A stretch of 64,000 nt of DNA from Bigelowiella natans CCMP2755 (taxonomy: Eukaryota; Protista; Cercozoa): contig ADNK01002959.1 of the NCBI GenBank assembly GCA_000320545.1, positions 62,001 through 126,000 of the forward strand. Direction: 5' to 3'. Positions 1-64,000 of the stretch are shown piece by piece (position 1 is the first letter of the stretch; each line of letters begins with the position of its first letter). Both the position numbers and the translations under genes were made by a program. The notes beneath the pieces are model-generated. The model saw nothing but the letters and a program-made list of their open reading frames with translations. It was not told where the DNA came from and did no database searches.

Positions 1-1206
1 TGGTGGTGGTGATGATTGTGGTAGTGATAGCACTTTTTCTGGGTCTCTTCAAAGCATTGTCCATCAACTACTTGGTAAGGTGAAGCATCAGCAGCAGCAG
101 CACAAGGTAGTAGTAGGAGGTGGAGACGATGTTAATGAACCCCCGTTTGCCTTGGTTGAAATCAAATATGGTAATTCTGCCAAGAGTAGTCTAAGCCGTC
201 CTTCTGGTTCTACTACTACCACTGCTACTCGAAGATATAGAGTAAAATTATTCGTGAAAGCAAGAATTATAGCCACCAACCTGAAGGAAGATGATGATGA
301 TGATAATGATCCATTTTGGTCAAAACCATCGTTAATATCATCGATTGTGGAGTCTGTAAGGTTTGTTGTTAATAACACAGCTCATTATCATCATCGTCAT
401 CATCATCATCATCATCATCATAATCTAGGTCATTGATTAATAGCAGATATCCCGCCACCACCGAGGTTTGATATTGATCCTCTCCCTCATAATACAATCA
501 TTAGTTTTTCAAAGCATGACTCGTTTCTGGGGGCATCTTCGTGGGAGAGCAAGAAGTTGGATCAGAATGGATCGATCCAAGTTGCCTATCGGGGTACTAC
601 TAGTAGCTTTCGATGATGATGATGATTATGATGATGATGATGATGCTGTCGCGTCTTTCTTCCTCTCGATGAGTACTGGAACTATTGCCAGGCAGATGGA
701 GGTGTTGAAGTACTATGACCAGATGTAAATTATTTGTGAATCTTCGATAGTTTTCCTCAAGTTGTTGTTTTGATTTCAGCTTCTTCTTCTTCTTCTTCTT
801 CTTCTTCTTCTTTTCAGAAAGCTTCCCCCTTGTTCCGTCATCACAACTCCGTTTCTTATCATTCTGCTGACGTGATTGTTTTTGTTTAGGATGGGGTGGA
901 TTTCTTACGGAGATCAAAATACAATTCGCACTTCAAAACAAGAAAAACACGGTGGTAGGAAAAGATAAAGCTGAGTCATCCCCTGTGAGAACATTGGTTC
1001 TACCACATTACATCATACTGCATGATAATGGAGAGACATCGGAAAATACGATAACTACCCTCGTAAGATTCATCCCCACAGCTGCAAGCACTCGCGAAAA
1101 AGACAGCATCGAGGCTCTTTTGCAGGAACATAAACAAATGGAGGTCAAACAAAGAAGGACAAAGAAAACAAAAAAATGTAAAAGCCGTAGATCAATGCGA
1201 TTATAG
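1..1206 (+). CDS. 3' part of an intron-containing YEATS-domain protein (5' end outside window)
   Basis: Exon fragments RYRVKLFVKAR...SLISSIVESVRF (80-436 frame) and, after tttag at ~889, GWGGFLTEIKIQF...LPHYIILHDNG. These resemble the YEATS GWGxF and HxLxL motifs. Frame ends in a basic tail, stop at 1206. Confidence 0.6.
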
Positions 1207-1395
1207 CATAATAGAAGCGAAGATGCGTCGAGATCTTAGGTTGTTCTCTAGCACGCTGCTATTATGCACTGTCAATAATTTCAACGCATGATGCATATTG
1301 ATTGCGTGCTTGCATCCGATCCATGTACGTGTGCATATGTGTATGTTATCGTCAGTGTCACATCATATTGCATCGACGTAGACACTGACACATCT

Positions 1396-1455
1396 ATGAG
1401 ACGGGTGTAATGAACAAATTAAATTTCAAATGGTCATGCAAATCTAATATAGCTA
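1396..1455 (-). repeat. LINE 3'-end fragment
   Basis: atgagacgggtgtaatgaac...aaatggtcat matches reverse complement of ~54655-54697. Confidence 0.75.
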
Positions 1456-2003
1456 TCTAGCTATGCATGTCAGCATATTTATGCATCTGATCGCTACTCC
1501 AGTCGGATGCTAGGATGCCTGCATATGTATATGCACAGATCTAGAGATGTACAACATTTGTGCGCGTGCATGCGATGAACGCCCTGCCACGCAGTACATA
1601 GTACAATCGAAAGTCGTCATCTATGTGCGAATCAAATATCATCCGACAAAATGTAGCTATAACAATCTACAGCGCTTATGTTGTATCATCATGGAACATA
1701 CATCATTGTGTTGCATGCACGACTGTTTCTGAAGCTTGCATTAACATCTCCATTGTTCATTGTGTGTGTGTGTTCTTGTGTGTTGTGAAGCACATGTTCC
1801 AAAAAGAAGAAGAGCTAGAGACATCTAGATAGAATTATGGGCTAGCAGCTGCGCGTGCGCTACCTCGATGTGACAATGAGTTTTCATGACAATATATGAG
1901 TTTTCAGCAATACATCCAGACATCTAGCTGACGAGTCACAGCGCATACAGCAGCTACATCCGCAATATCACAACATGTGACCTATCATAAGTACTTCCTA
2001 CAC

Positions 2004-2471
2004 TCAGCACTTCAAAGATCTTGGTGTATCCGTGGCAGTAATCTTTTTGTTATCTTTCTTACCACACGCCTTTTTGATTATATACTTATCAACAAACCTA
2101 ATGACGATGAACATTTCTCAACCCAAGTCATAATGCATTATTTAAGATTAGAGACGGAGCTTATTATACTTACAATGTCCCGAAGAGATACACATATAGG
2201 GAGTACATCGCAGCAGTCAAAAACCTAAGATCACCATTTATCATAATAGTATCTGTTAAACGAGAAGCACATTGAATGTCTTTCCTCTTGTATGTATTAC
2301 CAGAGAATAAGCATCTCTCATGTTATTTCTATTCTTTATGAGAAACCGACTTTGACTGAGTTGTTGGCGACTAACTGCATTTCTTCTTCTTCTTCTTCTT
2401 CTTCTTCTTCTTCTTCTTCTTCTTCTCATTCTTATTCATTCTTCTCCTTTTCCTTTGTTAAAATTACAATA

Positions 2472-2506
<35 letters not shown>

Positions 2507-2787
2507 ATTCGTTCAGTACTATGTATACCAGTAGATGTCTTTGATGCTGCATTTATCCCGGATAGAAAAGAAATATAGCGGCACAATCACGCCAGCCTGC
2601 AAAGTTTTTTGAGATGTATGTTTACGTGCGCCGTGTGTATATTTATTAATACATGAGGTTATGCACACAGGCATACACACTCTCAACTATATATATATAT
2701 ATATATATATAAATATACATTATATATACACACAGTTTTATGATACACAATTTTGCTTTTTGATTTACATACCTGATATCATTCATA

Positions 2788-2836
<49 letters not shown>

Positions 2837-4279
2837 TCGCCGTTGGCAAAGAAAAGGTGTTATTTCGAGTGAGATTTAGTGATAGGTATAGTAACCAGCA
2901 TTTGAATATTCTGCAACGAGGTCACAACAATCGCTAAGTGGTACGTTGAAATGGAAATTAGGAGAGTAGTAAGCACAAATGCCGAGAAGATGGATGATGA
3001 TAATAGACGGTACTTCAACCTCCCATCAATACGACTACTAACATACCCTACCAATACTAATACCATCATTTCCTCTCATCATTATAATGGAGAAGTTTTA
3101 TCATAGTTTTGTTTTGCTACTCTCTTCTCACAGGTAGCGGCTAGCCTTTTCTAAACCACCTGACCGCTTATGGTTGGATGTTTCAAATCGAGAATATGTA
3201 TTCATTTATTTTCTTTTATGTATTTGGTTTATAGCGACAACAACCTGTGCTGCTTGGTTTCAACTTCATAGCAGCGAAGAAGTACCAACAGTACCTGAGG
3301 AGGAGGAGGAGGATAATTGACATGCAGGAAGGAGACAAGAGATCAACGACAACATTCTATTTAGTTTTTATCGGGAAGAATTACATCTTCTTTGTGGTTA
3401 TCATCACCATCATCATGATCATGATGATCATCATCATCATCATCATCATCGTTGTCGCATAATCATGGATGCTCTACGCTGCATGGTACGGTTCGCTACT
3501 GCTACTACAACTGCTGGTGGTGGTGGTATGAATGTCCCTTGTATGCATACACTCACATTATCGTGTGGACGAATGCATTGACCGTAGCAAAAATCTGAAT
3601 ATAATCGATGATGATGATGATGATGATGATGATGACTAATGAGCACCGATGGAGAACAAAAGCAAGAGAAGGAGGAGGAGGAGGAGGAGGAGGAGGAGGA
3701 GGAGGGGTAGTAGCAGAGGAAATCCAAGAAAAATAAAGAAAAAGAGAAAGAAAAATAGAAATCGATTTGGGTTAAGTAGCTGCTATAGTTTTAATGATGA
3801 AAAGAGGTATTATTACGATTCCTGGAGAAGCAAAGAGGACAAGACACAACCAAGAGTACCACATAGTCAATTGGTGGTGGATCCAGTGAAGTCTGCTCAC
3901 TGGCTTTTTGCAAAGAACAATGAAGATAGTATCGATGAACCTGATTGAATTGTCAACTCATTTTCTCGAGAATCACCTCTTTATACTAATTGCACATATA
4001 CATCATCCTTCATTACTACTCTTTTGAACGAATGTTATGATGGAAGATAGTGTAGGATGATGGAAGTAGTAGGATATTAAAATGCTCACCACCACCACCA
4101 CCATCATGATCATCATCATCCTTCTCATTATTAATATTAATACTGCTGTGATGATCTGTTGTTATTATTATGATTGTAATCGTCTCACTCCATTGGCTTT
4201 GAGTAGCAAAAGAACTCGACCCAAGCTAGCCTACCACGTGTGCCGTCTTTCGAAATCACATCTGAAGTATGTCATCAAC

Positions 4280-4319
<40 letters not shown>

Positions 4320-5754
4320 GGGAAGCTGCTGCTATTAGCGAGCTCATTTAGGATTGCAATGATGAAGTGGTAATTATAATAAATCTAGGATTCAGAATAC
4401 TGAGGTGTATCAGCGAGCAGATATTCTTTTAACGTGAAAAGCAATCTCAAAATGATGCTAATGGTGACATTGATGATTTGTGAGAATGAGGTTGCTGTAG
4501 GTTTTGTTGGTGGTTAGTTGGTGGTGATGATGATTACTACCAGAGATGGAGACACAGTACTTAAGGGAAGTATTGTATATTCTAACAAAGAACAACACAC
4601 AGGTCACTCATTGAAGGCTCTCGCAAATCTGGCTGTTGCCGTTGTCATTTAAATTAAATCCATTGCTAATTATGTCTCTTGTACCCATTGTTGGTGCTCA
4701 GATGGTGAAGCACTGCCGAGCCTAGACGTACGAGAGCGAAATACGAGAATATCCATGCAATCAATGACCAAACAGGTAGCAACCTGAAGTTATAGAAACA
4801 AGAGTCACGTACGACGACAACGAGCAGCGATCAGAGCAGCCCTTTCTTAAAGGAGGAAAGTACTGATACTTTAAAAACAGTTACATAATGTTATGTCTAG
4901 TGACTTTCCAGCAAGTCTCGTCAAATTGTTGTTTTCTGGAAGCTCTTCCATGTACCATACACCCTAATTGAGGAGGAGAGGAGTATCAAAGTCGTCGTTA
5001 CTATCACTGCAATTACTACTTCTTCTATTACTAGTGCTGCATCTGCTAATCACTCGAAGTAATACCACTGTTATTAAAAGCGTATAGAGAATGCTTGCAG
5101 CTAGGAAGAAAGGCCACAGGCTGAGCATCCACTGCATAGCATATAATAACCACAAAAGTAGTAAAATACATCAGTAATATGCAACTACAGGAAATATAGA
5201 AACATTGGAAAGAAATGGGTGCATTACTACCTCATCACTGACTCCTTTTCTGAGCTCGAATTTCCCCTCAAGCTCTCTTAGTCCTGGGACTCTGGAAGAT
5301 AGATGATGGTGATGATGGCAGAATTTTAAAGTAGCAGCAGGGGGGAATGGAACCAATTTAGAATCCACGTGGTTGTGTGTGAGTGATGATGGCACAGCTT
5401 TCCATCAATCACATTACTTATCCCTACCACTACTACTGCTGTTACGTATGTGTTAATTTATTACAGATCTGCAAGGTCATATTGCATTGTAATGACGGTC
5501 ATTGCCGCGCAGCTAGACAGATAGAGAGCATCGCCCAGGAATCCCGAAGAAGAAGCTTTCTTCTCATTCCTGCTCTCCTTCTTCTTCTTCATATTGTTGT
5601 TGTTCTTGGCCGGGGTAAGGAGACTTCCCCGCGGGACGAGGAGCGATACAGGCCTGTAGCAGGTTGTTGACGGAGTAGTAGTGCTCGGACACATAGTAGA
5701 TCTATTATTAGCATTATTATTAATAGTATCCCGTGCTTTTATACAGTGCGTCAT
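2004..5754 (-). CDS. ELO/GNS1-SUR4 family fatty-acid elongase, multi-exon; 5' end uncertain
   Basis: Spliced exons give FCYSKPME|FIDTIFIVLCKKPVSRLHWIHH (KxxExxDT and HxxHH box), ATVNAFVHTIM|YCWY, VTSLQNIQM, AMYSLYVYLFGT, then a Lys-rich C-terminus with TGA at 2004-2006. Upstream exons at 4.6-5.75 kb are tentative. Confidence 0.85.
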
Positions 5755-6065
5755 ACAAAAATACCCTTAAAAACTAGAAAAACCCAGACTCGCAGGAATC
5801 ATTAGGAAATATTTAGAGGAATTGTGCTTAAAAGCCAAAAGAAGATCAGTTCTGTGTTTTCTTTTGGCGCTTTTCTTTTGGAAAAATAAATGTCATTTTA
5901 AACATGCGACATGAATAATTGCACACAAATGTAAGCTTAAATACTGTAAAAAAGGACCCAAATCGAGTTCGTGTTCCTTGTCGCTGTTGGAAATTCCCCA
6001 TTGTTGCATATCTATCTCGTCGCTCACAAACCAACCCCCCCACCTCTCCGATTTACTCTCCTACC

Positions 6066-6918
6066 ATGATGGCCTCCCGCACCTCCCGCAGCGCAAAATC
6101 ACTGAAGAGATTCTTTTCCACTCGCACTCCGATTGTGGGAGGGAACTGGAAGCTCAACGCAGGCAACGGAATGACCACCGCAACCATTGGTAAGTTTGAG
6201 TACTACAGCGGGAGAGAGAGAGAAAGAGAGAGATGATGAGAATAATGTGTACTGCTCCCATCAGATGAACTTGTAAAGGATCTGAACGATTCAAAAACGC
6301 CTTCATGCGAGATGTTCATCTGCCCTCCCACGCTTTACCTCGAACGTGTCCAGAATTCAGCAGGTATCATGTAGGGGGGAGGGAGACTTTTTCAATAATG
6401 CTGCTGATGATGACGAATGACGACGACGATAACGACGACGAAAATGCATACAACGGAGAATATATCGTATATACACGAGTTGCTTACGAAGATACTTATT
6501 TGAATCAGCATCTCACCTGGCAGTGTGCGCACAAAACATCTACTCTGAACCCAAGGTAGTAGTAGTAGTAGTTATGAACCGCATCTTTCTTCAACTTCAA
6601 CCAATATTTTAGACTAAAGCTCGCAATACTATCCTGATTCTTCATGAGAGCTCCTTTCCTTTACCCCTTTGATTAGGGGGCATTTACGGGGGAAACCTCG
6701 GGAGATATGCTCCTGGATATGGGCATAAAGTGAGTAGTATTGATATAGATATATGCTCCTGGATATGGGCATAAAGTGAGTAGTATTGATATAGATATAT
6801 GCTCCTGGATATGGGCATAAAGTAAGTAGTATTGATATAGATGTATGCTCCTGGATATGGGCATAAAGTAAGTAGTATTGATAAGATATATGCTCCTGGA
6901 TACGAGCATAAAGTAAGT

Positions 6919-6975
<57 letters not shown>

Positions 6976-7911
6976 GTTATATGTTATGTGGGTATATGTA
7001 TGCGCATATGTATTTAATCTATGCATGCATGCATCTCCCCACGGAGCAGCGCTTTGATGATGCCAACGTCTTCAACTTCCCATGCTACCGAATAATCTTC
7101 ATTTATTTCTTCGTTTGAGTTATTATTATCATTATTATTATAACTAGTTTGTGCGCTACATCAGGTGGTCTTTGATCGGGCACAGTGAGCGCCGCGACGT
7201 ATTTGGAGAAAGCGATGAGCTTTTAGGGGTGGGTTAGTTCTTGATCTACTGCACACCGACCGACTTCCATGTTTTATGTGAATAACATTGCCATCTCCCC
7301 GCACGTTATACCCATGACCGTTGTGCTACTACTTTTTCCACTTTCTCCAAATGTAGGCGAAGATTGCACACGCTCAAAGCATAGGTTTGGTTGTTGTTAG
7401 AACAAGTTTCAACGCAAATACAAACATGCATCCATCTCTACGACTACTACTACTACGATCGTATCAACGACGATTAGTATATTAACGACGATAAGATGTG
7501 ATTGCACGGGTAGTAATAGGCCTAAGGTCTTGGTGTTCTCCCTAGATATAGTTTTTGTCAACCACGCTCCATGATTATTCTAGTCTTTTGATTCTTATAC
7601 GAGCATCGCTATGTGCTTCTTCTTCTTCTTCTTCTTCTGCTGCTGCTGCTGCTGCTGCTGCGGCTGCTGACAGGGTTGAATGTGGTCCCTTGCATCGGCG
7701 AGCATAAGGAGGAAAGAGAGGCGGGAAAGACTATGGATGGTATGTTTAAACATCGTCATCATCATCATCATCAACAACAACAACAGTAGCAAAAACGTCG
7801 ATAGCAGTAGCAATGCTGACGAATTGATTTATCGTGCAGTGCTTATTCCTCAGCTTCAGGCAATATCCAATAACGTCTCCGATTGGTGTGTATGTGTGTA
7901 TGTGTGTATGT

Positions 7912-7951
<40 letters not shown>

Positions 7952-8362
7952 GTTGGTGAATGCATAATACCGAGCTAGAAGAAGAAGAAGCATGAGGAGA
8001 ATGATCTGGAAGAAGCAAGAACGAAAAGAACAACAATGACATTTCGTTATGTTGGATGTATAGCATTCTCTTTCTCCTTCTTCTTCTTCTCATTTCCTCC
8101 TCGTACACCACCACAATTCTCCAAATAGGTCTAAAATCGTCATCGCATACGAGCCAGTATGGGCAATCGGCACTGGTAATAGTTTTGTGGTTGCAGCAGA
8201 CGTTTGTTATTGTATCAGCTAGCTGCTGCTGCTGCTGATGATGATGATGATGACGATAGGGTGGTAGTAGTCGTAGAAATGATTTGAACGTATGGGATCA
8301 ATGGGCAATCCCTGTTGTGCAAAGAGCCGTGATGAGGGATCATCATTATCATCATCGTCGTC

Positions 8363-8398
<36 letters not shown>

Positions 8399-8517
8399 GG
8401 GCTCACTGCCTCTCCTGAGCAAGCACAGGAAACACATGCAAACATCCGGTACTAAGTACTAGCAGTAGTAGTTGTAGTAAATGATGAATAAGATCACCTA
8501 TCATGCCTTTTCACATG

Positions 8518-8599
<82 letters not shown>

Positions 8600-9025
8600 T
8601 GCACTAGTTTTGCAAGCAAAGGAGAATAATTGAATACATCAATAATTTGGGTGGTTAGGCTGCTTTCTCGCATATGTTACACCCCTCTCCCATCGTCTCT
8701 CATTAGATATATGACTGTTTACCTAATATACCTTCAAAATCAGAACATGGGTGTCCCAGAATGTGTCGGCAGAGGTGTAATTAACATTACTATTATTATT
8801 ATTATTATTATTATTCCAACTTCTATTAATATTGTGATTTTAGAATTGGTGATAGCAATACTACTAACTGAGAAGTATAGCATTGAATAAGCACTCAATT
8901 TGTCCTGATTTCCACCACCACCACTACTTTCACTACTTCTAGAGACGCATGAAGAGAGTAATAGATGATGAGCAAAATCGACGTTATGTGTACGATGAGT
9001 TGTTCGTGTACGCGCGCGCGCGTGC

Positions 9026-9113
<88 letters not shown>

Positions 9114-9223
9114 GTAATGTAAATGCTGATACTATATCACAAAATCTTTGGTTGATTGTACCTCCCCCCTTCTCTGTTATATCTATGGTTGATGTTAATT
9201 TAATTGATGATTCTTGGCCTCTG

Positions 9224-9256
<33 letters not shown>

Positions 9257-9717
9257 ACGTGTACATGATACAGGTTGCTGACAACTTACGAATCCAGTAT
9301 GGAGGCTCTGTAAAGGACTCAAACAGGTGGCTATTGCAAGAAGAAGAGGAGAGAGAGAGAGAGAGAAGTGGTAGAGGAGGAGGACAAGGAAGAGAGATGC
9401 AATACAGACAAATGTCTATATATACAGATATGTAGTCTCATATTGTGGGTTTTTGTTTCAATTATCGTGTGCAATATTGAATATCACCTTCCATATACAC
9501 AGCGCGGCTCTTGCTGGAGGAGCGGATATTGACGGTTTCCTCGTGGGAGGTGCATCCCTCAAGGTAACCTTTTTCACATTATTATCCCTAGTTTTCATCA
9601 TTCACCTTTGAGTTGCTGTAATTCTGATATCTTCCGTTCTTTTCGTACTCTGTGATCACCACATTGGACATCCGGTAGGCACCCGCCTTCATCTCCATAT
9701 GCTCAGCTTTTGATTAG
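6066..9717 (+). CDS. TPI: Triosephosphate isomerase with N-terminal extension, ~13 exons
   Basis: GT-AG spliced: IVGGNWK, CAQNIYSEPK|GAFTGETS, LIGHSERRDVFGESDE, PCIGE, IAYEPVWAIGTG, ASPEQAQETH, IQYGGSV, DIDGFLVGGASLK; stop TAG 9715-9717. Confidence 0.97.
6705..6918 (+). repeat. 5 x ~46-bp tandem repeat spanning a TPI exon end and its splice donor
   Basis: Unit atatgctcctggatatgggcataaa|gt[g/a]agtagtattgatatagat. Confidence 0.95.
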
Positions 9718-10288
9718 AGAATGCACCTGTGTGGCTGGTCGTTTGAATTGCTCAGAAGATGCATAAAAGTGCAAGATATCTAGATATGTTAGCTACTAAA
9801 GCGGTGATAGCATGCTGCAATCTTTCTGTCTGTAAGCTACTAGTGAGCGAGTTCTTTACTCTCACTCTCAATGGTTCTTTGTGTTTTGCAACCGAAGAGT
9901 CAGATACTTTGTTATATGATGTGGTCGCGATGCTCATCTAGTCATGTCGATTGCGCGCATTACAATAACGTGCACGGCTAGATGAGCAACACATCAAGGC
10001 ATAACTAAAGAAGAAATGATGTAAAATCCATGTAGATACACTTGGCAGGCAGTCATGCATGAATGAAGCGCAAACACACGCTAGTACGTTAGACGTGCAT
10101 GTGTTTTGACCAGAGCTAGAGAGGACGTACACATTTGGACAACTGACACGTCTATTTAGCTAGATGTGCGCGTTAATGCACACAATGCAAGGAATCTGCT
10201 ATGTGTGTGATCTAATGATGCGTAGCTGATTTTAGCATGTGCCTAGGACTCACATAAAGTCCATACATGCGCATGCATGTACTATTGC

Positions 10289-10386
10289 ATGAGACAGATG
10301 TAATCATAATGTGTTAATGTGTTGTGATTAAATTATTACAATTGTCATCGTAATGGAGCTATATATGCAAAGCAGCGGCTGTAGCT
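10289..10386 (-). repeat. LINE 3'-end fragment
   Basis: atgagacagatgtaat...caattgtcatcgtaatggagct...gcaaagcagcggctgtagc. Confidence 0.75.
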
Positions 10387-10944
10387 AGATAGCGGTTATC
10401 AAGTTATGTTGCATTGCATCCATGTTGGTCATGCGCATGCACAGAGCATGATAGACATGCAATATGATCATATATATTATGAGCTTTGGCTGAGCAACAA
10501 ACAATGTTGCGATGATGACACTCGCAACAATGCGTCGTATCACTTGAAGATATCTAGAAGGTAGCATGCAAAATAAAGTTTTGAGCTGCTCCATAACTCA
10601 CGCACAACACTAGAACTAGAGAACACTCGACGTGTGTCCGCAGCTCATACAAGTTCATGGGTACCAGCACAGCGTGTTTACATATATAAGGCCTAGCTTG
10701 TCGAACAGTCATTACAGCCATGCAGTGGCCAATGCATCTCGCTGGATCTGTGCGTACAACGACATGAGCAGCACACAGCTGTACGTGCCATCCAGACGTG
10801 TTCACATATGCATAGGTAATGCGTGTGATAATGCAATCGTATATGTGCCAAAATTATACAGATTACTGTGTTGGGGCATTCATGTTACATTAGCAGCACA
10901 CAAAGCGAAGCATTGACAAGTACTTCGTCACCGTCCTCTTATCA

Positions 10945-21196
<10,252 letters not shown>

Positions 21197-21869
21197 CCTT
21201 GTAGCGGAGCTTCGCTGCTACTGATCTACGTAGCGTTTCCCCTCCTTCTTCCCCTATCTTCTCCTCCTCGTCGTCTCATAGATCTAGCTGACATCGGAAG
21301 TACATGAAGGGCTTCCTCGATCTAAGACCTTGCTCATGTGGATTTCATGCAAGCGTCCTCAATTTGTCACTTGCGACAATCGTAATTTGGATTTATTATC
21401 CTTAATCATACTATCTTGTCGCAACTGACTCTGCTTCCTACATTTTTTTTCATGATCGTTGGGATCGCCCACACAACCGTTAATTGAACATATAAACGAT
21501 GATGATTGCATGAGGATGGCTGGCAAATAATATCAGAAATTGTATCGATGTCATCATAAATGATATCTGCGATACCTTGTAGTAACAAATAAATAACATG
21601 TGTTCGGTTTTTTCGTCATTGGTAACAAGATTTATTACGTAGTGCGATGCATCAATTTTGGACCAGCCCGGGTAATTGCGGCTCAGAAGCCATTCCCCGG
21701 ATAGTGCGCGCGAAATCCTTCTATGTTGTTTTGACATATATTTTGGGACTACGACTTGGTTTACTCCTTCAATCTAATCTAAAAACGCAAGGAGATCAAT
21801 TGCAATAGGTCGTATCCCCATTCCTTCTGTTGCTCTTTCCTCTGGGAAAGAAGTGTCCCCTCCCTTCCA

Positions 21870-24674
21870 ATGAGTAAACCTGTCGATAAAGAGACAGAGA
21901 AGGTGTTGCAGGCAGTTAAAGCTCTATTTTCAGAAAGCACAACAAACGAAGTTCGCAACGAGGCAAATAAATGGTTGCTTGGATTTAAGAAGACACGTCA
22001 AGCTTGGAGAGTGGCCGATGCCATATTGTCGAGGCCGGGACTTTCAAGAGATGCTTACTATTTTGCAGCTTATACACTTCGCCGCAAAATTCAATATGAT
22101 TTTGGGGACCTCTCAAATATGGAAAATAGGATTTCCCTTCGAAATAGTCTATTCCAACACGCACTACGACATTCTGCAGATAAAATGATCCGAATGCAAC
22201 TGGCTTTAGCAGTCTCCGTCTTGGCAATCCACATGGTAGGGGATCAATGGCCAACTGCACTTAAGGATATAGTAAATCATTTTAATAGAAAGGAGACAGC
22301 CATTTTATTGCTAGACATTCTTACTGTTCTGCCTGAAGAGTGGGACAACCCAAAGCTCTCAACTCCCAAGGCAATGAGACGCAAAGCGGAGAGAATGTTT
22401 GTGGCTCACACAGAAAACGTCCTCAAGATATTAAGAACGTATATGCATACCGCTGGGAACAAGGCAGATCTCCAGATAATCGTCTTCAAATGCTTTCTAA
22501 GTTGGGTGCGATATGGTGACATTTCGCCAGAGGCACTGGTGAATGACCCGTTATTCAAATTTGTGTTTGTTGCAGTGAAGAAAGATCCGTTATTCGAAAT
22601 ATCGTTGGAAGTCCTTGCAGAACTTGTAGTGCATACGGATGATATTAAGAAATACCAATCAGCTGTCGAAGTAATCGTCCCTAATGCTCTACAATTAAGA
22701 GGAAGGTACGATATGGCCCTAAATCAAGATGACTCTGAGGCGTGCAAAGGTCTTGCAAGACTTTTCAGTGAAATGGGCGAAAGATATTTAGGCTTTGTTA
22801 TGCATCCATCAAAGCAATCTGAAGCGCTGTTGAAAATGCTCCTGAAATGTACTGAGCACCCAGACAAAAGAGTAGCATCGATAACTTTTAATTTTTGGTA
22901 CAATCTCTCACGTGAAGTGAACGAAAAAAGGTATGAAAAGGTGCGCCCTTTGTTTGAGCAGGTTTTTGGACTACTAGTCAAGCCCTTGAAGGGAGTGATG
23001 GCGTATCCCCGAACTGTGCAGCAATTCAGTGATGACAAGCAGATAGGAGATTTCAAAAGATACCGTTATCTTGCTGCTGATGTTCTGGTTGACACCGTAG
23101 GAGTAATAGGAATTAAGAAAGTCCTGGGAGCTCTGCTAGACCTCATCAAATTAGAATGGAATGACTACCAAAAGGACAAATCACGATGGCACGGAGTAGA
23201 AGCATGCCTTTATTGTTTTCGGTCTGTTGCTCGGAAAGTGCGGCCAGAAGAAAATGAAATCCTTCCTCAGATCATGGAATTCTTGCCGAAAGTAGCGGCA
23301 AATTCCGCGTTGAGATACACTGCTACTTTAATTGTGGGAAGATTTAATGTCTGGATAAATAACCATCCCAAATTTATCCAGCCATTGATGAAATTCGTTG
23401 TGGAAGGCTTGAAGAATGAAGTTCCATTGGTTGTTTCGTCAGCTGCTTTTGCTTTCAACTATGTCTGTCTAGGATGCGCAGAACATCTAGCGAGAAATCT
23501 GATCAAGCCCCTCTTCCAGGTGTATCTTAACTCAGGTGGATTGAGAATTCAAGAAAGGAAAGAAATAGTTGAAGGACTCACAAGCGTGGTGTCGAAGTTG
23601 TCAATAGAAAATAAGCAATTTCTCCAGGGACTTACTGAAATAATCACACCATTAGCGAAGGTCCTGCAGGCTGCAACTGAATCGAAGGAAATACATAGTG
23701 ATGACAACAAGGCTAAAGTAAGCAATGCTCTCGATCTCATTGCTCAGGCTTTTTTGCAGCTTCCAGAAGCAGGTGCCAAGCAAGTAGCAGAACTTTTGAT
23801 GAAGTTGCATCCTATATTAGACAAGACAATGGACAAGTTTCTCAAGGATGATCAAATAATGGAAAGGGTATGTCGCTGCTGGAAATATGGCATTCGTGCA
23901 TCAAAGCTTTATTTTAAGCCGATGATAGTCCCTTTGCTGACCAAATTATCGCAACTATTCCCCAAGTATCCGCACTCTTCTTTTCTGTACATTGTATGCG
24001 TTTGTATCAACGAATTCGGCACTAAACCTGACTATCAAATCCTAATGGCTCATGCATACACCACATTTTCTAAACATGGAATGTCAAAGCTAACGTCGCC
24101 AACCGCTTACCAAAATCATCCTGACGTCGTCGGAGACTATTTTGATATGCAGAAGCGATATCTTCATCATTGCCCGCACATCGTCTTCAGTTCGGATCTT
24201 ATTGTCCACGTATTTCGATGTGCATTAGTCGGAATTGGAGTCGAGCATAAGGATGCTTGCTCCATGTTGATGAAGTTCTTCGCAACATTTGTAAAAATTG
24301 GACGCGAGTTACAAAGGAACCCATCTGCGAGGATACCGAATAGAGAGAAAGCCATTAACATGCACAAAGGTATAATGTCGGAACACGGACAGTCGTTGAC
24401 GAATGGTGTAATACAGGGTGTGGCTTTCCGGTTACCATACTCTCGAATTCCCTTTTGCGTAGAAGTTATAGAAGCCTTGATACATTGCGGTGGCCCTGCC
24501 GAAAAGTGGTTCGTTGAGGCCTTGAAGAAAATTCCAGACACAGAATCGCCAATGACAAAGCGACAGTTTCTTATATGTCTTTTCCAGCCTCAAGAGGCCA
24601 GAAATCAACGGACAAGGTCAACGAAGGAGATAATTAAAGAATATGCAAATGCTGTGCGGTCGAAAATTCGTTAG
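21870..24674 (+). CDS. TNPO3: Transportin-3/transportin-SR (importin-13/Mtr10 family), intronless, 934 aa
   Basis: Importin-beta N-terminus (ANKWLLGF..AWRVAD..YFAAYTLRRKIQYDF), EVLAEL, TFNFWYNL, VCRCWKYGIR, HPDVVGDYF; helical HEAT-like character throughout. Confidence 0.88.
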   Translation: MSKPVDKETEKVLQAVKALFSESTTNEVRNEANKWLLGFKKTRQAWRVADAILSRPGLSRDAYYFAAYTLRRKIQYDFGDLSNMENRISLRNSLFQHALRHSADKMIRMQLALAVSVLAIHMVGDQWPTALKDIVNHFNRKETAILLLDILTVLPEEWDNPKLSTPKAMRRKAERMFVAHTENVLKILRTYMHTAGNKADLQIIVFKCFLSWVRYGDISPEALVNDPLFKFVFVAVKKDPLFEISLEVLAELVVHTDDIKKYQSAVEVIVPNALQLRGRYDMALNQDDSEACKGLARLFSEMGERYLGFVMHPSKQSEALLKMLLKCTEHPDKRVASITFNFWYNLSREVNEKRYEKVRPLFEQVFGLLVKPLKGVMAYPRTVQQFSDDKQIGDFKRYRYLAADVLVDTVGVIGIKKVLGALLDLIKLEWNDYQKDKSRWHGVEACLYCFRSVARKVRPEENEILPQIMEFLPKVAANSALRYTATLIVGRFNVWINNHPKFIQPLMKFVVEGLKNEVPLVVSSAAFAFNYVCLGCAEHLARNLIKPLFQVYLNSGGLRIQERKEIVEGLTSVVSKLSIENKQFLQGLTEIITPLAKVLQAATESKEIHSDDNKAKVSNALDLIAQAFLQLPEAGAKQVAELLMKLHPILDKTMDKFLKDDQIMERVCRCWKYGIRASKLYFKPMIVPLLTKLSQLFPKYPHSSFLYIVCVCINEFGTKPDYQILMAHAYTTFSKHGMSKLTSPTAYQNHPDVVGDYFDMQKRYLHHCPHIVFSSDLIVHVFRCALVGIGVEHKDACSMLMKFFATFVKIGRELQRNPSARIPNREKAINMHKGIMSEHGQSLTNGVIQGVAFRLPYSRIPFCVEVIEALIHCGGPAEKWFVEALKKIPDTESPMTKRQFLICLFQPQEARNQRTRSTKEIIKEYANAVRSKIR

Positions 24675-25150
24675 TTCTTCTCTTACATGCAATGCAAATC
24701 TAGAAATTCATCTGGTCATAGGAAACTAAATATCATTTGTGCATGTTATTGAGGGCGCACAATCACCCCTATTCACGAAGTCAACTACATTCATTACGAC
24801 TGATGAGAAACATATAGCTCTTTTATTTCGTCTATCACCATTCATGCGGCTAATAGCTACCCATGATTATCCAGCCTTGCTAGCTTGCACTTTGCATGCA
24901 GCGACATGTGAGCGTCTGATGCGTGCAGTGCATGATTCCATGATAACGCATCGATCACGCATGATGGCGCTGCGCATGTCCTCTTTAGAACTAGAAACTA
25001 TGGCACTACATGTTGCGCGTGCGATCGAGACGAAATTCTACAATGAGAAATTAGCTAGTCCACAGCGCTTAGGCAGGTGCTCGGAATCATTGTAGACTCT
25101 AGGACTAGCAGATTGACATCTAGACATTGTGACAACACACCTAGACAGCA

Positions 25151-25239
25151 AGACAGATGTAATCAATTAAATTGAATTTGTTCAATCTAGCAATGGTCAT
25201 CCTCATGTAGCTGTGCAATGCAGCGGCTACAGTGCTAAT
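25151..25239 (-). repeat. LINE 3'-end fragment
   Basis: agacagatgtaat...caatggtcatcctcatgtagctgtgcaatgcagcggctacagtgctaat. Confidence 0.85.
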
Positions 25240-25711
25240 CTAGCTGATGTTGAATCCACACCTAGACAGCAACGATACACTGATCTAGTGATCTGAGCTT
25301 TGCGCACATTTGTTGATGAAGGCAATGTTTGATTCGCGTGTCAATGCGTATCACAAGTCATTTATCAAGATAGGCGCGATGGATTACCACTTGACTAGCT
25401 TGCATGTGACAATCTACTGGAGAGCTATCTAGCCATGCTTGTGCTTGCTCGCAGTTGCATTGGCTTGCGTTTACACGTTTCACATGGTGTTGTCGAGGGC
25501 TTATGTAGCTAGCACGCATGAGAGCATCATGTCCTGTAACGTGGTGAGCTGCAATCAAATTAAATGGTTAATAAAAACTACAAAGAGATTTGCACTGCGG
25601 CTGCACTTACTTCTACGTGCTTATTCAAACACATACTCAGATCATTTTCTTCATTCTCAACTACATGGTATTTCCCTCATTATTCACTTTCCACTGTATG
25701 TAGCCGTCAAT

Positions 25712-25774
<63 letters not shown>

Positions 25775-26051
25775 TAGAGGTATTGCGATTCAAAATTGGA
25801 ATTTGTCCAGAATATGCCAACATCGTTTGTGGTGCCCCCGGTCATCATTAAGCATCACTGTGTAATGACTGTACATGTATCTCACCGGCGATGGATCAAC
25901 TAAAAGCCTGAGAATTGTGACGAACAAGGAACTTCACCCTTCATCAATAATGACCTTCTCAGCCAATCGTTGGGGCTGTGCATCATTTCGTGGATGATGG
26001 GTATTCAAGCATTCTCGAGTATTTGTCCTTTTCTTTTTTCTTTTTCGTTTA

Positions 26052-26505
26052 CACCCGTTTGCTAAGTGCGGCAGGGTCGGACCCTGCCGACAGGGTGGCC
26101 GGGTGGCAGTGTCGGAAGGATTTGGAGTTTTGCTCTCTGACTCTGCCCTGATTTCGTCAATTTGGCAGGCCTGCCGGCATCTGCTGACAGTCGCGGGGAT
26201 TGCCTTGGTAATCGCGGTGTGATCAGTGAGCAGTGGTCAAAAATTAGGACAAATTTTTGCGATGTATTTGGATGGAGCAGTGCAGATTGTGAAAGTTCCA
26301 TAGGCAACGCTGGGTCCCCGGAAATCCCCGGGGATTTCCCTGCCGGCAGGGAAGCGGACTGGTGGGATGGAGTCTCGCTCCCTGCCGGCAGGGAAATTCG
26401 ACCGATTTTTTAAATTCCGACACTACCGCAAATATCCGCGAATATCGGCAGGACAATCGGCAGGCCTGCCATCCTGCCGACCCTACCGCACTTAGCAAAT
26501 GGGTG
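26052..26505. mobile_element. MITE, PIF/Harbinger (Tourist-like), 454 bp
   Basis: ~29-bp terminal inverted repeats caccc[g/a]tttgctaagtgcgg[c/t]agggtcgg, TTA on both flanks (26049-26051, 26506-26508), GC-rich non-coding interior with ccctgccggcaggg palindromes. Confidence 0.85.
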
Positions 26506-26911
26506 TTATCTCTGAGTTATTGCTGCATCCTTTTCGGAATCGCGACATGAACATCGGATTGACGCGATGCACGTTCTCTACATTGGTTGTCATCACAACA
26601 GCTACTATTGTCGTAGATCGAATTTCAATGAATCATTTTATTGTCGTAAATAGAAATTCCCCTGTATTTACATTGCAGTTAAGACCGCTGAACCCAATAC
26701 GAAGTAGTAGATCTAGATCTACTCGCAGGAGTGTCTGTCCATCCGATGCCACACACGGTATAAATTGATTTCGTGTTTGTTTTGGCGCATCTCTCTTCTT
26801 GTAATTGTGCCAGTTTTCTTGTGTTCTCAAGTGCTGTGGAGGTGTGAATGTCTCACGTATCTTTGCTTTGAAGTGCTGCGAGTAGTCTCATATTGTTTCC
26901 GACACACCAGG

Positions 26912-27552
26912 TTCAAAATTCAACCTACAAGCTCAAGCAGGACATCAATTGGGTGCAGGCGGCTGCCAGTGCTGCTGGATTCAATTGTAACGCCTCCTTA
27001 GATTTTTGAGAGACCAATGATACCAAATTTTAGTCTTTGTTCTTGTTTACTCCGTAGGCTGTCGGCAATTGAACGCCTACACCCTGTATGAAGAAGATGG
27101 AAGTAGTTCTTTCATGTCCAAAAGATGGCTGTTTATGGGTGCTGTGCCGAATGATGTCTACAATCCCGTCCTTCCCTTCCATCTTATTTTTTCCTAATCT
27201 TGTCTCTCAGTTCCTACACTCACCATTTTGTCTTACATATTCGTTCAGGGCAAGACTGTTGCTTATTCTGTACGCGAGCAAAGCAACATGTTCTGCCGAT
27301 GCTGCTGCGCCCCTGTGCACGCATTTCGTAAGTCGACTCAGTTTAGCAAAATGGACAAAAACAAGAAAGAAGGGGGGTAGGGTCAATATGCTGCAGCCAA
27401 GTGCTGCAAGTTGCAAGTATTGATTTTTTGCTTTATTGCGGTTTTATCGCCATAGAGCTGAATGTTTTCGCCGGGGCGAAAGATCCAAAGGATGAGAAGG
27501 TTGACGATGCTGTGATGACCATGTATCATCCGTTCAAGATTCCTCCATGCTG

Positions 27553-27592
<40 letters not shown>

Positions 27593-28115
27593 GAGCACAG
27601 TTAACACATGCAGCCTTGCTCTCTCCACATGAATGTCGCCTTGCTGAGTCTACCAAATTGCAAGCTTAAATCAATCCAGGTGTGTGTTATACCTGATATT
27701 TTGGCAACCCATTATAGCCCCATTTGCTGCAACATGTGCCGCGGAGAGATGATCGTCTATGATGGCTACGTGGACGTTCTAAGCAAGAGCACTGAAGAAA
27801 TCAAAAGTACAAGGAAAAGCAGGCCGTGGAGAGAGGGGGGAGAGGGATAAAAACAGTTTCGCAAAGAATCTGATTGACATGGAAGAGAGAGAGAGGGAGA
27901 GAGAGGAGGGATGAGAAGACAGGGATACCACCTTTATTTCGATGAATCTTCATTCGTTTCACTACTCAGATATCCAAAATCCTATTCTCTCAACTGCAAA
28001 ACAGCCCACGTGTGGAGGTAGTAGTAGCTGTAGTCGAAGTAGGAAGGGGAGGGGAATGCGACTAACAGAGAGTACGACATAACAAACAGCCAGCCGCAAC
28101 AATCTGTAGACACCC

Positions 28116-28164
<49 letters not shown>

Positions 28165-28574
28165 TGTGCGGGGGTGATCTGATGATGTGTAAATAGGCGT
28201 ATTTCAACCCGCAATCAATATCTTTGACGGAGCTGCACCTGAAGAAGGAAACGATAAGGCAACATACACAGTAAAAGGCCCCTTCTGCTGCATCGGAGGA
28301 CTCTGTGGAAACATTTGCTTTCCGCCTACTTTCCATGTCTTCGAGGGCAAGGTGGGGTGAGAGAGAGCGTAAGAGGGATAGGGAAGGGGAGGACTATTCG
28401 TTTTTATAAATGAAAATTCAGAAGCAATCGATTCAATGCTAGCTCACAAAACATGCACCACGATTAGGGAGAGGGAGACGCCAAGGAGCTCACAACGATT
28501 GAAAAGGATTTTCCTGAAGGTAGTGCGCACTAGAAAATCAACAAGAGAGAAGGAGGGGAAGGAAAGGATTTAAG

Positions 28575-28652
<78 letters not shown>

Positions 28653-28669
28653 TAAATCTTAAACACATA

Positions 28670-28704
<35 letters not shown>

Positions 28705-28845
28705 AATATTGTTTATTCAGGCGCTGGCGGTTTTGTCCAGCAAGTTTGCACTACGGCAGACAACTTCACCATCAACATGCCAGAAGGTTGGTGGTGGTCG
28801 TGCTGCTTCTTCTTGTGGCAGCGAGTGGAACAATTGCCATAGGAG

Positions 28846-28876
<31 letters not shown>

Positions 28877-29400
28877 TGAAGTAGAAGAAGAAAGAGGGAG
28901 AGAGCCAACCTATAAATTGTATCTAGATTTACGATTCTCAATCGCAAATCCGGCGCAAAAGCCATTATCACCTAGTTGTTTGCCGTGAAACCTACCTACC
29001 AACCGAGTCTTTGGCTCGGGAAGGGCATCTAAGGGCTAATTTGCTTAACAAATCTCTAGTTATCATCGATGTATCGTCGTCAATGCCTTCATATTGAAAT
29101 GCCTAGTCCTCTTCATCCGCATATAGCATAATAACTCACGAAATGCCTTTTACATTACAAATACGTGTGTTACTTATTTTGTCCGCCTTCATGATCAGAG
29201 TCCACTCCGGCCTCAAAGGCTGCCATGCTTGGATCCTCACTCCTAATCGACTACTTGTTCTTCGAAGAAGGCGGTGGGATGATAGAGCGAAGAATACTAA
29301 CTGTTGTTGCACAATTAGGATTTACAAATGAGTCAATAAAATAATCTTAAACCCGTCTGTCTCTCTTCCTCTAATTTAGTTGTCGCCTATGCGTGCGTGC

Positions 29401-29436
<36 letters not shown>

Positions 29437-29569
29437 ACTTGTTCTCAATGTATATGTTCTTCTACTTACCACAGCCAACATCTACTGCGACGTGGTGGAG
29501 CAAGAACTCGTCTGCGTGTGCTGCAACTTTTATTGCTGCGGGGTATGTGGTGTATGGTGTGTGTGTGCG

Positions 29570-29608
<39 letters not shown>

Positions 29609-29906
29609 ATGTTTCCCTTCACCTTAGTATATCATGGAAGTGGGGCTGTATTTGAATTTATAGGATTTTGACAAATATCGTTCGAAGTCGTGAGAGATTC
29701 TTCTATGCTAAAAATACATACATCGATGATCTTGTGAAATGTAAACCCCCCATTTGGGATACTATATCCCCATGTTTATACACACACACAATATATTGAA
29801 AATACAAATGTGCGTACGGTTATATTTCCTTGCTTCTATCGCTGTGGTTGGCCAGGCTCTCTGCCCGTGCACTCTCCGACTTTCCTTTGCTAATAAAGAT
29901 GACTAG
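26912..29906 (+). CDS. Phospholipid scramblase family protein, multi-exon; 5' end uncertain
   Basis: Exons: YSVREQSNMFCRCCCAPVHAF, AKQPTCG|GVFQPAINIF, VKGPFCCIGG, VCTTADNFTINMP, KAAMLGSSLLIDYLFFE, CCNFYCCG|ALCPC; stop 29904-29906. Confidence 0.85.
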
Positions 29907-30721
29907 GAGTAGGTAATGGAGAACAACACAATGCGGTATCACATGGTATTGGGAGGGAATAGATGCCAAAATTTCTTTACATAAAGATTCGTGTAAGGTT
30001 GGTTGAGCGTTGAGTGATAACAACCTTAGAGGACACTTTTCTCCCCCAAAATACAAGATTTTACATCCATTGGGTACAGCCAAACACACACCAACACAAA
30101 TGTGTTAGCGCGAGGAATATCTTGCCCAACTCCATCGATATTGACAAATAATCGAACGAACTAGTCAACTGCAATGTCAAGAGCTTATGCTGACATAATA
30201 CATAAAAGCAAAGTTTTTCCTTCGTCAATCTATACTATACATTCTAGCATTGTCATGAATACTTGCGTGCAATAAATAAGTATATGAATGTGCGCGCGCG
30301 GTTATCTCGTAGCGTATTGTAGCAATAAGCAGATGCTAGATCGAACATTATGCTGCCAACGGCACACGTGATAATGAGTGATGGCAATCTAAGGAGTAAT
30401 AGGTGAGGATATATAATTAGTAGACTACGCTATATTAATTGCAGCTGGGGGATATATGGCCATGTGGTGAGTATATTTATTGTTTAGCGGGGGTAATAGT
30501 GTGATGATGCTATAGCCATAGTCTAGATAGTCCAGGAGCTAGCATTGAGATTCTGTCGCATTGGCGCTTGCAGAATCGAATTCTACATAGCCAAATGCTT
30601 ACATACATCAGAAGCAACAATAAAAGCTCTGTGATGCGGTACTATTCACGGTCGTCAGTACTGCAGACTTCTCATTGGGCAACAATGCGCTCTTATGTCT
30701 TATTACTCGGTGTCATTCTAG

Positions 30722-32433
30722 ATGGGCGCCAACAGGATCGTCCGCTTGCTGTGAGAGTGCGATGACAGTAGCAGGGAGAGACTGTTACTACTGCTGCTAC
30801 ATTTGATGACATGGATCCATATAATTGAGGGTCGTTTGGCGGTGGCATGTAGTTGTTGTTGTTGTTCTTGTTGTTGTAGAAAAGACTCGTACGATGAGTA
30901 TCAGGTAAGCCGTTGAACTGCTGAATTCGAAGACATCAGATATTTGGATGGGCTCGTCCAAGGAAGGCATTATTAATTTATAAGTTATCTCAACCTGGCA
31001 ACGTGCCTTTCCAATGTGCAGGGTAACAATCTCTCCCCTTCCCTCATTTGTTTACTGCTCCCGAAAAAACACAACGGCCAATGGGATGCCGGCAGGTGCG
31101 AGATGAGTATCACAAGAAGAGGAAGCCGGAAATCTCTGTTTGTAGAGGGAAATAATTCAGTACGACAACTTGGATACATTGTCGTCGTTTTGAAAATGGA
31201 TCCAATTCGGGATATGATAGCGATTTGGCCTAAAACTTGCCAAAGCATCGAAAACCGTCTTGCCATTTATTTACATGTATTTTTGTTTAAAACGGATACA
31301 ATTGGAGATGATTTCAAAAATATGGGGGATTTTGGATTGTACGACAAGCTTTCTATGCCGATCTGCGGACACAAAGCCCGCCAGGGAATGGCTGCCTTCC
31401 GTTAAGGTAGCGAGAGTAATGGAAAACTAAATTAGATCTAGTTGGGGAGTTGTAATTATGTGCATTATCAATTCGTACGAGTCGACAAGCATCATCTTAG
31501 GGGGGGTAACATCTGTTGAGAAATGGGACATTCGAACAACCATCCACCTTGATGAACATCGGGAGGGTTTAATTATTCTTCTCACGTGGAATTTATCCTT
31601 CCTTCCAGCACGCACCAAAGGTAGAGAATCATATAGATCCGTCAGCTTCACACAAGGCATGGACCCATACAGCTTTCAGAACAGAAAAGAGATCGAGCGT
31701 CGAGTTGACGAATTAGAGAAGGCTCTAAAGACTGATGATATTAAGGAGAAAGATCAGCAGATCCAGCTAGAAATGGACAAATTAAAAGAAAAAATGTCCA
31801 ACCTAACCAATTCCTCCTCTGAGTCGCGCCCGTCTACAGCGTAATTTTAATCATAAACTAATCCACGTTGCTATTTATGATGGTCCTGTTACTGTACGTA
31901 GAAGTCAATTGTTTACTACTACCAAATCATTCAGGAATCCAATTTCTAAAAAAGACGCCGAGATGATATCTTGGGTGAAGAGTATACGTACGGTGGGTTG
32001 AAAATACAATGATCACATGTCAATATGCAAATGATTCATAGTTTGTTTTCCACAGATATTAGAGAACAAGGTCGGGCACATGGCAAAGTGGATGAGGAAA
32101 TTCGATACCGATAGGAGTGGGAAAATAGACAAAGATGAGTTCAAAACCATTTTGAAAACATACAGGTTAGGAACAACAATTCAACGCTACCGTTTGCAAT
32201 ATAATTTCTCATTTGATAAATTTATCCATAGTATTGATGCTGACAAAGACCAGACCGAGCGGTTGTGGGGAATTTTCGATAAGAATGGTTCTGGGAGAGT
32301 GTCGGTGTCGGAAACTTGTTGAAGCAATTGATGGTTGTGATAAATTGCATGCTATAATACGACGGAAAAATAGTGCGTTATGGAGTTCCAGAAGATCAGC
32401 AAGAAACTGAACGCCCATAAAAGATCGGAATGA
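30722..32433 (+). CDS. EF-hand Ca-binding protein with coiled coil; N-terminal exons uncertain
   Basis: FDTDRSGKIDKDEF and FDKNGSGRVS..EF loops, upstream coiled coil (EIERRVDELEKALK), short introns. Confidence 0.7.
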
Positions 32434-32651
32434 GAAGGGACACAATTAGCCAAACGTAACGGTAGTGCTGCTGCCCAAGTGTACAATAATCTACACATTA
32501 TATTCCTGTACTGTCATGATTTACATCAATCAATGATGACTCGGACATTAGCACGTGTTATGCGACATGTTAGCAGGTAATGTGACATATATGTTTTAAT
32601 AAGCTGCTTGCTGGGAGGCATGAAACAAGCGCGCATGGCATTGCGTTGAAT

Positions 32652-32784
32652 GTGAGACGGATGAATGAAGTGGGTGATTAAATCTTTGCAATGGCATTGA
32701 ATGTATGAGATGGATGTAATGAATTGATTAAATGCGTTGAATGCATGAGACGGATGTAATGAATAAATGTTAATTTTTTCAATG
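32652..32784 (-). repeat. Three tandem LINE 3' termini
   Basis: tgagacggatgaatga / tgagatggatgtaatgaa / tgagacggatgtaatgaa...ttttttcaatg. Confidence 0.8.
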
Positions 32785-32943
32785 CACAGAGAGGCAGCTT
32801 CTCACTGTGTACAATGAGAAGCCCTCCTAGCCTTGTGTACCACCAGGCACTCATTGCTCGTGTGCGTTTGCATGCGTGTACTAAGACTGCTTCGCCATAT
32901 GGCAAAATGAGCATTAATTGCATGCACAATTTCACTGCACTTG

Positions 32944-33815
32944 TCATTTTGGGGCAAGAAACTTCTTTGCAATATGAGAAAGCAACCAAGCTTTATCGAG
33001 ATTCCGAGAGTTTATTTCTCGCTCTTTCTTACAATCGCTAGATTCTTCTCTGCTGGTACTTACGTGGGTGATGGGCGAAGCTTTGAATAGGTGTTGAGTT
33101 CCACGTTCGAGCTCAACGCTGCTACTAACCACGTTGACATGATCTTTTGTTGCATCAAATACTTTGTCTACTTTATTTCCACCATTTTTGTTGCGTATGT
33201 TTGCAACCGATTTAAAGCATTTTTTTTTTCCGTTAAAGTTGATCGTAAGCCGCATGCAGACTCCAGATTCAACCTGCCGTTCGACCTTTAAGGAGGAGAA
33301 GAACAAATTATTAAAGAAGATGCATTATAATATGAGTGTTGGAATATATTTTATCTTGTATTTACTGCTGTCTTCTTATTCTTCTTCTTTCATTTATCCC
33401 TTTATCTACCTCTTTTGTGTTGTTGATTAGAAGGACTTGACTCCTAAATAGTTTTTGTAAGCCCTTTTCCTTGTTCCGTATCCATGCATCACGTGCATCG
33501 AGATGGAAAGAAGGCTGGATGCGAACTTTCAACGGCTTTTCTTCTGGATGAGGATCAATCCCAATATCGTTGCTGTTGCCATCATCATCACCATAATCAT
33601 CATCATCATTATTATCGCCATCTTCCTTTTCATGATCGGATTGGTGTCCTATCCTGCTGTGTTGGCACAATGTTTTCCCGCTACTTCTGGGCTTATTCAC
33701 AGTAATGGTGGAAGAGGAAGCTATAGTAGTAGCGGTAGAAGGAGAAGAAGAAGAAGTAACGACGACATCATTTTTCTGTTGCAGTAGCTGCGATTTCCTC
33801 TTTTGGATATCCTTC

Positions 33816-33848
<33 letters not shown>

Positions 33849-35189
33849 TCCCTCTTCTGGTCATTCTTTAGGTCCATTCTATTGCTTCTGTCTATGCCCT
33901 GCTGCTGTTTGCCGTTTATTATACGCCTACGATTGCTACTGCTACCACCACCACCACCACCACCACCACTACTAGGATTAGTCCATTCTGATGCAAAATC
34001 ACCAAGAATATGGTACTTTGACTTAAACCAAAACCATCCGCAAACAGGAAAATGAAGGATACACGGCTCAGAGAGGGAGACCACTCGTGACATATCTAGA
34101 TTCCTGATATCGGCAAGGGCAGTAGCCATCCGAGGAGGAGGAGGAGGAGGAGAGGGTTTTGTTGTTGTTGTTGTTGTTGTTGTTGTTGCTCCTAATGACG
34201 ACGATGATGATGATGATGTTTGACGTGGAGGAGAAATGAACCAGCCGTGTACCGAGGCTGGAGTTGCATTAGCCGATACACGTACAGAAGACTTACCTTG
34301 CAAAAGAACAACAAAACCACAACACCAACAATCACAGAGGAACTTCAAAAAATATGAGAAATGATTTCTGAGGACAAAAAAAGATAACAAAAGCATCATC
34401 ATCATCATCATCATCATCTATCTGCACTGCTCATTGGTGATGAAGTTGACTTAGCATCCATCGGTGATGTGAACTACCACCACCACCTTACTGACTTAGC
34501 ATCCATCGGTGATGTGAACTACCACCACCACCTTACTGACTTAGCATCCATCGGTGATGTGAACTACTACCACCTTACTGAAGTAACAACTATGCAGTGT
34601 AGTATATATTGAGTGATACCATTGTCGTAGAAGAGGAGATACTGATGGTGCCTAAGGAATCAAAGGATGAATAGAAAATTAAAAGATGATGCAATGATGA
34701 AGAAGCCGTTAATGATGATCACAAAGATGTCGGGATGAAAGTTCTTACGATGACGATGACGATGATAGTGGAGATGATGGTAATGATAATGATGATGATG
34801 ATGTTGATAATAATAGTAGCACAAAGTGAATACCTTGTGCGTTTGGTCCAAAAACTCATTGCCTCTCTTGTCTAAATACATGTTGAATAAATTAGAGTTA
34901 CAGCAGCAGCAGCAGCAGCAGCATCAGCAGTAGAACGAAGAGCAAATCGTATCATCATCGCATCGTCGGGACATGATGAAGAGCTCAACTAACATCATCA
35001 TCGCATTCAATTCCTCGCATATATGGTCTCTTCTTCTTGTTCTTGTTCTTGTTCTTCTTCCTTTTCTTCTTCTTCCTTTCTCCTCCTTTGCCTCCTCCTT
35101 CTCTCTTACTTACTCTTGGATGTATTCCGAGCGTAAGGTGATTCTTGCGGAACAGGGAAACCTTGTTATTATATTTATTCTGCAATTAT

Positions 35190-35223
<34 letters not shown>

Positions 35224-35792
35224 AGGGATGATACAACACATCAAGTTACATAACCAAAGGGTGGTGATTGTTCTATAGCTGAGAGATTAGGAGGAGGGGT
35301 AGGTATATCGAAAAACCGCCTTTTCATTTCTCATCAGCACTCGTCACTACTACTAGTGAAGTAGTGTACTACTATAGTTGACTACTTCTGTAAAGTAGTT
35401 CCTGATTGACTCTGCTTCTGGAACACCTTCATGGTTTGCATATGTCTACAATATATGTTCATCATATGTTGTCTGATTGAAAATACTGATGTCTACAATA
35501 TATATGTTCATCATATGTTGACTGATTGAAAATACTGATGTCTACAATATATATGTTCATCATATGTTGACTGATTGAAAATACTTATTGATAAGCAGCA
35601 AACACCAGCATTGTACACCCAGCAGCAGCAGCCCCCATTCAACCAAACAGCATTCCAAGGATACTTCCCCCTCATCACTCACTTAAAATTGCACTTGTGT
35701 CGTCGTATGTACTTGCTTTTTATCGATGGGCCCAAATAAGTTCTCCCCCCCCCCACCCCCCCTCCCGCCATTGCCGTCATATCGTTTTTCTC

Positions 35793-35831
<39 letters not shown>

Positions 35832-37357
35832 TCCATTGTCCCTTTTCGTATACCATATGATCGATGCCCTGGTCTCGAAGCCATGTGAAGTGAGGGATCA
35901 CGCTATTTTCTCCTTTTTGTACGTCGTTATCAGGAGAGTGGGTAAATCAAACCATAGATTAGCAAAGTGATGATGATGATGACAACGGTTTGTGGATGGT
36001 ATGATGCTGGCGGTGATGAGCGGGGAAAACAAAAGAGGAAATGACGGAAGCTGCTTTTGATATATCATTCACACACTGTAACCACTTCCTAGCGATTGTT
36101 TGCAAAATATACAGTTACTCAGGGAATAATGCAAAGCATTAAGTAGGCGCCACCTACCTGTGTAGAAAAGCTCATCAATATCGATGTGTACAAGATATTC
36201 CACCTGAAATAATAAGACAGGAAAGATGAGGATGATGAAGAAGATGAAGAAGCAAGCCAGTGACACATGATCGCAAGTATTAAGCAGCGACGACAATGAC
36301 GATAATACTATAAATCACGGGAAGATGTTTTATGTATGATTTCATCATGTTCTACGAGACAGGAGTTTAAGGAAGTTTGAGCTATTGTTTCCCAACACTT
36401 GCATTGCAAATTCAATGATAGCATTCTGTTGCAGCTGGTATGCACCACCTGCTTCTCAGGGGTAGATTTGGAATCCACAGCTTCCTTCATTGCTAGCTCA
36501 GCATTTAACATCTGCATGTCGTCATCGTGCACGCCAAAATGATATCATTCTTCTACCTTTTCTTCTTTCTCTTCTTTCTTCTTCTTCTTCTTTCTTCTTC
36601 TTCTTCTTAATTGGATCTTTGCCCTAGATTGTGGCTTTCTTCTAATTTCTCTTCTTTCCTTCTTATTGTGGTTTGTTCCTTCCATCATCATTCATCATTC
36701 ATCATTCGTCACCACCACCATCATCACCACCACCACCACCTGTCTTGCTGTGACTTCTCTTCTCGCGGTTTCTAGTCCTCCCAATCTGCTGAGCAGCGTC
36801 GAGGATTTCCATGCTGCCTCTTGTTCCTCAGTAGTTTTTCGTCTAATCGCGCTGACATTGCACAGAGGAAAACTTCTCGCCTGCATGCAATGTAATTTTC
36901 AGACATTAATAATCGGGGGGCATGGCCATTATTCTCCCCCGCCCCCTCCCTCGCTCTCTCTCCTTAAACTTCGCAAGCAACCTGGTCGAATGTATGATCG
37001 TTTGGATCGTCGAAAAAAAGCCATATATGCTGAAAACCCTTGGAGAGGTGATACCTTTGTCGTATCGTTTTAAGCACAGTAGTAGTTGTTTTAGTTGCAG
37101 TGAATACATTATTTCTTGCGTAGTAATCGAGATACACAGCATAATAATATGGTACATTCGAACGAGAATGATGAATCAAAGGATGACGGATATTTTCAAA
37201 TAGAGAATGAAGGAAGGAATGCTTGCCTTATAAAAGAGTCGACGATCTCTCTGGAAGGATCCCCAAGTTGGCCATCCCCGTCATTCTCACGGCTGGGAGG
37301 GGGGGGCATCCTAAGGGTGCAAACGATTCCTGCCGAGACAGGAGCTTGCGTCGTCAT
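32944..37357 (-). CDS. GT-A-like glycosyltransferase (GT2_4/GT92-like), multi-exon; 3' end approximate
   Basis: IVDSFIR|YHLSKGFQHIWLFFDDPND, QMLNAELA, YLVHIDIDELFY (DxD), YANHEGVPE, GKSSVRV..SVHGW, ILHFPVCG..W..KY. Confidence 0.75.
34447..34580. repeat. 3 x ~45-bp intronic tandem repeat
   Basis: Unit tgacttagcatccatcggtgatgtgaactaccaccaccaccttac. Confidence 0.9.
35442..35585. repeat. 3 x ~48-bp tandem repeat overlapping a minus-strand splice acceptor
   Basis: Unit atgtctacaatata(ta)tgttcatcatatgttgactgattgaaaatactg; minus strand reads ttgtag|acat at the TYANHEG exon. Confidence 0.85.
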
Positions 37358-37508
37358 AGAATCGTTGTCTCTTTTGTTATCCTTCTTCTTCTTCTTCTTC
37401 TTTCTGCCCTCTTCCTCTTCCTCTTCCTACTTCCGAGTCGAGGGGCTGCATGCTCTTTTAGTAACAAACCTGTTGTTGTTGTTGTTGTTGTTGTTGTTGT
37501 AGTTGTTG

Positions 37509-37689
37509 TAGTCAAGGGAGATTCTTCTCCTCTAAAAGTAACCGACAATTACCACTACTATTCTTGCTATCGTTGCTATGATTATTATCATGTTGTAATA
37601 GTTGTTATAGTCAAGGGAGATTCTTCTCCTCTAAAAGTAACCGACAATTACCACTACTATTCTTGCTATCGTTGCTATGATTATTATCC
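37509..37689. repeat. Direct duplication, ~81-bp identity, 99-bp period, in a divergent-promoter region
   Basis: tagtcaagggagattcttctcc...gattattatc occurs twice. Confidence 0.9.
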
Positions 37690-37946
37690 TTGTTGTTGCT
37701 GTTATCCGAATCTTCTCTCCACCTTCCTCTCTCCCCACCCCAGCCTTGTAATCAACGGAAAACACCCTACCTACCTTGCAACGGACTAACGGGTACAATT
37801 AGACGTCTCTTCTGTACGGATCCAACGCTGACTCGTTGGTTTTGATCAGAATAAAAGGTACGATATGGCCTAGCAGTGAGCACATTGGCTGCAGAAGATT
37901 CCCTTCACACCTGACTATTAGAGAAGGAAGCAGGAACGGAAATGCC

Positions 37947-40900
37947 ATGGTGAGATTTTTCTATATCCGCAACACACATGGATGTTTTCACTTATGAATG
38001 CATGTCTGTTACAGGGTGATTCCGGAGACTGGGGGGGTCAGGAAAGGGTATATTCTCTAAGTACAAGACCAAGGACAGATACCTTTTTTTTGAGCTTCAG
38101 GAAAAGAAGGTAGGTCATCATAGATTAAAGAATCTCCACATGTATGCATGTGGATATAGGATGAGTGTTGATTCGTGATTATTGTGATCTTCTTTCTGTT
38201 CTGCTACGCTAGGACTCAAAATTTAAGTTCCGGTTACCCAAAAAACTACAAGATCTACGACCTACTTACAGAATCATAGCGAGGTGTGATTCTCACTCTT
38301 AATGTTTCATACTTTGGGGTTATTCTTCTGATGAAGCGGCAATACACATTTGAAATCAGAGTCTTAGCTACATGTTCTTTTGACCTGCCGTTATTAAGGT
38401 CCCTTGAGCAAGGAAAGCCCCCCCTGAAAATTGCATATAGCAACGACTTGGATGAATTGATTCAGGTGTGGCGAGAACTTTTGCTAGCTGACTACTACAA
38501 CATCAGTTTCTTTGGTGGACACATAATCATGATGATGATAGTAATAAACAATAATATACCTCCTACTAACCTACCTCTTAAATAATAAATTGTGGCAGGG
38601 AGAATGGAAATTTTGCAAATCTGATTTTGAGCATATATTCCCACGCAATGCTTCTCCGCACAATCAAAGGAAATGGGTTGTGCGTAGCAGCTTTAATACT
38701 ACGTTATCTGTATGTGAAGTAGATCATTCTTAAATGTTTGTATGTGTGCATAGTTTCTCCTCGAGTAGGTACTATTCGTACTAGAAAGAAAGGTATTTCT
38801 TATGGGCCTGCTTTTCTTTTCAGATGGAAGCTTATTTCACGAATCTTGCAATATCAAACGGAGCTGAAGTTGGAGATGATATTGAAAAAGATGAAGATAT
38901 CAACACTGGTACTACTACAGGGGAGGGCACAAGTAACACCGTGACTTCCATCCCTGCTGTAAGAGCACCCTTACCGACAGGAGCAGCAACAGCAGCAGAC
39001 ATACAACATCGTCCATTAATTGAAACGGAGAATAAACTTGCCAATGGAAGAAGAGGAGGAGGGGAAGGATCTTCAGATGAAACGAAGGGAATAGAGAAGA
39101 AAACCAGAATCTCTCGGGTATGTTGGCTGCATCAGTCACACAGCAGCAGCCAAAAACACATTGCAGAAGCAGCATTGCAACTGTGGATGCAAGAGTTTCA
39201 TAATCATCTAATGAACGATTCTATTTATGATCTGTTTCGCCATATTGCATACTTCCTCGTAGGTGATGAAGAATATACGATCTGTTTTCAAGAAAGACAA
39301 ACAGAATAGTAAGGTAATGCTCACAATAAGGAAAATAATAATAGTGATAACAATGATGCTGATGCCGATAACGATGACACTGGTATTTATAGCTGTTTTG
39401 TTCTGATGAAGATGCTGGACAATTGTGTCAGTTTTTATATCATCAGCGTTGTTGTCATCGTCCTTATCTTATCAATCAATAAATCGCACGTTTGCTGCAG
39501 TCTCGAAGCTTATCACCGAAGTTTGGAGAGAATAGAAGAGGAAAAGCTTCATCAACAGTACTACCATCAAGAGGAGGAGGAGGAGGAGGAGGAGGTGCTG
39601 CAACAGAAGCTCCGAAGCACAGTGGTGGTACTCGCCAACGACGTAGTAATTCGCGTCGAGCTTCTACTTTTCAGGCGATAAAAGATGCAAAAGTAGCAGC
39701 GGCAGCAGCAGCAGCATCAGCAGCAGCAACAACAACAACAACGTCGTCCGTAATAGTAAACGATAAAACAAGAACAATAACAACGACAGCTTCAGGCTCT
39801 GATGATACTGCTGCTGCTGCTGCTGCTGCTACCGCAAGTAATGCTCTTGTAGCTGTTGGCAATGCTGTACCGACGCATAGTGGGTCAGCAGCATTATCAT
39901 CACAACAACAACTACAAGCAGCAGCTAGAAACTCATCATCGTTACTTTCACCCAAGCTACAGCAGCAGCAGCACGATATTCGTGTTTCCTCCTCAGTGAA
40001 TCTTGCTTCTGCTGGTGGTAGTAGTTCTATTCCTGCATCCTCCGCCAGTCTCGGACAATCAACGACAGCAAACCTATTTACTAGTAGCAATGATAGCAAT
40101 AAATCACTGGCAGCAGCAGTAGCAGAACCGTCATTATCTGCTGCTACTACTACTACAAGTAGTGCTGGTGATGTTACCGGAAAACAGAAGATACCGAATT
40201 CAAGAAAATCTAACGTTGATGGCATCATAACCCTTTCTGACCAAAAGAATCACCGCAGAGATACAAATGTTATCAATATTGAAACAACTGCAGCAGCAGG
40301 TCGGGAGAACAGTCAAGACGATGGTGAGACTGACGATGATGACGACGATTATGACGATGAATCATCACCTGGAGGAGGAGGAGGAGGAGGAAGTAACAAC
40401 AGTGGTAATAATGATACTGATAAGCATGATAATAGCAGCAATGACGACGATAAAGTAAAAGCAGTAGCAGCAGCAACAATGGCGGCGATCGATGATGCAG
40501 AAGCAGCGTCGTCGTTAGGATTAGCAGTAGCAAGCAACAAGCATTATGATAAGAGCATCAGTAGTCGGCGACATGGTCAATATCCTCATCAGCAGCGTTC
40601 TTCACTAAATACTCGCCGCCCTTATATCACACGACATCAGAAGCAGCATTCTCAACCTCTACAACAACACCTGGAGAGAGAGAGCAACGAAGACTTCAAA
40701 TCAAGTAGGAAGAAAAGAGCATCAAGGTTGTAATAGGGAAATAATACCAACAGAAGGAAATAGCATGAGTAATCATTATTCAAAATAGTAAGGTGGTATA
40801 GCGTACATTTATAGGAATATACGTATGATGTGCGAAAAGAAGAAAGATATTAAAATAGGAAATGGATGTTATAAAACATAGATGATACATGAGCAGCATT

Positions 40901-42524
40901 ATTTTGTGTCAACGTACGTATTATCAGGCAACGTCACAGCACCAGTGATCTTGCCCACTTTGTCAGAAACTTGGACATCGTATCAGATGATGACCCCAGC
41001 AGCACGAAACAGCCGCTGCTTCATCATCACCACGAGAATAACAGCCTGTATACTACTACTACTACTACTAATACTATGACCAGTATAGCTAGAGGCAAGG
41101 GTGAGGAAAGAAATGTAGGCGACATCGAGAAAAAGGTGAAGAAGGCTAACGATAGGATCAGCACAATGGCTACGGACAAGATGAGGAAAGAGCCAAACGA
41201 TGAGAAGAAAAACAGCACCAACATCATCATCAACAACAACAACAATAAGAAGAAGAAGAAGAGGGGGGATCGGCATAATCGCAAACGTAGTGATCTCTGC
41301 TCTATAGGCGACTCTCCTCCTTCCGAAGAAGCATTAGTCTCGACTACAGATATGTTCAGTGTTACTACCACTACTACTGCTAATAATACTGCTTCTAAAC
41401 CCAATTCCAACAATCATGGTACAATAATGGGAATGATGATCAAGTCTCAAGAGCTGCCATCTGCCGTCAGCAGCAATACTAAAATTATATCCAGCTGTAG
41501 TAATAAGGAAATCATCCTACCAGGAGAAGGAGGAGGAGGAGGGGGGGGGGGGGCTCCTGATAGGCCACTGCTCATGACTGAAGTAGAAGCATCATCTGAT
41601 CATCATCATCATCCTCAAAAAATAGTAGATATGGGAAGTAGGACAACACCACCGCCCCCTCCTAACCCAAACCACTCCAGACAACAAGGAACATCATCAT
41701 CTGCTCAAAGGAGGATGATGAAGATGAGGGAGAAGAAGGTGAAGAAGGCAACATCAACGAAGCACAGGAATGGAGGAGGGGAGATGACAGCTGCTATAAT
41801 TACCAATGAAGTAGGGAGGAAGGGCTGGGGGGGAGAGGAATGGCATTATTCTACCGTTAAGAAGAAGAACCATCAGGTATTACTAGGAATAGTGATAACC
41901 ACAAAGCTTTTATAGCTTCAATGAAAACAGTAGCTTCACTGCATCATTACTTTGTATGATGGTTACTATTATTATGATTATTATTCTTTTTATTATTATT
42001 ATCTGTTATGGATAATGCTGCTGCATCTTCATCATTCGCTTTTGAGGATACGTTTACTGCTGTATTAACTAATCATTCATTCGTATACTTTAGGCCATGT
42101 GTATATCGTTACCTCTCAACGGTGTAGGAACGTTCCTGCTTTTAATCCTTCTCCTCGTAATATAATACATATTATGAGAATTACTTACTTATTTGCCTTT
42201 ATATAGAAGTGAAAAGAAGTGCTGTATGATGTTGGCTAACACCTTTTCACTTATTATTCCCAGATTTCAATCGGATGGTTTGTACGAGATTTCACAGAAT
42301 TAAGTTTGGGATTGTCTTTATCCTTAATTCTGTGTGTCATATACAGGTAGTTTCTACTAGTAAGCAAGAACAGTTATGCTTTCTTCATTTTTTGTGTACC
42401 ATATGAATAAGTAAATGCGTGATATAATTTTTTTCTGAACAGCATCGTCGTTCTCGGCTATCCGTTTTCTCTGTGTTTGTATATGCAAATACACACGAAT
42501 CGTGCTACGATCCGTCACACGTAG
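37947..42524 (+). CDS. Uncharacterised multi-exon protein with long low-complexity exons and hydrophobic C-terminus
   Basis: GT-AG exons at 38.0-38.8 kb, long ORFs 38824-39309, 39492-40733 and 40971-41915, terminal exons GWFVRDFTELSLGLSLSLILCVIY and SIVVLGYPFSLCL. Boundaries approximate. Confidence 0.5.
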
Positions 42525-43291
42525 TAAGTATGAGTGGTGATGCGCAATGTGAGACGCTGATACCCAGGGTGCTTAGTGTTATGTTGTTATGTTATTGCGA
42601 GCAGAGTGGGCAGTAACACAAGATGTTCTTTACTGCTGCTGCTGGTAGTTTTGTCACACTTTTCTAGGTTTTGTCAACCTTGTTATGATGTTGCGTAATC
42701 ATAGCAGCTTATAGACACACAATATTTGCGATGACAGCATGTGCGAATCATCCAGGCACGTCAGTACTACTAGTTTGCTCGCGTGCAAGAAATCACAGCA
42801 CATTGGCCAGCTATCGGAATACATATAGTATATGCAGCTGGATATGTGCATATGTGCATATGTGCTAATATGCTGTGTAACCAATACGTATATCCCCTCA
42901 TGGTAATCGCAGTTGTTCACATGCGCTGCTAGTGTGTGCTTATTAGCTTTGTGGATGACAAACGAGTACGTAGCATAGGTTGTTTGCGAAGACACACACC
43001 CCCACATACCACATACCCACGTACCACAGATAAATAAAGTGTATGAAAACGTTCATTGTCGAAAATATATAATTGCAATAGCATACATTACGCCTACATA
43101 TCAAAAGTAGCAACGTGTATTTTATTATCAATGTCTAATGTTATTTTGCTACAATGACCCAGATGAATGCTCACTACAACATGCAGAGAGATATTCGTCT
43201 AAGCAAGTGTGCAAATGCACGCGTATGGCATGTGTTTTCATCTGTCCCATTTTCGTGAGCTGTCATTTTTCATTTTGTATACGCAGTTTTG

Positions 43292-43820
43292 TCAGCTTTG
43301 AAAACCGGGAGAAAGAATTGAATTGATAGACTTCAAAGTTTCCTGGCAAACACTGTGTTGACTGTATTCTTGATTTAAATCGCTCATCGATCTGTACAAT
43401 AATTCTTGATTGGCATCCTAAAATTCGTGAAATTAGTTCACGTCAACAACATGATATCTCTGTAACTTACGAGTGTGTAAAGCATCTCATCGCAAGCTTT
43501 GTCGAAATCCACAAGTTGTTTCTTCAACTCTGCTGGCTTGGAACTTTGGGGATTTTTGAGGAGATATGTGGCAACTTTGAACAATTTCTAGGGAACGCAG
43601 TGAGAAAGAAGCAAACACAACGTTTTAGATTGTTGAGGGTCCGTGGGTGGTAAAAAATGTTTGGCCAATTAATATCACAAATTAGAAGCAAATTCTAATG
43701 CCCCATCCAGTATATTATTCTCAGTAGTACTACATTGATCTCTTTATTTATTGCTTCAACTCTTCTAGTTGTAAGCCTGTTATCAGCAATGATCTCGGGT
43801 GCTACGCGCGTTGACGCCAT
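43292..43820 (-). CDS. Small (~110 aa) helical protein, 3 exons
   Basis: MASTRVAPEII...NKEIN | KLFKVATYLL...DFDKACDEMLYTL | DANQELLY...GFQS*, with GT-AG junctions. Confidence 0.6.
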
Positions 43821-44007
43821 CTCTCCAAAGCTAGAAAAGGGGAGGGTGAGAGCTTCTAGGCTTGATCGTTCGTTTGTGTTGTTTGTGTTGTTTGGGTCGT
43901 CTGCACCATCAAATAACAACTATTCAAAGATATATTCCCGATAAAGTTTGGCTAGGTGAATCACAGATAGGTAGATTAGTTTGTTAGCTGCACAGAAGCA
44001 TTCTTCG

Positions 44008-44547
44008 ATGAACATAATTGCTACTAATATATCGAGGATTTTACCTAATCGAAAAGTATTTTCCAACAACAACAATGACAACAATACTGACAATTTGAAA
44101 CTGCTTCTCCTGCTTCCCTTGATCATCATATTTCCATCACGACGTCCTGCTAGCACTGAGGAGGAGGAGGAGGAGGAGGAAGAAGAGGAAGATTATCACC
44201 AGAAGCAGCACCCGTTTCATCCCCTATCGTCTTGTAGTACTAGCAGCAGAGATCTCTTTTCGCATCAACGTTGATGGGGAGGGCCAAGTTCATAGATCAA
44301 GAAGCAAAGCGGCCTCTGCTCGAAAAAGAGGACGACGACATAGTACCCTACAAGGTTGGTAGCAGTACCGATGTAAGAACCAAATGACAACAAATATTGC
44401 AGCTGATCTGGGTTGTTTTTCTAGATTCAGTGGAAAAGGATATGGTTCAATGCTGACTGGCCATGGGGCGTGGCTTTTGCTACGCTTGTACTTCTCACAT
44501 TCGTCATTCAGGTAATAATCCATTTACCTAGTACGAATGAAAAATTT

Positions 44548-44610
<63 letters not shown>

Positions 44611-44964
44611 TGGTAATGATCATGATAGCGATGAGCTGATGATACTATTTATTTCGCACACTATCAAGGCACGAATGATTCTTCAAGGTGCTGCTGCGAA
44701 CGATGGGGAAGTGAGTAGTTTTAACACTAACATAATGGTACGCAGAAGGTCATCGTCGCATGATTGCAGAGGACCTCGCTTATTCCTACATTATAATTTT
44801 TGAAAAATAAGTGTTCACCATTGCGTGATCCCCCTTGGAAATTGAAGATATCACCAATCCACCCTAGGTGGAATGGAAAGAACTAAAATCAAACGTTGGG
44901 GGACCTGTGATTTGGGGCTACCTCCGTCGTCATCCTGATATTCCACGTAATTTTAAGCAGATTT

Positions 44965-45010
<46 letters not shown>

Positions 45011-45248
45011 TATGAACACGAAGCTGTTGTAAAAAAAAAACCGAACGGACTATGGGAGGGAGGACGTTCATTTAGTAGATTAGAAAGAAGAAAAATCCAC
45101 GATGGAGATGTTAAAGAGGAAGATGGAGAAGCAACATGACCTATTATATACACTTACCTCTTCAATAAGTAATCTTATAGTTGTCTGTAGACGTACGTAC
45201 TACTACGAGACCATCTAACAAAACTACGAGACCATTTAACAAAGTATA

Positions 45249-45289
<41 letters not shown>

Positions 45290-45931
45290 AATGCTTTTTA
45301 CAGTCGTATTGAGCTGTGGAATCCTTTCTTTGGGCGTTCTGTGGGTGTGGTTACTACAACGTTACTCGGTATTATTCTTCTTCTTATTATTGTTTTTATT
45401 TTTGATATTATATGTGTTCTCATTAATAGCAGTATTGCTCTTTTTGTCATCATCTAGCTGTTCTTATCGTCTTCTCCTCGATTTTAGTTGTTGACGATTT
45501 CTGTACTGTTTGTTCGTGATCCATTGCTTACTCATAAAAGAACTCGATGATTTCTTCATATCATTAAACCTACTATTTTCCGTTTGTACGTGCAGAGGGC
45601 TACCATTTGGGGAGCTTCTATCGTGAAATGTTTATTCTTCATCTCCTTGAGGTACAGAATAATGATGGATAATTCGAATAAACCCAATACACGTGGTGTG
45701 AGTAACGATATAAGAAAGTCAATGACACAAATTCAGAACTTGCCTATGAGGAAAGAGCGTAGCTACTACTCTACATCATCATCATCATCATCATCATTAT
45801 TATTATTAGTTGTTGTAGTTATTACCTAATATGTCAGTGTTGTCTACTAGTAGCAATGGTAGTAGGAGAATAGATCCACTGGTGGTAGCACCGCACAAAA
45901 TGTAGAATCTCCATAAGCAAATAAATTGTGT

Positions 45932-45984
<53 letters not shown>

Positions 45985-47105
45985 ATTTGTATATAGTGTT
46001 TACACACACGCGCACTTGCTTCAGATCATGAAATGTATCATGATGACATTATTTGTTAAACATCGTTTTCATGATGATCACTCATATTTTATTCAGCATG
46101 AGCTTCAGTGGAATTCTTGGCGGCGTATGCATTCCCATTGTTGTTGCCTTAATTGCTACGATGATGTACGCTTAAGATCACTTTAACATTTGATAAAACA
46201 AGAAGAATAGAATCTAGTAGTAGTAGTAGTAGTAGTAGTAGTTGTTGTTGTTGTAGTGGGAGTAGCGTAGCATTTGAAAGTAGTAGTAGCAACACAATGA
46301 AATCATGTTGGAAGACAACTACATAATACTCAATAAAAACTTACAATATATTATATTGTAATTTGATATAAATGCTGTTGTCATCACCATTATTTATCGT
46401 TGTTTTCATGAAAACCAAATTTGAACAACTAATCGTCGTCATCATCATCGTTGTGATTGATTGCCCTGTCCTCCGACATCATCTTAGATATAAATACAAA
46501 GAAATAAACTATGCTGCGGCATTTCTTCAGCAGGTCAGTGAATAAAACATGATTATAATAAAAACCTGGTAAGTTGGTAGATAGTGTACCATTGCATTAT
46601 CTCTTTGTAGTTGTAGCAGCAGCAGGTAGAACTGTTTTCCTCAATGATCACAAATCAAAGAAGAGGGGAAAGAAGAGAGAGAAAGACAGAAAGAGAGAGA
46701 GAGAGAGGGAGAGAGAGAGAGAGAGTATACTAAATACTGAGTAGTAAGTAGTTTTGATGATGATTACGATGAATTGTACAGTCGTGTGTATGTTTACGAC
46801 ATCACTGGGGGATTTGGTTTGCTTCACTTGGGGTAATAATTATATTGTTGTTGTTGTTGCCGTGTCGTTGATTCTATGTCCATAAAATTAATAGATATTA
46901 TGTATAATGCTTCATTGTTGATGGTTAGACTACTCAAGTGTGTAATTACATTTCTCAGCAAATAAATGAATGGTCCTCCTCCTCCTCCTCCTCCTGCTTC
47001 CACTCATTTTCACTCCTTAATTGTACCTAATTTAACAATAATGAGCAGGTTCAAGCAGGTTACTGGGTTGTTCTTTTATTCTACATCAAAGCACAGGTAG
47101 TAGTT

Positions 47106-47138
<33 letters not shown>

Positions 47139-47320
47139 TTACACCTTACTACGACAATTTGATGATGATGATGATGAGGATGATGATTCTTCATCTTTGA
47201 TTGTTGTTGTAGTTTTTTAACACAATCATCCAGTAGTAATATTGTTATTTCCATTTCACTCGAAACCATGCTATTATTCCTCTTCGCATTCATATATGCT
47301 TTCATTTAGTCTAGAAACAA

Positions 47321-47366
<46 letters not shown>

Positions 47367-47471
47367 TTCTGTAATATTCATAGCAGTAAGTTAACTCATT
47401 TTCTAATCTGCAATGTGTTATCAACATGGTTCAGATGTATCAGAGCAAAAGGAACTATGACCCTTACGGTA

Positions 47472-47520
<49 letters not shown>

Positions 47521-48553
47521 TCATAATCATCATCATCATCATCATCATCATTGAATTATGTTACTACTTTCATTTCTAACGGCGGAGCAATCATCATCAT
47601 CATTGAATTATGTTACTACTTTCATTTCTAACGGCGGAGCAATCATCATCATCATCATTGAATTATGTTACTACTTTCATTTCTAACGGCGGAGCAATCA
47701 TCATCATCATTGAATTATGTTACTACTTTCATTTCTAACGGCGGAGCAATCATCATCATCATTGAATTATGTTACTACTTTCATTTCTAACGGCGGAGCA
47801 ACCATCCTTATATGATATGCTGTTGTAGTCGTTTCTAACCTCTACTGTTGTTTGCTTGTTTTAAAAAAAGGGAAAACAAAACGCGTCTTATCTTCCTTGA
47901 TGCTGGCCTGGATGACCTACTATCTGAAACAAGTAATTGCGAAGAAGAAACTTCATGAAGAATGAAGATGATGAGAAGAATTGATGAGAGATGACGTAGT
48001 ACAAGAGGCATATGAGGAGGAAAATACCTGCTGACGTGTCGTTTGGAACATGATTATTGTTATAGTTGTTATCATTATCATCATCATCATCATCATCATC
48101 ATCATGATCTTAGTTTCACTGTATTATGCTACAACTTCCATATAGCGGTAGCATTGGTGATAGTAGTAGTAATATTAACATGACATTGATGAGCACATCC
48201 TACATCACCAACCGTGACAACAGTAGTAACCAGCTTAAGATCTGCTTCCTACAATTCTTGGCCACTTCATTTCTCGTCGTTTGTGAGAAGAATGATAACA
48301 ATAGTAATAATAAGAATCACAATAATAATACTCCTACGAATACAGCAGGACATGGAAGAGAATTTGATGATAAAGATAATGACGACTGCTATCCTGATAT
48401 AGTTGTATTATACTGATGATTGTCGTTGCTAGGTGAAGTTGATGGTGGCGAGTGTGTCTACAGTCTCCTGGTATTTTCCAACAAATATGACCATGGCTAA
48501 GGAAGCTTCGAAAATGTAGGTTTACTATCCCCACCACTATCACCATCATTAGC

Positions 48554-48591
<38 letters not shown>

Positions 48592-48796
48592 AGGCAGTGT
48601 TGGCATAGTAGTAGCAGTAGTAATAGTAGCAGTAGTAGTAGTAGTGACTATAGTAGTTGTAAGTGAGTGAGCAAGTAAGTAAGTTGTAGCAAAAGAAGAT
48701 TCAAAACAACACAAAAAGTCTTATCATATTCTCATCATTTCCTCCCTTTCTCTCTATGACATATAGCTTTTAAGCAATCCACCCCCTCACCATCTG

Positions 48797-48847
<51 letters not shown>

Positions 48848-49179
48848 CCTTTCCTATGTGTGTGTGTGTGTGTGTATGTGTGTGTGTGTAATATCGTGTT
48901 GTTCTTCTTATTATCTGATTTATTCTCCGTAAATGTATAATGTGGATGTGTTGTTGTTGTTGTTGTTGTTGTTGTTGTGTGTTTGTAGATTAACACATCC
49001 ATCCATAATAGCTCTGAAATGGGCGATGAGTGCAAGTTTGGGGACTCTTTCTCTGGTAGTAGTAAAGATAATGTATATAATAATAATATAATTAGTAGTA
49101 GTGGTATTAGTAGTAGAAGTAGTAGTTTTATCAGAAGGTGCTGCTATTTTGTGTGCTCGTGCTATGTACACAATTTAGT

Positions 49180-49224
<45 letters not shown>

Positions 49225-49537
49225 AAGTAATGTACAATAGATATCACCAAAAAGGAACATCATGCACATCCACGTAATCCACATACATAAACACATTAAA
49301 AAGAAGACTAACATCTCGAATGAATATCTCCCTACTTACTCAGGGTGGATTATCATTGGCTTTAACGGATTTCTTTTATAAACAAAGTAGTATTATCAGC
49401 AGCATAGTACATCATCAGTAGGAAATGATAAATAGCAGTAGCAGTGGGAATAGAAGCATACCACATCACTAGGAAATAGGAGGGAGTTCCAACTGAAAAG
49501 AAGCAATACGAAAATCTTCATAGTAACATAGAGCAGT

Positions 49538-49574
<37 letters not shown>

Positions 49575-49829
49575 GAAACAGCAGCAGCACTGACCATTAT
49601 CAAATGATACCTATTCTTCTAGGCATGGTGAGGCTGTGCCTCTCAACCGCTTGTGGGTGTTTGCAGCAAGTTCTTGGGTATATCATGATCACAAGAGAAG
49701 AAGAAAAAGAAGAGGAGAATAATGATGATTGACTTAAGATCATGATGATGATGATGATGATGATGATTTACAACGATGGGCTGATGTTTGTAGAATTTTT
49801 AATGGAAATATTGTTCACAAACATACACA

Positions 49830-49876
<47 letters not shown>

Positions 49877-52209
49877 TATACACATACACACACATTATAA
49901 AATACACTACACTATACACGTACTGCATCATATATAACAGTTAAACTACATGGATTATTATCAATACTTCACAGATGATACTGCTCTGTTATCTCCCTTG
50001 TAGTAGTAAAGTAGTAGTAAGTAGTAGTAGTATCACCATTATTAGTTATTACCACCTATCGTTATTTCCTACCCACTGACCTTAGAATATAGCAGAAGAA
50101 GCACATAGAGTGTTAACGACTACCTGTTTGTTGAATACTTGTCAGTTTATGCTGCATGCTTTGTGCAAAATCCACACAAGTAGCATCAAGGTTATAATAT
50201 CATGGAATTCGATCTAAAAACAAGAGTGTACAACAACATCTCTCACAAATACGAGCAGCAACGATATATTGGATAGATTATGATCCACTAGCCAAATCAA
50301 ATATCATGATTTTATATATCATCCCTTCCATCTTAATCTAAATGTCATGTCTTGGTATGTAGATATGCTATCATTGCTCATTCTGTGAGCAGTAAATCCT
50401 TCTTCAGATCTGGTATGACGACTGCTATATCGTTTATACATTTAGTAATAGTTTTGCATGATAATATTCTCATCATCATCATCATCATTCTTCTAGATGA
50501 TGGATGGTGCTGATATTTTCTTTTCAAGCGTACAAGAACAACAAAAATTGATGATAACTACCTTCATATATGTAGGATTGAGTGCCAACAGAATGTTAAG
50601 CAATAGGAAGGTGTTCGCAAATAGCTACTACTCGAAGTTTGTTGTCACCAAAGCCTCTTTTTCTTTGTAGTAGCATACAGGAAACATCCAATAATATATC
50701 ACCATCATCATCATCATCGTTATCATCGTTATAACTACGTGATCAGTAAAAGAAGAGAGCTACGACGTGAGTGTATGTTTTTCTTTAACTACATCATTAT
50801 CACATTATACTGCTGGCTGCTGATGAGATCTCAACTGCAGATTTCTCTTCCTACCTACTGTGTTATAATATCCAAAAAAAACTGATATTAGTATTAAATA
50901 ATTATAAATGTGCATTTACCAGGTGCAACTTATTGTCTCTCAAGAGTTTGGTAGTAGTCCATATAATACTACGTAAATATCTTTCTCTATGTCGTAAATC
51001 GCTGCTCGATTCGCTGATGATCAGATCTTCCTCCTGTATCCTACTACTACTACTACTACAAGCAAGTGTTGTCGTATAACCCATCGATGCAAGTATGTAC
51101 TACTACTACATTAGTAGCAATAATAATAAAAACAATAGTAATGATATCAATAATGCACAGGAGAGACTGTGGTATCGGTCTTTGCTTACAGCATGGGTTT
51201 GCTGAGCGGCGTTGTGACGTTGATTTGGGTTGATGTTTCCGAGGACTTTGGATCCCTTCCTTTGACATTCTGGTGGTATATAAGAATATTATAAAACTAC
51301 TCATCATCATGCTTTTGAGTTTTTATATAATATGTGAGAAGTTCATAGAGGAAGTTGTTCTTGTCTGATGATTATTGCGACTCGCGTATCAATTGTATCA
51401 TCAAAATGTTGATCTTCATCATCATCATCATCATCATCATCAATCATCATCAATCATCATCAATCATCACAGTATCATATATGTAGTTCCTACTCGTGGG
51501 CCTGGCAGGCAGTAATCGATGCCTTTTTAGTTATATTTTATCTGGTGACGATTTATTACCCTCTCACCACCCTTACGGTTAGAAGACAACCTCAAACATA
51601 AAGGCATGTTGTATGTTTGTTACATTGCATCATTTTCTTTTTTGATTGGTATTTTCACACAACTGTATTATTGCAATCAACAGAAGTAGTCAAGGTACAA
51701 AACATATAATGATGATTGATGATGATGGAGAGTGGTAATAGTAATAGGATTGAAAAGATTTTAAGTTACTACTACTTCTGCAAATGCAGGTATTATCAAT
51801 TTTGACTGGACAACTTGAGTATAAATCGGCCCCAGTCTTCATGGGATTGTTTGTCGCTGCTCTTGCACATCTTGTATTTTTATTCATGGCAGAGGTAATT
51901 TGAATTTACTCATAACTTATACTTAGTATTGTCATCATAGCCAGCCATGTATGTATTGCTGGAACTGCTACTATTCAACCAGTGATCATCCGTCTAAGAC
52001 GACAACACTTTCACTTCAAACATTAGGTAATTCTTGATTCAACAAATGCGATTTTGTTCTGCTACGCAATTGAAACAAACAACACAATGAGACCAAAGAA
52101 TGGGATCAGTTCGGAGAACAACAAGGCAGCAACTAATGGAAGTGAAAACAACACATATCCCACGGTATCTTCCACCAATTTTGTAAATTGCATAGGATGT
52201 GTACATTCA

Positions 52210-52245
<36 letters not shown>

Positions 52246-52488
52246 TTTGTGTGTAGTATAAAGTGCTGAATACACATGCCCTACTACAAATCCTTCAAAT
52301 GAATTACGTATGTTTTCTGCCTGCCAAATTATAAACATTGTTGATATACCTTCCAATCTATAATAACACAGGAGATTATGATGGGTTCTATGCGAGCTAA
52401 CGACGAGACGGTAGATTTCGCAAATTTCATTAGAAATGCGAACCCAGGTGTTGCATCCGCTCCATTGTGGGAAGAAACTACAGCATGA
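44008..52488 (+). CDS. Choline transporter-like (CTL/SLC44) membrane protein, many micro-exons; start uncertain
   Basis: Hydrophobic exons WPWGVAFATLVLLTFVIQ, VASVSTVSWYF, CLSTACGCLQQVL, LFMAE|VILDSTNAILFCYAIE (CTL C-terminal motif); stop TGA at 52486-52488. Confidence 0.65.
47542..47801. repeat. 5 x ~52-55-bp intronic tandem repeat
   Basis: Unit (atc)n attgaattatgttactactttcatttctaacggcggagca. Confidence 0.9.
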
Positions 52489-52583
52489 AGCTATGAGATG
52501 ACTGTGATTTGTAGGAAACAAACAACACGGTGTTGTACACGCCGTTATCGACCTGTATCGTACCGTTAGATAAACATGACTAG

Positions 52584-52641
52584 ATGAGACAGATCTAATG
52601 AATTAATCAAACCTTTTCAATGCTCATCCTAATGTAGCTGT
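52584..52641 (-). repeat. LINE 3'-end fragment (second partial at ~52728-52746)
   Basis: atgagacagatctaatgaa...ttttcaatgctcatcctaatgtagctgt. Confidence 0.8.
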
Positions 52642-52759
52642 AGAGCTATGCGTATCGTTCAACATGTAAATGTGCTCGTTGCATTGTTTGCACGTCATTC
52701 GCTTGCTAGCTCTAGAGCATTATCATCTCCTAATGTAGCTGTGCAACAATATATGTGTA

Positions 52760-52822
<63 letters not shown>

Positions 52823-52866
52823 ATAATAAGTATCTTGGAAATAGACACAGGAATACCACAGCATAC

Positions 52867-52919
<53 letters not shown>

Positions 52920-52929
52920 GATGTATGTG

Positions 52930-53072
52930 TGAGACGGATGTGATGAAATGTTCAAATTTTTTCAATGGTCATACATATGTGTACACATATGCATGTACAT
53001 GTACATGCACATGTATGTGTATGAGATGATCCATGTCTTTCACGACCCCACAAGTGTTGCATGTGGCATCTG
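52930..53072 (-). repeat. Inverted, internally deleted fragments of a sister LINE copy
   Basis: 52930-52972 is the reverse complement of the 3' end (MTIEKI*); 53024-53072 is the reverse complement of the zinc-knuckle region ([16 protein letters not shown] vs DATCDACGILKDMDHL). Confidence 0.88.
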
Positions 53073-53116
53073 CCCATGTGTGCAGCGCACATGCATGCAT
53101 GTGCACACATGTGCAC

Positions 53117-54696
53117 ATCGACGACTGGCTCAGAGATCGCACCGCCAGATTCAGATTTGGCAATGCTCTCTCTGAACACATGAATCTCAAGAGCGGCGTC
53201 CCCGAAGGATCATCTCTCAGCTGTTTCCTGTTCACAACCCATTGCGATGTTTGCGAACAAATTGACAACACAGATTTCCAAACATGCTGTGACGACGTCA
53301 CCCCCTGCAAATTGTTTTCGCCAAACCGATGGGGGAAAATGCAAGATGACATCCAGGCCGACCTGAACCAAATGACGGACTGGTGCATGAAATGGCGGAT
53401 GCGATTCAATGGGGACAAGAGTGGGCACCTCGTCATTGACAAAAGAAACAAAGCCTGCCGACACCAAACCTCCTGGAACATCTCTCTGAATCTCCAAGGC
53501 AAAATGAAAAGAGTCGACAGCGGCAGATGTCTCGGACTGATCTTCGACAACAAACTGACCTTTGAAAAACATGCTCTTGCTTCTCACCTGAGATTGCAAA
53601 AGAAGCGAAGGTTTTTGTCAAGGTTGTGTTGTTCCAGACACCTTGTGCCGCTAAATGCCAGACTGAAATTTTGCAAATCATGGTTCCTTGCATCCAGCAG
53701 ACACGCAGCTCCAATGTGGAGATCACGAAGAAACATGCGAATGAAACAGATGGATTCCATGGAATCCCAAACCCTGAAACGTGCATTGGGATCACCTGGA
53801 TCCATCTCCAACGACGTTCCCCACGTCCTCACTGGCACGTTGCCACCCCGACATCAAACCAAAGTGCAATGTGCTGAATCATGGTTGCGCACTGATGCAT
53901 GGATCGACACAGGCAGCGGTCCTCAAATGCATGAGGGAACAAATGATTGCAGCAGTTGTGGCTTCATCATTGAAAATCGAAAAATGCCAGGTGGCACATC
54001 GTGGATTGATGTGTCCACAAACACGTGGAACAAGTGTCTTTGTTTCGTCGTCTCAAATCGATCACTGACGATTTGTTAGGTGACGAATTGCCCACAGTTT
54101 TGACGACAACAGAGGCGCTGAAAAAAGAATCAAAAAAACATCACAAGGTGATGAAATCCTGTGCTTTTGCCGAATTGCAGGAGGAATGGTCCAATGATTC
54201 ATTGCGAGCTGTGCATCTCAAGAATCTTGGATTCCTTCCGTCATCTTCGATCACCGGCATCAAACTGAAACTTCCAAGTGTCGCTACATCATGGATGCGC
54301 GCCATCTGTGGTGTCGGCAATCTTGGAAAATTCGTGTTCTCACGTGGACAATGCACAGAGACAGATGCCACGTGCGATGCATGTGGCATCCTGAAGGACA
54401 TGGATCATCTCCTGCAATGTCCAACACACAGTCGAGAACAAATCAGATTGCGCAATCAAATGAGCGCAATCATGAATCGCAACGACGACACGAACCGGCT
54501 GACAAATGCTGAAAAGGACTCCAGAACTGCTGCGCGCAGTGCGCGGCAACATCGGTCGCATGAGGACGCTTTCAAATGCATGAAGCACGTGGTGGCAGAA
54601 ACCAACAGATGCAACATTGGCGCTGCAGCCGCTGCATTGCACAGCCACATTGGGATGACCATTGAAAAAATTTGATTCTTCATTGCATCCGTCTCA
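53117..54696 (+). mobile_element. 5'-truncated, frameshifted non-LTR retrotransposon (LINE): RT C-terminal half plus CCHC-type zinc knuckle, TpA-hypermutated
   Basis: SGVPEGSSLSCFLF (GVPQG), TCCDDV (YADD), WCMKWRMRFNGDKS, RCLGLIFDNKLTF (KYLG), RHAAPMW (YAAPVW), CDACG..DMDHLLQCP. Frameshift near 54040-54079, stop 54673-54675, short 3' end catccgtctca. Confidence 0.93.
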
Positions 54697-55410
54697 TGCA
54701 TGCATGCATGGATGTTTCCTGTCTACAATTAGCATGATGGACTTTACTTCTCTCATGAACCGACCGACGCCGTAGCGTGCGTTCTACGTGGCGTTGCCTA
54801 CGCCTAGACGCTGTTAGCACGACCGCACAGCTGCGTTCAACCTTGCTAGCTTTGCGTGGGCAACGTCTATGTGCATGTATGTAGCTAGCTAGAACGTACC
54901 ACGTCGCCCTGTCGCCGGGCGCATTGAACAATTAAACGATAAAACGTAACTATGTAGGTAATAACGCTTGCGGCGCTGATCCCGATCTCATTGCGTACAT
55001 TGTCAGGATCGAATCCTGCGCATCGCATGCATGCTCTGTCCTACCCTACTCACATCGCAATTGACAATGTGTGAACTGTGAGCAGGACTAGCATCGCAAT
55101 CGACAATAATGTGTGAACTGTGAGCAGGACTAGAGGAAGGAGTACAAGCGGTCTCAAATCGATCAGTGTACAAGTTAAGCATGTCAGCATGACGCGGCTG
55201 CACGCTGCACAACTCCTACGTCATTCTGATGTGGCTTCTTCCTTACTGTAGCGACTGTTACTTCCTTTACATTTCAGGAGGCATATGGAGACCATCCTGG
55301 CATGATCCATTCCTCCCTCATTGTTGCAACTCAGTCAAAAATGCATAAATTAAAGCAGCCATTCTACAGCCATCATTAGGTGCTCACATTGGGATTTTCT
55401 GTAATACAAT

Positions 55411-56758
55411 TTATACGAGGTGCGCTCCAACTGGATAACTGGAGGCACTCAGGATACCACAAATGCCACATACTGTTATTTCGGAAGGACCTCCCTTGCA
55501 GCCGAAACCGTCTTGAGGCGAGCTGTCGGTCTGACAAGATGCCTCTGCCTCGCGGAAGAGCTTAATGTAACCCTGCTCACCCCATGTAGTGCCCCAGGAG
55601 TTGCGCACAAGGTAGTAGTCGTCGCCATTCTCTGTACCATAGCCAACAAGCTGCACTGCGTGGTCAATATCACTTCCGCACTTACCCTTCATCACACCAC
55701 CACCATAAAGCTGCCAGCCAATAGTCCCAGCATCGACACTAATAGCCACAGGGCCAATGGTAGCGATCGCTTCCATGAGTGCAGTGTAGTTGTTAGTGGG
55801 GAGGTCAACTTGACCGGTCACATTTGCAACAGCCTTGATCTTGGAGGTATCACAGGTTCCAGTGCTTCCTTGATAAGGATAATCCTCCTCAGTCGTAATA
55901 CCTGCTGATCCGATGTATTGGAAGGCGAGTGGCTGAGTAGAGCCTTGGCAACCGCCAGTGCCTCCACATTCCTCAGGATTTGGTGCGCAAGACACAAGCT
56001 GCTGCTCGGAAAGGGTCATCAGTTTTCCCGTGGCAATGGCCAAGTGGGACTCCATCGTCTCGGATGAGGAAAATGCCCAACAAGCTAGCAGAAAAAGTAG
56101 AACATGTTAACACAAATCGAAGTACGTAATATATCCATACAATTATCTTTACTACAACGTATGGTGCGCTAATCTACTGAATTCTTACATCCACATCCGC
56201 CCTGGTTCTTAACCGCGGTAACCACGCCCTTGTCCCTCCAGTCGACGCTGTCAGGCAGTGTAGCCAGAAACTCGTAATTCACAGGAGCAGCACGAGCAAC
56301 CTTGCTGTCTAAGCTCTGCAACTTAGGGTGGCTACGTTGATGGAACCCACGAGTGGAACGGCGAAACTCCTCGGGATGCAAATCAGTAAAGTCGTTAACC
56401 TATATTACAGTCAGAATCTTATCGTATCGCCTGAACGTGTATTATTCCTCATGATCTTCATGATGTACTTACGTGGAGGAAGTAAGAATGATCCTCTTTA
56501 TTGTGGCGGCGAATGATCTCCAAATGGCGTTCAAAGATGCCCTAAACAGATACGGCGGATTAGCACCTTTGAAACAAATTTCGCATTGTGGAGTAGAGGA
56601 ACCTTGCGGTAGCCCATCTGTGACTCTGGATATGATTTTTTGAAGTCCACAAGATACTCATCGAAAGAGTAGGGATGTCCATTGGCAAGATCCTTATGGG
56701 AGACCCTGGGGCGTGCCTCAGCTTGGAAGCAGGAGAGGAGGAAGACAAGCGCGAACAT
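55411..56758 (-). CDS. Cathepsin L-like papain (C1A) cysteine protease, 4 exons
   Basis: Signal peptide, I29 propeptide, LPDSVDWR, KNQGGCG|SCWAFS, SEQQLVSC, IDHAVQLVGYG, VRNSWGTTWGEQGY. Confidence 0.95.
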
Positions 56759-57257
56759 GGGAGCTACTTCAGATATGAACTAAGATATATGAAGTTTTTG
56801 TGGTACAAATAATTCATTTCAAATTTCACTATTTGGTGTTATTTAGCCATATATTTGTGTTGTTTGCAGGATAATTACTATATTTCTCCTGTGAAATGTA
56901 AACACCAAAAACTCAATACTAAAATATTATGTCGTTTCCACATGAAGATGGTATCCGGAGAATCAATTAATGTGCAGAAATTACCATGTCGTATAAGTAA
57001 TTTCAAGTGCTTTTTTTGCAGATGCAACCCCAACTCCCTGCCTCTATTTTCCGCCAATTCGTCGAGAGTCTCGAGAGGCTCCCGTGTTTTTTAAGCATCT
57101 CGAGGGGTCTCCTGATTTTGGAATCTTGACGATCCTCGTACCCCTTGCCCCCCCTTTTCTTTGGACATTGGTTCTAGAGGTTGGCTCCTGGGTGTGTGAT
57201 TCTAGAGAAGGCTTACCGATACAAAATATATCTATACTATCTAGCGCTTTTGCCATA

Positions 57258-59182
57258 ATGGGAAGAGATGGATTAAGTGATGTAAACAAGGAAGCGAAGG
57301 AAGCATCGAAGGCAACGATGTTGAAGCACGTAGAGGCCAAAGCTACTTCGAAAAACCCTCCAAAAATGACTAGGACGGCAACGCTTCCTGCTTCAAGTTC
57401 ATCTTACCAAGATGACAGTAATAAAAGCAGCAACAACAGCCAGCAGCAGCAACAACAGCAGCAACAGCATAACAAGCGACTGAGACCCTTCTCTAGGCCA
57501 TCTAATCGAAACACACGGCTCAGGCCATCTTTATCGTTTCCTTCTTCGCGTAAAACTAGAAGAATAACGCCAAGAGGAAAGAAAGGGAGAAATCAAGATT
57601 TGGTATCTGCAGAAGACCTGGGGAAGGCAGACGGAAATAGAAGTGGGGACAACGATGACGACGATGAGAGCGAGATGATCCGTCAATTCGAGAGAAATAT
57701 TGTTGCAAAGGTGCTAGTTGTGACATTCTTTTTTGTGTCAGTTCAACATAATTGATTTCAAATCTCATTTACTCTACTATTACAGGAATCAAGCTGAAAT
57801 TGTCCTTCATTTTTCTTCTCTCTTCTGATTTATTATCTATTTTACTACTACTTCCTTTTAGGAGGCTAAATCTTCCACCAGTGCAGATTATATCAGTAGT
57901 TCCGCCTACTCAAGCGAACCTACTAATCCCACTGCTACTGCTAGTGATAATACTAGTGGTTTCAATCACGACGACAAGGTCGTCGGTCCCAATGATCAAG
58001 AGGGCAGCAACAAAGCGGACTACGGCGAGAGAAAAGAGCAGGTAGTGGTGAAAGTAGTAGTAGTACAAGGGAATCATGGTAATGTTTTTCGTCATTCTCT
58101 GACGTAATATAATAATTATGTTAGATAGAAGGGGATACGTTCGATGGTAACCAGCGGAACAAGATACAACCAGAAGTCAATTGTGTCTTTGCTTTTTTAC
58201 ATCTGGTAGATAATCTCCCAATGTAGTAGTAGTAGTAGTAGTAGTAGTAGCTAAAAAGGATTGCAGCACTGATAGAATTGAAATGGTGCTCACACAAGCA
58301 CATCTGTCTTTTCGCATTTTTTATTTCAATAAGGGGCAATACTAATACTAAGTATCACTTACACAATGACGCGCTCTTTTATCTTCTATTTCTCAAAATT
58401 GTGATTTAGTAGAGCCATCATCATTTCAGGCTGACCATACATACATACATACATACATACATAATACAACGAACCTCCCTTACAACTATTACTACTCCTA
58501 CTCCTCCTCCTCCTCCTCCTCCTACTACTACTACTACTACTACTACTACAGCGTACAAAGCTGGACTTAGTCCGCATTGTTACTCATGTGAGAGGCGCTG
58601 AGTACAACCCAAAGGTGAGTGGTGTGTTTGGGATCTGATGATCACGAATAATATTATCTTCTTCGTGTTAGAATACTATCTACAAAACATTGTAAAGTTT
58701 TTCTCCATGTGATGAATTACTACAAGCAAATATAATCCAAATTAAAACACAACATTGGTAAGCATCTTGATCACCTGTGTCACTCCTAACATGACACTTT
58801 AATTATTTCATTACTTTATTATTATTCTATTTGATTGCAACTTCAACTAAGTTAGTAATCATGAACTACAAATATGAAACCATGTTGATCACTTTTATTT
58901 AACAATAGAGATTTCGTGCCGTCGTAATTCGCCTCCTTAAACCAAAAGCCACTGGCATGATGTAAAAACTAACCAATACTAATTTGTATATCATAAGTGA
59001 TAAGGAGGCCATTTTCTCTCGCCGTTTTTTGAATCATTGTAGCCCGAACTACTTCAAACACATCCAAGCACAAATGGCGCATACAGACACACACACACAC
59101 ACACACACATAATCTGTCGCAATTCCGATAGATATGCCTCTGGAAAGTTGGTGTGCATGGGCGCAAAGAATGAAAAGTAATA

Positions 59183-59218
<36 letters not shown>

Positions 59219-60193
59219 ATATATCTATTTTTCATGAGCCACTTGTTTGGAACTCATGCTTTCTCTGCCTTTTCAGAGCTGCTCATTTCGCGTGCAAAAA
59301 GTTCGTAAGAATACTGCAGAAGGTATTAGCAGGATCATTATTTTTATCATTCAATTTATCGAGGTCGTACCTTCAAAATATATCATCATACAGTGACTAT
59401 CATCCGTTTTAGCGATTTTGCTGTATCCAGAGGGCAGACAGAGAGGAACTCTGAATGTAGAGAATAATATATCAATTTCACAGGGATATATTATGCTGTT
59501 TTTAGGTTGGATATCCCCAAGTAAGATTCGCTCCTTCCCATGAAGAACCATTGATACGGAGCATAATGGCCAAATGCAAGGTTCGTAATAAATTAGGTGT
59601 TGATACTGTTTAGTGTTCCTTTTCTTGCTCATGATGATGATGGTGATGATGATGATGATGAAGATGATAGTGCTTCTATAACTTTCGTCATTCACGGGTA
59701 ATTCGATTACACGTAATAAAATGGTTTTCTTAGGTTGATTTTCCAGTTCGTCTAGAGGACTTAGCTACCACGCACAATGTGAGCATTGCAGTATTTCCTA
59801 CTAATAAAGACTCAACTTTAGACGTTCGTAACGATCTATTTGATCAGGAATTTGTCAGTTTCGAGCCAGAAATATTCCCTGGTCTGATATATCGAATGAC
59901 TGTTCCCAGGTAAGAAGTCGTCATGATGGAGAAGATAGCGGCGTTTTTAATTAAGTTTCGTTGTTTTAGGGTCACAATTTTCGTATTTGTAACCGGAACC
60001 GTGCTATTAGTCGGAGCCAAAACTCGATCTGAGGTGTCGAAAGTTACGTCCTCGCATGATGTTGATGGCGTACAATCAATATTTAGTGCGTCAAGTAAAT
60101 CTTCTTTTTTGTGTTCAGATTCATCGTGCTTTCGACCTACTTTACCCAGTTCTGCTTCAATTTAGGAAAGTTGTTGACGCTGAATTACAATAG
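57258..60193 (+). CDS. TBP: Divergent TATA-binding protein with long poly-Q-containing N-terminus
   Basis: KLDLVRIVTHVRGAEYNPK|RFRAVVIRLLKPKATGMI|YASGKLVCMGA, ACKKFVRILQK, FPVRLEDLA, FEPEIFPGLIYRM, FVTGTVLLVGAK, LYPVLLQFRK; stop 60191-60193. Confidence 0.9.
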
Positions 60194-61187
60194 ATCGAAT
60201 GTACAAACGACATGAGATTTATCTTAATTTAATGCTGCAGCGAGTGATTCGCAGGATAGCGTAGTCAATGTGGTATTTTCTAATAAACAGCTGGCTCAGT
60301 ACATCACACCAAAATTATGAGCATGTTCAGCACTATTGCACAACCTATACCAGTATAAGTATATCTTGCTTTGTCGCTAAGAATTTTTGGAGTTGTTATA
60401 ACTACACGATCGAAGCTATGCGCTTCCCGAAGTCCTCCACGCTAGGATGCATCGCATGTATAGTAACCAAGCTACATACGCATAGCTATGTACGCATATG
60501 GCATGCGCCTTGTATATGAGCTAGATGAGCTTTGATGCATGACGTGCAAGATGAAAACGCGTAAAGCTCTAGACTAGTAAAGCTGTGAAGAGCTTAGAAT
60601 TCAATGTCTTAAGCAAGCACCCGGTATCATTAGCTAGTTAGTGCATGCCGGCGCAGCCGTCCGTAGCCATGGCGTTGCGAGGTCGGAGCAAGCTAGTTAG
60701 CTATAGAGAGTGGTGCGTCGCAACAACTAGACAATGATGATCTAGACAACTGAGAGCCATGCCGCCTCTCGCTATAGGGACATATATGTCCATATACGTG
60801 TAGCCGTCTACGACATGTGTACATCACGTACTTCACATGTACCTATAGCTACACATGTGCCAGATGATAGCGCTCACATGTACAGGTACATGTGTAGTGG
60901 CTTGTTTGGTGCATGTGTGGATATGAACAGAGCATGTGTGTGTGCTTTTTAGTACATGTGGTGTGCATGGGTACATGTGTTCCTTACGCGTACACGTATA
61001 GGGACATATATGTCCATATATCGCCCATGCCCGTCGCATAGAATGCGGCGAACTTGCTGCTTAATTGCCAAAAGGCTTGCTAGCTTGGAGCAATTGAAAT
61101 AGATCATGCAAAATGCATACCATGCGGCTCTGCTAGGTTCTGTGCCCATGTCCGAGCATTGCACAATAGGCACACTGTATATACTGT

Positions 61188-61287
61188 GAAACAAACCAGT
61201 ACAATTTAAGCGCTGTAGCCGCAGCTTTGCACAGCTACATTAGGATGACAATTGAACAAATTTAACTTATTCGTTACATCCGTCTCA
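61188..61287 (+). repeat. LINE 3'-end fragment retaining TpA sites
   Basis: Encodes ETNQYNLSAVAAALHSYIRMTIEQI* and ends catccgtctca. Confidence 0.9.
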
Positions 61288-61371
61288 TATACTGTGCCTA
61301 TAGTCTGCTAATTGCTTGAAAGGAAAGAAGGCGCAATCAATTTAACGATGTTGCACATGTGCAGGAAAACT

Positions 61372-64000
61372 CTAAAGGTAATCTTCATCCTCAGACGCGA
61401 ACAGGTTGTCATCAACTTGCAAAATATTAGAATCTTCTTCCCTTGCTGGGGAAATTTCTGCGTCAGTGGAAGTGACGCTATTGTGGCGAGGTGACAAAGT
61501 CATACTGGATTCTGTGACATCTGGGGCACTTTTTCGCCAAAATATGAACGAAACTAAATCGTCAGAAATTGATTGCATCATTATGTCCTATTAAAACAAC
61601 AATTTCAATTTCTGCATTGCGGGTGGAGAGTTCTTATACCTCTTCTGATTTTTTCCCCTGCAAAAATTCCCAATCATTCTTGAGATCCATTTGACGTTTT
61701 TTCCTTGCACTTTGTATGAAGTCGTAAGTCTCGCATTTAGTGTTAATGTTCCTGAAATAATACCTTTAGTGAGGATAAGTCGAAACAGAGTAAAGAGAGA
61801 ACTACTCACAATGAGAATAGCTTTTTAATGTCGTCTGTCTTAAAGTTGCGCATCACGTCCTTTTCTTCGTCTACAACGGAGGACGAGATCTGGCGAAAAC
61901 ATGCTAAGTTTTGATTCCTGGTTTAGTATTGTTCCATAGACGATGATGACCTCTTGCTTCGATATCTGCCGTTGAAATATCTTCTCGTCTATGGTACCCA
62001 CAGCTAGTAGTCTATAGATCCAGGTTGTTTTCTTTTGACCATCACGCCAGACTCGTGCCATAGCTTGAAGATCGGTTGCTGGATTCCTATAATAAAAACC
62101 TCATTTACTTCAACAGTCGTATTAGTGTGGTAGTTATCAGATTGAGGAACCAATCAGGGTCGAATAGTATTAGCCTGCTAGCTCCGATCAGGTTCAATCC
62201 CACGCCACCAGCTTTCGCGGACAAGAGGAAGATGCGCTTGTCGCAATATTGAGAATTGAACTACAAATGATGTTCATCTAAGTTGACAGAAATTCGTTTT
62301 GCAGAAGGTTTACCTGGTCTACTAAGTCCATGCGAATCGAGCTTTTGGTCTGTCCATCAAGCCTGATTCTTCCATACCCTCTCGAAAAACAGAGGCGTTC
62401 GATGAGCTCGAGGGTTTCTTTGTAATTGCTCACAATAACAACTTTGTCCTTAGATCTTTTCATAATCTAATATGAAAACAAATTAACGAAATTTTTCTAG
62501 CATGAAAATTCTATTTATCACCTGTAGTAACAACTCGTCGAGGAAAAGAACCTAATATATCGTGAGGAAGGAACCATGACTCTACGATGATTCAAGTAAA
62601 TTATAGCTTAGAGTGTAACCTTCCCAGAAAGTTTTTTATCAACTTCGTCAGAGAGATCTGTCGGATATCTTTTGAAAGCATGTCTAATATGCGGGTCGCA
62701 GTTCTCCTTCTCAGAGCGAGCTTTGCAAAACTGGTAGATAAGCTGGGGATGGTTGCAGATTTTCTTCTGGTGATATATTTGTATCATTTTCTAAAACAAC
62801 TAGATAGTGCTGAATAAGCCGACCATGATTGTTATGCACTGCAGAGCAGAAGCAGATTTCCCTCCACGATTGAAAACATTGGAACGTAAGAATGCATTGT
62901 ATATATCTGACAATACAAAAGATAAATCATACAGAATAAAGCGAGCAATTTAGAGATACCGATTTGGAGCTCTGTCATGGGAATGAACACTACTTGCTCT
63001 ATCTTAGGTGGAAGAAATTTCTGAAGAATATCCGCGGTGCGCCGAAGCTTCAAAGATAAATATATTAATGAATAATTAATCAAAAAAGTTAGTTTGAAAG
63101 TATCGAGTGACCACAAATTTCGCCGTAATTTTTGTGAGAGCTATTGATCTTGCCTCGCCAGTTTTCTTATCTTCTTCGGAGCAAGTTGCATCTCTTGATC
63201 GGGATATTGGAATATGATACGAGTTCTGCACGCAATGACGTATACATACATACTGTTAGAGCAATATATCCCAATAATTCAATCGTGATGTTACCCGGAA
63301 TGTAGCTGGTGGTCCCAAAGACATGGGGTTGACAAAATCGCACATAGAGTAGAATTCCTGAATGACAAAGTTGAGATGAAGAAGCTCACTTTGAATAATT
63401 AAATTACCATGAGGTTATTTTGGACTGGAGTTCCAGAAAGGATCACCTAATCACAGCAGGAAAAATATAATTTCCTGCATTTCTACCAGATATGAAGCGA
63501 ACCTTCATTGCACATTGCAGAGATGCAAGTGATTGTATAGTCTTGTTGCCCTTGCTATTTTTAAGACGATGCCCTTCGTCACAAATTAGAACAGTCTTCT
63601 TGCCGCATAGTTTGGTGGTAATTTGATTTGCGTGGCGTCTGCAAGATTAATATTAGATGGTTTATTTTCACTTGAATTTTCGTGTTTGGGGGACCGGATC
63701 ATGTCATATCCGACTATGAGCACGTGTTTCGTAGGGGCCGAAACAAAATCCTGTAGAAGTTGAACATGATTTTCTCCACTCCCGATAACTACGGGCGAGA
63801 GTTTTGTGGTTCCAATCCATTTCTGTAAACATCAATAATATTATCCCACGTTGTTTGTATCCACAAGATTTTCGTTTGACTAGCCTTAAATTCATCTTTC
63901 CAATTTCCCACTAAGGTTGCCTAATTAAATGGACAGTGTCATACAAAGCCAAGAATTGCCTCTGCTACTTTACCGGACATATAATGATTGCTTTTTTACA
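61372..64000 (-). CDS. RAD54: RAD54/RAD54B-like SNF2 helicase (5' end outside window), short introns
   Basis: [68 protein letters not shown]|[20 protein letters not shown]. Confidence 0.93.

Follow-up and report, generated by a model that had tools for sequence, protein, structure and literature searches.

The window analysed here (64,000 nucleotides of Bigelowiella natans CCMP2755, contig ADNK01002959.1) contains a long LINE copy in which nearly every TA step has turned into TG or CA, with both strands affected, while short isolated fragments of the same 3' end have kept most of theirs. The long copy (53117..54697, plus strand) is 5'-truncated and encodes the reverse transcriptase (RT) from motif 3 onward and a C-terminal Cys/His region, followed by a short 3' UTR and a short (GCAT)n tail (54698..54710, plus strand). 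It carries a single frameshift near 54030 and aligns to residues 647-1153 of the full-length protein P0014, with tblastn identities of 75% (53117-53974) and 67% (54013-54672); the corresponding identities to P0032 over the two frames are 88% and 91%. Among named proteins, gene models of Bigelowiella natans (Bigna1) are the closest. The search for a target-site duplication returned only a 12-base low-complexity match (53090-53101 / 54695) and no duplication is claimed.

The TA-erased zone (53022..54723, also given to 54724) exceeds the LINE copy on both sides. Three TA are present in 53022-54724 (1703 bases) against 110.8 expected from composition, and TG and CA reach 1.93 and 1.50 times expectation, respectively; the next longest TA-free run in the window is 148 bases. 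The LINE zone has a TA ratio of 0.03, compared with 0.65 for the coding sequence of a transportin gene and 0.89 for the rest of the window, and not one Tyr codon is found in the 517 codons (316+201) of the long copy. The three surviving TA (53652, 54077 and 54285) stand in the contexts CTAA, TTAG and CTAC, with C before or G after in 3/3. The same context belongs to four of the 20 majority TA of the test stretch described below, all four of which were lost, although only three survivors enter this comparison.

The preliminary description of this DNA had aligned a scrap at 61188-61287 with 54598-54696 of the long copy and used it as a sister copy giving the direction of the mutations. The alignment, the peptides and the stops (TAA vs TGA) are as described there, with 79 of 100 columns identical, a blastn self-match of E 5e-17 and eight TA in the scrap against none in the long copy. 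All six changes it named were also recovered, namely TAC>TGC (61201/54611), GTA>GCA (61216/54626), TAC>CAC (61236/54646), att|agg>att|ggg (61242/54652), TAA>TGA (61264/54674) and ttacatcc>ttgcatcc (61276/54685), as were the pairs gtagct/gtggct, gctaca/gctgca and gctaat/gccaat of a copy at 25.2 kb, located in the alignment of 54603-54664 with 25252-25191. The two sequences differ at 21 positions in total, 15 of which had been omitted. The first change (the one giving ...ETNRC) is common to all seven other subfamily proteins that cover the site (P0004, P0007, P0027, P0029, P0030, P0032 and P0036) and is therefore inherited and not private to the long copy, and the stop is a weak marker since it is likewise TGA in the intact relative L002; four of the six changes are thus clean markers. 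The label of sister copy has to be given up: outside the TA columns the scrap matches the long copy at 70/83 positions and L002 at 72/83, so that it cannot be assigned to the subfamily of the long copy and is better regarded as an old relative.

The direction of change was assessed with the DNA runs X1 and X6, compared over 53117-53640. Of the 53 differences 40 are listed, and 39 of these were used (36 being majority differences), the minor second allele at 53188 having been dropped; depth shares come from assembled contigs, and the depth table is blind to sites where most copies have also lost TA. In the 441-base test stretch 53117-53557 all 20 majority TA are lost in the long copy, having become TG (10), CA (7), CG (1) or other steps (2). 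Among the differences listed, A>G or T>C changes affect 19 of the 40 bases in TA steps versus four of the 200 other A/T bases (Fisher P 1e-13), G>A or C>T changes affect seven of the 201 G/C sites, and other divergence amounts to at least 15/401. The TA-step changes comprise 11 A>G and 8 T>C, and both strands were therefore hit. Three of the four A>G/T>C changes outside TA sit at steps that, in our reading, a preceding C>T or G>A of the ordinary kind would have turned into TA. The majority TA at 53431-53432 is CG in the long copy, both bases having changed; this lies beyond a strictly sequential TA-only process and could be due either to a hit on both strands or to a second change of the ordinary kind.

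The proteins agree with the read depth that TA is ancestral and was lost in the long copy. Undoing TA loss accounts for 20 of the 42 amino acid differences between the long copy and P0032 and for 14 of the 31 to P0004, versus 0-3 for each of four control rules. The residue before the RT xDD motif is F in 80 and Y in 61 of 147 distant RTs, with C absent from the residues listed, and two further RT sites are Tyr in 131 and 102 of the 147. At these three conserved sites the long copy has Cys, His and Cys. Moreover, seven Tyr sites are changed in both P0028 and the long copy, and five of these differ, with His in one and Cys in the other, a difference that independent hits on either strand of a TAY codon are expected to give. 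A protein tree of the RT segment joined the long copy with P0028 (100); this grouping may be due to convergent TA hits and was not used for descent.

The opposite polarity, in which TG/CA would be ancestral and the short copies would have gained TA through RIP-like C>T changes at CpA, had been named in the preliminary description as the alternative to its reading; it was checked for and not found, and we consider it scarcely credible. TA, TG and CA do interconvert by single transitions, fungal RIP gives exactly CpA>TpA according to the accessible part of PMC4522978, and 7/93 TG/CA cells in the scraps read TA. However, such a scenario would have to explain why the long copy carries Cys/His where RTs conserve Tyr/Phe, and why the intact ORFs of two other subfamilies and of the outgroup P0041 have Tyr at these sites. 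Furthermore, His and Cys at one site in two copies arise most simply from a TAY codon, and 93-98% of the X1 depth reads TA at the four 3'-end sites listed.

A 3'-end profile search of the window (E up to 0.13) returned 12 pieces: the long copy itself, a piece adjoining it and ten more that measure 19-106 bases. The 61188 scrap (61188..61291, plus strand) keeps 6/7 consensus TA and is 16% diverged elsewhere. The other nine of the ten lie on the minus strand: the 25.2-kb copy (25151..25252; 3 TA kept, 1 CA, 3 other), 10286..10385 (3 TA kept, 1 CA, 1 TG, 2 other), 1390..1472 (4/4 kept), 1632..1687 (E 0.002; 3 kept, 2 other), three short tandem pieces in 32652..32786 (E 1e-6, 0.03 and 0.13; together 4 kept, 1 TG, 1 CA, 1 other) and two pieces in 52580..52746 (52580-52642 and 52728-52746; 5 kept, 1 TG, 1 other), 370-540 bases upstream of the long copy. 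Scored against a leave-one-out consensus, in which three of the ten fragments are weak (E 0.007-0.13) and subfamilies are mixed, the ten fragments keep 28/44 TA sites, with 6 TG/CA and 10 other, and show 60/470 (12.8%) non-TA changes. Equivalent scoring of the long copy gives 0/10 TA kept, 7 TG/CA and 3 other, with 1/77 (1.3%) non-TA changes. The earlier statement that short isolated fragments keep TA is thus borne out (P 8e-5), and a uniform clock fails to explain it because the fragments are the more diverged. A regain of TA by back mutation in the scraps was rejected, only 7/93 TG/CA cells having become TA.

The scraps may not be wholly untouched, given the TG/CA-rich debris that surrounds them. 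Patches of such debris (1001-2000, 10001-11000, 24851-25560, 32301-33000, 54725-55200 and 60601-61300) are poor in CC/GG (0.57/0.52) and rich in TG/CA (1.56/1.48) as well as in CATG, TGCA, CTAG and AGCT, with a TA ratio of 0.92. They are possibly old, partly hit DNA or the product of a second mutational process.

Loss of TA is not confined to the element. The 95-base 5' flank inside the zone (53022..53116) has 0 TA versus 5.3 expected (Poisson P 0.005). It contains an older inverted fragment of 60-70 bases belonging to another subfamily (~53023-53095, minus strand; P0014 match 14/15 residues), which has lost its TA too, and other copies read TA at 53056 and 53059 within it. Some 140 bases upstream of the long copy, a further 3'-end fragment (52925..52980, minus strand) keeps none of three consensus TA (1 TG, 1 CA, 1 other), a count of few sites in which the TG is possibly inherited. 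The pieces at 52580-52746, which mostly keep their TA, bound the spreading on the outside. Past the UTR the zone continues for 27 bases, a stretch too short for testing. The edges of the zone track the long copy, to within ~100 bases 5' of it and 27 bases 3' of it. Low-complexity matches at 53004-53010 were left out of the counts. The preliminary description had suggested targeting that depends on length or chromatin; loss in the 5' flank lends support to the part of this idea that concerns chromatin or a local domain, but length alone fails, as most of the depth from long copies keeps TA.

The family (P0014, P0026, L002 and the Bigna1 models) resembles an APE-type LINE in having endonuclease and RT in one ORF of ~1150 amino acids, copies truncated at the 5' end, and 3' ends that far outnumber the rest of the element; a literature search found no description of it. 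P0014 is a 1153-amino-acid endonuclease and RT ORF with PF14529 and PF00078, and both domains are also present in L002. Relative to the long copy's own depth, the summed contig depth in X1/X6 is ~20-60x in the body and ~2000x at the 3' end, which is not a copy number and is taken to mean no more than some tens of long copies together with a very large number of scraps. For 19 TA sites situated 1.1-1.5 kb before the 3' end, the median share of the depth from other copies that keeps TA is 0.81 (X1) and 0.83 (X6), ranging from 0.63 to 1.0 among the sites listed. The dominant contigs have depths of 2516-2934 (X1) and 292-358 (X6), compared with ~110-160 and 14-18 for the long copy, and correspond to roughly 16-27 near-identical young long copies. 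The saturation noted earlier for the long copy consequently holds for the copy at 53117-54697 but not as a rule for long copies, ~80% of whose depth keeps TA.

The four informative long copies of the subfamily form a graded series, from almost untouched to fully saturated, that parallels their other divergence. P0032 (434 amino acids) has 3/21 marker residues changed and 2/392 other differences, P0030 has 2/14 and 2/276, P0028 has 13/17 and 6/239, and the long copy has 20/415 other differences, its 22/22 markers being changed by construction. The shorter models carry too few markers to be informative (changed at 1/5 in P0027, 2/6 in P0029 and 0/4 in P0007), and P0031 and P0033 have a single marker or none. 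In the Bigna1 model P0029 the LINE stop is read through with Gln into the 3' UTR, as TAA>CAA would give. The gene models of the C subfamily, compared with L002, show 6/14, 4/17 and 9/21 TA-predicted changes with 9, 66 and 76 other differences, and are too diverged for a clean test.

A degenerate 3'-end motif had no loci in viral contigs and two in metagenome contigs, which is insufficient for a series of lengths; L001 carries short fragments only and L002 one long copy. L002 belongs to a sister subfamily, and its LINE ORF (219-3248, minus strand) is open over 1010 amino acids, 30 of them Tyr. Its synonymous TA : non-TA options stand at 12:99 in the 3' third versus 56:107 in the 5' two-thirds (P 7e-6), and a comparable fall is absent from a control, the third-position T:C ratio ahead of C or T (21:19 and 40:73). 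On this pattern an intact frame carries TA scars where they are affordable or where exposure is higher, as read from one contig that is possibly a population consensus. One 3' site reads Tyr, Cys and His across subfamilies, as if the founders themselves had been hit.

A process of this kind has been described for the same species. Mettrop et al. (bioRxiv 2026, 10.64898/2026.01.13.699255) report, in the accessible part of their preprint, de novo TpA>TpG/CpA mutations in B. natans mutation-accumulation lines, ongoing at about 1000 times the background rate, with direct evidence from two viral regions, 186 and 25 kb long, that are integrated in the genome, one of them single-copy and silent. RT and endonuclease-RT Pfam domains are enriched among their 324 TpA-poor coding sequences; transposons are suggested as possible targets and an ADAT2-like deaminase is offered as a hypothesis, and this part of the text names no enzyme with certainty and gives no targeting rule. 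The changes in the LINE zone are of the same type, being TpA-restricted changes to TpG or CpA on both strands (10 TG and 7 CA of 20), local to mobile or foreign DNA and sparing host genes (0.03 vs 0.65 and 0.89). They differ in that a 1.6-kb LINE copy has reached a TA ratio of 0.03, whereas the preprint, as far as accessible, gives 0.45 for its NCLDV region. The TpA process itself is already in the preprint; the LINE family is a new case of it, and the contrast in targeting, partly resolved here, is the added value. A copy-by-copy comparison of transposons, a length test, spreading into flanks and scars in living lineages were not found in the accessible preprint text, and a search of the open literature (subscription journals lying outside it) found no other analysis of the TpA process in transposons at the level of copies or of length.

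We hold that these observations are probably explained by a TpA mutator of the host that acts on chromosomal DNA in a patch seeded by the long copy, on both strands and until TA is exhausted, with the scraps escaping. Under this explanation an A-to-G mutator specific for TpA would act after insertion, and the long copy would likely seed a local patch reaching ~100 bases into the flank. Each copy would be mutated in place and piecemeal, the loss growing with time: the young near-identical long copies would be unhit as yet, the intermediate ones partly hit and the copy at 53117-54697, the only saturated one seen as DNA, fully. Scraps of 50-100 bases, being too small or too near active genes, would fail to build up a silent domain able to attract the mutator, silent chromatin being the presumed signal. 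By analogy with the proposal in the preprint, the chemistry could be deamination of adenine to inosine by an ADAT2-like enzyme. The resulting A>G and T>C changes would destroy Tyr codons, including that of the RT catalytic motif, leaving a dead copy without new stops.

The sparing of scraps can also be read as an effect of position alone, with a mutator that hits anything in silent chromatin, size being irrelevant and the persisting scraps sitting in or beside transcribed genes; we think this unlikely. The gene surroundings lend it some weight. The 61188 scrap lies ~85 bases from the end (61372) of a minus-strand, exon-like open frame that probably belongs to a helicase-like gene, although three of the seven frames scanned with Pfam (61843-62100, 61375-61587 and 63446-63646, all in the window) gave no match, so that the link between the gene beside the scrap and the Helicase_C exon at 62281-62466 (minus strand, Pfam) is a tentative one. 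TBP-like exons are located at 59734-60165 (plus strand, Pfam). The 25.2-kb scrap lies ~480 bases beyond the stop of a transportin-3/importin-13-like open frame of 963 codons (21783-24674, plus strand); this frame has no apparent intron in a window otherwise rich in microsatellites and introns. RNA run X24 (6% of the run, weak) covers the 3'-end bin on both strands (154 and 143) and gives a depth of 0-2 over 53107-54082, and the metatranscriptome X19, with 3/30 bins, is uninformative. In addition, the 60-base fragment adjoining the long copy is TA-free, and the hypermutable NCLDV region is described in the accessible preprint text as single-copy and silent (10.64898/2026.01.13.699255). But a gene ends close to the saturated copy as well, the stop (55411) of a papain-family peptidase (cathepsin) gene (55411-56106, minus strand) being only ~710 bases away. 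Zone edges lying within ~100 and 27 bases of the long copy look seeded by the element and not like a broad prior domain, and the scraps 370-540 bases upstream keep TA. The favoured explanation is in turn weakened by the window itself, where length, age and gene distance are confounded, with a scrap at ~85 and the long copy at ~710 bases from a gene.

Pairing of copies offers another way to spare scraps. Repeat-induced point mutation (RIP) of ascomycete fungi leaks into flanks, and it employs an RID-type cytosine methyltransferase with a timing tied to the sexual cycle. If copies above a threshold of length and identity recognised each other and were mutated, the short diverged scraps would fall below it, and the contrast seen here mirrors the RIP thresholds of ~400 bp and 80% identity (PMC4522978, accessible part). 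With RIP the LINE zone shares dinucleotide-specific transitions on both strands and the escape of short repeats (here fragments of 19-106 bases, confounded with position), and the TA scars of L002 are concentrated in its last kilobase at the 3' end, a part present in more copies. Yet RIP makes TA through C>T at CpA, the opposite of the TA loss seen here, and it depends on a duplicate, while the main target of the B. natans process, as presented in the accessible preprint text, is single-copy (10.64898/2026.01.13.699255). Moreover the best substrates for pairing, roughly 16-27 near-identical long copies, mostly keep TA, though they may simply be too young, and recognition by homology appears quite improbable to us. 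More improbable still is that its RNA or cDNA was edited once, in the manner of ADAR or APOBEC, as the element retrotransposed, so that the copy was inserted already TA-poor. Zone edges near the element ends would suit it, and a likeness to ADAR and TadA/ADAT enzymes exists in A>G changes with T/U preferred 5', a preference for U before the edited A being stated for ADAR in the preprint as far as accessible (10.64898/2026.01.13.699255). That source, however, also reports de novo chromosomal TpA changes in mutation-accumulation lines. ADAR and APOBEC3 act on one strand of an intermediate, whereas the changes in this case affect both strands and extend into the chromosomal flank. Clustered heavy editing by such enzymes kills a retroelement. 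The near-equal strands (11 A>G vs 8 T>C) and the older flanking DNA (95 bases), likewise TA-free, argue against such one-off editing, and the loss among copies is graded and partial; we regard the editing reading as largely refuted.

The sparing of scraps and of young long copies, the ~100-base spread and the scars of L002 are clues that favour a local, time-dependent domain, which we rank above one-off editing or pure pairing. A bolder form of the favoured reading is a tentative suggestion only: targeting may be RIP-like but independent of a duplicate, any foreign or mobile stretch above a few hundred bases seeding a domain that spreads ~100 bases into flanks and erases TA over time, with scraps below ~100 bases escaping for good and LINE lineages having survived partial hits as living elements with synonymous TA scars in the 3' kilobase. 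If this were true, a standing arms race would exist between a DNA adenine editor and retrotransposons. Its 3' scraps number roughly a thousand or more and its long copies, which differ in age by degrees, some tens, so the family is a natural experiment on targeting in which the effects of size, age, identity between copies and distance from genes could be told apart. The base-editing field, too, would take an interest in an enzyme from nature that turns A into G at TA in double-stranded DNA.

The 3'-end scraps occur in tandem clusters (32652-32786 and 52580-52981) and the reads show copies with a directly repeated 3' end (joint 54675 to 54597), which suggests repeated priming at the element's own tail.
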